Made by a program: the position numbers and the translations under genes | Notes under the pieces: model-generated | What the model was told of the DNA's origin: nothing | The model's database searches: none | What the model saw: only the letters and a program-made list of their open reading frames with translations | Origin: Octopus sinensis | Lineage: Eukaryota | Assembly (NCBI RefSeq): GCF_006345805.1 | Contig: NC_042998.1 | Coordinates: 53,630,001 to 53,694,000 of the forward strand | Direction of reading: 5' to 3' | Length of the DNA stretch: 64,000 bases | In this document: piece after piece, positions 1 to 64,000 of the stretch | How positions within the stretch are numbered: position 1 is the first letter of the stretch | Layout of the letters: each line of letters begins with the position of its first letter

Positions 1-99
1 GAATACTGTTTTGTGATACAGTTGGTTAACATATGACTTACTAATAGCAAAGCTATATCTGTATAACTCTCCAACATTCCCCCTCTTTCTTTCTCTCTT

Positions 100-160
100 T
101 ATGTGTGTGTGTGTGTGAATAGATATACTTATGCACATACACATGGGTGAACACACACGC

Positions 161-231
<71 letters not shown>

Positions 232-312
232 ATATAAATTACACACATGCAAACATAGGCATAGATACACAGATAGACAGAAACAAGAAACAGAGAGACA
301 AGAGAGAGATGA
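100..312. repeat. Compound (TG)n/(CA)n/(TA)n/(AG)n microsatellite
   Basis: Visible dinucleotide runs; ORFs 131..337 and 147..332 are artefacts of these runs. Confidence 0.95.
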
Positions 313-794
313 CAGAGACAGAGTTAGATTAGGCTGATACAAATCTTATAGCATTTGATTACAAATTGCCTCTCTTAAATTGCTACATTCATTTTCAAAA
401 TCACATATTGCATTATACGACATGTATGTAGCAATAGAGTGAAAGATATTATCTTAGTTTTAGAGAAAAGTTTTGATAGAATATGGATTTGTATTAAATA
501 ATTAATTTATATCAAAATGTCTTAAGAGAAATTTTAATTCTATGTCTCACTGATATTTCGCTTTTGAGATATGGTTTAAAGAAAACTTGTCTATATTACT
601 GGAAATAACTTGTTTCCAACAGAAATTCCTATTCAGTGTTCATTAGAACAGGGAGTCTGAATCCTTAATTCACAACATTACAAGGCATTTTATTTTGTTT
701 ATCTCTCAACAAAATAAATAAATACCTTATTTTCAACCATACTAGTCAACATAGTATGTATACAGTATAAATATGTAGTAATGTGTGGATATGC

Positions 795-1155
795 AGGTGT
801 GGCTTTGTGGAGGTGCAGGTGTGGCTTTCTGGAGGTGCAGGCATGGCTGTTCCAGGTTCAGTCTCACTGCATGGCACCTTGGGTAAGTGTCTTCTACTAA
901 AGCCTCAGGCTGACATAAGTCTTGTGAGTGGATTTAGTAGACGGAAACTGAAAAAGCCTGTTGTATATATATGCAGATATATATGAGTGTGTGTCTTTGT
1001 GTCTGTGTTTGTCCCCCACCACCACCTGACAACTGGTGTTGGTGTGTTTATGTCCTTGTAACCGAGCAGTTCAGCAAAAGAGACCAACAAAATAAGTACA
1101 AGGCTTAAAAAATAAATCCTAGAGTCAATTTGTTTGACTGTTACCTTTCAAGGCA
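795..1155 (+). mobile_element. tRNA-derived CORE-like SINE (here family A), degenerate, with duplicated head
   Basis: ggttcagtctcactgcatggcaccttgggtaagtgtcttctact matches the copy at 2598; the motif gcaggtgtggcttt..ggaggt is tandemly repeated at the head. Confidence 0.8.
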
Positions 1156-1173
1156 ATATATATATATATATAT

Positions 1174-1253
1174 ATCCAAATTTAGGGAATGGAGTAGGTA
1201 AAATCCAGGCGACATATCTTAGATTTTACTTATTCCATTCCCTAAATTTGGAT
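1174..1253. repeat. Foldback inverted repeat, 32-bp arms
   Basis: atccaaatttagggaatggagtaggtaaaatc / gattttacttattccattccctaaatttggat with a 16-nt spacer; both mismatches are G.T on the + strand. Confidence 0.9.
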
Positions 1254-1590
1254 TTTTTTCGCATACACAGCAATCTCAGTTGCTAACCATGAACTATAAA
1301 ATTACTTTTTTTTTTTCAGTTTATCAAACTCTGATATGGGAAAAATTTACAACCTTCTATGTCAATAAACCACTATTGTGCCTGAAAATTGTATTTTATA
1401 CTTTCTACAGACTACTTGAAGCTTACTCATTTCCTATAACTGGATTCCTGGATTTTACCTTTATACATACATACATACATACATACATACATACATACTA
1501 CATACATACATACATACATACATACATACACACACACACATACATACATATATACATACATATATATATATACATATTATATATATAAAA

Positions 1591-1767
1591 TTGTAATGAC
1601 GTCAAACCAAATAGTGATATTTTAAAATCGTTTAATATATATATTTCAGGTCTGTGTAATATACAATAGGAAGTGCATCCATTACATAGGTATATTACCA
1701 CAGACCTAAACTGTACATATTAAATGACTTGAAAATATCACTATTTGTTTTGACTTCAATGTTACAA
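1591..1767. mobile_element. Palindromic MITE-like foldback element
   Basis: ~75-bp imperfect arms ttgtaatgacgtcaaaccaaatagtgatatttt... / ...aaaatatcactatttgttttgacttcaatgttacaa around a ~25-bp spacer. Confidence 0.7.
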
Positions 1768-1884
1768 CGAATATGACTTGATACCAGTACAAACAAATCT
1801 ATCCAGACTCCACCTATGCAGATAATCTTACAATGATTTGGAGTAGTTTGTTACATTTGACATGAGTCAAAGATTCTGGTGCCA

Positions 1885-2205
1885 TGCACCACTTCTTAGC
1901 ATAATACAAAGCCTTGTGAATGGATTTTTGTTGATGGAGATTGAAAGAAGCCCATTATATGAATATGTGTGGGTGGGTGTGTGTCTTTGTGTTTGTCCCC
2001 CATTACTACTTGTCAACTGATGTTGGTTTGTTTATGTCCCTGTAACTTAGCAGTTTGGCAGAAAGAGACTGATAGAATAAGTTACAGGCTTTAAAAAAAC
2101 ATAAGCGGACGTTAAACGATGATGATGATGATGATGATGATAAGTACAATTCAAGATAGTGCCCCAACATGGCTGCAGTCCAATGACAGAAACAAGTAAA
2201 TGATA
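1885..2205 (+). mobile_element. Partial family A SINE interrupted by a (GAT)n-tailed RTE-type 3' end
   Basis: Family A body and tail; gcggacgttaaacgatgatgatg at ~2105-2140 matches the 3' end at 52700-52736. Confidence 0.7.
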
Positions 2206-2597
2206 AATGATAAAATGATGATGATGCATACCACACTGAACACACTGCAAATGTAGGCACATGTACAAATACCCTCACACATGCCACATACAAATCTCAC
2301 TTTCCTAAACACATGCACATTCATAAACATACTGTTACACAATCATGCATATATTCATGCTTCCAAGACAGCTGATATCAATTGTTTCTTCTTTTTACTG
2401 TTTTCTTCTTTTGTGCTTTTTAGTTTACCATTTTTTTCTTTCATTTATGTCTTTTTGTCAACACTACAGGAATTATTTGGATTATCAGATTAAGTGTCTA
2501 AATGTCTGAGACAGATTGTTTTTAATAAAAATATAATTTGTTGGACTATTAATATTTATATTGATACTCTTTAGTTGAAATTGTCCAGCAGGAAATA

Positions 2598-2768
2598 GGC
2601 GCAGGAGTGGCTGTGTGGTAAGTAGCTTGCTTACCATCCACATGGTTCTGGGTTCATTCCCACTGCATGGCACCTTGAGCAAGTGTCTTCTACTATAGCC
2701 TCAGGCCAACCAAAGACTTGTGAGTGGATTTGGTAGACAGACACTGAAAGAAGCCCGTCGTATATATG

Positions 2769-2819
<51 letters not shown>

Positions 2820-2838
2820 ATAATTATATATATATATG

Positions 2839-2879
<41 letters not shown>

Positions 2880-3071
2880 TTGTGTGTCTGTGTTTGTCCC
2901 CCCAACATCGTTTGACAACCGAAGCTGGTGTGTTTACGTCCCCGTAACTTAGTGGTTTGGCAAAAGTGGCCGATAGAATAAGTACTGGGGTTGATTTGCT
3001 CAACTAAAGTCGGTGCTCCAGCATGGCCGCAGTCAAATGACTGAAACAAGTAAAAGAGTAAAATAAAAAGA
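2598..3071 (+). mobile_element. Full-length family A SINE with internal (TA)n(TG)n
   Basis: A-box-like tggctgtgtggt, B-box-like gggttcattccc, CORE-like gcaccttgagcaagtgtcttc, tail gtcaaatgactgaaacaagtaaaagag; many other copies in the window. Confidence 0.9.
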
Positions 3072-3382
3072 GTAGAACACATTAGTTTTAACTGGATGTG
3101 TATATATATATAATGAGTTCTAAACTACATCCTAAACCCATCACGGGCAATTTGTGATTTGCAGGCTGCATATGACACTTTCTGAAAAGCATACTTAACA
3201 AAAAGATTAACCTTGAAATTTATTAGTGGTGCAGTCCACCTGATGTTGAGCTATGTCTCATGTGGTCTGCTTTTCCAAAAATGGTTGCCCTTGCCTAGTC
3301 AAAACAATGGGCAATACCATTCTTATTTATTAGACGTTTTCTGTTTTTAATCTTATTTTGGCACTCTGTCAGTTATGACAGT

Positions 3383-3680
3383 GAGTGTTCCAGTTGATCT
3401 GATCAACAGAACAGCTTGCTCATGAAATTAACGTGTAAGTGGCTGAGTACTCCACAGACACAACACGCATACCCTTAATGTAATTCTCTTTATGACACAG
3501 AATGTGACAAGGTTGGTGCCCTTTGAAATACAACCACTACTCATTTTTGCCAGCTGAGTGGACTGGAGCAACATAAAATAAAGTGTCTCCCTCAAGGACA
3601 CAACATGAGGACAGGAATCAAACTCAGGACCTTATGATCATGAGCCTAATACCATAACCATCTAAGCTACAAGTCTTCAC
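3383..3680 (-). mobile_element. tRNA-derived SINE (family D)
   Basis: ttgccagctgagtggactggagcaac...gtgtctccctcaaggacacaac is shared with the copies at 36560 and 38040. Confidence 0.8.
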
Positions 3681-5009
3681 TCATAGTCAAATGGTTAATA
3701 ATGACATTATCCTTAGTCTTGAGTTTCTAAACCAAATTTTAGTTACTAAAGGTTTTTGGTCTGGATCCAATCTTATGTTGATCTAGTACATATGTGAATA
3801 TAAAAAAATATTTCATTTCTAAATACAAGTTTAACAGTAAAAATATTTATTCTAATTGAACAAGCAGCTCTATTGTCAAATTATTTGGATTGGTTATACT
3901 AGAAAATCTAGATACTTAAATTAATTCATGAAATCTTAGTTTTAAAACAATATTACATTTCTCACATCAAATATCTATAAACTGCCACTAGAACTTGTTT
4001 ATTTCCTGTGCTTATTTTTTGTTTTTCACAAACACTTAGCAAATGTTTTTATAGAGTTTCTTATTGTCATTTTTCTAATTCCACAAACGTACATACACAC
4101 ACACACACACACACAAACACCCACATATATTTAGCACCACATACAAGATATCAAACAGAATATTCAGACAGAAATTTCTTTCCTTTTTTTTTAGAAAAAA
4201 AAAAGATTTTTTTTTCACCTTTTATCACCTAATTCAAAACATCTTAAACCAGTTAGCTAGAGATTTTAAAACCTTGAATAATAGGTGAGTATTAACTGGA
4301 ATCTTTTAACATCCAAAGTGTGAAGCAGACCAACAACATTTCATTTGCAATATTGATAAAAAAAAATGAATGAATGCAAATAACCAACAAAGCATTGATT
4401 ATTTTCAGAAGATGCACAATCTGCAAAATTTAATTACATTCTGTATTTCCTTATTGATTCTATCTGAATTTACAGTGAAGAATATGGTATGTGAAGGTTC
4501 AGTGAAACATAAAAAAAAAAAATAATGAACACAAATGTTATTCCTGTCTTTATTTTATTTTATTGAGGGTTTTTTTCTGTTATTTTTCTATTTAGTTATT
4601 TTTGTTTCGATGTATTTTGTATTTTATTTTTTTAGTTTTGTAATTTTAAGCAGTCCTATAATTGAGGGCATATAGTTCAATATCTCTACCTACAACAAAC
4701 AACTTCATATTGTTTTATATTGTTTTATACTTGTGATTGTAGATTAGCAAAATTGGTAGAGCCTCTGGTATAAAAAAATACCTTGTGTTGGTTAAATACA
4801 TCCAATTCTGTTCTGAATTCAAATCTCTAATAAAAATCAGATGATATTCCTGTGACTAAATCTGTGACATCTATTTTATCAGCAATGTCTGTTGTTTTCA
4901 TCACTGGTCTACTGTCTCTGAGAACAGTAGTGTTGTCATTTCAAGGTTCTTAAACATGTCACTATACTTTTGTGTGTGTGTGTAGTGTGTCCATGTTACA
5001 GAAGGATTA

Positions 5010-5312
5010 AAAGACGGACAAAGACCTCCTTTGGTCATGAACGACCATGGGATTGCACCTAGAAAGCTACCCTCTGAGGCACAAGTCCAGGCAAGGTTGT
5101 TTATGGAAGACCAGCCATCACCCATGCATACCAGCCTCTCCTCTCCATACCACTGATGTTTCCCAAAGGAAAAAGCAAAAGCTGTAACAGCTGAGCTATG
5201 TGAAATAAAGTGTCTTGCTCAGGAACACAATGCACACCATGGTCTAGAAACTGAACTCGCTACCTCATGAATGTAAGCCAGATGTTCTAACCACTGAGCC
5301 ATGTGCCTTCAC
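5010..5312 (-). mobile_element. tRNA-derived SINE (family C)
   Basis: ccatgggattgcacctagaaag...ggttgtttatggaagaccagc is shared with 7776, 52797 and 61705. Confidence 0.85.
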
Positions 5313-5889
5313 AAAGTGACATCACAAATGCAGTGATTTGTCCAATACTGTATTATTGAAAATCTTTCTCAAAATATTGAATTATGGACTTCTCAGAATT
5401 TCTGAAAGCTTATGAGGAACTATGATATTTTTGTTTGTTAATGTCTCTTACATCATAGACAAGAAAATCTTGTAAATTTTTTGTTGAATATTCTGAAGAT
5501 TTAGGAGGTTGTTTGAGAAAAGAGAATTTCTGAAATTTAATGTAATTTATGAAATTACTATACTGCTTGTGCTTGTTTTGTTTATTTCATATGGCAAATG
5601 GGGGACAATATGATCTAAACATGTTTGTCATGGCTTTATTTCTGACAGCTTCTGCTATAAGCGGGTGGCTGCATTTCATTGTAGAGTAAATATCTCAAGG
5701 AACTTCTTCCATAAATCATTAGTTTTATCACTTACTTGATGGTTTATATATTTTTCTGATGATATTCAAACACACACAGATACACATAGACCCCTCCACA
5801 CAGACACACACAAAATGGGTCTTCTTACGGTTATGTCTACCAAATTTTATTTGCAATGTTTTGAATATACATATATGCATATGTATATT

Positions 5890-6121
5890 TATTTCTTTAC
5901 TACCCACAAGGGGCTAAATATAGAGTGGACAAACAAGGACAGACAAAGGGATTAAGTCGATTACATCGACCCCAGTGCGTAACTGGTACTTAATTTATCA
6001 ACCCCGAAAGGATGAAAGACAAAGTCAACCTCGGTGAAATTTGAACTCAGAACGTAACGGCAGATGAAATACGGCTATGCATTTCGTCCGGCATGCTAAC
6101 GTTTCTATCAGCTCACCACCT
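5890..6121 (-). mobile_element. tRNA-derived SINE (family B)
   Basis: Reverse complement of ggcgagctggcagaaacgttagc...gagttcaaatt...gtgggtagtaaagaaata seen at 30471, 31738 and 44146. Confidence 0.9.
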
Positions 6122-6772
6122 TGTGTATATATGCATATGCATATATGTATAAATGTAGGCACGTGCATGTATATTTGTGTGTATGTGTTTGTGTCTCATT
6201 GCCTTGACTTCATGTAACAGTTGTAAACAAGTGCCACCTTCATACAAGCAGTATCCTTTGTTTCAAGTTTTCAGTGAAAACATGTCCAGCCAGGAGAGAT
6301 ATTATCTCACTTGGTAATAGGTGAGAGTTGGTGATGGGGAAAGTGTCTGGCCATAGAATGCAAGCATGGAAGAGTGTACATTAAAATGATGATGATCCAT
6401 CTATTTATCTCTCTCTCTCTTTATATATATATATATTATGAGTAAAAGATAAAAGATTATATCTTGTCATTACACCAATAATAATAAATATATGCATTGG
6501 TTCAATACCACTTCTGTATTTTTTTTTTGTTAATTGGTTAAATATCTAACCAACTAATTAATTGATTGTTTGTTCAATTGTTTAATGTGATGATTCAACA
6601 ATTAATTGGTTGTTTGTCAAAGTGCTTTTGTTGTTATTTCCCACCTCTTCAGTGACATAACCTCTCTAGACATGGTAAGATTTATTTCAACAAACAATCT
6701 CACATCTAGAATCTTGCAAACCAAAATACAAAACCCAAATGTGTGTGTGCGTGTGTGTGTGTGTGTGTGTGT

Positions 6773-7295
<523 letters not shown>

Positions 7296-7318
7296 ATATA
7301 AAGGAAAAGTTTGACAGA

Positions 7319-7391
7319 GACATTGATGATTTAGCTTGCTTGCTTTTATCAAAGTATCTGATAAAGGCAAGCAAGCTAAAATTTCAAAGTC
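7319..7391 (+). other. Pre-miRNA-like hairpin (22-bp stem plus lower stem)
   Basis: tttagcttgcttgcttttatca (7330-7351) / tgataaaggcaagcaagctaaa (7359-7380), 7-nt loop. The hairpin is certain; function is unproven. Confidence 0.45.
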
Positions 7392-7775
7392 ACTATCAAA
7401 TTTTTTCTTGTAAAATTAATATTTACCTTACTAAAAAGTATTAAGTAATCTTTTAAACTAATATTTAAAGTTTAGGCATGAGGCCAGAAGTTTTCAAGGG
7501 AGTGGATTAGTCAATTATTTTAGCCCAATACTTTACTGGTATTTAACTACTGTATTTTCTGGTTAATAAAACACATTGGTATTTAATCCACAGGGCCGAA
7601 TTTGGGGGTAAACTTTGGTTTTATCCACACATAAAGTACACCGGTTTTTTAAAAACCTATGGAACTGTGGATCCACAGCTAGTTTTTTGTTGTTGACGTG
7701 TATGTAGTTTCAAAATGCCTCATTTAAAAACTATGAGATGTATTGCTATTGTTAGGATTTTTATCTTACTATGCT

Positions 7776-8101
7776 GAGACCCCCTTCGGTCATGACTCGC
7801 CATGGGATTCCACCTAGAAAGTTACCCTCCCAGGCAGAAGTCCGGGCAAGGTTGTTTATGGAAGACCAGCAGTCACCCATGCATACTGGCCTCCTCTCTC
7901 CATGCCACCAGTGTTGTCCAAGGGAAAGCAGAGGCTGATACAGCTTGGCATCTGTGATGTCGCAACTCATTTCTACAGCTGAATGAAGTGGAGCAACGTG
8001 AAATGAAGTGTCTTGCTCAAGAATGCAACATGCAGCCCGGTCCAGGATTCAAACTCAAAACCTCACGATTGTAAGCTCGACGCTCTAACCACTGAGCCAT
8101 G
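7776..8101 (-). mobile_element. Family C SINE, near full length
   Basis: Minus strand begins atggctcagtggttagagcgtcgagc...gagtttgaatcc, i.e. tRNA-like A and B boxes. Confidence 0.9.
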
Positions 8102-8354
8102 ATTATCTTACTATAATCAACAATAAACACATCTTGTCAATATTAGTGTGTGTGAGTGTGCATATGCATCTATGCATGTGTGTACACATGCACACTCGTG
8201 TGTGTATACATGTTTGTGTGTCTATGTGTGTGTACATGTGTGCTTTCGTGTGTGTGCATATGTGTGCACACACAGATGTCTGAATGTACATCTAAGCATA
8301 CATACACACTCATAAGTATTGATGCATACACGCAGATATATGGGGATATACATG

Positions 8355-8408
<54 letters not shown>

Positions 8409-8869
8409 CATGTATATATATATACATATATATATATACATATATATATATTTGTAAAAAATGAAGTTCGAAAATGCTGCTGTATTATACAATTTTTAAT
8501 TTTTATATATACATTATAACATGTTTCAGTTCCTGAAATGAACCTTATCAAAAAAAGTTATATATAAAAAAAGACAGCTCATGCCGTCAAACACAAGAAA
8601 TTCATTTATAATACACAACGGAGTCAGACATCTTAGAGTTCATGTATAGTTGATATATAGTTCATGTATAGTTGATATATAGTTTGAAGTATATGTTCAA
8701 AGTGTTCGATGCAGTGGCCCACGGTGGCGATACGTATTCAATACGAAAAACAGATCAAAGTGGTGGAAAGCGGTCAATACAGAAGATTGATGTTTCCGAA
8801 AGAGCGAGGAATTCATTTTTACCTTAAGCAATTGTGATGACCCATGGTGGAAGTTCGCTGGGTGGTTCT

Positions 8870-9172
8870 CATATATATATACATATATACATATACATAT
8901 ATATATACATATATACATATACATATATATATACATATACACATATATATATATATATACACATATATATATACATATACACATATATATATACATATAT
9001 ATATATACATACATATATATATATACATATATATATTACATATATATATACATATACATATATATATATACATACATATATATATACATATACATATACA
9101 TATATACATATACATATATACATATACATATATATACATATATATATACATATATATAAAAATATATATATA
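8870..9172. repeat. (TA)n/(TACA)n compound microsatellite
   Basis: Visible; explains ORFs 8834..9355, 8844..9218 and similar. Confidence 0.95.
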
Positions 9173-9179
9173 TACAGCA

Positions 9180-9337
9180 CGCTTCTTTCAGTTTCCGTCT
9201 ACCAAATTCACTTACTAGGCTTTGGTCAGCCTGAAGCTATAGTAGAGGACACCTGCTCAAGGTGCCACACAGAGGAACTGAACCTAGAATCATATAGCTG
9301 GGAAACAAGCTTCTTACCACACAGTCATACCTGCACC
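9180..9337 (-). mobile_element. Family A SINE, 5' half
   Basis: Reverse complement of the head and CORE-like region of 2598. Confidence 0.8.
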
Positions 9338-9989
9338 TACTTTTGTGGCATTTGAACTCAAAATGTAAAGAGCTATAACACATACTGCCAGACATTTTGT
9401 CCAATACTCTAATGATTTTGCTTATCCACTTTCCTCACCCAAGGAACAATTAATGACAGCTATGCTATGTTATTGTCAACTTTATATATAGAATGAAACT
9501 TTAAAACATTAGTACTGCAACAGGAAAAGAAAAAAGCAGCCAACCAGCTGAGTAAGTTTAATTTGCAATCTTTGCAATAATCTATGGCATCTTTCCTATA
9601 TAAAAGATTGCCAACAGATATGGAATTATATTAAGATACAAATTGTCTCTGACAAATAAAAAAAGAAAGGAAGAATAAAAAGAAGAAAACAAGCTGAAAT
9701 TTTATCATAAAATTTAGATGAAATATTTGATTATTGATGAAGAAATTTTAAGATATTTACTTTATCCAATCACACAAAACTTGTTTCTCTGTTGATTAGA
9801 AATAATCTTTTGGTTTTATAGACTTTTTTCAATTTTTCAATATTGAACTAATATTTACTTCTTTTATTTACATTTTTAAAATTTCATTTATTGTTCCAAT
9901 TTTTCTCAGTGCCTTTAGGTATTCAAAATAATTAATGTTATATATGAATTAAACATAGATATACACAATACTTATAAATACACACTTAC

Positions 9990-10210
9990 AAACACGTGTC
10001 TATAAATAAATTAATGGATATTGCGATGGGATTCCTTACACCTGGAGATAGATATCTGTCAAAGTGTTTAACATAAGATGAACTGTTGACGTTTGCAGTA
10101 CATGAGCTCTTAATCAAGTCAAAGGTCTTGAACCAATGGCAAAATAAATCAAGCAAAACCAAAGGAAACTGATCTGAGATCAAGTATTGGGGAAGATTAT
10201 GTTTAGAATC
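9990..10210 (-). CDS. Candidate exon of an unidentified host gene
   Basis: Open non-repetitive frame DSKHNLPQYLISDQFPLVLLDLFCHWFKTFDLIKSSC...NLFIDTC ends at a perfect GTAAGT donor (the track's stop at 9986 lies inside it). Acceptor ambiguous (10210 or 10173); no homology recognised. Confidence 0.3.
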
Positions 10211-11586
10211 CTATCTTTTCAAGACCCAAAAGAGGATTTGAACTTAAGGCAGAAAACATATAAATCACTTGTTCACTCATTAATTTCACAGTGTTTGCTC
10301 AATTTATGACCGCAGGTTATACCAACATGGAAACTCCTATATGTAGCTCAATGGACTGATCCAATTGAGGGCTAAAATTCTTAACAATGGCAGTAACAAG
10401 ATAATATGAACCACTGAGCTCTTGGCTGGTTGTCAGATAAACTTTTGACTGAAGTCATTGAAAGAACCTCATGATCGTTTGACCTAGAAATACCAAACCA
10501 AATCCCTTCGAAACCATATTCTTCCTCCTTAAAGAAAGAAAGGATGTAATGAATAATGTACTCTTAGATGTACAATGCTTGAGAAAACGTGGTGGGTCGA
10601 TATGGTTGACTTTTTGACCATAGGTCAGAACTGACCTTGTTTCTCATCTAACTGTGCCTTTTGCATGTCCATACACATGTATATAGTGATATATGTGTAT
10701 ATATGTGGGTGGGTGTGGGTGGATATGTATGGGTATATATCATCATCATCATCCTTTAACATCCATTTTCCATGCTGGTATGGGTTGGATGGATTGACCA
10801 GAGCTGGCAAGCAGGAGAGCTGCACTCACTGTATATGTGTGTGTATACATGTGTATATATTTAATCTTTTAAATTATGATTTTTGTATCTTGATCATACC
10901 TTGCAGTTCATTTGGAATAATAAGGTACCCAAATTCATTTTTATTAACATTTCCTGACTACCTCAGCCCATCTTCAGGATGTGGAATAGTGTTGGCTTCT
11001 GTACTGTTACTTTTGTAGTGGGCATCAACTTTAAGATTTTATAAACAGATTACTGTTTATGTAGACATTACAGCCATTAGTATGTTAGATACACACACAA
11101 AATACACACACATATATATATATACATGTGTGTGTGTGTATTAACATGAAAATACACTTAAATTTCTTTAGTTTTCTTTCATTTTCCCCACTGGTTTCAT
11201 CACATTTATGATAATTATGAGTAAATCAAAGTGAATAACTATCTATACTTATTTGTTTCCAAACTGTATTTATGTTAACATCAACTGATGTTGTACAGCA
11301 AATTTTATTTAGATTCAGTCTGAATTTCTTAATAAATATACTTCTTTTTGTTGTTCTTTGAAAATATTAGTTCAATTGGAAAACTATAAAGGATCAATAA
11401 GATTTATATGTTGTTAACCATTAACAAAACATACAGTAATTTATGTGACTGTACTGAAACCTTGGTTAAATCTTTTATCTTTTTTCTTTGACTTGTTTGA
11501 GTCATTGGAAAGTGGTCATACTGGAGCACTGCTTTAAAGAAGTTTTAGCCAAATGAATCAACTCCAGCACCTTTTGCTTTTTTTCT

Positions 11587-12130
11587 ATTGGGTTGTCTGG
11601 AAAGTTCTTGCCAATTTATAGTAGCTTACCATTCGACTTATTTTAGAACATGGTTGAGTCCATAAAATAGGATTTGACTACACCTCCATTTAGAGCATAG
11701 TTTAAGCTATTTTTTTGTGGAAGAAGGTTTATGTTCCTATAACCTGTGTTAATTCTGTAACCCTTTAAAATGGAAGATAAGAAAGTTCATTTTCGGCACT
11801 TGATGCTTTAGTAACCAGACAAAAATTGCTGCAGCTTGGCTGGGATGTGTTACCCCACCCTCCATATTCACCAGATGCTACTCCTTCGGATTTCCACTAA
11901 TTCAGGTCTCTGCAGAATAGTCTTAATGGTAAAAATTTCAATTCCTTGGATGATGTAAAAAGATTGTTGATGAATTCTTTGCCATGAAACCATCAACTCT
12001 GGGAAGAGGGTATTTTCAAGTTAAAGGAAAGATGGAGACACATTGTGCAACAAAATGGTTCATATTTGGTTGAATAAAAATGTAATGGCAAGTATTTATT
12101 GAGCTTTTTCTTTTCTTTAAAAATCGGCTT
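11587..12130 (+). mobile_element. Decayed mariner transposon fragment
   Basis: LGWDVLPHPPYSPDATPSDFH*FRSLQNSLNGKNFNSLDDVK at ~11835-11965 is the mariner C-terminal YSPD motif; TIR-like tattgggttgtctggaaag at 11587. Confidence 0.85.
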
Positions 12131-12294
12131 TTTTTTTTGCAAAGCCTGGTACTTATTCTATTGGTCTCTTTTGCCGAACCACTAAATTACAGGGACGTAA
12201 ACACACTAACGTTTGTTGTCGAGTGGTGATGTTGGGACAAACACAGACACAAAGACACACACACATATATGTATATATATATTTATATAATATG

Positions 12295-14066
12295 CAATAC
12301 ATAACAAAGATGTTGAAATCAAGCACTGACTGTGCCTGGAACCGTTTTTGAAGTGAGGAAATGTCTGGCACAGGGCCTGTCTCATTCTCTGCCCTCACTA
12401 TTACTTCTAGTACACTTCACTTCCTCAATGCCCACTCAATGACCTTCCTTGGAACCCTATCAAATTCCTTCTCTAGATCAACGAAGCACATGTACCACTC
12501 CTTATGTCAGCATTTCTCTTGCAATCTCCTTACAATGAACACTGCATCTATTGTCCCCTTTCCTGGCATAAAACCAAATTGCATCTCGTCCACATTCATC
12601 CTTTTTCTGAATTCTCCTCTCCAACACCCTTTCCACTATTTAGTGCCCAATCATCTGGCATTCCTCTTCCATCCAGCACACCCTGACAGAACTCCATCAT
12701 CACAAAAATCCCTATCTCTCCACTTGCAGTTATCATGTCCACACTTACTTCTGATGGACCAGCTGCCTTTCCTGTTTACATTTCTTCCATTCCCTTCACT
12801 ACTTCTTCCCGACTAACCCTCTCCACCAACCCCTTCACCACAGCAACTCTTCCCCTGTCTTTCCCACTAAAATTCAACCTTCCATCACTGCCCCTCATGC
12901 ATCTTCCTCCCTCGGCATCTTTTCCATCTTTTATCATTGATTTAATAAGCCTAAACACTATCTGGGTTCTCATCCAGCCCACTCAACCTCTCCTCAGCTT
13001 CCTTCCTCATAGATCTTGCAACCATCCACTTTGCATGATTCTTCCTGTTATTATACTTGGCTTTCATTTGCTCAGTCTTATTACATAAAGCTTTGTGTGC
13101 TTCCTTCTTCCTTACCTCCTCATTCCACCACTACTTACCTCCTTGACCTCTCCTACCTTTCATCCTTCCACAGATTTCGTTACATGCCTTTAGTACCCCT
13201 TCCTTAAAAGACTTCCACAAATCCGGTACATCAATGCTTACTAACTCCTCAAACCTTACTCTTGTTTCTTCTTCCTTCAGTTTCCAAACCTTTCTCCTCT
13301 TAACCGTTCCATTTCTCACACACTTTTTTTACTTTCCTCTTATCCAAGTCAGCAACCACCAACCTGTGCTGCAACTCCCCTGGTACTGTCTTCCCAACTC
13401 TCAGATACTTTCTATTTTTCCTGCCAAACAACATGAAATCAATCTCTGTCTCATTCCCTCCTGCACTGAAAGTCACCTTCCTTTTCTCTGTTTTCTTAAA
13501 CCACGTGTTCACCACACACAACTCTTTCTCATCACAAAACTCCAACCGCATCCTTCCTTCCACATTTCTCTCCCCAATTCCATTTCCCCCATGTACAGCC
13601 TCAAATCTCTGGATCCATTTCCCAACATGTCCATTAAAATCACCTGTGTCCAAAACCAATTCACCGACCTTATGTAAGTTGCACTCATCAAAGAACCGCT
13701 CTTCCTCGGTGATCCCTCTTCCATTTTGTGGACCATGCCCACAAATCACCCTCACCACTTCTTCTTCAAATACTAATGCTACTGTCACCACTCTGTCACT
13801 CTTTCTCCTGACCTCCACCACCTTCTCACAGATTTCTTCCTTCACCAAAATTCTCACACCTCCAGTCCACTTGCTATTTGCCAACCACTAAAAATTGTAC
13901 CTTCTTCCCTTGACGCCCACAAATCTTGCCCCTTGGCCCCCTCCACCTAGCCTCCAGCACATAGCACACATCCACCCTCCTCTTCCTCAATTCCTCACAT
14001 ACCTCAGTTCCCCTTCCACGCAGACCGCCCACATTCTAACTTCCCAACTTCACCCCAAGCTTCTCC
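12295..14066 (-). mobile_element. RTE-clade LINE, 5' part (AP endonuclease plus RT N-terminal part), pseudogenised
   Basis: ORF 13300..13884 has GDFNGHVG, GIGERNVEG, NTWFKK and EIDFML endonuclease motifs; downstream QFGFMPGKGTIDAVF...FVDLEKEFDRVPR RT motifs; stops and deletions. Confidence 0.92.
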
Positions 14067-14552
14067 TCAGGCATTATATCATAGGTGTGTGTGTGTGTAT
14101 TACATTACAGTGTGTTAAATCAAGTCCCATTCTTACTCCATCTGTTATTCATGCAGTAGATAATAGATGGTGTTGTTAGCATCGTCACTGTAGTCATTTA
14201 ACCCCCTAGTTCAGCTTTAATTGTGCAGGTTTATGATCAAAGATGCTGCAGTTGCGATCATCTCATTTTTTTTTTCCGGGTTATGTAGGATAATATTATT
14301 CAATGTGTCCTTTCTGTTTGTTCTTTCTTTGTTTTTTGTCTTTTTTTTTTGTAAGCCAGTAAGGTGCGATTTGAAAGAGATTTCGCTATTATTACTTGCA
14401 GGTTGGGTGACTGCATACAGATTCACTCTATGGTTTGTGAGCATTTGTAGTATTCAACTTCAATGGATTCACCTATTTTTTCAATTATCTTATTTTTGTG
14501 ATTTTTTTTATTTATTTATACGTCTGTGAATGTGAATTTTTACATAGCTAAC

Positions 14553-14778
14553 ATAATACAAAAGTTTTGCAACACTTGATGGAAAGAATGTTGCATCAAG
14601 TGAAATTGATGAACCGATTACATGTCTTAATGGATTTCCACTTTGTAGTATTTCTAATGCTTCCTCTATAACAGGAATTCTATCATCTTCAAGGAAATGG
14701 CATCTAGCCGGAATGGCTTTCAATGAAAACTTTTTTGTTTCTTCAAAATGTTGATCAAATTGTGTAATGGTTCTTAAC
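14553..14778 (-). CDS. Candidate exon of an unidentified host gene
   Basis: tttcag acceptor, 226-nt open frame LRTITQFDQHFEETKKFSLKAIPARCHFLEDDRIPVIEEALEILQSG...KLLYY, GTTAGC donor. End phase 0 is compatible with the 10210 start. No homology recognised. Confidence 0.3.
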
Positions 14779-14794
14779 CTGAAAGCATTATCAC

Positions 14795-16135
14795 AAAACC
14801 TATATTAATATTCAAGCAGCTCATCGTTCATGCATACTTTCCATACTTCTGCTGATATATATCCAAGCCTGTAGCCGTATTGCTTTGTGTCAATTTGATT
14901 GAATCTTTCACCTCCTGCATTGTAAAATTACCAACATCAATAGGCAGTGGGTCAAATACCTTGTCAATATTTCCCTCAACTATCAAGGATGGTTGACCAA
15001 GTTATTTAGCAAAATTTTCCTGTCCCTAACTCCACACTTTCCTCAGGGCTTTCAGCTTCTATCATACCCTGGTTGGTTTTCTTTCTTCCAGTTATTTCAC
15101 TGATAACACTCCATGCAAGCTTAGCTTTACAATTCAAGTGAGTATTATGCAGTTGTTCTATTTTCTACTTAATGCAGCTTTCTTGTTCCTTAAATATGGT
15201 ATTTCTACCTGATACCACAATTTCTACCATAAATGTCCTCTACATAAAGATGGAACCTCAAATCCTCTCTTCTGATGGTGATACTGAGTGGTTTAAAATT
15301 CTAGCAGGCGCCCTTCAAGGTGACACATTAGCACTATATCTTTTCATAATCACTCTAGACAACATCTTAAGGGAAGCTATTGTTAATTAGCAGGATCTCA
15401 GCTTTATATTGACACAAAGAAGTCAGCAAAAATCTCCAATTGTTATATGTGAGACAAATTTCAATAATGACATAACTCTTTTATTAAATATCATTAATCA
15501 ACCTCTTCATAAAGTCAAATACTCTGTTGAGAAAACTGGTCTACACATAAATGTTACCAAGACAGAGTACATGTCACTTAACCAAGATGGAAATCTTGTC
15601 ACACTGGATGGTAGAATATTAAATTGAGCTGATGATTTTCTATATTTGGGCAACTGGATAAGTTCATAAAAAATGGATATTGATATTAGAATTATCAAAG
15701 CTTAGACTGCAGTGAACAAACTGTAAAAGATATGGCAGTCAGATCTACCTAGAAAGAAATCAAAATATCATTCATTAGAACATTTGTTGAGTCAGTGTTG
15801 TTGTATGGATCAGATACATGGACCCTGTAACAAGTAGTTGAAAAGTAACTAACCAGATGGTGAATACACTAAACTGCTTAGGGTTGTACAAAACATAAAC
15901 TGACATCAACATATCACAAATGAAAGTTTATATAGAAATCTGCCCAAGATAACAACAATAATTGCTCAAAAATGGTTATGATTTGCAAGACATCGCTAGA
16001 GAAGTAAGCAGGAAGTTATACACAAGTTCATATTGTGGGCACCAACATGCAGGAGACACAGTAGATACAGATCTGCTCAGACATTCATTGATCAACTAGC
16101 AGACAATACAAACCTCAGCAAGGAGCAATTGCCTT
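14795..16135 (+). mobile_element. Non-LTR retrotransposon (RTE-group-like) ORF2 remnant with inverted 5' segment
   Basis: + strand 15190-16135: LQGDTL, LHINVTKTEYM, DFLYLG, VESVLLYGSDTWTL. - strand 14795-15190: FTMQEVKDSIKLTQSNTATGLD..ISAEVWK. Confidence 0.85.
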
Positions 16136-16159
16136 TAATATTAAATTAATGTAGAATAT

Positions 16160-16375
16160 CAGTTTCAAATTTTGCCACAAGGCCAGCAGTTTTCAGGGGA
16201 GGTGATAAGTCGATTACTTTGACTCCAGGGCTTAACTGGTACCTATGTCATTTACACCGAAAGAATGATAGGCAAAGTCGACCGCAGTAGAATTTGAACT
16301 TGGAACTTAAGGACAAAAGAAATGCCATCAAGTATTCTGCCTGGCACAATAATGATTCTGCCAGCTTGCTACCTT
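16160..16375 (-). mobile_element. Family B-related SINE
   Basis: ggcaaagtcgaccgcagtagaatttgaact is the reverse-complement core of family B. Confidence 0.75.
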
Positions 16376-16544
16376 AATTATTGTAAACTATAAATAAATT
16401 TTTTTAATTACTACAGGCTTATATTATATATCATCATTATCATCATTTATTGTCCATCTTCTTGCTGGCATGGGTTGAACAGTTCAGCAGGATCCAGCAA
16501 GCTGAACGACAGCACCTCAGTTTCTATGAATTGATGTAATTCTT

Positions 16545-16765
16545 ATTTTTTTATTGCCCACAAGGGGCTAAACATAGAGGGGACAAACAAGGACAAAGAG
16601 ATTAAGTCGATTACATCGACCCCAGTGCATAACTAGTACTTGATTTATCGCCCCCGAAAAGATGAAAGGTAAAGTTGACCTCGGCGGAATTTGAACTCAG
16701 AACGTAATGGCAGATGAAATACCACTAAGCATTTCACCTGGCGTGCTAACATTTCTGCCAGCTAA
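16545..16765 (-). mobile_element. Family B SINE
   Basis: Aligns with 5890-6121. Confidence 0.88.
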
Positions 16766-16947
16766 GAATTGATATAATTCTTAGCACCAACCACTTTACA
16801 AAGTGTATTGGGTGCTTTCTTTTATGCTACAAGCACTAGTAAGGTTGCCATGTAACTTGCAATACAAAGAAAAAAGAAATCCCTCTTTAACTGAATGCAT
16901 ACTCTGAGCTATAGAACAGTAGAGTATCTAAAGAATGTTAGTTATGG

Positions 16948-17190
16948 CTAGTTCATGGGGTTGCCCAGGATTTCGAGTCCATAAGGTTACCCACTGGCCA
17001 TTACGATCTGATGAGATCTGTGTAATGCTAAGCTTTATCAATCGCATTCTTATCTGGAATCGATTTTTGTAATTTTTTCAAGACTTATACATGCCCTGAT
17101 ACCATTAATATCTACATATCAAATTTGAGCACAATCGGATGGAGGATGCCCGAGATCCTAGAAGACACACACAGAACAGATTTTATATAT
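16948..17190 (-). mobile_element. Short non-autonomous Helitron-like element
   Basis: Ends resemble those of the 48333-50118 Helitron: ctag...gttgcccagg at left and cacacacagaacagattttatat at right; degenerate. Confidence 0.5.
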
Positions 17191-17236
17191 ATATCTATAT
17201 AAATATATAAATACATATATACATATAAATATATAA

Positions 17237-17281
<45 letters not shown>

Positions 17282-18059
17282 TGTGTATTACATATTTTTT
17301 CATACTAACTTTTAAATAACCTTTACTTCATTTTTTTTTCTCTCCATGTTTGATGTTGCCTAAATATGTTTTTTACTATCTCTTAATCCTTCCTTTCACT
17401 ATGGCTTCTTGCTATTCTCTACTGCTCTGGGCGAAAATGCCCATTCGTAATATCCACTTCCCATTGTAGCATATATATAAAATACCTCTCACACTTGTTC
17501 TCCTCTCAGACTTTCATGCAACCCATTCCAGTGTTGGTATCTATTGGCACCCAGTTATGCACTACTAAGCTAAAATATTCTCTCATTTTTTCAGTCCTTT
17601 CATTCATTCATTACTAATATGCATTATTACTATGTACTTTTGTAAACTAATTATCTAAATTGACTTTTTGATATATAACTTCCTAATCTCTCTTTCTCTC
17701 TCTCTCAGCCTTAGTTCTCTTTCCCTCCTTTGTTTCCATGTTGACTACATATTTTTTCATACTATCTCTTAAATAACCCATAACCCTTGCTTGTTCATGG
17801 TGCACCCGCCCATTTCCACCCCCACTACCAATACCAGGTATCTCTCTTCTCTCACTGGAAACCCACTCCCTCACAGGTGGTATCCTCTATCATACCTGCA
17901 ATTTCACCTCCCTCCTCTCCCTCTCTCTCCTGGGACTAACACAACTAGTTTAGCAGCCCACCTACTTAATCTAACATTGGCATATTGATATTCATATTTA
18001 CTTTTATTTATTTATACTTATATCTGCAGCCATGCTTGAATGTTTGAATGATGACAGGT

Positions 18060-18945
18060 CAAAAGTGAGAACAGGTGTAGCATGTCTATCAAATGAACAC
18101 GGAAACCTTCTTTTCAGGTGCTGAATAACATCTACCCTTTCCATGCCTCCTCTCACATTCCTTTCCAAGTTTTTAGAGTTGGCACTGTCAATGTAGGTAC
18201 ATTGAGAGGTAGATGTAGTGAGATTGTAGAGATGCTTGAATGGAGATGTGCTGATGTATGCTGTATACAAGAGGTGATGCGGAGAGGAGCTTCAGCCAGG
18301 GTCCTCACAGGCAAGGCACATAGGTATTAAATCTTCTGGGAAGGTAACAGTGACGGAGTAGAGGGTGTAGGCATACTTCTTGCGGAGAAATAGGTGGATA
18401 ATATAAAGGTAGTCAGGGTGTGCAATAGAGTGCTTAAGGTCAGGCTAACCGAATGGCAATAACCTCATCTTTGTGGCTGGAGATTTTAATGGGCATGTTG
18501 GACAGCAATCTGGTATCTTCTATGGTTTTCACGGGGGCCATAGAATTGGTTCTCAAAATGAAGAGGGAACTAAGCTACTGGAGTTTGGTGATGCAAGCAA
18601 CCTATTAATCTGCAACACCAACTTCAAGAAGCCAGACAGCCACCTGATAACCTAACAATCTGGCAACTCAGCTAGCCATATTGATTCCATCCTCACCAGA
18701 CAGTGGGATGCATGGTTGCTCTTAAATACAAAAATCCTCCTTGGTGAAGAATGTACCCCTCCAGCATAAAATAGTCATTAGTGACTTTAGACTTGAGACC
18801 AGAAGGATGCCAAGAAGAAGACCAATCCAGAAAAGAAGGATTTGGAAGCTAAAGAACCCTTCACATTGTCAGAGATTTAGGGACATCCTCATTGAGAAAT
18901 TTGATGAGAGGAAGGAGGAGCTACAGACTTGTAACATAGAGCATA
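18060..18945 (+). mobile_element. RTE-clade LINE endonuclease fragment
   Basis: RVGTVNVGTLRGR...CCIQE, GDFNGHVG, NEEGTKLLEF, NTNFKKPDSHLIT, QHKIVISDF with stops. Confidence 0.92.
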
Positions 18946-19213
18946 ACATGACAGAAACTCCATAAGATGTATCCAGTGTAAGCTATGTATACATAAGAGG
19001 TGCAGCAATATCAAAGGAAGGTTAACTGGGATGATAGTTTTTGTGTGCAGCAGATGCACACGGGTAATAAACACTGAAGTTATTCAGATTCCATCACATG
19101 CTAGGGGGTAAACTAGAAGTAGTTGATAGCTTCCACTACTTAGGTGACCTAGTTTGTAGTGGGGGTGGATGCTGAGAGCGTTGCCACTATATGTATGTGG
19201 CAACTATATGTAT

Positions 19214-19420
19214 GCAGCCTTGGCCAAAAGTATTAGGCCACCCCAATATTTTGGAGTTCTGCTATCTTAATGTTAATGAAACTCGTGCACATGGTAGATT
19301 ATGGTATATTTCACAATATACATTAGTTTTAATATCTGGTTGACCCTCCTTAAGCATCAATTACCACTTTTATACTGTATTGTATATATGCAACCAATTA
19401 TGAGTAAGACCAACGTCCAA
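19214..19420 (-). mobile_element. Tc1-like terminal remnant
   Basis: TIR-like cagccttggccaaaagtattaggccacccc and a degenerate transposase end (VIDA*GGSTRY on the minus strand). Confidence 0.55.
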
Positions 19421-19823
19421 AATTAACTTATGTTTCCTTGATTATTTCAGAGTTTTATGCTAATGACACAATGCTCCATCATTGGGTTGTATGTAACAAA
19501 AGCAATGTAAATATCAAACTTGAGAAAATCTTGCATATTTTGACTGTTCTACTTACAGATAGTATTTGTAATTCGCAGTTGGTTGATTTCTTTTTCTGAA
19601 AACCTAAGCTTATCCGTATTGCCACTTAGACATTTACTCACAAAACCAACAGCAATAAAAAATATTGGTATAAAATCTGAATCTAGAAGCTAGAGATTTC
19701 AAAGCAGTTGTCCATAGTTATGTTCATTCTCTTTGATTTTCAAAGAGATATTCACATTAGCAAGGTGTCTGACCTCTATGATGGTATGTAGTTTTTCTTG
19801 TCTAACCCATACAACAACATCTA

Positions 19824-19933
19824 TCCTGTTGTGTCTGGGGATAGTCATTTTTTTTGTGCCTTATAATGTACCACATTATGTGTGTTACATAATAAGGTAC
19901 GAAAAGAAAATGACTCTCCCCAGACACAACGGA
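19824..19933. repeat. Long imperfect palindrome (~50-bp arms)
   Basis: tgttgtgtctggggatagtcatttt...gtgccttat / ataaggtac...aaaatgactctccccagacacaac. Confidence 0.9.
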
Positions 19934-20911
19934 ATATTCTTCAACATATGAACTCATATAAAGAATCTTGCAAACCAAATCTAAAAACGAAACATCTATC
20001 CTATTATGTTTATATTTGACATGTTTTTGATGGGAATATTCCACCAGTATTCCTTGTGTTGATGCTTGTGTATATTTATACAAATACAGGGGGATTCTCA
20101 ATATTCATTCCAGTATAATCTTTTTTCTGAATGGTATTGTATATTGTTCAAGGTACTGCTTTATGCATATTGTTTATTTGATGCAGATATTGTATATTAT
20201 TCATTGAATATTGTTCAAGGTGAGACATTGTGTCACATATGGAGGCAGCATCTTGATGGCATTTTTGGACAGTTGTAAATTGCATGTGTGATGTCTTCCA
20301 CAGAACTATGACATAATCTACAATTTTGGTTGCATCTTGGAGTTCCACAGGCGTCAGTCTCTTTTGTTTATTAATGTTTTGTAGCAATTTCCTGTTCTTG
20401 GATTGCAAATGTATAGTCTTTGAAGTGTGATATGATGTAGCTGTCACTAGCACCAGGGATGCTATGCTTCATCTCAATATTACTGTATTCTTTTTTTATA
20501 TATGTATCTATCTGTCTATATCTATGTGTGTATATGTGTGTGACAAACTCTCACTCTCTCTCTCCCTCTGTATATATATATATATATATAGCTATGTATA
20601 CATATACATATACACACACATATATGTATATATATACATGTATAAGTACATACATACACACACACTAACAAAGTTGCTATAATCATGACTGGAATGCCTC
20701 TGATCACATACTTGTTTAATGAGAGTTGACTCTGTGACCACAACAACAACAACAAAACAGGCTTCTTTTATGGAATAAATTTGCATAAATCTATTTTTGT
20801 TTGCCATATTTTCTTTCAACTCTTTTTAAAATATTTCCTACTGGCGGGAAGAAATTACAAATGATATTGTGAAATATGATTCAACTCCAATAATTCATCA
20901 TTTATATTTTT

Positions 20912-20942
<31 letters not shown>

Positions 20943-21650
20943 TCATAAATGAGGGCAAAGGAAAAAAATTTTAATGCCAAATATGCCGAAAAATTGGACA
21001 TATTGTCCATTAACCATGTAATTTTTTCACAATACCCACGCTACTCGAAAAAAGGTCGACAGAAATTTCTAAAAAATTCCATTATTACTCATTTATGAAT
21101 TGTTTATAAATTTAACCATTAAAGGTATTTTTTAATATGCTGGCCATTGATAAAATTTTTTTCGAGAAAATATTTTTTTTTTTTCGAAAAGAATTTTATC
21201 CTCACATTTTATCAGGTTAGTTTACCATTAAACAGTAGACGAAACGGTGCATCGTATAAGGAATTTCAGGGTAAATGTTTTTTTAATTTTCTCCTGGTTT
21301 ACAGAATTAATGTTATTTTGCGGTTGAAGCTTTTTGGCTGTTATTTCTAGTGGGTGAATGGTCTATTATGGCCGTTCCTTGATTGTGATATTGAACTTAA
21401 AAATGGTTTATGACTATTTAATTTTTTCCCACTAGGCCGCTGGGGGCAAAAGAATTCTACAAAATTTTTTTGCCTCCCTATATTGATTAATTATGAATTT
21501 TCTGGTTAGTTCCGTAATGGAATCGGCGGCTTATATTTATTTGCTGCCGATAAATTTGGCGCTTTTGCGACGATTTGAAAATTTTAGGTCAGATATTGGC
21601 GAGGCATGGACGTGAATGCCTCGTGAAAAATATCTGTTCCGATTTGGCTA

Positions 21651-21755
21651 TTCCTTACTGATGAATCTAAGGGCCTATGGTAGATTGGCTTGATTTAATT
21701 TAATCAGATTAGTTTACCATTAAACAGTAGACGAAACGGTGCATCGTATAAGGAA
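21651..21755 (+). ncRNA. Type I hammerhead ribozyme motif, copy 1
   Basis: Stem I ttcctta/taaggaa; CTGATGA 21658-21664; stem II atcta/tagac (A.C at 10.1-11.1) with 58-nt loop; GAAA 21733; stem III acggtgcatcgt; GUA triplet, predicted cut after 21748. Confidence 0.85.
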
Positions 21756-22142
21756 TTTCAGGGTAAATGTTTTTTTAATTTTCTCCTGGTTTACAGAATT
21801 AATGTTATTTTGCGGCTGAAGCTTTTTGGCTGTTATTTCTAGTAGGTGAATGGCCTATTATGGCCGTTCCTTGATTGTGATATTGAACTTAAAAATGGTT
21901 TATGACTATTTAATTTTTTCCCACTAGGCCGCTGGGGGCAAAAGAATTCTACAAAATTTTTTTGCCTCCCTATATTGATTAATTATGAATTTTCTGGTTA
22001 GTTCCGTAATGGAATCGGCGGCTTATATTTATTTGCTGCCGATAAATTTGGCGCTTTTGCGACGATTTGAAAATTTTAGGTCAGATATTGGCGAGGCATG
22101 GACGTGAATGCCTCGTGAAAAATATCTGTTCCGATTTGGCTA

Positions 22143-22247
22143 TTCCTTACTGATGAATCTAAGGGCCTATGGTAGATTGGCTTGATTTAATTTAATCAGA
22201 TTAGTTTACCATTAAACAGTAGACGAAACGGTGCATCGTATAAGGAA
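22143..22247 (+). ncRNA. Type I hammerhead ribozyme motif, copy 2
   Basis: Same elements; predicted cut after 22240. Confidence 0.85.
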
Positions 22248-22632
22248 TTTCAGGGTAAATGTTTTTTTAATTTTCTCCTGGTTACAGAATTAATGTTATT
22301 TTGCGGCTGAAGCTTTTTGGCTGTTATTTCTAGTAGGTGAATGGCCTATTATGGCCGTTCCTTGATTGTGATATTGAACTTAAAAATGGTTTATGACTAT
22401 TAATTTTTTCCCACTAGGCCGCTGGGGGCAAAAGAATTCTACAAAATTTTTTTGCCTCCCTATATTGATTAATTATGAATTTTCTGGTTAGTTCCGTAAT
22501 GGAATCGGCGGCTTATATTTATTTGCTGCCGATAAATTTGGCGCGAGTGCGACGATTTGAAAATTTTAGGTCAGATATTGGCGAGGCATGGACGTGAATG
22601 CCTCGTGAAAAATATCTGTTCCGATTTGGCTA

Positions 22633-22737
22633 TTCCTTACTGATGAATCTAAGGGCCTATGGTAGATTGGCTTGATTTAATTTAATCAGGTTAGTTTACC
22701 ATTAAACAGTAGACGAAACGGTGCATCGTATAAGGAA
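22633..22737 (+). ncRNA. Type I hammerhead ribozyme motif, copy 3
   Basis: Same elements; predicted cut after 22730. Confidence 0.85.
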
Positions 22738-23124
22738 TTTCAGGGTAAATGTTTTTTTAATTTTCTCCTGGTTTACAGAATTAATGTTATTTTGCGGTTG
22801 AAGCTTTTTGGCTGTTATTTCTAGTGGGTGAATGGCCTATTATGGCCGTTCCTTGATTGTGATATTGAACTTAAAAATGGTTTATGACTATTTAATTTTT
22901 TCCCACTAGGCCGCTGGGGGCAAAAGAATTCTACAAAATTTTTTTGCCTCCCTATATTGATTAATTATGAATTTTCTGGTTAGTTCCGTAATGGAATCGG
23001 CGGCTTATATTTATTTGCTGCCGATAAATTTGGCGCTTTTGCGACGATTTGAAAATTTTAGGTCAGATATTGGCGAGGCATGGACGTGAATGCCTCGTGA
23101 AAAATATCTGTTCCGATTTGGCTA

Positions 23125-23229
23125 TTCCTTACTGATGAATCTAAGGGCCTATGGTAGATTGGCTTGATTTAATCTAATCAGGTTAGTTTACCATTAAACA
23201 GTAGACGAAACGGTGCATCGTATAAGGAA
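23125..23229 (+). ncRNA. Type I hammerhead ribozyme motif, copy 4
   Basis: Same elements; predicted cut after 23222. Confidence 0.85.
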
Positions 23230-23615
23230 CTTCAGGGTAAATGTTTTTTTAATTTTCTCCTGGTTTACAGAATTAATGTTATTTTGCGGTTGAAGCTTTT
23301 TGGCTGTTATTTCTAGTGGGTGAATGGCCTATTATGGCCGTTCCTTGATTGTGATATTGAACTTAAAAATGGTTTATGACTATTTAATTTTTTCCCACTA
23401 GGCCGCTGGGGGCAAAAGAATTCTACAAAATTTTTTTGCCTCCCTATATGATTAATTATGAATTTTCTGGTTAGTTCCGTAATGGAATCGGCGGCTTATA
23501 TTTATTTGCTGCCGATAAATTTGGCGCGAGTGCGACGATTTGAAAATTTTAGGTCAGATATTGGCGAGGCATGGACGTGAATGCCTCGTGAAAAATATCT
23601 GTTCCGATTTGGCTA

Positions 23616-23720
23616 TTCCTTACTGATGAATCTAAGGGCCTATGGTAGATTGGCTTGATTTAATTTAATCAGGTTAGTTTACCATTATACAGTAGACGAA
23701 ACGGTGCATCGTATAAGGAA
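23616..23720 (+). ncRNA. Type I hammerhead ribozyme motif, copy 5
   Basis: Same elements; predicted cut after 23713. Confidence 0.85.
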
Positions 23721-24105
23721 TTTTAGGGTAAATGTTTTTTTAATTTTCTCCTGGTTTACAGAATTAATGTTATTTTGCGGTTGAAGCTTTTTGGCTGTTA
23801 TTTCTAGTGGGTGAATGGCCTATTATGGCCGTTCCTTGATTGTGATATTGAACTTAAAAATGGTTTATGACTATTAATTTTTTCCCACTAGGCCGCTGGG
23901 GGCAAAAGAATTCTACAAAATTTTTTTGCCTCCCTATATTGATTAATTATGAATTTTCTGGTTAGTTCCGTAATGGAATCGGCGGCTTATATTTATTGCT
24001 GCCGATAAATTTGGCGCGAGTGCGACGATTTGAAAATTTTAGGTCAGATATTGGCGAGGCATGGACGTGAATGCCTCGTGAAAAATATCTGTTCCGATTT
24101 GGCTA

Positions 24106-24210
24106 TTCCTTACTGATGAATCTAAGGGCCTATGGTAGATTGGCTTGATTTAATCTAATCAGGTTAGTTTACCATTAAACAGTAGACGAAACGGTGCATC
24201 GTATAAGGAA
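24106..24210 (+). ncRNA. Type I hammerhead ribozyme motif, copy 6
   Basis: Same elements; predicted cut after 24203. Confidence 0.85.
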
Positions 24211-24744
24211 TTTCAGGGTAAATGTTTTTTTAATTTTCTCCTGGTTTACAGAATTAATGTTATTTTGCGGTTGAAGCTTTTTGGCTGTTATTTCTAGTGG
24301 GTGAATGGCCTATTATGGCCGTTCCTTGATTGTGATATATATATATACATATGTTCTTCCTTTTGGTACATTCTGTTGTTGGTTATTGTGTGACTTCAGT
24401 AAGGTTTTCAAGAGTAGCTCTGTTGATTAAAAGTGGTTGATGAAATACTTTGAAAAAAAAAACAGAAATCAATTGATTCAATATCATAAATAGACCCATG
24501 CCATTGTCTGGCATGTTGGTTTCATTTGAAACGCAACATCTAATTAACATTTCATCAATAGGTTATACTATCTTTATTGTAGTTAAGGCTGCTGTTCTGA
24601 AAATTTAGGACATAAAATGTGTAATACCTATTTCTTTGCTACCCACAAGGGGCTAAACACAGAGAGGACAAACAAGGACAAATATCTCTTCTCAAACAAA
24701 ATGGGAAACATCCTTTCCCTCCTCGCTTCTCAGAAGTGTTACCC

Positions 24745-25117
24745 TCTGGAGGGTCTCAACCATTTTTTGCCAGTGGACCCCTTTGATTCCTATTTTACTC
24801 AGGGCAGGAGGACCCTCATAGCCATTTGCTGTCTAAAAACTCCTATTATATTTTTATAATTATATTATATTATAATTATATTATATTTATAATTATATTA
24901 TATTATATTATATTATATTATATCATATTATATTATATCATAATTATATTATATTTCATGATTAAATATTATTCGGAATTGTATAAAAAATTGCCAAAAT
25001 ATTTTATGTATTGTATTTTATGTATAACCAGTTCATTGCACATAAATTTTAATAACAAAATCTTGTATAGAACTCCAAGGTCCTTATGGAGTCCCAGTTG
25101 AAATCCACTGCTCTAAA
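24745..25117. mobile_element. hAT-type MITE remnant with internal (ATTAT)n
   Basis: Degenerate TIRs ..gggtctcaacc / agttgaaatccactgctcta resemble cagtggttctcaacc-type hAT ends. Confidence 0.5.
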
Positions 25118-28100
25118 CTATAATTCGTAACCTTGGGAAAAATTCCCCCTAATTCTCTTCCAAACAAAACCTTTAAGATTCTAGCAGGGTATTTGTGAAT
25201 TGCATCAAGGGATTATTTTTTATGTTGAAAATTTTTTTATCAATATTCAAACTGTTTTTGCTAGATATATATTCTTTAATGTGGAAGGCATGATCTTGCT
25301 TACACTTACTCAACTCCCTTGTTTTAGGCATTTTATTGTTTATTAACAGTATAACTCTAATTATTTTCTATTTCCATACAAACTCCTGGCCATGTGGTTA
25401 AGAATTGCACTTTGCAATCACTGGTTTCAGATTTGTTGCCCCTATATGGCACCTTTAATACATATCTTCTGCTATAGCCTTACACTGATCAATATCTTGT
25501 GAGAATTCATACACCGAATCCATAGGAAGCCCATCATATGTGCATGGGGGGGGGAGCAGGGTACATGCGTGTATGTATGTGTGTTCACGTGTATGTATAT
25601 ATTATTAGTAACTTTCAGAAAATATACATGGTATTTCATGCTTTATACGTGTTTCAACAAATTAACTGCCAGGATTACATAACTCCTTATTGAAAAATTA
25701 TATTATTGTATTAATATATTTCCTCAGTATTCAGCGTGTGTGTGTGTGTGTGTGTGAATGTGCTGATGTCTTCTTACTGTCTTGATATTGTTTGCATGTA
25801 ATGTAGGCAGTATCACCTTATAGTTTGTATTAATCTTTAAAAAAATGATTATAAACTTCTAACACTCAGGCTCAAGATGGAGTTTAACAGAACTGATAAA
25901 ACAACAGCCAAAATGCCATGCAGTAATTAGTTCCATTTTATATTCTAAGATCAACTTTGTATTGGATTCTTCAGATTCTGATAAAATAAGTACCAATCAG
26001 GTACTGGTAAAAGATTTTAGTAACTCTTTACCTATCCTAAAATTTGTGGTCACCTACCTTTGTTAGAAATCAATATTCAATATGGCTCTTTACCATTGTC
26101 TTCATGGAGAAAAAACTGTGCCATGCAAAGAAAATTCTCAATGAAGACGCAAAATGTAACTGAATGGTAAAACACAAACTAGATTGAATCAGTAAATAAT
26201 AATGGACAATATAGAATTCTAAGATTGAGATTTAGTATTGATGTCTTAGTTTTCTATTCTAGAACGGTGAATATAAATCAAGTTCTCTTACATAGGCGTG
26301 TCAATTTAGATTAATAAGAGATATATAGTGGAAATCTGTCTCATTCTTGCTATTCCAAGAACATTCAAAGCCACTTAGAAAACTTTTCAATAAACCATAA
26401 TAAATATTGTAGTAGTTGCTAATGATCAATAAAGTACAATAAATACCTATGGTGTACCCAAGGTAGATTATCAAAACTTAAAAGTATCTGATATCTGTCA
26501 ATCTACTACAGAAATGTTCAATGTGCTTGTTTCAGCCATGCAATATATCTGTCTACAGGAAGGCAGCAAGCTGGCAGAATCATTCGGGCAAACTGCTTTG
26601 GGAATATTTCGTCCATCTTTGTGCTCTGAGTTCAAATATTACTGAGGATTTTGACTTTCATCCTTTCAGAGTCAATAAAATACATACCAGTTAATCACTG
26701 GGGTTGTACCTGCTCAGCCAAAATTTCTGGCCTTGTGCCAAAATTTGAGACCAGTATATCTTTCTACAGGATATATCATACTACAGTCTAGGCAATTAAC
26801 ACTGTACATTGGAGTATGTACTTTGGTCATCAAATTGGTGGTGACATGGTATATCTAGAACACAAGGTCTGTAGGTTTGGCTTAGTTGTTCAAGCTACTC
26901 ACCGCCATGCTATGGGACTGCTCCATCAGAGATGACCAGGAGTTACACATCTGTTTCATAGTCATCATCATATTTACATCTGTTTCCTCCATGCTGGCTG
27001 GGTAAAATCAAAACTTCTTAAGGTTTTATTCTACAGCTGGATACCCCTTTTTTTTATTTCAACCCTTATATATTTTCAAGTACGATACTTTGTTCTAAAT
27101 CTTCACAATGATAAACAGCTGATCACCAGGACGTTTTGTCCATGCAGAACATAAACACGTCACTCCTGCCCAAGGGATATGAATAAAAAAATACACAAAG
27201 ACTAACATTTCCCTCTATATACACACACACATGCACATATGCATACATACACAAGTTCACACTTACACACACATATATAACAACACAATATCTGTTTGAG
27301 AGTTGTATCAACCCAATGTAATCTGAGAGTATTTCTTGCAAAACAACAGAGAAGTTTTTAAGAGAACCATAAAATTAATTACCTTTATTAATTAGAAATT
27401 CCATTGAAACAAACAGACCATAAACCTTAAAATAAACACCAAAAATAAAACAAAAACTCCAATGAAAAATTAACTGCTCATTCATATTTTCCCACTTTAA
27501 TGATCAACTTTGTGTGAACGAAGTATTATTCATCTGAACAATGAAAGCAAAGGTTTGTTAGATTCAAATGGGCCATCCATATAATTAACTATGTTAGTAT
27601 GTTCAGCTTTTAACAGCAGCATATTCAGTAGTTTGAAGTGAAGTAGAAACTGCTGTGATGTTTCACTTCTCCTGTTGCTGCATGTTATTAGTTTCAGTGA
27701 AATCTTTGAAGAGGTTTTGAATATATTAGCCTATAAAAAGCATACATGTAAAGTAGCCTAAAAATTATTATTTAACCAAAGACATTTAATTATAACGTTG
27801 ATTAAATCAAATTACAACATGCTATCACAAGTAAAAATTATGGAGTCTCTATGCAGTAACTTGCCCCAAATTAGAACACTATATGTGTATATATCTATAT
27901 ATACTGAAGACTAGGACATATTAGATAGTATTGTCTAAAGGACACTATAATTGGACAAATTTGGGATGGCCATTCATGGAATGTCTTTGTAATTTGATAT
28001 TGTAATTTTTTTTTATGAAGACCGGTACTTATTGTATTGAATGCGTTTGCTGTGCTGCTAAGTTACAAGGATGTAAACACACCAATGCTGGTTGTCAAGC

Positions 28101-28140
28101 AGTGGTGGGAAACAAATACAGACACAAAGACACACATGGA

Positions 28141-29368
28141 TATACAAAGACATGACAGAAGTAAACAGACACCCCATAAAACATCGTTTTATGTTTAACT
28201 TGTAAAAATTCATATTTTTTATTAATTGACATTTTAAAATTTCAGGCTCCATATGTGACTGTTTAATCATGCCATGTACAAAAGAAGCCAAGGAACTGTC
28301 TAAATTTCAAAGAGGTCATATTGTGGGTCAATCTGAAGGTGGACATAGCATAAAATCACAGAAAATATTGTGATCCCGCTTTCTACAGTTAACAGAGTGA
28401 GTGTGCAATTTACCAGAGAGGGGAAGGAGTCTACATCACCTCACTCATGTTGACCAGAGCTCTCTGTCAAGAACATTCTCTTCGTTAAGAGAAAGTGTGG
28501 AGGATAATCCTTGTTGCGAAGCTTCTGACATAACAGAACATGTTGGTGTCAGTCCCAGAACAACTGTCAGCTATCTCTGCAGACTTAGTTACAATAGCAG
28601 AGCAGCTAGAAGGAAGCCACTTCTTTGACCAGCCAATATCAAGTGGAGAAAAGATTGGGCCAGTGAGATGGTGGAGAGGCCACTAGCATTTTGGGACATT
28701 GTCATATTCGCCGATGAGTCCAGATTTATTGTATTTTCTGACAGTGGTTGAGTGTGGGTCTGGAAACTCTGCGATCAAGAATTTGATGGGAAACGATTGC
28801 AGCCAACAATGAAACACTGCAGCTATTCTGTGATGGTCTGGGGAGCAATTTAGAGCAATGGTCAGTCAGAGATGATGGAGTGTGGGAAACATAAATCCAG
28901 ATAAATATATGTCCATATTGCAGACAGAACTCCTTCCAATTTTCTCCAGTGGTGAAATGATTAATGAAGACTGTTTATGGAAGATGGGGCTCCTTGTCAC
29001 ATGGTTAAAAATGACCCAAGATTTGTTAGATGAGAATGACATTAAAAAGCTTTTGTTGCCAAGCTAATCACCAGGTAAGAACCCTATTGAACACCTCTGG
29101 GGCATAATGAACAGGGTACTTCATAAAATGAACAAGAAAGCATCATCAAAGCCAGATCTTTTGAGATTACTGCATGAAACTTGGCAAGAAATTCCTCAAT
29201 TCATTAATATGCCTGATAGGATCCTTGCATTGAATAATGCAAGGAGCATATCAACTAAATATTCACATTATAACAATTAATAAATAATTTGAATGTATAA
29301 TTTCAGATTTAAACAAATTTTAACAATTACAAGGGTGTCTATTTATTTCTGTCATGTCTGTGTTTATA
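28141..29368 (+). mobile_element. Full-length but decayed Tc1 (DD34E) transposon
   Basis: TIRs tatacaaagacatgacagaagtaaacagacaccc / gggtgtctatttatttctgtcatgtctgtgtttata; transposase motifs ARRKPLL, IFADESRF, VMVWGAI, DGAPCH, SPGKNPIEHLW with stops and frameshifts. Confidence 0.93.
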
Positions 29369-29384
29369 TACATACATATATACA

Positions 29385-29542
29385 ATGGGCTTCTTTCAGT
29401 TTCCATCTGCCAAATCTAGCCACAAGGTTTTGGTCAGCTTGAGGCTATAGTAGAAGACACTTGCTCAAAGTGACACAAAGTGGGACTGAACGTGGAACCA
29501 TGTGGTTGGGAAGCAAGCTTCTTACCCCACAGCCATGACTGC
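29385..29542 (-). mobile_element. Family A SINE, 5' half
   Basis: Reverse complement of the family A head. Confidence 0.8.
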
Positions 29543-30468
29543 ATCTGGAAATATGGAATGCTTCACAAATTTGTGTCATCCTTGCACAGAGGCCATTCTA
29601 ATCTTCCCTGTATTATTCCAATTTTAGATTACGTACAACCAAAGCTAATATACACAGGATTTTATCTAATGTAACTAAATATTTCATTAGAGATGAAAAA
29701 TAAGGGGTTTACCATAATTTATAAAGGCCTTTTAAGAACAGAGGTTTTAGTTGTAGGAATATAATTTGGTTGACTGGGTGTAAATAGTCAGAAGAGTGAT
29801 AGGATAAGAGTAAAACAAGTTGGGTTAAGAGGGAGTTTAACAGGTTTGAGTTCAATGTATAGAGTGCAAAGACATTGAGAGGTTTGTTCATTAGAGCAGG
29901 ATTTAAAACGATTACATATTGTGTTTAACTTATTTATTAACATTGCTTTGAATTAATCAATTATTATCTCATAGTTTCAAAATTTCAATGATGTGCAGGA
30001 TCAGGCCAGTTTGAATATAAAGCTAGTAGAATATTTATGATGGATATGGCTGGTTTAAATGCTAAAGGGTTAAGTAAGTCCCTGGACTTACTTTTGCTTC
30101 CAGTCTCAAGACTCACAGGGCCACTTACCCAGTTTCCATGGTGTGCAAGCAACCAAGATCACAACATCTTCCCTGAACAGGATGTCGGTCTCTTGCAGGG
30201 TTATTTATTTACAGCTGAGTGGAACGAGACAATATGAAACGAAATATTTTGTTCAAGACAGAAAGAGGACAAAATACCTTATCTTTCTGCTGTTTTCACA
30301 GCTATACTGCATTTATAATTTACTATCTTGTCTGTAAAATACCAAACACATTCGATTTTTCCAAATTTTGATTACAAAATGTTGTCGCTTTCCTAAAGCT
30401 ATTATTTAGTGTTCAAATTGACATAATTGGTGTTAGCAGACACTGTAGCTTAATGGTAGAGTACTAAG

Positions 30469-30698
30469 GTGGCGAGCTGGCAGAAACGTTAGCATGCCAG
30501 GCAAAATGCTTAGCGGTATTTCGTCTGCCGTTACATTCTGAGTCCAAATTGTGCCGAGGTCGACTTTGCCTTTCATCCTTTCAGGGTCGATAAATTAAGT
30601 ACCAGTTATGCACTGGGGTCTATGTAACCAACTTAATCCGTTTGTCTGTCCTTGTTTGTGCTCTCTGTGTTTAACCCCCTGTGGGTAGTAAAGAAATA
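30469..30698 (+). mobile_element. Family B SINE
   Basis: ggcgagctggcagaaacgttagc...gtgggtagtaaagaaata. Confidence 0.92.
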
Positions 30699-31384
30699 TA
30701 TATTGCATTTGAAATATTACTTTCTTGTCTGTAAAATACTTTCAGGAATATAAACAGTTCCAAAACTATTACTGTGGAGTAACAAAGTAAACTTTTCAGA
30801 CAGAACAATGGACTATTTCTGGTACAATGTGAACATAGGAACCAGATGTAATTTCCTCAATGAGCCAAAATTCTTTAGGTACTTTGATGAAACCATTGTT
30901 GAAACACTAAATGTTGTAACATATCCCATCACTTTAAACAAGTTGAACTGACATGTGGTGCTGAGTTCAGCTTTAAAGACTTAGAAATCTAAAAAGGAAA
31001 AGAGATAGGTCTTTGTAAATACTATATTAACACAGTGTTACATCAGAAGGTTATTATCAGTAGGAATGTTAGATAATCAAAGAATGCTATAATTTATTCT
31101 AATGGAGGTGGGGGTGAGGTGGGGTGGGGGGCTCTGTTCATTATATTCATAAATGAGTCAGAAAGAGAGTCGAGTTTTATTCTGGGAAAGGAAAATAATT
31201 AGAATCAGACATTTAGCATAAACTAACATGAGGATATGTGATACATGTATCAAATGCCGGAAATTAGCTTTGTGAGATCTTTCTTCTTTGTCTTGTTGGC
31301 AATTGATAATATGACTTTTGAAAATAACCCCACACGCTCATACTGATTCTCTTCAATTTCTCTGTAAAAGCATGAGTCAATATA

Positions 31385-31486
31385 CATGCCCGTATATCTA
31401 AATGGTCTGTATATTTTTATAGGTGTATGTTTGTGTGTGGATACATATACATACATACATACATACATACATACATACTACATACA

Positions 31487-31522
<36 letters not shown>

Positions 31523-31735
31523 TATATATAGACACATATATTATATCTATCTATCTATATATATGTATATTACATCTATCTATCGATCTATATATATATA
31601 TATATATTATATATCTATTTATCTATATATATATAGTATATATAAATATATAATATATATAATATATGTATATTATTTATATAATATATATCCATATATA
31701 TATATAATATATAAATAATATATATTATGTATATA
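31385..31735. repeat. (TACA)n/(TA)n/(TCTA)n compound microsatellite
   Basis: Visible. Confidence 0.9.
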
Positions 31736-31737
31736 AA

Positions 31738-31950
31738 GGCGGCGAGCTGGTAGAAACGTTAGCACGTTGGGTGAAATGCCTGGCGGTATTTTGTCTGCCA
31801 CTATGTTCTGAGTTCAAATTGTGCCGAGGTCGACTTTGCCTTTCATCCTTTCGAGGTCGATTAAATAAGTACCAGTTACGCACTGGGGTCGATATAATCG
31901 ACTCAATCCATGTGTCTGTCCCCTCTGTGTTTAGCCCCTTGTGGGCAGTT
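31738..31950 (+). mobile_element. Family B SINE
   Basis: Aligns with 30469-30698. Confidence 0.9.
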
Positions 31951-32017
31951 AAAAAAAAAAAATATATATATATATATCTATCTATCTATATATATATATA
32001 TGTATGTATTCTTTTTA

Positions 32018-32237
32018 CCCTTTCTTTTACTTGTTTCAGTCATATGACTGAGGCCATGCTGGAGCACCACCTTTAGTTGAGCTAATCGACGCCAGGACTT
32101 ATTCCTTGTAACCCTAGTACTCATTCTATCAGTCTCTTTTACCAAACTGCTAAGTTACAGGGGACGTAAACACACCACCATCAGTTGCCAAACAATGTTG
32201 GTGGAGGAGACAAACACAGACACACAAACATATACAC

Positions 32238-32281
<44 letters not shown>

Positions 32282-32418
32282 GATGGGCTTCTTTCAGTTT
32301 CTCTCTACCAAATCCACAGGTTTTGGTCAGCCTGAGACTCAAGTAGAAGACACTTGCACAAGGTTCCATGTGATGGGACTGAACCAGAAGCTATGTGGCT
32401 GGTAAGCAAGCTACTTAC
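32018..32418 (-). mobile_element. Family A SINE, full length
   Basis: Reverse complement of the 2598-3071 organisation, including the internal microsatellite. Confidence 0.9.
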
Positions 32419-32452
32419 TACACAGCCACTCCTGTGCCTATTACACACATAT

Positions 32453-32495
<43 letters not shown>

Positions 32496-32868
32496 CACAC
32501 CCACATATATATATATACTGTATATGTATGCCTGTATACACACTCGCATATATATACACACACACATTTATATATATATATAATTATCAATAATAATAAA
32601 GGGTAAAATTAATCAATTAATAATTAATAATTTTACAAAGTAGTTCGGTATGTTAAAAGAACCATTATCGGTAAACTTACACAAAAATTCTATAAATATG
32701 AGTATAATCATAATTAGGGTTCAGCAAAATTTGCTTCACCACATACCGAAATTTAGAAATAGCAGTTAAACTACTATTCAGCTACTATAAGATATCTCCC
32801 AGAGAGCAATACTCAACAACTCACGCAGGTAAAGAGAAAAAAATAACGAATCTACCCAGCTCTGATTA

Positions 32869-32951
32869 ACTGTATACGCGTTTCGGAGTTAGACAAATGT
32901 GAAAAATGTAAAATCATATTTCTATTTACTCATTCTCTTCATCAGTACAGT
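32869..32951 (-). ncRNA. Minimal type I hammerhead ribozyme motif (Penelope-associated type)
   Basis: Minus strand: actgta CTGATGA agag-[46 nt]-ctcc GAAA cgcg TA tacagt. Perfect 6-bp stem I, palindromic ACGCGU stem III, GUA triplet. Confidence 0.8.
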
Positions 32952-33079
32952 ATTTCAAATTTTAAATTTGAGAGCACTGATAATTAACATACGTATTTGA
33001 CCAAGCATCATCAAACAGCATACATATATATAAGACTAGTACTTCATTGGCACACGTGGGTGAATGAGGAGGAATGCGA

Positions 33080-34192
33080 GATCTCATTCGTGTGTTTTTG
33101 AATTCGGAAGTAGTCTCATCCACAGCAAGAAAATATGCAACAAGATCTTTTTCTTTTTCAGCCAACTATGTTTTCAACCGATCAGCAACCATATTTCTGC
33201 TAATACTCACGTTAGCAAATAATTTCTTCTTGTCTGGACGCAAACATCACACATTTTCATCACACTGTTCTTCACAAACTCTTCTTCGGTAAATGGCTGG
33301 GATGATTTTGTAATCTCCTCTGTCACAATAAAAATTGCTTTAATAGCAGCTTCATTTTGTGATTTTGCTTTGATTAAAAATGTCTTTTGTAATATGGGAT
33401 TCCTCTTCAACTCTTCAAACCTTTCATTGCTTCAAACCTTTCATTGCTTCTGCTCAGCAGTGAGATATTTATACTTGTCCTGATGTTTTGTCTCGTAGTG
33501 GTGTTTGCGATTATATTCTTTAAGTACAGCAACATTAGCACTACAGTTAAGACACACAGGTTTGCCATCAATGTCAGTAAACATGTACTCAGTTTCTCAC
33601 CAGATTTAAAAGGCTCTGTTTTCAGCATCAACTTTTCTCTTGGCCATTGATATAGGTAACTACTACAACTACTGAATGACGTCACATGAAAATGATCACC
33701 CAAAAGCGTGATACAGTGGCTGTTGCAGTGCATTGTGGGGTTAGTAGATTTTGCGTCATCAGCGCTTCAGAACATGCAATTAGAGAATTGCAGGAGGTGT
33801 TTCCTAGCATGCTTCGTTGCAGTTACAATTAAGACTTGTGGCTGTGTTATCATGTCACTTTAATGTGTTCTTTTGTACAGACATGGGGTAATAGTTACAT
33901 TGGTGTTGTTTCTACTCGTGTATTGAATTATTGCTACGTTTGGTGACACCCTCTGTAAGAAAGGTAGTGCAGTCAGTGCTATATATAATGCAATGGCCTG
34001 CTTTAGCCACACACTCTCTATGTGTAGTTGTAACAAGAAGGCATGGGTGCTGCTGAGGGCAGCAAAGTATTCTATTTGCTGATGCCACCAGTTGGACCAA
34101 TTTCATGCTGATATCAAAATGGTCCTGTGGGCCGGATGAAATTGCTGCATGGTCCAGAAGTGGCCTGTGAGCTGGGAGTTTGACATATCTAC
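33080..34192 (-). mobile_element. hAT (SPIN/Buster, GTF2IRD2-like) transposon 5' fragment
   Basis: Minus strand: TIR-like atgtcaaactcccagctcacaggccac...ggccc; N-terminal FVDIDGKPVCLNC..HYETKH zinc-finger-like segment; VSISRNMVADRL; YFLAVDETT. Confidence 0.8.
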
Positions 34193-34684
34193 CTTACATG
34201 AAAAAACATATAAAGCTTAGCAAAATGAAGGGCATCTATCTCTAAAACAATGCCTCAGTAAACTTATGCTAAAATTTCTCCCCGCAAACTACATCTCTGT
34301 CTCTGTTCAAACATCATCTCCCCTTCTTTCATGTTTCCTCTGTTTACTATATCATTACTATTCTACTGCCTTCCACCTTTTGCGAGTCATCGCCTATTTT
34401 CCCCTACCTACTCTCTAACTTACATTTATCATCAGTCATCCTTGCACCCTTGTTCACAATACACTGCTGACACCCCCTCATCTTCAACCATTGTACAGTT
34501 TTCACCTACTCTCCCCTACTTTCCCGTCCACTCATTTTTATCATCAACCACATCTCTACCCTTGTTCTCCATAGAAACAGAAATATAAAGTTATACATTT
34601 CGGTATGCTACTAATATGTGTGTACGTAAATTTATGTGCAGCCAGCATCTGCATACAAGAAAACTCATTCTTCTGGCACATGCA

Positions 34685-34726
<42 letters not shown>

Positions 34727-34732
<6 letters not shown>

Positions 34733-34899
34733 TATACACATATACATACATGGGGATTACAAATATATATATATTTGTAATATATATATGTATGTGTGTT
34801 TACAGATATACACATATACATACATAGGGATTACAAATATATATATATTTGTAATATATATACATATACATACATATTACAAATATATATATATTTGTA

Positions 34900-34932
<33 letters not shown>

Positions 34933-34952
34933 CATACATGGGGATTACAAAC
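34727..34952. repeat. Minisatellite with palindromic core attacaaatatatatatatttgtaat
   Basis: Three near-complete units of tacacatatacatac-gggattacaaa(ta)nttt gtaa plus a partial fourth. Confidence 0.85.
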
Positions 34953-35391
34953 CTGTAACCATACACAGTATATGAATGAAGTCAACAAACTCCCAAACTC
35001 TTCAGAATCTTATTCTAGATAAAAGGAAGGAAGACATATTTGATTATAGAATTTCTTGAAACTAAAAAGAGAAAGAAAAAAAATGAACATGATGTATTAA
35101 ACAAAAAAAAAACACAGTTATTTACTTGTACAGCAAAGGTGTATTTCTCCTGGAGAATGTTGCCAACTTTCATATAAGAAAAAAAATGAAAGAAGGAAAG
35201 AAAGAAACGAAGAAAGAAAAATCCCACTAAGCCTACCACTTTTTGAACAATTGAATAAAACTGAACATTCTTGATTGTGAAGACATGTGAAGTCTTTCTC
35301 ATGTAGCATTATTTTTTTCTTCTTAATCATACACAAAAGTGAAATTTAATAAAGGCACATGAAAATAAGGGAAGAGAAACCAACACAATGG

Positions 35392-35394
<3 letters not shown>

Positions 35395-35452
<58 letters not shown>

Positions 35453-35562
35453 CATACATGTATGTATGTATGTATGTATGTATGTATGTATGTATGTATG
35501 TATGTATGTATGTATGTATGTATGTATGTATGTATGCATGTATGTATGTATGTATTTATAAG
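35395..35562. repeat. (TA)n/(TATG)n microsatellite
   Basis: Visible. Confidence 0.95.
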
Positions 35563-36559
35563 TATGTGCATGTGTGTTTAAGTGTGCATACATACTTTTT
35601 TAACTTATTTCTATAAGTATCCTTTGACTTCTAAATAACTTCATATAAGAAGCTATATTTATTAAGATGCCTTTGTATCAAGGCATGGGTATATCCAGAA
35701 ATATGATTATTTGATTTTTATGAAAAGATGTGTAAAGATATGCATTAAATATATATATGCATCTGTGTATGTACTTATGTGTATATGAATGTGTGTGTGT
35801 ATATATATATATATATAAATATGTACACTCACATACATACACATGTACATATATATAGTCATTTTATCTTTGAGATTACACTAAAGCACCAATACTTCAG
35901 AAGCCCCTTTTGGGTTAGTTACACCTGACATTTACGTTTTTGAAAGCTTTGTTGTATCAACATATTTTGTTAATATTATATACACACACACTCACACATA
36001 TGGGGTGGGGTTGGCCAAAAGTAGGCACACAGTTGCCTAATATGAGTGTAATGTTCTTTTCATTTCTCTATTCCTGTTTTAGGATAAGAATTCTATGATT
36101 CTATGTTCTTATTAGCTAATTCTTTGTAGTTAAGATTGTTTGCCAACATAACATGGCAGTCCTGGTTTAGGATGAATGTTGCTGTAATTTAGCCCAGGAG
36201 ACATCGTCTCCAGCTGGCTATACAACATGATCTGTGTCCTTATATTTTTGAACAAGGGAATCTAGCACCCTCACTCTGCTCAAAACAATATCTGTGTATT
36301 GCGATTTCTGTGTTTATTCCCTTTATCAGCATAGAATAATTGTTCAGCTAGAGGTGGCGCTGCCAATCCCAGAAAAGTGTTCAACTAGTCAGAGTTACCA
36401 CAAAACAAAATAAAATGTGTGTGGCTCAAGCATTCACTCAAAAAGCAAAAACAAAGGGTTCCAATGAACTAGGCATCTCCTGTAGAGTCCTTGGTCAACT
36501 TATGAATCCCTTATTTAAAAAGGAAATAGAAAAATGAAAAGAACATTCCACTCATATAA

Positions 36560-36856
36560 AGAAACTGTATACCTACTTTTGCCCATCCCTGTATATAAAA
36601 GGTAATGGTAAAGTTTCTTTCTTGGGTCATACCAAGTCATAAGGGCCAGTTTCCAAGTTTCCACAGCGTATATATTCGCCACCTGGCCAGGACACAGGTC
36701 CATTCCAGAATTACTCACTTTTGCCAGCTGAGTGGACTGGAACAACATGAAAGGAAGAGTTTTGATCAAGAACACAACGCGTCGCCCGGTCCAGGAATTG
36801 AAACAGCAATCTTATGATCATGAATCGAACACCATAACTACTAAGCCACGTGCTTC
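36560..36856 (-). mobile_element. Family D-related SINE
   Basis: ttgccagctgagtggactggaacaac...ccataactactaagccacgtgc. Confidence 0.75.
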
Positions 36857-38039
36857 CACTATCCCTGTATATATGTATGGGCTGTCCCAAATGTATTGCA
36901 AATGTGGGTTTACGCTTTTTACGAACTGACATGGGTCATTCAAATTGCACATGCTAAATAAATGAACTCTTTCTCTATAGTAAACTCTTTTTCTTGTTCT
37001 TCTTCATTATAGACAAATATATTGTTCCGAGCATAAGCATCATGGAGATCTTGGTGAAGGTGTACAGACTATCCAGCATCTACAAGAGGCTACAGTTTCT
37101 TTAAAGAGTTAGCACCATTGACAAGAGTACTGTGCATAGAAGGAATGGAAAAACCAGCTCCAGCTTTGAAGATTAAACATACAATAGTAGATCAACAACT
37201 ACAACCACTAACAAATATTGCCAATAAATAGATAAATTGGTTTTGGTGAACAGATGAGTAGAAGCTTTTGCTGTAGTTTAGCCCTGATCAAGCAGACCAT
37301 TGGACCAAGACCAATCTAACCATGAGTATCACATCTTTTCAAATAAAATTCATCTCCGACTTCTTTTGTCAATAAGTTCTGTGTGTATATAAAAATATTC
37401 TGGCATTATGTTTGTAAATGCTTATGAAATTGATTAATAATAATGATATAGGAACTTATCTGTTTTCTTTGGATAATTACTGAATAATTAGTAAGCTTCA
37501 CTACATCTCTCACTCTCCTCTACACTCTTGCAAAATCCACTCACCTACACTCTTTGTTCTCCTGTCCCCACCCAGTTTTATTTACCTTGAACCTTGGGGC
37601 TTCAGACTGTCAGCTCGTCACCATTTTATCTCTTTCCAAATCCAGTCTAGTCACTAACATTCTTTTTTCTTTAACCATTTAGCATTCAATTTACTCTCTC
37701 AAATGTAAAGCTTATTTATTCACATTGTTTTGAATTAATCATGGATTGTCTTGCAGCTCTGAAATTTTGATGATGTGACAGGCTGGATTTGGCTGGTTTC
37801 AACATAAAACAGTAAAATATTTGGGCTGGGTATGGCCAGTTTAAATGTTAAAGTGTTAATGTAAGTAGCTATCTAGCCATGTAGTTCTTCTACAGCAAGA
37901 AGACTGTTTAGTTCTGGCCCATTTTCTCATAGTTTATTCCTTCATCCCTCTCTCTTCTGTAGTTCCATTCAATCAAAGGGATCGGATCTTAATCTAGCAA
38001 GCTTCATGGTGGCCTCGCTAGTGTTGGTGCCATAGAAAA

Positions 38040-38337
38040 GGCACTCCATCGGTTATAATGAGTGTTCTAGTTGATCCAGTTAACAGAACATCTTGCTCAT
38101 TAAATTAACGTGCAAGTGGTTGAGCACTCCACAGACACACATGCCCTTAACATAGTTCTCAAGGAGATTCAGCATGACACAATGAATTACAGGTACTACT
38201 CATTTTTGCCAGCTGAGTGGACTGGAGCAATGAGAAATAAAGTGTCTTGCTTAAGAACACAATGCCCTGCAAGTATCGAACTCAGGACCTTGCAAATGTG
38301 AGCTGAATGTCCTAACCACTGCGCCACACACCTCCAC
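38040..38337 (-). mobile_element. Family D SINE
   Basis: Aligns with 3383-3680. Confidence 0.82.
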
Positions 38338-38739
38338 TAAATGATGATGATAACACACACATACATACTCACAAATACATATACACACATATGCACACAG
38401 AGGCATATATACATTACTAAGCAGCATACACATGTACATTTAATTGTTCACATGCTGTGGTTTTATGTTTTGTATGAGCTGTTGGTTATTATTCTTATAA
38501 GAATTTCATATCTATCTAATTCTATGCATATGTATATAGGTATTTAAACACTTCTATATTTATGCATGCTTTCATACATATATGCATATATACATACATT
38601 CATAACATATAGATCCATACAAACATACATTATCAACATATGCATACAAATATACAATCATATATATATACATTACATAACATATACACATAGACACAAT
38701 ATATTATATATATGTATGTATGTATATATAATATATATA

Positions 38740-38995
38740 TATACATTTATATATTCGTTTTACAAGATATATATATATAATATATATATATATATTATAT
38801 ATATATATATACATTTATATTCGTTTTACAAGATAGATATATATATATATATATATATATACATTTATATATTCGTTTTGCAAGATATATATTTCTATAT
38901 ATATATATATATATACATTATATATTCGTTTTGCAAGATATATATATATATATATATATACATTTATATATTCGTTTTGCAAGATATATATATAT
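38740..38995. repeat. Minisatellite catttatatattcgttttrcaagat(ta)n, 5 copies
   Basis: Core recurs at ~38743, 38812, 38862, 38917 and 38961 with variable TA spacers. Confidence 0.9.
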
Positions 38996-39590
38996 ACATA
39001 CATACACGTATGAACAAACGTATATGCACATATATATCTATGGCCATATGTGTCTATCTGATTTATAAACAGAAGTGATGTTATCCTTCAATGAAAAGAG
39101 CAACGTAGTTGTTTGCTCTTCTTTTTCAACTTATCAGTGATAAAACACATATAAAAATGTCTTTAATCTCCACTATTCTTTTTGATGTCTTTCTCATGTT
39201 TCATATTTTCCTTTTTTTTTTCTCCTTGGTTCTATATATGCTTATATAAATGCATATGTATACGTCTGTATATGTCTAAATATACATACATATTTATATA
39301 ATTTTATTTGTGTATATATGTATATACATACATATATATATATGTGTGTGTGTGTGTGTATGGTATATAATATTATAAATATGTAACACATATAATATCA
39401 TATATATACATATAAATATGTATATCATACATATATATATGTATATATATATATTATATATATATATATATATATCATATATACATATATATATATGTAT
39501 ATATATATATAGAGATAATCTAAATATAATATATCATCTATATATACATATTCATATATGTATGTATATATACACATATATATGTATGTG

Positions 39591-39650
<60 letters not shown>

Positions 39651-40309
39651 ATATATATATATATATATAATATATATATTATATATATGTATGTGTATAT
39701 ATATATCTATACACACACAGACACATGAACATTGGAGAACAGAGCTACAAGAAAATTTGAAACTGCATACATAGAAGCAAAGAAGAAAAAAAAAACTTTG
39801 TTTTTATCCTAAAGCTAAAATTCCATTGTTATAAGCAAATGAATCGATCAATTGTACAGGAACTTTATTCTATGACATGAACAGGTTACACTTTTAGATG
39901 AGAGTCCGATATATTTATGGGTGGTATAACTTGTAAGACAATGGTGCTTCTTGTGTCCTTGCCAAGCGTCAGCTAATGATGAAAGTCGATGCGATATAAA
40001 AGAAAACATTTCCCTCTTATACCGCCCCAGGTTGTTGACTTTCTAGATTGAATAAAACTATTTTATTTCTTTTATTTGTTTTTAATGTTTGTGTTTTATT
40101 TTCTTTCATCAATTCTTTTATCTTTTATAGCTTGTTGTTGTTGATTTTATGTATTTGTTTTGTTTTTTCTTTTGCTGTTGTTGCAAGATAGGAAATTTAA
40201 TTCCTAAATCATTTATTGAACTGAGTGTAGAAAGGAATAATAATATTCATATTCTCGTATTTTGGGTTTTCTCTTGCTTTATTCCATCCTTAGAATCTTG
40301 GAATATATA

Positions 40310-40366
40310 TACATATATGTTTGCTTATATGTACATGCATCTATATATATATATATATATATTATG

Positions 40367-40398
<32 letters not shown>

Positions 40399-40404
40399 AT
40401 ATAT

Positions 40405-40460
<56 letters not shown>

Positions 40461-40497
40461 ATAATATATATAATACATATATATATATATGTATATG

Positions 40498-40547
<50 letters not shown>

Positions 40548-40646
40548 CATATATATATACATATATATACATATATATGTATATATATACATATATATAT
40601 ACGTATATATATATATACATATATATATACGTATATATATCTATAC

Positions 40647-40677
<31 letters not shown>

Positions 40678-40705
40678 CACATATATATACACACACACAT
40701 ATATA
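40310..40705. repeat. Long (TA)n/(TACA)n microsatellite
   Basis: Visible; source of ORFs 40149..40706 and similar. Confidence 0.95.
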
Positions 40706-40807
40706 ATAGTATTGAGTAGTGAGAACAAGTACTCAACACTGCATATGGTGGATAGATATTCTTTATTTATGGATTAACAGTGTTACCAGTGGTTTTGTGT
40801 GGAAAAA

Positions 40808-41205
40808 TTTCACAGGCATGGCTTTGTGGTAAGAAGCGTGCTTCCCAACCACGCAGTTCCAGGTTCAGTCCTGCTGCATGGCACCTTGGGTAAGTGTCTT
40901 CTACAATAGCCTCTGGCTAACAAAAGCTTTGTGAGTAGATTTCATTGATGGAAACTGGTGTGTGTGCACATGTGTGTGTGCATGTGTGCATGTGTGCATT
41001 TTTGTGTTTGTCCTCCACCACCACTTGACAACCAGTGTTGGTATATTTACATCCCTATACCTTAGCAGGTCAGCAATTGAGACCAATAGAATAAGTACCA
41101 GGCTTAAAAAAGAAGGTCTGGAGTCAATTCATTCACCTAAGAATTCTTCAAGGCTGTGCCCCAGCAAGGCCACAGACTAATGCCTGAAACAAGAAAAAGA
41201 TAATT
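40808..41205 (+). mobile_element. Family A SINE
   Basis: Head, CORE-like segment and tail as at 2598. Confidence 0.85.
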
Positions 41206-42112
41206 CTTTAAGAATTTCAATTAAGGATATTGAAAATAGCATCCATTTTGAAAAAGACAACACAAGATTTCATAGAATTATATCAAACTTTAAAATCAAT
41301 AGATACACGGATTAGAGGTGACTCATTTAGAGATTTCTGTAAATGATATTTCTTTTGCATTGGCCTTAGACTTTTGGGAGTATTTGTCTCAAACACAAAT
41401 TAATTGCATAATACAGGTGTATTCAAACATACCCATATGTATAAATGCCTTCTTCAAAATCCAAAATCATCATGGTGGGAAGGTTAAATGAGCATGTCAG
41501 AGCTATACTGCTGAGGACTTCGAGTCCTTGGTAGGGCCACCCAAGGCAGATGGGTCTGACACCAGTAGTGCTAAGGCTGCAACCGGGCTAAATGGAGGGC
41601 AATGGTGAATTCCAGGTGGCGTTTGTTCCAGAATCCAGCAGCTTCTTGGTGGCAATCGATCACATTTTTGAGCATTCTGTGGTGAGAAGGTGTAACACAA
41701 TGATGACCTGCCACTGGTCATGTATGGTGGTTTACGAATACAGACATGAACTGTTTTTGCAGACTCTGGTCATCCCTTGAAACATCTATGAACCCACAAT
41801 GAAACAACTACCCGTGGCATGGTAAACCCAATAGAAACCAGCTTGATGCTGTTACTAGAAAGAAGAAGAATATATGTGTGTGTGTGTGTGTATACACGCA
41901 CACACATATATATATACCTCTGGATATCCTTGTTGCTTATTTTGATTATAATCACCCCATTTTGAATTATATGGATAATACCATAATAAATTCGGGTGCC
42001 TTTAACTTAAGTACCATATTCAACTGAATCTAAATTTTTACTGAACTTATATATATATATGAATGTATACTAATGTATACAACATGCAACATACACCGGC
42101 ATTTTGTGGATG

Positions 42113-42291
42113 TATGAGGGGATGCTGAAAAGTTCTTGGCTTTAGGTAAAAGAAAATACAGGAGAATCAGTTAATTATGATTTTATTCAACATATCTATC
42201 CCCCCTCTCAATTTCATACACTAAGTCCTGTAAAAGAACTCAGAAGGTTGGGCCACCAAGCAGGCAAAGAACTTTTCAGTACCCCCTCATA
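42113..42291. mobile_element. Mariner-derived MITE
   Basis: TIRs tatgaggggatgctgaaaagttct / agaacttttcagtaccccctcata, with TA at both ends. Confidence 0.85.
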
Positions 42292-42960
42292 CATGTGTGT
42301 GTGTGTCCTATTTATAGGATTTCTATAGCTTTTGAATGTATACTTGTCTATAAAATTGTTAAGTTCATAAAATATATTTTACAAATTGCTTGCTGTCTTG
42401 TATATATATGTTACACATATGCAATACATATCAATGCAGCTTAGCATTCCTCGATGAGTTCCTGGAAGTATATGTCTATTATATATTGTGCATATAATCA
42501 TTATCAACATTATATCATAAATTTAACTTGGTCAGATAGCTGGTTAGGGGGATGACGTGTCATGCTTGAAATTTTGTTTAAATTGTTGTTTGTGCAATCA
42601 AAGGGAGAATGTTTCTTCTGTAATGTTCAAAATGTTTGCTGATGAGGTAACGATATTTAATAGATCTAATATGGTATAGAGCCTATAAGAACAGAGAATA
42701 TACAACCTTCAAATAAACAGGAGCATCATAGCTGAGGCCAGTTAATATTAAGGATGAGGCAGCATATGCATCCTCGTATTACAGAGAAATTAAACATCAT
42801 AATATCAAAGCAGGCATTTTGAACATTAGTGAAGGAATATTCTCCTCTTGCATGCATAAATAACAAATTTAAACTAAGAAATTTCAGGTATCAAATAATA
42901 CATACAGCTATATATATAGCTGTATTATTTCATGCCCTATATATATATATATATATATAT

Positions 42961-43265
42961 ATCATCATCATCATTTAACGTCCGCTTTCCATGCTAGCAT
43001 GGGTTGGACGGTTCAACTGGGGTCTGAGGAGCCCGAAGGCTGCACCAGGCCAGTCAGATCTGGCAGTGTTTATATATATATATATATATATAACGTCCGC
43101 TTTCCATGCTAGCATGGGTTGGACGATTTGACTGAGGGCTGGCAAACCAGATGACTGCACCAGGCTCCAATCTTGATCTGGCAGAGTTTCTACAGCTGGA
43201 TGCCCAAAAACTCTGCCAGATCAAGATTGGGGCCTGGTGCAGCCATTTGGTTCGCCAGCCCAGTC
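42961..43265 (-). mobile_element. Cluster of RTE-type 3' ends: two direct pieces plus one inverted duplicate
   Basis: taacgtccgctttccatgctagcatgggttggacg occurs twice; 43130-43189 and 43208-43265 are inverted copies of each other. Confidence 0.88.
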
Positions 43266-44145
43266 CATCTGAATGTGTTATTTATAACAGTCATAATATT
43301 TTTCTTTTAAAAACTTAAGTTTTTATAATACTGAATGAGAGCAAAAGATGTCGTGAACATACAGTGATTGTTGTTTGATGTGGTGCAGGATAAGTTTGTT
43401 TGCGTTATTGATAATTTTCAGACCTAAGTTTTTACCAAATAAAGAAATCATTTCCGAGTGCTTGCCTTGACTTTTAAAAGTGCAATGTAGTTGACCAATC
43501 AAAGTGCTTAATGTAAATAACATTGGCAAATGTTTCATCTGTTTTTCAGTTTTTATAAGCTACTTTGCAGTCTGGCACATGCTTACTGTCAAGTTAGATA
43601 TATAACCAAAAGCTGGAGTAGTGAATTTTAGGCAGAGGGAACAAAATAATTTGTTTCTTTATGTTTTGTTCTGTTTTCACCCCAACATTTAGTCTAAAGA
43701 AAAGAGACTATCATACACAGTTAAATTTAAATTGTGATTAATTATGCAAGAAAAAAGCAAAATAAAAAATGTAAATAGAGCTGCCATAAGACATTTTGGT
43801 CCTCCACCAAAGTAAAGATGATTTGCCGTTTGCTCTATAAAGAAAAAACTTTAAAAGGACTAAAAAGTGATGAATACAATTTCGTTGTGGGGAGAGACTA
43901 AAATGGCAAAATCTTGAAAATAGACTAATTGAATAGACTGTGGATCAAAGAAGACAAGGACTGTCTGTTTCTACAAATACAACAATTTTGTAAGAAACGT
44001 GGGCAGCATGTGATAACAGTTTAGAAGATTTCACTAGTCATGCATCATAGTGTTATCGGTTCATGAAATGCAGAACCTAGTTATGAGAACTAAAACAAAA
44101 AATTGCTTAATGACAATGGTATATCAAGAGGGAAGCAACAGAGCA

Positions 44146-44358
44146 TGGCGAGCTGGCAGAAACGTTAGCAGGCCAGGTGAAATGCTCAGCGGTATTTCGT
44201 CTGCCATTACGTTTTGAGTTCAAATTCCTCCAAGGTCGACTTTGCCTTTCATCCTTTCGGGGTCGATAAATTAAGTACCAGTACACACTGGCGTCAATGT
44301 AATCGACTTAATCCCTTTATCTGTCCTTGCTTAGCCCCTTGTGGGCAATAAAGAAATA
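44146..44358 (+). mobile_element. Family B SINE
   Basis: Aligns with 30469. Confidence 0.9.
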
Positions 44359-44560
44359 AAAGGGAAGCAATAGGGATGGCACTTTTGGATTTCCTGTATA
44401 TGTCTGTATCAGGGGTGGAGTGACACAGTCAATGGTTACCACAGGCAGCACACACACTAGCTATGCTACTATTGATGCTTAATGTTAAATCATTTTTACA
44501 GTCACATAATTATTTACAATCAAATATTCTATTTGAATATACTGAGAGTGAAGTCTGTCT

Positions 44561-45377
44561 TTCTGGTTGGAACCCCTATGTTGCCTATTCTAGAATTACC
44601 TGGTTAAGAGTTCATATGGTTACAGGAACACTACAGAACACCATGTTATGGTATGTATGTTACAGTGGTGAGGTTGAGAACACAAAGGTGCATAAACCAT
44701 CCCCACATGTTGCCTATTCTAGAATTACCTCTGGTTGGAACCCCTATGTTGCCTATTCTAGAATTACCTGGTTAAGAGTTCATATGGTTACAGGAACACT
44801 ACAGAACACCATGTTATGGTATGTATGTTACAGTGGTGAGGTTGAGAACACAAAGGTGCATAAACCATCCCCACATGTTGCCTATTCTAGAATTACCTCT
44901 GGTTGGAACCCCTATGTTGCCTATTCTAGAATTACCTGGTTAAGAGTTCATATGGTTACAGGAACACTACAGAACACCATGTTATGGTATGTATGTTACA
45001 GTGGTGGGTTGAGAACACAAAGGTGCATAAACCATCCCCACATGTTGCCTATTCTAGAATTACCTCTGGTTGGAACCCCTATGTTGCCTATTCTAGAATT
45101 ACCTGGTTAAGAGTTCATATGGTTACAGGAACACTACAGAACACCATGTTATGGTATGTATGTTACAGTGGTGAGGTTGAGAACACAAAGGTGCATAACC
45201 ATCCCCACATGTTGCCTATTCTAGAATTACCTCTGGTTGGAACCCCTATGTTGCCTATTCTAGAATTACCTGGTTAAGAGTTCATATGGTTACAGGAACA
45301 CTACAGAACACCATGTTATGGTATGTATGTTACAGTGGTGAGGTTGAGAACACAAAGGTGCATAAACCATCCCCACA
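44561..45377. repeat. 168-bp tandem satellite, ~4.9 near-identical copies
   Basis: ctggttggaacccc at 44563, 44731, 44899, 45066 and 45233; each unit contains atgttgcctattctagaattacct twice. Confidence 0.97.
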
Positions 45378-45734
45378 AAAACCAAAACCAAAGTGCAGAT
45401 GACTGACTTCCCATTAGTTTTGAGGTGTTTGGATGATCCCCCTGGGACACATTCCCTAGCTTCTAATCATGGCCAAAAGTTGAAACAAAGTGAAAATTAT
45501 TTGAAATGAAGGTTCAGGAGAAAACGTTACATACTGTGACATCATAAGGATAATTTGAAACAAAACTTTTTGAATTAGATCAATGATTCTTAATTTTGTA
45601 CACAAACACGGAAACATGAGTACACACACATACACACATGTACACACATGCACATTTATGCGTACATACACCTGCATCTATATATATATTATATCTGCCT
45701 TTATATCAATATGTATATCTATCTTTTATCCTTA

Positions 45735-46117
45735 TGCGTTTCAGTCATTAAATTGTAACCATGCTGGTGTACCACCTTGAAGAATTCTTGTCGTCAAATG
45801 AATTAGCCCCAGTACTTCTTATAAGCCTGGTAGTTATTCTATCAATCTCTTTTGCCAAACTGCTAAGCTATGAGAACTAAACAGACCGACACCGATTGCC
45901 TAGAAATGTTGGGGGACAAACAGACACAAAGACATACACAGATATACATATATATGAATGGTTTATTTCAGTTTCCATCTACCAAATCCATTCTAAAGAC
46001 TTTGGTCAGCTCAAAGCTATAGTGGAGGACACTTGCCCAAAGTGGAATGCAGTGGGACCAAACTCAGAGCCATGTGGTTGGTAAGCAAGTTTCTTACCAC
46101 ATAATCACAACTGCACC
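45735..46117 (-). mobile_element. Family A SINE
   Basis: Reverse-complement tail, body and head. Confidence 0.82.
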
Positions 46118-46128
46118 TATATATATAA

Positions 46129-46167
<39 letters not shown>

Positions 46168-46268
46168 TGTTAGTATATATGATGCACACAAACACACACA
46201 CACACATGTATATACACATACCTACAACTATGTAACAATCTTTCTATCTTTTGCTTGCTCTATCCATC

Positions 46269-46305
<37 letters not shown>

Positions 46306-48156
46306 ATATCTATCTATCTATCTATCTATCTATGTATACCACTCACTAGGTTATATCTTTGTTTAGAAACTGAAAATCTTCCACAATATCTTTAGAATCT
46401 GACAGAAATGGTTGAGGGCAAACTGATTCATTAATTAATTGATTATTATGCATAAGCATCTAAAATGATTATAATTTTGAATGAATGTATGTAACTACAT
46501 CGACTTCGTGTTGTACTCTAACACACATACGAATGTGTGTGTATGTGTGTTTGCTTTATACATGCATTTACCTGAGAGTAATTTATTGTTTATGTGTGCA
46601 GTGGCAAAAACTTTCTCTTAATATATCTACGATTGTGTCAGAATCAATAACCCTTCTCTTCAGAGCCTGAAAATACTCTGGTCTTCAACAATTATTGATA
46701 GTCTACAAATATCAGCTGGGGCTTGCATTAAAATATTGCTCTCTCATTTTGAACTATGCTGCACACTCAGATATATGGGGGCTCATCCAGAAATTAACCA
46801 CTCGCCTGATTAGCTCCAGCCTCTGTCCAAGAAGCCAATTATCACTTTTCTGACTTTTTTTCAACTATCACTATAATGGCCTTTGCACACTGGAGCTGGC
46901 TGGGTTCATGCTGTCCCCACTCAAGTATTCATGTCAACCCGTTTCTCTTCTTCTTATCTCATTTGTTTTATTAAACACATCCAGATCTTCCCATAATCAC
47001 TACACCCAGTACTTTGTTCCAAGAATGCTGGTCTTCCATATTTCCCCCCTTGTTCATATATTTACCATAAGTGTTGGCTTATTCAATTGGAACTTTAATG
47101 GCCTCAATGTCACGGATGCCTAGGAGAGCCTGTAAAGGCCATGGGCACTGCCCTCTGTCCTGACCTAACAGATAAAGTAGTTTTCTCTCTGTTAGAGATG
47201 CTATACAATATCTCCCTCGTTGGTTCAACCAACATAAATGTTAACATAAAGCAAATATTTCTAAGAGATTGTGCTACGAAATAGTTGTCCATTTGTGGCT
47301 TAAACACAACCTCTAAGAAATATTAACCAATTCATCCTCAAATCATACACAATTTTCTACATGATGTACGAGAGACTTGATTGCTATGTAGAGCAGACCT
47401 ACGGATGATAGAGAGGTCTCCCTCTTTGACTCAGGCATAGAAACTGAGATAACTATCTGCTTGTATGCCCAGATAACAAATATGTTAAAATAAATTCAAA
47501 TATGAAATAGGAGCAGTGCTAGTGTAAGAGATAAGAGAGTTAAGATGTTTATAGTTTGAGGGAGATATGGCTGCTATTTCTAATATCTCAAGTTAGCACC
47601 CTGTTGATCTCTAGTCAGATCAATTGTATATGTAAACATAAAGAGGGTGAGATTGATTTGAAGGAATCTCCCCTCAGCTGGCTCATTCTTGAATATCACA
47701 AAGCCATGCCTGAGCAAGCAAAATGGAAAGAAACAGAATTTCATAAAAATTTTGGTGAAGTCCAGATAACAGCAAGTACCATTCCCATTTCATGGTTAAT
47801 TGGTGAACAGGAGAAAAGTGCATCAAGCTGTAAAAATTATTTGCTCTGATAAAAAGTAAATGTCTAAATTTGCAAAACCCATCTAACTTATGCAATTACG
47901 AAGACAAAAGCTATAAAGAAAACTGAAAATATATTTAAAAAATGTAAATGGCAAATATGTATATATTCTATGAATTAATTTTACAGAGTTTTTCTACTGA
48001 TATAAGTTAGATATACAAGGTAACTATGTAAAGAATTGATCTTTTGTTTAATGAAACAAAATATTGTGTTAATGAATTCAACCAGGCGTGAATTAATAAA
48101 GAGTTATTTTTTAAAAATATATGTGTGTGTGTGCGTATACACACACATATATATAA

Positions 48157-48187
<31 letters not shown>

Positions 48188-48190
48188 TGC

Positions 48191-48225
<35 letters not shown>

Positions 48226-48269
48226 TGCATATATATATATATATAATATATACACACACACACACATGC

Positions 48270-48302
<33 letters not shown>

Positions 48303-48332
48303 TGCATATATATATATATATATATATATATA

Positions 48333-50118
48333 CTAGCAGGTATACCTGGCGTTGCCCAGGTTAAAGAGAATAGGGAAATTTAAAAATGACATCTTGATTA
48401 CACAGGTCTCAGCTGCTAGTAGCTGAGATACCTACATTAATAACTCTCCAACCCATGCCAGCATGGAACGTAGAGGTTAGGTGAAATGTTAAAAGAAAGT
48501 TTTCAACTCATATATGAATATAAAATAAATACAGGTAATTCAAAAACTCGTTTTGTGTAGCTTATTTCATAACCAAAAAAACCAGGTACAGATTATAAAC
48601 AATAAAAGGCTGATTTTGGTGATTTATTTGATAGAGGTATAAGAGGGCCAATCCGATGATAAATCCGACCTTGGAACTTGAAAGTTTGCATGAATCCTGG
48701 CTCAGTTAAATCTTTTTTGACTCCAAATGGTGTCATTTGTGGTGCAGCATTGTATTGTCTAACTTTTTTGGGGTAGGTGCTTGGAATCTTGGTCAGTTGA
48801 TGACAACAATTTCTTCAATGGCTCTGGAGATTGGGGGATTTGCAGGAAGTTTAACCTCTCCACCACTGTAGCATAGTGCAGGTGTCTCTCCAGGCCACTA
48901 CCTGGCTTTACAATGTATGCACTCAGTTGTTATTGCACCAATGGAAACTCTAGTGTCATTTGCATAATGAACTGCTGGATCATAATTGAAAGCAAAGCAG
49001 CTTCAAAGAAGTTGCTTCTCTGAGCTGTTGCAACTGCTCGTCATTCTGCAGTGAAGATCCTATTCCTTGTCTGTGCATACCTCTGTTCATCACTTTGAGA
49101 TGCTCTAGCTTTTGTAATGCACAGTCTGTTCGTTTCTTAGCATGCTTCCCTTTCTGCAGCTGTCTCTCTTTCCCTGGACAGAAACATTCTTCTCATTGTA
49201 GACAAATCTGACTCTTTCTTTGTAGGCCTGGTTATATACATATACAGATATACATGGATGCAGAAGATAGTAAACAATGAAAATAACTGGGTAATGGAAA
49301 TTAAATTTCTTAATACAACGAACAGAAAATAAAGAATCATATGGGTTGAAACAATATTTGTCACTTAGTGAACCAAAGAGCTAGTATTGAAGGAACCTGA
49401 AAAAGCCGTTAACAACAGAAAAACACAAAACTGTTGCAAAAGTAAATAAGAAATTTTTAGGGAAATTTAACGAAGTGTACAGATTGAAGTGAAATTTATG
49501 AAGTTACTTTTGTCAGAAAATTATGTAGGAAATTACTTACATCAGTAATTGTGAACTTCTTTCTGTCAGTAATTTGTCATTGTTGTTTGTAAATAGCGAT
49601 TGAAAACTTACAGAGAAAACAATAGTGATTGAAACGAAAACGATAGTGTCTGAAAAACGAAAGTGAAAACAATAGAGAGTGAGTGAGATAAAGAGAGAAG
49701 GGAGAGAGAGAGAGATAGCTTGTTTGACAAATAAGATATAATAAAGATACAGAGAGATATATAGAGATAGAGATAGGGAGACATAGAGAGATAGAGATAA
49801 ACATGAAAAGTGAACATACGCACATCTCTATTTTATATATTAGATGAGATTGTGATAATTTTTTGATCAGCGTATGTAACGAAGACAATCAATTTCTGAA
49901 AGTTACTTCGCAAAGAGTTACCTTCCTTCTCCACGTAACCCAGGAATGAGTATTTTCTGCCCCAGGGGCCTGTTACTCACTATGTGAAAAATTTTAAGAG
50001 TCTATAACTGTTTCTGGAATATAAGTAATGTATGTTCCAAGTTTGGAGAAAATCAGTTGAAAAATACGGCCATTACAATCTCTTACACACACACACAGAA
50101 CAGGATTTATATTATAGA
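48333..50118 (-). mobile_element. Internally deleted Helitron with both termini
   Basis: Minus strand 5' A|TCTATAATATAAA at 50118; 3' hairpin cctgggcaacgccagg then CTAG|T at 48333. RepHel N-terminal remnants AFNYDP...CIHCKAR*WPGETPALCYSGGEVKLP and YNAAPQMTPFG...TFKFQGRIYHRIGPLIP at ~48615-49000. Confidence 0.9.
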
Positions 50119-50152
50119 TATATATAAGGAAATATAGTTATATATATTTATA

Positions 50153-50402
50153 TAGTGTCAGTTGTGGTGTGCAAGAGAGACGGCTGCGCTGGTATGGTCA
50201 TGTGACGAGAATGGCTGAAGATAGTTGTGTGCAAAAGTGTTACACCCTAGCAGTTGAGGGAACCTGTGGAAGAGGTAGACCCAGGAAAACCTGGGACGAG
50301 GTGGTGAAGCACGACCTTCGAACTTTAGGTCTCACCAAGGAAATGACTGAAGACCGAGTCCTATGGAAGTGTGCTGTGCATGAGAGGACCCGGCAGGACT
50401 AG
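50153..50402 (+). pseudogene. RTE LINE ORF2 C-terminus (5'-truncated)
   Basis: ERRLRWYGHVTRM...RGRPRKTWDEVVKHDL...DRVLWK is the typical RTE ORF2 end; stop at 50400-50402. Confidence 0.93.
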
Positions 50403-52560
50403 TCAGGCCATATCCCGTGGCCCCTACCTGGGACGTAGTCGATCCACCTGTGCATACCTTCCTTCTTGTGACACTTGTGAAGACCTGCTGAGGCAAGTGA
50501 AAATCAATCAAAATAGATGAACATCAATGGAATTTGTATCTTTGTGGTACCAGTGCCTGCGGCACACAAGAAAACCATCCGAACGTGGCCGTAGCCAGTA
50601 CCGCATCGACTGGCCTCCGTGCTGTGGGAACATGGTGGCACATAAAAACACCATCCGAAGACCCGGCAAGACTAGTCAGGTCATATCCCGTGGGCCCTAC
50701 CTGGGACGTAGTCAGTCCACCTGTACATACCTTCCTTCTTGTGACACTTGTGAAGACCTGCTGAGGCAAGGGAAAATCAAAATCAAATCAAAACAAATCA
50801 AATAGATGAACATCAATGGAATTGTATCTTGTGGTACCAGTGCCGGTGGCACACAAGAATCCATCCGAACGTGGCCGTAGTCAGTACCGCTTGTGGTACC
50901 AGTGCCGGTGGCACACAAGAATCCATCCGAACGTGGCCGTAGTCAGTACCGCTTGTGGTACCAGTGCCGGTGGCACACAAGAATCCATCCGAACGTGGCC
51001 GTAGTCAGTACCGCATCACTCGCCATCGTGCTGTGGGCACATAACAAACACCATCCGGTCGTGGCCGTTCGCCAGCCTCATCTAGCACCTGTGTCGGTGG
51101 CACATAAAAAGTAGTCAGTACCGCTTGTGGTACCAGTGCCGGTGGCACACAAGAATCCATCCGAACATGGCCGTAGTCAGTACCGCATCACTGGCCATCG
51201 TGCTGTGGGCACATAACAAACACCATCCGGTCGTGGCCGTTCGCCAGCTCATCTAGCACCTGTGTCGGTGGCACATAAAAACACCTTCCGAAGACCCGGC
51301 AAGACTAGTCAGGCCATAAACCATGGCCCCTACCTGGGACGTAGTCAGTCCACTGTGCATACCTTCCTCCTTGTGATACTTGTGAAGGCCTGTTGAGGCA
51401 AGTGAAAATCAAAATCAAAATCAAATCAAAACAAATCAAATAGATGAACATCAATGGAATTTGTATCTTTGTGGTACCAGTGCCGGTGGCACACAAGAGA
51501 AAACCATCCGAAAGTGGCCGTAGCCAGTACCGCATCGACTGGCCTCCGTGCTGTGGGCACATGACAAACACCATCCGATCGTGGCCGTTCGCCAGCCTCA
51601 TCTAGCACCTGTGTCGGTGGCACATAAAAACACCATCCGAAGACCCGGCAAGACTAGTCAGGCCATAACCCATGGCCCCTACCTGGGACGTAGTCAGTCC
51701 ACCTGTGCATACCTTCCTTCTTGTGACACTTGTGAAGACCTGTTGAGGCAAGTGAAAATCAAAATCAAAACAAATCAAATAGATGAACATCAATGGAATT
51801 TGTATCTTTGTGGTACCAGTGCCGGTGGCACACAAGAGAAAACCATCCGAAAGTGGCCGTAGCCAGTACCGCATCGACTGGCCTCCGTGCTGTGGGCACA
51901 TGACAAACACCATCGATCGTGGCCGTTCGCCAGCCTCATCTAGCACCTGTGTCGGTGGCACATAAAAACACCATCCGAAGACCCGGCAAGACTAGTCAGG
52001 CCATAACCCATGGCCCCTACCTGGGACGTAGTCAGTCCACCTGTGCATACCTTCCTTCTTGTGTGACACTTGTGAAGACCTGTTGAGGCAAGTGAAAATC
52101 AAATCAAAACAAATCAAATAGATGAACATCAATGGAATCTGTATCTTTGTGGTACCAGTGCCGGTGGCACGTGGCACATAGAAAACCATCCGAACGTGGC
52201 CGTAGCCAGTACCGCATCGACTGGCCTCCGTGCTGTGGGCACGTAACAAGCACCATCCGATCGTGGCCGTTTGCCAGCCTCATCTGGCACCTGTGTCGGT
52301 GGCACATAAAAACACCATCCGAGCGTGGCCGTCTGCCAGCCTCGTCTGGCACCTGTGTCGGTGGCACATAAAAACACCATCCGAGCGTGGCCGTCTGCCA
52401 GCCTCGTCTGGCACCTGTGTCGGTGACACATAAAAAAAAACACCATCCGAGCGTGGCCGTCTGCCAGCCTCGTCTGGCACCTGTGTCGGTGGCACATAAA
52501 AACACCATCCGAGCGTGGCCGTTTGCCAGCCTCGTCTGGCACTTGTGTCGGTGGCACATA
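50403..52560 (+). repeat. Hierarchical tandem array within the RTE 3' UTR
   Basis: gaagacccggcaagactagtcagg recurs at 50657, 51290, 51639 and 51977; nested ~64-bp (50826-51010) and ~61-bp (52255-52560) subrepeats. Confidence 0.92.
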
Positions 52561-52736
52561 AAATCACCCACTACACTCTCGGAGTGGTTGGCGTTAGGAA
52601 GGGCATCCAGCTGTAGAAACACTGCCAGATCTGACTGGACTGGTGCAGCTTTCGGGCTCCCCAGACCCCAGTTGAACCGTCCAACCCATGCTAGCATGGA
52701 AAGCGGACGTTAAATGATGATGATGATGATGATGAT
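52561..52736 (+). mobile_element. RTE-type 3' terminus with (GAT)n tail
   Basis: ggttggcgttaggaagggcatccagc...gcggacgttaaatgatgatgatg. Confidence 0.88.
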
Positions 52737-52796
52737 ATTTATATATATATAATACAATTCGATATGTGTGTGTATATATATATATGTGTGTGTGTA

Positions 52797-53070
52797 AAGG
52801 CACATGGCTCAGGATTGGAGTGTCAGGTTCACAATCATGAGGTAGTGAGCTGAATTTCTGGATTGGGGTGTGTTTTGTGTTCTTGAGCAATATGCTTTAT
52901 TTCATGTTGTTCCAGTTCATTCAGCTGTAGAAATGAGTTGCAATGTCACTGGTGCCAAGCTGCATCAGCCCTTGCATTTCCTTTGAAAAACAATGGTGGT
53001 ATAGAGAAGGGAGGCTGGTATGCATGGCCAACTGCTGGACTTCCATAAACAATCTTGCCCGGACTTGTGC
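52797..53070 (+). mobile_element. Family C SINE, 3'-truncated
   Basis: Reverse complement of 7776-8101. Confidence 0.85.
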
Positions 53071-53420
53071 TTAGGATTTTGTTCACATGGTTGTGGTCAA
53101 CTCAATCAATCAATCAATCAATTAACCTTCACTGTGGTTGAACAACCAATCCCAATCAGCTGGAAATCACAGTGCAGGTTATACTATTAATCCCTTTTGA
53201 TTGCTGAATTCAAAATGTGGCTTATTAGAATGAGTGATTTTCCAGAGTCACCATCTAACCTGTGTATGCTAATCTGTCACAAAGTTACCCATTTACAGCT
53301 GCGTGAACTGGAGCAATGTAAAATAAAGTACAGTTCTATATCTAAGAAATGAGGAATTATTTACATTATTTATATTCGACGGATATTAAGAATGAGAACC
53401 CAGGTTCGTAATTTCCCCAA

Positions 53421-53466
53421 GACACCTGAAGAAGGCTGGAGGTTATATCAGCCGAAATGTTGTGTT
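53421..53466 (+). ncRNA. Minimal hammerhead motif, probably decayed, inside a short IR-flanked element (53362-53514)
   Basis: gacac CTGAAGA a ggctg-gaggttatat-cagcc GAAA tgt t gtgtt; stem III AUGU would be palindromic ACGU before CpG decay. Confidence 0.6.
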
Positions 53467-53606
53467 AACAACAAACTAGATGAGGACAAATATCTGTCAA
53501 ATGTAAATAATGTATATACATATATACATATACATATATATAATTTATATATATATATATATATAATATATATATATAAATATATATTTATATATATACA
53601 TATGTA

Positions 53607-53680
<74 letters not shown>

Positions 53681-55360
53681 ATGTACATACATATAATATT
53701 ATATATATATAGAAGGAGTGGCTTACCAATCACATGGTTCTGGGTTCAGTCCCACTGCATGGCACTTTGAGCAAGTGTCTTCTAGTATAATGTAAAATAA
53801 AGTGTTTTGCTCAAGAACATAACACAACATATCTGGGAATCGAAACCATATCCCTATCAGGCATATGACCAATTACGTTGACTCACAGCTATGAAAGAAT
53901 ACCCTTGATTGAGGCAACTGTGCTGCGGGATTAAACTTGAAACAAAATTATTACAAATTGAACTTCTTCCATACATCATGGCAATGTTAGACAGCAAGAG
54001 ATAAAGTAAGCATACCATTTTTTAGCTCTTTTAATTGACATACAAAATACGTTTTGGGATCAAAAACTAGTACTTAATAGCAATAATATAGTTTATGCAA
54101 GAAAGTGAAGGATGAGAAAAAATATAAGCAGTTTGTAAAGGAATATTGAAATGAACTGATATTTATTTGAGTGTGCTGAAGATCTTAAATTATAACAGAA
54201 AAAATATATAATAAATATATATTTAGGGAAATGTGATTCCCTAACAGATGGTCATGAGTGGAATGTAATGATCGGTTTGGAGAAAAAATACTGATCTAGG
54301 GGTTAAACAACAGCACAAACTCAATATTTTGACACCAGCCTCAAAATAAAATGTATCTTAACGTTCTTGTTAATTGTTTACTGATATCTCATTCCAAAAT
54401 GGATAACTGGCATTTTCAATGGCACTATTTAAAGGGAATCTTTCATTTTCCAATGGATATTTTCTTCAAGCTCAACACAATTTCCAAGGAATGTATGAAC
54501 TGCAGCAATAGAGGGAAAAAAATCGAAAACAAACTAACGTCTTTTCACCCATAACAAGCAAGTTCATAACTTCAGTTTGCTCTGTTCTATTAAGAGCTAA
54601 CAAAATGTGTTTGATTTTGTTTGCCGTTGTGTTATTGTTTGCAGAATGTTATGGTGAATTAAAAGAACAAAAATAAAATTATCTGATAAGGATGTAATTA
54701 ATTTGCTGTCAGTTGAAAAGAAATACTCTATAAACCAATGCATACATAATTCTGAATCATTTCGAATTTTAATTGTTCAGACTGTTTATCAAAACAAGCG
54801 GTACTAAGTGAAGTACAAATGAACACCAAAAAATATACAAAAATGCAAAAGGAAATAACATACAAATGTCGTCTTAATACATTACTGGTTTAGTTTGTGT
54901 TCATATTTGCAATTGACATAGATGTCACAACAAATTAATTTCTTGACATTATAGACAATACCTTTTGCAAAAATCTGATACTTTCAAGGTCACCTATGAT
55001 ATGAAGAGTTAAGAAGCTAACAAGGGTATCAAGACTTTCCATTATAAAAGTTTCAGCATTTTAAATCAGTACTCTTTTATAGTTCATCTGTTCTGACTTT
55101 ATCAATATGTTAAAGGTTCATCTTAATGATCAGTATTTGATATCCTCTTTCTATGATTGTATGGGTCTAACAGAATTTCTTTGGACTACAAGGGTTGCAT
55201 TACAAAGGAACTACTGAGATTCCATAAGAAAAAGGAAAAGCACTTTGCCTGGGCCTGTTCTTGGAGAGCAACTTTTCAGAGACAGAGGTGCAGATTTATA
55301 GACTAATGTGACATAAAGAGGAAAAAAATTACATATAATCTAGGAAGTATTTTCTGTAAG

Positions 55361-56240
55361 TATTATGAGAATAATCCCAAAAGTAAGGTCTCCAAAGTGC
55401 TGGGGATGCAGGAAAACTGAGCACGTGGCTATTGACAACACTGTTGTGTTTGTTGCGCATGCACCTGAGCCTGCCCCTGTACACGCCTCGCTACTCTGCT
55501 CAGTCTTGGCTTAGCAGTCGTATCTGATGGCGCTCCTGATTGATGCTACCACCAAGTGTGAAGTTCATGCAGTTATGATTTTTGAATGCAAAAGACATTA
55601 AACCAATTGAAATTCCCCACCAATTAATGGAAGTGTATAGTGAGTCATGTATGGATGTCAAAAACGTCCACAAGGGATGTAGGGAGTTTGCAGCTGGTTG
55701 TACTGAAATTCATGAGGAAGAAAGAAGCGGGTGACCATCAATTTCCAACAAGACAGTCACGATGGTTGAGCAGATCTTGCATGAAAATCAGCAGATTGCT
55801 CTGGATGATCTCCACATTTTGGTTCCTGGGGTTTCCCAAAGCACTATTCATAGGATTTTGAGTGAAAAGTTGCAATATAGGAAGGTGTGTGCAAGATGGA
55901 TCCCACGGAAGCTCACAGAAGACCATAAACAGCAACACACCTTATAGCCGGACTTAGCACCCAGTGACAACCACATGTTCCCTAAGTTAAAAAAACATTT
56001 GGCCAGAATGCACTTTCAGCAATGACGACGAAGTGAAAGATGAGGTTCAATGCTTCCTCAATGACATGGGGGTGAGCTGATATGATAAGGACATACAAAA
56101 ACTGTCCCAGCACCTACAAAAATGCATCGACTGAAATGGTAATAATGTAGAAAAATCGATAAATGTTCAAACTTTAAAATGATATAAACATCATTGACAA
56201 TAAACGTTTCTGTGATTTCTAAATATTTTTGGAGACCTTA
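55361..56240 (+). mobile_element. Internally deleted mariner transposon
   Basis: HTH region, RKVCARWIPRKLT (WVPxxL motif) fused to PYSPDLAPSD; TIR remnants aagtaaggtctcc / ggagaccttatt. Confidence 0.92.
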
Positions 56241-59231
56241 TTAAATGCTTTGCAAAACAGGTAAACTACTTGAAGAGTTACAAAGGAAATGAGATGTATT
56301 CATAAACTATGGGAAAAAGTACTTGAAATATTCCTACTTATGCAAACGATTGTTAAAAGAGTATCTTTAATTGTCACATGTATTTTTTAGATACAAGTGT
56401 AGCTACAAGAGATTCTACCCCTTTTTATAAACAATACTTCAATTTATTTAGAATATCAAGTGATATTTAACCTTCTAAGAATATAGGCAATGACCAAAGA
56501 AACTTTTCATGTTTAAATGATAAAGACTACTATGATGTTCATCATCATCAGTCGCAGCAATATAAAGACTATCACTGTCCTTACCATCAATAAAATTAAT
56601 ACTGCCACTATTATCATCATCACCCCACATTGTCACACACACCATCTCATCGTCGTTATTATAACTATCGTAATAATCATTAAGATATATCCACTGTTTT
56701 AATATATTAGAACTAGCTGCTAAATCACCTTCATATTAGTCTCTACCATTTCATGAAATGAAAAGAGGAAAAAAACATGTCCATTTCTTCAATTTCTCAC
56801 TGCTCTTTCTCTTCCATCCTTTCTTTCTCACACCCTTTCTTTCTCCTTCGCTTTACATTTCTCTCCCTCGTGTTTTCTCACTCCTCTCTTTTTCTCTTTC
56901 CTATCATTTTCATCACATCATTTAATCACACTTGCTTCTTGCATTACAAAATGGTATGATATGAATTCCTCACTGATTAAAATACGATGGAGTGCGTGAA
57001 TGACTCAGACAAAAATATTATTAAACTGGATTGCTGTTTGAAGCTGCACTTCATTACTTCACTGTAAGAGAGTGCTAACTACCTCCCTATTGTTTTCAGT
57101 TTCAACATCACTAAGATGAACTAATGAAGAAAGTAATTATTAACAAGTGCTTCCTTTATGACCTGCATTTCATAATCATTTCTATTGTTGTAGCATACAA
57201 ACTTTGTACTAAATATTTTGATCATTCTGTACAGTTCATTCTCTCCAGTACTAAATCTAACTGGAATTCTTTCCCTCCTTAAAAGTTTGTTAATACCATT
57301 GTTATCATTTGGGCAGCGTGCTGGTCAAATTGTTTGCATACCCGACAAAATGTGTAGTGGAATTTCTTCTGGCCCAGTTGAGTACTGGGGTTGATGCAAT
57401 TGAATGGCACCCTCCCAGAAAATTTCAGCCTTTTTTCTGCAGCAACAGCAGCAGTAATAGTGGTGGTGGTACTGGTACAGGTGGAAGTAGTAGTAGTAGT
57501 AGTAGTAGTTTTCCCTAAAATCTTCCTCAGATCACACTGTTTATCTTAAAACCTGCCTGAGACTGCCTCTGGCTCTATGGCATAACTTTTCTTTTATGTT
57601 CCAGACATCAGTTCCATGATAAAGTTGCTTTATTATATTCTTCATTAGTTTTGAAATCAGTTGAAACAAAGAGGTATTTTTCAAGCAAAATATGGTAACA
57701 AAAAGTAAAAATAAAGAAAGGAGATAGATAATGTAGTCCATTTTACCCCACAAAATATGGGAGAGTAACATGTGAAGTGCAACTGGTTATGGGTTGACTT
57801 GGTTTGATCAGGACTAGCTTGGAGTTTGTAACAAGTTTTATAATAACTAGTAACCAAGCATTTCAAAGACAATAAGGATGGCCTTCTTCAGGGCATGTGT
57901 AGAGTGCAATCATCTCAGAAATTTATGAACATACTCCACCCATTTTTACTATTACTGTTAAATGCAATAGGCACACATGCTAAATACCAAATCATGTAAT
58001 GCTTTATATTTTCAACAAATGCATCTTAATAGAGGATGAAGAGCACTCAACTATATTGATGATGTTGGCAGAAACATATATCCTGAAATTGCAGACCTAC
58101 CAAAACTGATGAGGACTGGAGATTCCTGATACAGCATTGAGAAACATATTTTATAAAAGATAGATTGCAAAAGTGTACTTTTTGAACTTTGCTACTTTAT
58201 GTGAGTCTCATTAGTATTTAGTGAAACAAAAATGGGTGATAAAATGATACAATTTAGTTGTTTTTAGCCTCTTATCAACCCTAGCCTAGTATTCATATGA
58301 TAAAAGTATTTTACTCTTTTATATATCTAGAATTACATTGTACAATGTCTTAATTTTGCTAAGCTTGCAGTGTGTTATTCAAGAGAGATTTTGCTGCTAC
58401 TTCTTGCTAGTTAATAATTTAGAGCTCTCTTCTCTGGCTTCAAGGCTATTTAGTAATGTATTGTATTTCCTACGACACTTTTTTTTTTTGCACATTGATT
58501 TTTTAGTGTGTAATTCTTATAGAAGTAAATTAATATGTATGTTGGAACCTTGTTCATTTGCTTGATTGTGAGAAGGTGGCCAAAGATTCCAAGACAGAAT
58601 TATTGGATTCTTAATAAAGTACAACTTTAAGAAAACCATTACACAACAATATTCATCAACTGGTGACATAGGTATTACTATAAATTTTTTGTGCTATTTG
58701 CTGTTACATCGTAATTGGTAATGACATTGCATCCAGCATATCTGCTTAAATCCCCACAAGCAGGATTGATGAATAAGCAAAACATTTTGTTTTACATATG
58801 AGACCCATCACAAATTCATTAATTTCAGCGATGCTGTCATTATAGTTAACAATAGTAATGGTCATGGCAAGATATGCAGAGATACAACTACAGAATAGTT
58901 AGGTTGGTATGAAACCTAAGATTCACAAGGCTGGAGCTTAACACAATTTTTATGACTTATAAGTGACTAAACTACAACATTCCCCATCCAGTGAATGAAA
59001 CACCAGTTGATGGCAGTATTAACTTCCCTGATCTCAATTTATATTTGAGTGAACTGGAGCAACATGAAATGAAGAGCTTTGCTCCAGTACATAATGTACT
59101 ACCTAGTTGAGAAATCAAAACCATGATATTACAATTGTGAGTGCAACACCCTAACCTCTGGGTCATATGCCCTCGCTAATGTCCATAGGGCTAGACATAA
59201 ACAGGGATCAAGGCCACCTGAAGTTCCATAA

Positions 59232-59650
59232 TACATCATCATCATCATTATTTAACCTCCGTTTTCTATTCTGGCATGGGTTGGACGGTTTGACTGAGGT
59301 CTGGAGAGCCAGCAGCGGCACCAGGCTCCAATCTGATCTGGCAATGTTTCTACAGCTGGATGCCTTTCCTAATGCTAACCACTCCAAGACTGTAGAGGGT
59401 GCTTTTTACGTGCTACTGGCACAGAAGCCAGTCAGGTGGGGCTGGCATCGATCACATTTGGATAGTGCTTTTTACATGCCACCAGCACAGGGCCAGTCAG
59501 GGGGTACTGGCATCAACCATGTTCAGATGATGCTTTTATGTGTCCCAGCAAGGGTGCCAGTCAGGGGTTACTAGCATCAGCCATGTTCGGATGCTGCTTT
59601 TTACACGCCACTGGCATCAGAGCTAGTCAGGCAGACCCAGCATGGACCAC
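59232..59650 (-). mobile_element. RTE-type 3' end with degenerate ~60-bp subrepeats
   Basis: Older, diverged reverse-complement version of 52255-52736. Confidence 0.82.
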
Positions 59651-59999
59651 ATGTAAATTAATAGTTTGGGTTCCAATGGAGCAGAATTTTCTCCCATGGA
59701 GCCATTTTCTGAATGGAATGCATATTGTTCTTTCAAATTTACCGCATCAAAATTCTCATAGCCGAGTTTTTTTATAGAGGTTTCAAATCTTGAGACCATT
59801 TGAACAGAAGCCATTCTGCAACTGCAACCATAGCAACATGAATTGGTGATAACCATAACAACAACAGCAACAACCTAACCATTTGCCGCTTAAACTTCAG
59901 CTGTCTATCTTCATATACAGGTATTCATGATAATGATGAAAGCCAGATTAACTTTGCTGTTATCATTATCTTCATTGTCAGCTTCCTCTTCCTCCACAG

Positions 60000-60240
60000 C
60001 AACACCACCACCATAACCCAAATTGTCATCCTCCTCTTACTTCTCCCTTCTCCTCCTCTTCCTCCTGTCATCCTCCTCATCTCTCACTACCATCATTATC
60101 GTCGTTGTCCTCATCATCCCACCACTGTCATCATCCTTCTCCCTTCATTCTCCTCACCACCATCACTGCTGCTACAGCTGCCACCACTGCTACCACCGCT
60201 ACTGCTACCACCTCCACCCTTACCACTATCATTGCCACAA
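60000..60240. repeat. (CAT/CCT/CAC)n low-complexity tract
   Basis: Visible trinucleotide runs; ORFs 60023 and 60105 are artefacts. Confidence 0.85.
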
Positions 60241-60762
60241 AAAAAATACCTCAAAAAATATTATTATTTACTTTCCTGCATTGCTGAAGACAGTATCTTT
60301 GAATTTGATTGAATCTCATACCTCACAATGACAGTTAAATTCTTCCAACTCTTCCATGCTTTGGTTATTTTCCCGCTGGACATAAACATATCTTAGTGGT
60401 TCTTTTTCATTTCCCGCCATCATCTCCACTAAAAAGCACGAGTGAAACCAATATTTTGAGTGACAGTTGTCAACCAGTTCAACCAAACAGATCGGAAAAT
60501 GAAAATAAAAATGCTCAATAAAAATACACAGAATGATAACTAAGTCTTTTTAAAAGGCATAACCATTTCTGGGCATAGCTTGGCATGACCCTATCACAGT
60601 TTGTGTCAAGAAAGATTACCTTCTTCTAGTAAGCATCAATGCTAAGATTTCTAGTAAAACAGAAATATTATGAAGTTTAATGCTCCTCCTGTGGAGATTA
60701 ACTATGTTGTAAGTATAGACAAATAGTGATTTGTATGTGCATCAGTATGTATATATCATACA

Positions 60763-60798
<36 letters not shown>

Positions 60799-61426
60799 CA
60801 CACACACATTTATGTATTTATGTATGCATGTACACACATACATGGACATTTCTGTTTACTTGGATTTTTTCCCAATGTTGTATTGTGTGATTTCAAAATA
60901 ACATTTCTTCTCTCACAGAACTCACTTCTTTTTATCAGTGCTAAACTGTAATTAGTTTTTCTCTAATTTCTCTCTTGCTTCTCTTTTGTCTTTGAACTTG
61001 CAACTTTGTTCTCTTTCCATTTCTTCTCCCTTTCATTTATATGCTTTACACTCCAACACATGCACACCCTTTTATTCTCTTGTCCCTCTATATGCATCAA
61101 TGGTTTTCTTCTCTTGAATAACTAAAATGTTTTTATATTATTGTTGTATTGCAACTATTCTTTCTCTAGTTTTTCTCTTATTCTTCTCTCACTTCTCTTG
61201 TCTTTCCCTGAACTCCTATCTTTTCCCTCTTATTTCAATTCTCTTATGCTTTTCTTCCATGTATACACTCCTATATGTGCACATATACACCTGCCCCCAC
61301 TTGGTTTTTTAACTGCACCTACCCCCTTTGAATTACATTCCCACTTGGTTCCTGAGTCCTCATCTATTCTTTACTTTCTCTTTTTCTTCTCAACAACTTT
61401 TCGTCTTTCTTGATCCTCCTATGCTT

Positions 61427-61462
61427 TCTTCTGATGAAAGACTAATGTCTGAAACATTAAGA
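61427..61462 (+). ncRNA. Minimal hammerhead motif, probably decayed
   Basis: tctt CTGATGA a agac-taat-gtct GAAA cat t aaga: 4-bp stem I, perfect 4-bp stem II; stem III ACAU would be ACGU before CpG decay. Confidence 0.5.
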
Positions 61463-61704
61463 CTCTTTCCTTACTTTCAAGTGTTAAGGTAATACAATAT
61501 TTGTTAAAAGTTATCCTACCTGTATTGTGCTTTTGTTTTGGTTCTTTCCTTGCATTTACAATAGGTATGCATCCACATACATATGTATGTATGTATGTAC
61601 ATAAGAGTGTATTGTATATGTGTGTGTGTATGCACATATACATACATGTATATGTGTGTGTGCATTATATATATATATATATATATATTTATACATGAAG
61701 AAGA

Positions 61705-62015
61705 AGAGACTCCCTTCAGTTATGAATGCCCATTGGATTGCACCTAGAAAGTTCCCCTTTGAGGCACAAGTTCAGGCAAGGTTGTTTATGGAAGACCAGC
61801 AGTTACCCATGCATACCAGTCTCCCCTCTGCATGCCACTGATGTTATCCAAGGAAAAGCAAAGACTGATACAGTTTGGCACCGTGATGTCGCAACTCATT
61901 TCTACAGTTGAATAAACCAGAGAAATGTGAAATAAAGTTACTTACCCAAGAAAACAACATGCAGCCCAGTTCAGTAATTGAACTCACTACCTCATGCCTG
62001 TGAGCCTGACATGCT
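61705..62015 (-). mobile_element. Family C SINE
   Basis: Aligns with 5010 and 7776. Confidence 0.85.
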
Positions 62016-62994
62016 AACCATGTACATTCACACACACACACACACAGGTCATCGTTGACTTATGACTTATCCATCTTACAACTGATCAACTTTATGAGGA
62101 TTGGTGTGCCAGCTCTCAGTAGCAATAATAAATAGTCCACTTGAAATCTAATGGGTTTAATTACCTAGAAATTAACCTGGCTACAGATGATTTCAGCTAA
62201 CAAACACTTACTCTAGGTTTGGTTATCAATCGGCACTGTATTAGATGCCTCGATATCTCTACCAGAAGTTTTGAGACTTTTTCAGGAGAGACATTTATTT
62301 CAAAGAAGTACAAAACTCTAATCTCCTTCAAAGTATGATCCTTGATTTCAATGCTTCATCCTCTTCATGAAGGCCCTAAGTAAACCCCTCTGAAGCAATT
62401 GTATCCAGAGTCCTTATCACAACCTCCTCATCTTCTCAGTGTCATCGAAATGACTGCTGCTGAGGCTATCATTAAGCTTGGGGAACAACTGAAAGTCACT
62501 GTGGGGAGGGTGAGGGATAGTTTTGATTCTCATCTCTGTCAAGTAGCTGGCTACCAGGATGGAATTGGTCCATTGACCTAGTGCAAATACCACCAACCTG
62601 AATTATAGAAGATAGGTTGACTTATACACCATGATGACTATGGAGGACCAAAAACTCCATGTAAAATGCAGCAGAATTCGGAAAGATAGTTATGATGTTT
62701 AAATGTTTTCACTGCATGTTTACACTATGTACTATGTTAGCTTATATTCTGGAAAATATAGTATGTCAAAATAGGTTTACTTCCTATGAATAAGCTTATA
62801 ATTACATAAATCCTCAACAGCAAGGGAATGAGTTCAAAACTTTAGATGGTTGTTAAAACTGACTATAAAATTTAATCAGCATAATTAACTGGCACACTGA
62901 AACTGTTTGAAATCAAATTGGTAATCACCTTGAATAGTTCTGATCATACGCAAGCATGTAAAATTCACGCAATAATATAATTACACATTTTGGC

Positions 62995-63180
62995 ACGGGG
63001 CCAGCAATTTTGGGATGATGGATGAGTTGATGCCATCAGCCACAGTATTTGACTGGAATTTTATTGTATCAACCCCAAAAGGATGAAAGGCAAAGTTGAC
63101 CTCAGCAAGATCTGAGCTCAGATCGTAATGAGCTAAAACAAGTGCCACTAAGAAATTTTCCAATGCTCTAATGATTCTGT
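62995..63180 (-). mobile_element. Family B-related SINE, degenerate
   Basis: ttttattgtatcaaccccaaaaggatgaaaggcaaagttgacctc core. Confidence 0.75.
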
Positions 63181-64000
63181 AGTTTATTTCCATAATACAA
63201 GCAACAATATTAGCAAAACAATGATATCATAAACCATGTAGGTAGATAGCTGAGAGTAACAATGTTGACTGGATATGTTAAAACCTAATAATGTAATACT
63301 ATAAATATAACATTACTCCAAATACTTAAGATTAATCATTCTTTGTGAATTCTGAATTGCCTTTGTAAGCCTGCACATCATACACTATGATGTCATACTA
63401 CTTAAGTAGCTGTAAGGATTAGCATGATTTAGTAGTGATGGAAGCACAGTAAGTGCTGGAGATAGATTATTAGCAGCAATACTAATTGGATAAATCAATA
63501 ATGTTGACATGTTAGAAACATTACTACAGAGGATCACATATTCGAATGACAGTTCTATTGGTGATGAAGAGCTGGTGATATCAACCTGCTGATGATGATA
63601 TCATTATTAGCAGATATTCCACAAGAAAGATATTTAGAAGCTATTTGTTTAGTAGTTACTAGCAGTGACTTTTTCCAAATTCAGATTTCATCCAGACTAT
63701 AATTCTACCAACGTGAATCAGATAGTGTACATTTACAGGAATTTCCATTATATTTCTCTTGTAGTGAACCATTGTTCCAATCTCATAAAAGGGTTTACTG
63801 TTATTCTTAATTGTTTGCCAAATAATTTCCTAGCTGGAAATAACTTGCATGCACCAGATGCAATAGACTGCATGAAAAAAGTTTTAGTAAACACCCATCA
63901 AGCTTTCCAATTAAAGAATTGTAATATTCCAATGCAAGCATAATTGTTTCTGCAGCTCTTTCAGTTGTACCATTAAGCTTTGGACAATAGATAGATTTTT

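What the first reader, a model, noticed from the sequence alone, without database searches (positions are those of the whole stretch)
21211..24338. Hammerhead-ribozyme satellite (non-LTR retrozyme-like) with ~491-nt structured monomers
Seen: ~6.4 near-identical head-to-tail units. Six complete type I hammerheads recur at unit spacing (ttcctta CTGATGA atcta..58 nt..tagac GAAA cggtgcatcg TA taaggaa) with an invariant core. Predicted cuts after 21748, 22240, 22730, 23222, 23713 and 24203 would give 490-492-nt monomers. The rest of the unit has several helices: 21442-21478 (~15 bp), 21522-21551 (9 bp), 21590-21636 (8+8 bp). Established: tandem type I hammerhead repeats occur as newt satellite 2, schistosome Sm-alpha, cricket pDo500 and metazoan non-LTR retrozymes, which yield circular RNAs and are proposed to be mobilised by Penelope-like elements. 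Inference: this is a young, possibly active, self-processing circRNA retroelement. I am not aware of one described in cephalopods, but cannot verify that without a search.
Basis: partly seen in the sequence, partly recalled or inferred. Interest (0 to 1): 0.93.

Follow-up and report, generated by a model that had tools for sequence, protein, structure and literature searches.

The report
Octopus-type hammerhead retrozyme array, Penelope-style insertion
This 3.1-kb stretch is one insertion of a young, non-coding 490-base mobile repeat whose every unit carries a hammerhead self-cutting RNA motif, and whose genomic copies bear the scars of Penelope-like retrotransposon enzymes; it is a new family of a known class (animal "retrozymes"), with cutting and RNA circles still untested.

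Summary
Window 21206-24338 is a 6.4-unit head-to-tail array (period 492, 98% matches). It has six complete type I hammerhead (HHR) motifs and one 3' half; the predicted cuts give 490-492-nt units.

Rfam's hammerhead models miss it. The likely reasons are a ~68-nt helix II arm and an A.C mismatch at positions 10.1/11.1. The fold is nevertheless supported genome-wide:
- About 2,650 copies match, against 0 for a reversed control pattern.
- The only varying core position is N7, and H17 is A or C, never G.
- Two-sided changes keep helix I paired (C-G 385, U-A 1,966, unpaired 7) and helix II paired.

The family is a retroelement, not a satellite. In 31 loci:
- 27 are head-to-head twin arms inside (TA)n.
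- The outer ends are fixed at unit positions 135 and 238, always one of each (24 of 24 complete twins).
- The inner ends are variable and joined by 0-6 nt of microhomology.
- Both arms share one haplotype.

This matches the Penelope-like-element signature: two internal reverse-transcription start sites (the "tail"), both target strands extended, and AT-rich targets. The window copy is a single arm ending at site 135.

Self-cleavage, circular RNA and expression remain unshown. Earlier agents of this scan reached the same reading for this family on other DNA of this genome. Verdict: new member of a known kind.

The parts
21206..24338 (+). One insertion of the retrozyme family: a single-arm array of 6.4 units. 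It runs from a 5'-truncated unit (unit positions 442-492), through six full units, to a final partial unit (positions 1-135).
   Evidence: TRF; BLAST of the unit against the window; unit boundaries.
21651..21755 (+). Hammerhead motif 1. Layout: helix I 5' strand UUCCUUA, core CUGAUGA, helix II (A.C, then UCUA/UAGA plus a 12+6 bp arm), GAAA, helix III segment CGGUGCAUCG, U-A, cut, helix I 3' strand UAAGGAA. Predicted cut after 21748.
   Evidence: Sequence; the MFE fold recovers helices I and II; pattern match.
22143..22247 (+). Hammerhead motif 2, predicted cut after 22240.
22633..22737 (+). Hammerhead motif 3, predicted cut after 22730.
23125..23229 (+). Hammerhead motif 4, predicted cut after 23222.
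23616..23720 (+). Hammerhead motif 5, predicted cut after 23713.
24106..24210 (+). Hammerhead motif 6, predicted cut after 24203.
21206..21263 (+). Partial hammerhead: only the 3' half survives at the 5'-truncated start of the array. Nominal cut after 21256.
24326..24338 (+). 3' terminus of the insertion (..UUGAUUGUGAUAU), unit position 135. This is the family's primary fixed end, read as the first reverse-transcription start site.
   Evidence: The same end is seen in 28 of 31 loci.
21483..21494 (+). First internal copy of the second fixed end (..UUGAUUAAUUAU), unit position 238. It recurs in every unit. In twin-arm loci the other arm ends here; it is not used as an end in this locus.
24339..24353 (.). 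Remnant of the (TA)n target microsatellite at the 3' junction.
   Evidence: Sequence; flank analysis.
20903..20940 (.). (TA)19, probably the other half of the target microsatellite. An unrelated 265-bp repeat separates it from the array.
   Evidence: TRF; sequence.

Best explanation
The array is one insertion of a non-autonomous, non-coding retroelement of the animal 'non-LTR retrozyme' kind. Its unit is about 490 nt and strongly structured.

Each unit carries one plus-strand type I hammerhead with:
- a 7-bp helix I;
- an unusually long helix II arm;
- a very weak helix III, whose 10-nt segment is self-complementary, so two neighbouring motifs can pair into a double hammerhead.

Proposed cycle:
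1. Arrays are transcribed into multimers (inferred).
2. Hammerheads acting in pairs cut after GUA/GUC into 490-nt monomers (inferred from motif, covariation and energies).
3. A host RNA ligase may circularise the monomers (inferred from work on other retrozymes).
4. A Penelope-like-element RT-endonuclease cuts both strands of a (TA)n microsatellite. It starts reverse transcription at two fixed internal sites of the RNA, 135 and 238 nt after the hammerhead cut, one on each DNA end.
5. It copies several unit lengths. The two cDNAs are joined head to head by microhomology.

The scars are shown; the enzyme is inferred. The window copy is the simpler outcome: only the site-135 arm, 6.4 units, 5'-truncated. 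It later underwent some exchange between its own units.
For: Motif
- All core nucleotides are in the right order and the three helices have type I topology.
- Full-motif pattern: 2,653 genome hits against 0 for the reversed control. 3'-half pattern: 2,686 against 0.
- In 181 copies of the window's subfamily, core positions show only singletons. H17 is A in 161 and C in 19, never G.
- Across subfamilies N7 is U, A or C, the one free core position.
- Helix I pair 397/5: C-G 385, U-A 1,966, C.A 4, U.G 3.
- Helix II pair 413/472 is A-U or G-C in all 100 listed copies. Pair 414/471 goes from A.G to U-A in another subfamily.
- The same paired changes sit in one 521-nt contig of a different organism label.
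- Helix III as a hairpin scores -0.2 to -1.2 kcal/mol; as a self-duplex it scores -17.5 to -19.5.

Non-coding
- The longest open frame across tandem units is 47 codons.

Retrotransposition
- 27 of 31 loci are '-' arm then '+' arm; none is the reverse order.
- All 24 complete twins have one end at 135 and the other at 238.
- All 4 single arms end at 135.
- Flanks are (TA)n in 26-27 of 31 loci.
- Inner junctions are variable, with 0-6 nt overlap or short filler.
- On chromosome 1, 16 of 36 loci of all subfamilies are -/+ and 0 are +/-.
- All units of both arms share one haplotype, with at least 8 haplotypes between loci.
- Median substitution divergence within a locus is 0.2%.

Precedent
- A purified PLE cuts and extends both strands, prefers AT-rich DNA, and starts RT at two adjacent internal RNA sites; the sequence between those sites is the genomic 'tail' (PMC11167929).
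- PLE copies typically have an inverted 5'-truncated copy and a tail at one end only (PMC8557442).
- The genome holds GIY-YIG reading frames of up to 781-883 codons without stops, in many equal-scoring copies.
Against: - No Rfam hammerhead model reports the motif, even at E<=10.
- The usually conserved G10.1-C11.1 pair is absent. It is A-U in the major subfamilies, A.C (131 of 181) or A.A (50 of 181) in the window's subfamily, and U.U in another. The ribozyme in this array may therefore be weak or dead.
- The MFE of the isolated motif prefers an alternative pairing of UGAUG with CAUCG by about 3 kcal/mol.
- No cleavage ends, circles or proven transcripts were seen. All runs were contigs, RNA status was mostly guessed, and some contigs carry (TA)n junctions typical of DNA.
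- In the one PLE tested in vitro, hammerhead cleavage was not needed for insertion and unprocessed RNA was the main template (PMC11167929). Proliferation therefore does not prove ribozyme activity or a circular template.
- The covariation rests on a few subfamily splits, that is, few independent events.
- The autonomous partner was not identified. No PLE frame lies within 5 kb of the listed chromosome 1 loci.
Confidence: 0.8

Rival explanations
1. Same element and same PLE-type insertion, but the template is a long linear multimeric transcript rather than a circle. Under this reading the hammerhead is dispensable for mobility: a passenger inherited from a PLE terminal repeat, or a part that acts at another step.
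For: - In vitro, hammerhead-dead mutants of a PLE RNA insert equally well, unprocessed RNA is the main substrate, and no reads end at the hammerhead site in vivo (PMC11167929).
- The window's subfamily spread to about 385 intact motifs despite an A.C or A.A mismatch at the helix II base.
- Homogeneous source arrays would also yield homogeneous daughter arrays.
Against: - Arms reach 13 units or more, which would need uncleaved transcripts over 6 kb.
- The helices and the allowed cut-site nucleotide have been kept through subfamily turnover, with almost no unpaired intermediates: 7 of 2,358. This argues for selection on the fold.
- The strict one-135, one-238 rule is most simply explained if both DNA ends use a template holding one copy of each site.
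Confidence: 0.35
2. The hammerhead in this particular array and subfamily is an inactive relic. The family's ribozyme works only in subfamilies that have an A-U pair at 10.1/11.1.
For: - 10.1/11.1 is A.C or A.A in all 181 copies of this subfamily, while the major subfamilies have A-U.
- The Rfam consensus has G-C at this pair.
Against: - An axolotl retrozyme hammerhead with a U.U mismatch at the base of helix II still self-cleaves, better as a dimer (PMC7229834).
- PLE-type hammerheads commonly have an unpaired base at the 5' end of helix II (PMC4209133).
- This subfamily includes the youngest insertions, with 0.1% within-locus divergence.
Confidence: 0.3
3. An ordinary satellite or minisatellite, amplified and dispersed by DNA-level processes such as unequal exchange or extrachromosomal circles, whose hammerhead-like motif is a chance resemblance.
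For: - It is a tandem array.
- Rfam gives no match.
- This array shows exchange between its units: a private TTT variant is interleaved among them.
Against: - The reversed-pattern control gives 0 hits against about 2,650.
- Two-sided compensatory changes occur in two helices.
- The arrays show fixed 3' ends, variable 5' truncation, (TA)n targets, an exclusive -/+ orientation and one haplotype per insertion. These are retrotransposition scars, not satellite dynamics.
Confidence: 0.03
4. The repeat is merely the terminal repeat (pLTR) or untranslated part of an autonomous Penelope-like element, not a stand-alone element.
For: - PLE terminal repeats carry hammerheads and form partial tandems (PMC4209133, PMC8557442).
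- Earlier notes of this scan report Hydra-clade PLEs in this genome with long-stem-II hammerheads (not tested here).
Against: - In all 31 loci the arrays consist only of about 490-nt units bounded directly by (TA)n.
- There is no open frame over 47 codons.
- No GIY-YIG frame lies within 5 kb of the listed loci.
Confidence: 0.05

Closest known systems
Metazoan non-LTR retrozymes (coral, mussel, axolotl; Cervera & de la Pena 2020, PMC7229834)
   Same: - Head-to-tail non-coding units with low GC (36% here).
- One type I hammerhead per unit.
- Weak helix III with a palindromic segment, implying dimeric action.
- Dispersed short arrays.
- A proposed link to Penelope-like elements.
   Different: - The unit is about 490 nt, against the reported 170-400 nt.
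- Helix II is a ~68-nt arm instead of about 4 bp with a loop, so the classical loop1-loop2 contacts are not evident.
- 10.1/11.1 is A-U or A.C, not G-C.
- Expression, circles and cleavage are shown for those elements but not here.
Penelope-like elements and their insertion signature (Poseidon PAc in vitro, PMC11167929; genomic structures, PMC8557442)
   Same: - Partial tandems.
- An inverted 5'-truncated copy placed head to head.
- Two internal RT start sites, visible as a 'tail' at one end only.
- Both target strands are used.
- AT-rich or (TA)n targets.
- The hammerhead lies roughly 100 nt upstream of the RT start.
   Different: - There is no RT-endonuclease frame, so the element is non-autonomous.
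- The tail is 103 nt, against 30-40 bp.
- The start sites end in AU-rich sequence resembling the (TA)n target, whereas the PAc starts are not homologous to the target.
- The two sites are used strictly one per arm, whereas no strand difference was seen in vitro.
Newt satellite 2, Schistosoma Sm-alpha and PLE 'min-HHR' hammerheads (PMC4209133)
   Same: - Type I motif in tandem repeats.
- Minimal or palindromic helix III that requires two motifs.
- A larger helix II and irregularity at its 5' base in the PLE variants.
   Different: Helix III here has 3 potential pairs plus a 10-nt self-complementary segment. Helix II is far longer than the 7-8 bp of the min-HHRs.
Plant LTR retrozymes (PMC4918200)
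   Same: Non-autonomous, hammerhead-bounded RNA, proposed to move through circular RNA.
   Different: Plant retrozymes have LTRs, a primer-binding site and a polypurine tract, type III hammerheads and high GC, and depend on Ty3/Gypsy. None of these applies here.

Membership tests
Hammerhead ribozyme, type I | Conserved core C3-U4-G5-A6-N7-G8-A9 ... G12-A13-A14 ... U16.1-H17, in that order | tested here: met
   Present in all six units. In 181 copies core positions show only singletons, and H17 is A or C, never G. Across subfamilies only N7 varies.
Hammerhead ribozyme, type I | Three helices around the core, with helix I open, kept by covariation | tested here: met
   The MFE fold recovers helices I and II. 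Helix I pair 397/5: C-G 385, U-A 1,966, unpaired 7. Helix II 413/472 is A-U or G-C in 100 of 100 listed copies, and 414/471 goes from A.G to U-A. These are few independent events.
Hammerhead ribozyme, type I | G10.1-C11.1 pair at the base of helix II | tested here: not met
   A.C or A.A in the window's subfamily. A-U, A.C or U.U in others, and G at 10.1 in one contig. Natural retrozyme and PLE hammerheads with a mismatch or bulge here are on record.
Hammerhead ribozyme, type I | Score above threshold with Rfam RF00163 or clan models | tested here: not met
   No hammerhead hit at the gathering score or at E<=10. The same model does find short-helix-II hammerheads elsewhere in this genome. The ~68-nt helix II insert is the likely cause.
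Hammerhead ribozyme, type I | Site-specific self-cleavage | not testable with these tools
   Needs in vitro transcription or raw RNA read ends. Only contigs were available.
Metazoan non-LTR retrozyme | Short tandem non-coding units, each with a type I hammerhead; no LTR, PBS or PPT; low GC | tested here: met
   GC 36%; longest open frame 47 codons. At about 490 nt the unit exceeds the published 170-400 nt range (PMC7229834).
Metazoan non-LTR retrozyme | Dispersed copies produced by retrotransposition | tested here: met
   At least 2,650 units on many chromosomes. Fixed 3' ends, 5' truncation, (TA)n targets and one haplotype per insertion.
Metazoan non-LTR retrozyme | Expressed as linear and circular monomer RNAs | tested here: inconclusive
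   Contigs of runs guessed to be RNA cover the unit and its wrap-around joint. DNA would give the same result. One 208-nt contig comes from a true polyA metatranscriptome.
PLE-mobilised element (Penelope-like insertion signature) | Partial tandem plus an inverted 5'-truncated copy, head to head | tested here: met
   27 of 31 loci are -/+ and 0 are +/-. On chromosome 1 the ratio across subfamilies is 16:0.
PLE-mobilised element (Penelope-like insertion signature) | Two internal RT start sites, seen as a 'tail' at one end only | tested here: met
   Ends lie at 135 and 238, one of each in 24 of 24 complete twins. Single arms end at 135. Compare PMC11167929 and PMC8557442.
PLE-mobilised element (Penelope-like insertion signature) | AT-rich or microsatellite target | tested here: met
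   (TA)n flanks in 26-27 of 31 loci.
PLE-mobilised element (Penelope-like insertion signature) | A matching autonomous PLE in the same genome that shares terminal sequence | tested here: inconclusive
   GIY-YIG frames of up to 883 codons without stops exist.

The most novel reading that the evidence does not exclude
Each twin-arm insertion is made from a single monomeric circular RNA by a dimeric PLE enzyme. One protomer starts at site 135 on one cut DNA end, and the other starts at site 238 on the other end. Both then run round the same circle (twin-primed rolling-circle reverse transcription).

This would explain three observations at once: the strict one-of-each rule, the identical haplotype of both arms, and the multi-unit arms. 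If so, the genomic scars of this family are direct in vivo evidence for circular templates and for the division of labour between the two RT start sites seen in vitro.
Probability: 0.3. Interest if true: 0.7.

Novelty: new member of a known kind. Interest (0 to 1): 0.5.

Why it matters
Retrozymes and their dependence on Penelope-like elements are known mainly from corals, mussels and amphibians, and how they insert is still inferred.

This family is useful for three reasons:
- It is young and abundant: at least 2,650 units, and many insertions differ by only 0.1%.
- Its insertion scars are unusually clean: exact ends at two sites, always one per arm, in (TA)n, with one haplotype per event.
- It has natural subfamilies that differ at the helix II base (A-U, A.C, A.A, U.U).

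Together these make it a ready-made system for two open questions. Is hammerhead cutting needed for mobility? Is the template a circle or a multimer?

For genome annotation, such arrays should be called as retroelement insertions rather than satellites.

Tried and rejected
- Rfam scans of the window, at the gathering score and at E<=10, found no hammerhead. I do not take this as evidence against the motif, because the model expects a 4-bp helix II.
- Covariation inside the window's own subfamily (181 copies) is uninformative. The copies are too alike, and the shared variants in the helix II arm are mostly transitions in G.U-rich stems that would fit by chance.
- Expression and circularity could not be settled. 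Both run searches returned only Logan contigs. The single read-laying run showed coverage and a 'goes back 492' joint, which tandem DNA also gives. It showed no read ends, and some contigs carry (TA)n junctions.
- The autonomous partner was not found. I did not try another tool to get round this.
- ORFs next to the canonical Rfam hammerheads (L031-L036) gave no RT or endonuclease domain. The only hit was a weak zf-RVT.
- A minus-strand hammerhead, as in viroid-like agents, is absent.
- A protein-coding reading is rejected: the longest open frame is 47 codons.
- Literature searches for octopus or cephalopod hammerheads and retrozymes, and for an octopus satellite of this kind, found nothing specific.
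- The host taxon was not verified by me. The earlier notes call it an octopus genome.
- A majority-rule sequence of the 492-nt unit was made in a script solely to fold it. It is not proposed for any reconstruction.
Full report
**1. The observation**

Tandem Repeats Finder reports one array at 21206-24338 with period 492, 6.4 copies and 98% matches. The string CATCGTA|TAAGGAA recurs with predicted cuts after 21256, 21748, 22240, 22730, 23222, 23713 and 24203. This gives units of 492, 492, 490, 492, 491 and 490 nt that are 98.0-99.4% identical.

The pattern CTGATGA-N(40-70)-GAAAC is found 7 times in the window against 0.34 expected. Six of the seven are in the array. The array starts with a 5'-truncated unit (unit positions 442-492, counting from the first base after the cut) and ends at unit position 135.

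GC content is 36%, like the window as a whole. No reading frame longer than 47 codons runs through tandem units on either strand. Only the plus strand has a hammerhead core.

**2. The motif**

Read 5' to 3', the motif is:
- UUCCUUA (helix I);
- CUGAUGA (core);
- A, then UCUA, then a long arm, then UAGA, then C (helix II);
- GAAA (core);
- CGGUGCAUCG (helix III segment);
- U-A, the cut, then UAAGGAA (helix I).

An unconstrained fold of a 131-nt piece recovers helix I, the UCUA/UAGA stem and a 12+6 bp distal arm. The whole unit folds at -145 kcal/mol with z = -5.8. As a circle the family majority sequence folds at -150 kcal/mol, is 62% paired and has z = -6.8.

Helix III is marginal as a hairpin (-0.2 to -1.2 kcal/mol) but forms a 12-bp self-duplex of -17.5 to -19.5 kcal/mol. 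This is the double-hammerhead design described for newt, PLE and retrozyme motifs (PMC4209133; PMC7229834).

Three points count against the motif:
- No Rfam hammerhead model reports it, even at E<=10.
- The pair next to the core (10.1/11.1) is A.C here instead of G-C.
- The isolated motif has a competing pairing, UGAUG with CAUCG, that is about 3 kcal/mol better.

**3. Is the fold real?**

The window's own subfamily is too uniform to tell. In 181 copies the core shows only singletons, like most other positions. The shared polymorphisms are 11.1 (C 131, A 50) and H17 (A 161, C 19, never G).

The genome as a whole is informative. A degenerate full-motif pattern has 2,653 hits and a 3'-half pattern has 2,686. 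Each has 0 hits for the reversed control. The listed copies fall into subfamilies that differ as follows:
- N7 is U, A or C. This is the one free core position.
- 10.1/11.1 is A-U in the major subfamilies, A.C or A.A in the window's, and U.U in another.
- Helix II pair 413/472 is either A-U or G-C in all 100 listed copies.
- Pair 414/471 changes from A.G to U-A in a further subfamily.
- For helix I pair 397/5 I counted all four combinations: C-G 385, U-A 1,966, C.A 4, U.G 3.

A 521-nt contig from a different organism label, about 91% identical, carries C397U with G5A, A413G with U472C, 11.1 = U and N7 = A together.

These are few independent events. They are two-sided, they preserve pairing, and unpaired intermediates have not propagated. 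I take the hammerhead fold as real for the family (about 0.85). I take its activity in the window's A.C subfamily as open (about 0.5). An axolotl retrozyme hammerhead with a U.U mismatch at the same place still cleaves.

**4. What the arrays are**

The unit has at least 302 near-identical hits on many chromosomes of the 2.72-Gb assembly. I fetched 31 loci and mapped units, flanks and junctions. The results:
- 27 loci consist of a minus-strand arm followed by a plus-strand arm, that is, head to head. None has the reverse order.
- On chromosome 1, over all subfamilies, the ratio is 16 to 0.
- Outer ends are fixed at unit position 135 (..UUGAUUGUGAUAU|) or 238 (..UUGAUUAAUUAU|).
- In all 24 twins not cut by a locus end or a deletion, one arm ends at 135 and the other at 238 (14 in one order, 10 in the other). 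No twin has two like ends.
- The 4 single-arm loci, this window among them, all end at 135.
- Flanks are (TA)n on both sides in 26-27 of 31 loci.
- Inner ends fall anywhere in the unit. They are joined with 0-6 nt of overlap or 5-13 nt of filler.
- All units of both arms share the same subfamily haplotype, while at least 8 haplotypes occur between loci.
- Median substitution divergence within a locus is 0.2% (0.3% between arms) against 1.0% between loci. Several loci are at about 0.1%.

Each array is therefore one recent retrotransposition event, copied from one template sequence. It is not a satellite that grew in place.

**5. Mechanism and precedent**

The scars match what is known for Penelope-like elements. 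Their genomic copies are partial tandems with an inverted 5'-truncated copy and a 30-40-bp 'tail' at one end only, and some clades prefer (TA)n (PMC8557442).

A purified Poseidon PLE showed the following in vitro (PMC11167929):
- It cuts and extends both DNA strands.
- It prefers AT-rich DNA.
- It is predicted to be a dimer.
- It starts reverse transcription at two adjacent internal RNA sites. The interval between them equals the tail.
- Its hammerhead cut site lies 26 nt into the ORF and the RT start 111-118 nt into it, so the cut is about 85-92 nt upstream of the RT start.

Here the two starts lie 135 and 238 nt after the cut, so the 'tail' is 103 nt. Both start sites lie in regions that are unpaired or weakly paired in the circular fold.

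The genome contains many GIY-YIG reading frames of equal score, some in open frames of 781-883 codons without stops. A young PLE is therefore plausibly present.

The same in vitro study found hammerhead cleavage unnecessary for insertion and unprocessed RNA to be the main template. Spread of the family therefore does not prove ribozyme activity or a circular intermediate. The strict one-135, one-238 rule and the shared haplotype of both arms fit a single monomeric circle used by both DNA ends. A protein dimer that positions two sites of one linear RNA would fit as well.

**6. This locus**

The window copy is a single plus-strand arm of 6.4 units. Its 3' end is at site 135 and abuts a (TA)n remnant (24339-24353). 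Its 5' end (unit position 442) abuts an unrelated 265-bp repeat (20941-21205), which in turn abuts (TA)19 (20903-20940).

That repeat has at least 86 copies in the genome. Its first 148 bp are bounded by a 14-nt inverted repeat. I could not decide whether it arrived by template switching during the same event or by a separate insertion.

The array is among the older ones, with 1.1% within-array divergence. It carries a private TTT variant of a hairpin loop (unit positions 307-309) in units 1, 2 and 4 but not in 3, 5 and 6. This indicates exchange between units after insertion.

**7. Expression**

Two run searches returned only assembled contigs. Several organism labels hold the unit. Contigs of four runs cover it, including a joint that 'goes back 492'. 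Tandem DNA gives the same picture, and some contigs end in (TA)n junctions. Only one 208-nt contig comes from a run on record as RNA: a polyA metatranscriptome labelled feces. Expression, cleavage ends and circles are therefore not shown.

**8. Comparison and novelty**

The element works like, and meets the tested defining features of, the metazoan non-LTR retrozymes (PMC7229834; bioRxiv 10.64898/2026.07.22.740005). It differs in four ways:
- a larger unit (about 490 nt, against 170-400);
- a very long helix II arm;
- no G-C pair at 10.1/11.1;
- a 103-nt tail.

I found no paper describing such an element in cephalopods in the library searched. Earlier agents of this scan reached the same reading for the same 491-bp family on other pieces of this genome. 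They also reported Hydra-clade PLEs with long-stem-II hammerheads in (TA)n. I saw these notes after my own analysis. The family-level claims I tested agree with them. The PLE-partner lead is untested.

Verdict: a new member of a known kind. It has moderate interest as an unusually clean natural record of PLE-type twin priming.

Noticed in passing
window 29547-29653 (-): A U6 spliceosomal snRNA gene or pseudogene, full length, 77.7 bits (gathering score 44). It lies about 5 kb downstream of the array.
   Followed up: no
window 20941-21205: An unrelated 265-bp repeat sits between (TA)19 and the 5' end of the array, with at least 86 genomic copies. Its first 148 bp are bounded by a 14-nt inverted repeat (AATTCATAAATGAG). 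In most other loci that segment is inverted relative to the last 117 bp. It may be a MITE-like or invertible element, or a template-switch passenger of the same insertion.
   Followed up: partly
window 21149-21200: A 22-nt-arm hairpin (91% complementary) inside that 265-bp repeat. It gives a weak mir-3747-like hit (26.5 bits, far below the gathering score of 63, E = 0.025), which is probably chance.
   Followed up: no
window 44562-45377; 50828-52568: Other young tandem arrays: 167-nt units x 4.9 (99% matches), and a nested 62/172/339-nt GC-richer array (88-100% matches). Neither was examined for ribozyme motifs.
   Followed up: no
L031-L037 (e.g. G000:C16:25146363 and 25146794): The genome also holds canonical short-helix-II type I hammerheads that pass Rfam RF00163 (CUGAAGAG-ACCC..GGGU-CGAAAC-AUGU-GUC, with a palindromic helix III). 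Two are 431 nt apart, in a 431-nt tandem unit that itself includes (TC)n(TA)n.
   Followed up: partly
L033:2011-2125 (+): A 5S rRNA-like sequence (46 bits, above the gathering score) lies about 460 nt downstream of a canonical hammerhead (L033:1501-1548). It may be a 5S-derived mobile element next to a hammerhead module.
   Followed up: no
run X17, window 21532-21739: A polyA metatranscriptome labelled 'feces metagenome' holds a 208-nt contig 96% identical to the unit. This may be dietary octopus RNA or DNA in a predator's gut.
   Followed up: no
L041 flanks (G000:C9:104040000-104047500): One twin insertion is not in pure (TA)n. The 14-nt string TATTGAAATAAATA occurs about 49 nt before the left junction and again directly after the right junction. 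This may be a long target-site duplication with AT-rich filler.
   Followed up: no
G000, GIY-YIG hits (e.g. C6:12733272, C10:27570372): Dozens of GIY-YIG matches share an identical score and sit in open frames of up to 781-883 codons without stops. This looks like a very young, possibly intact Penelope-like family, and is a candidate driver of the retrozyme.
   Followed up: partly
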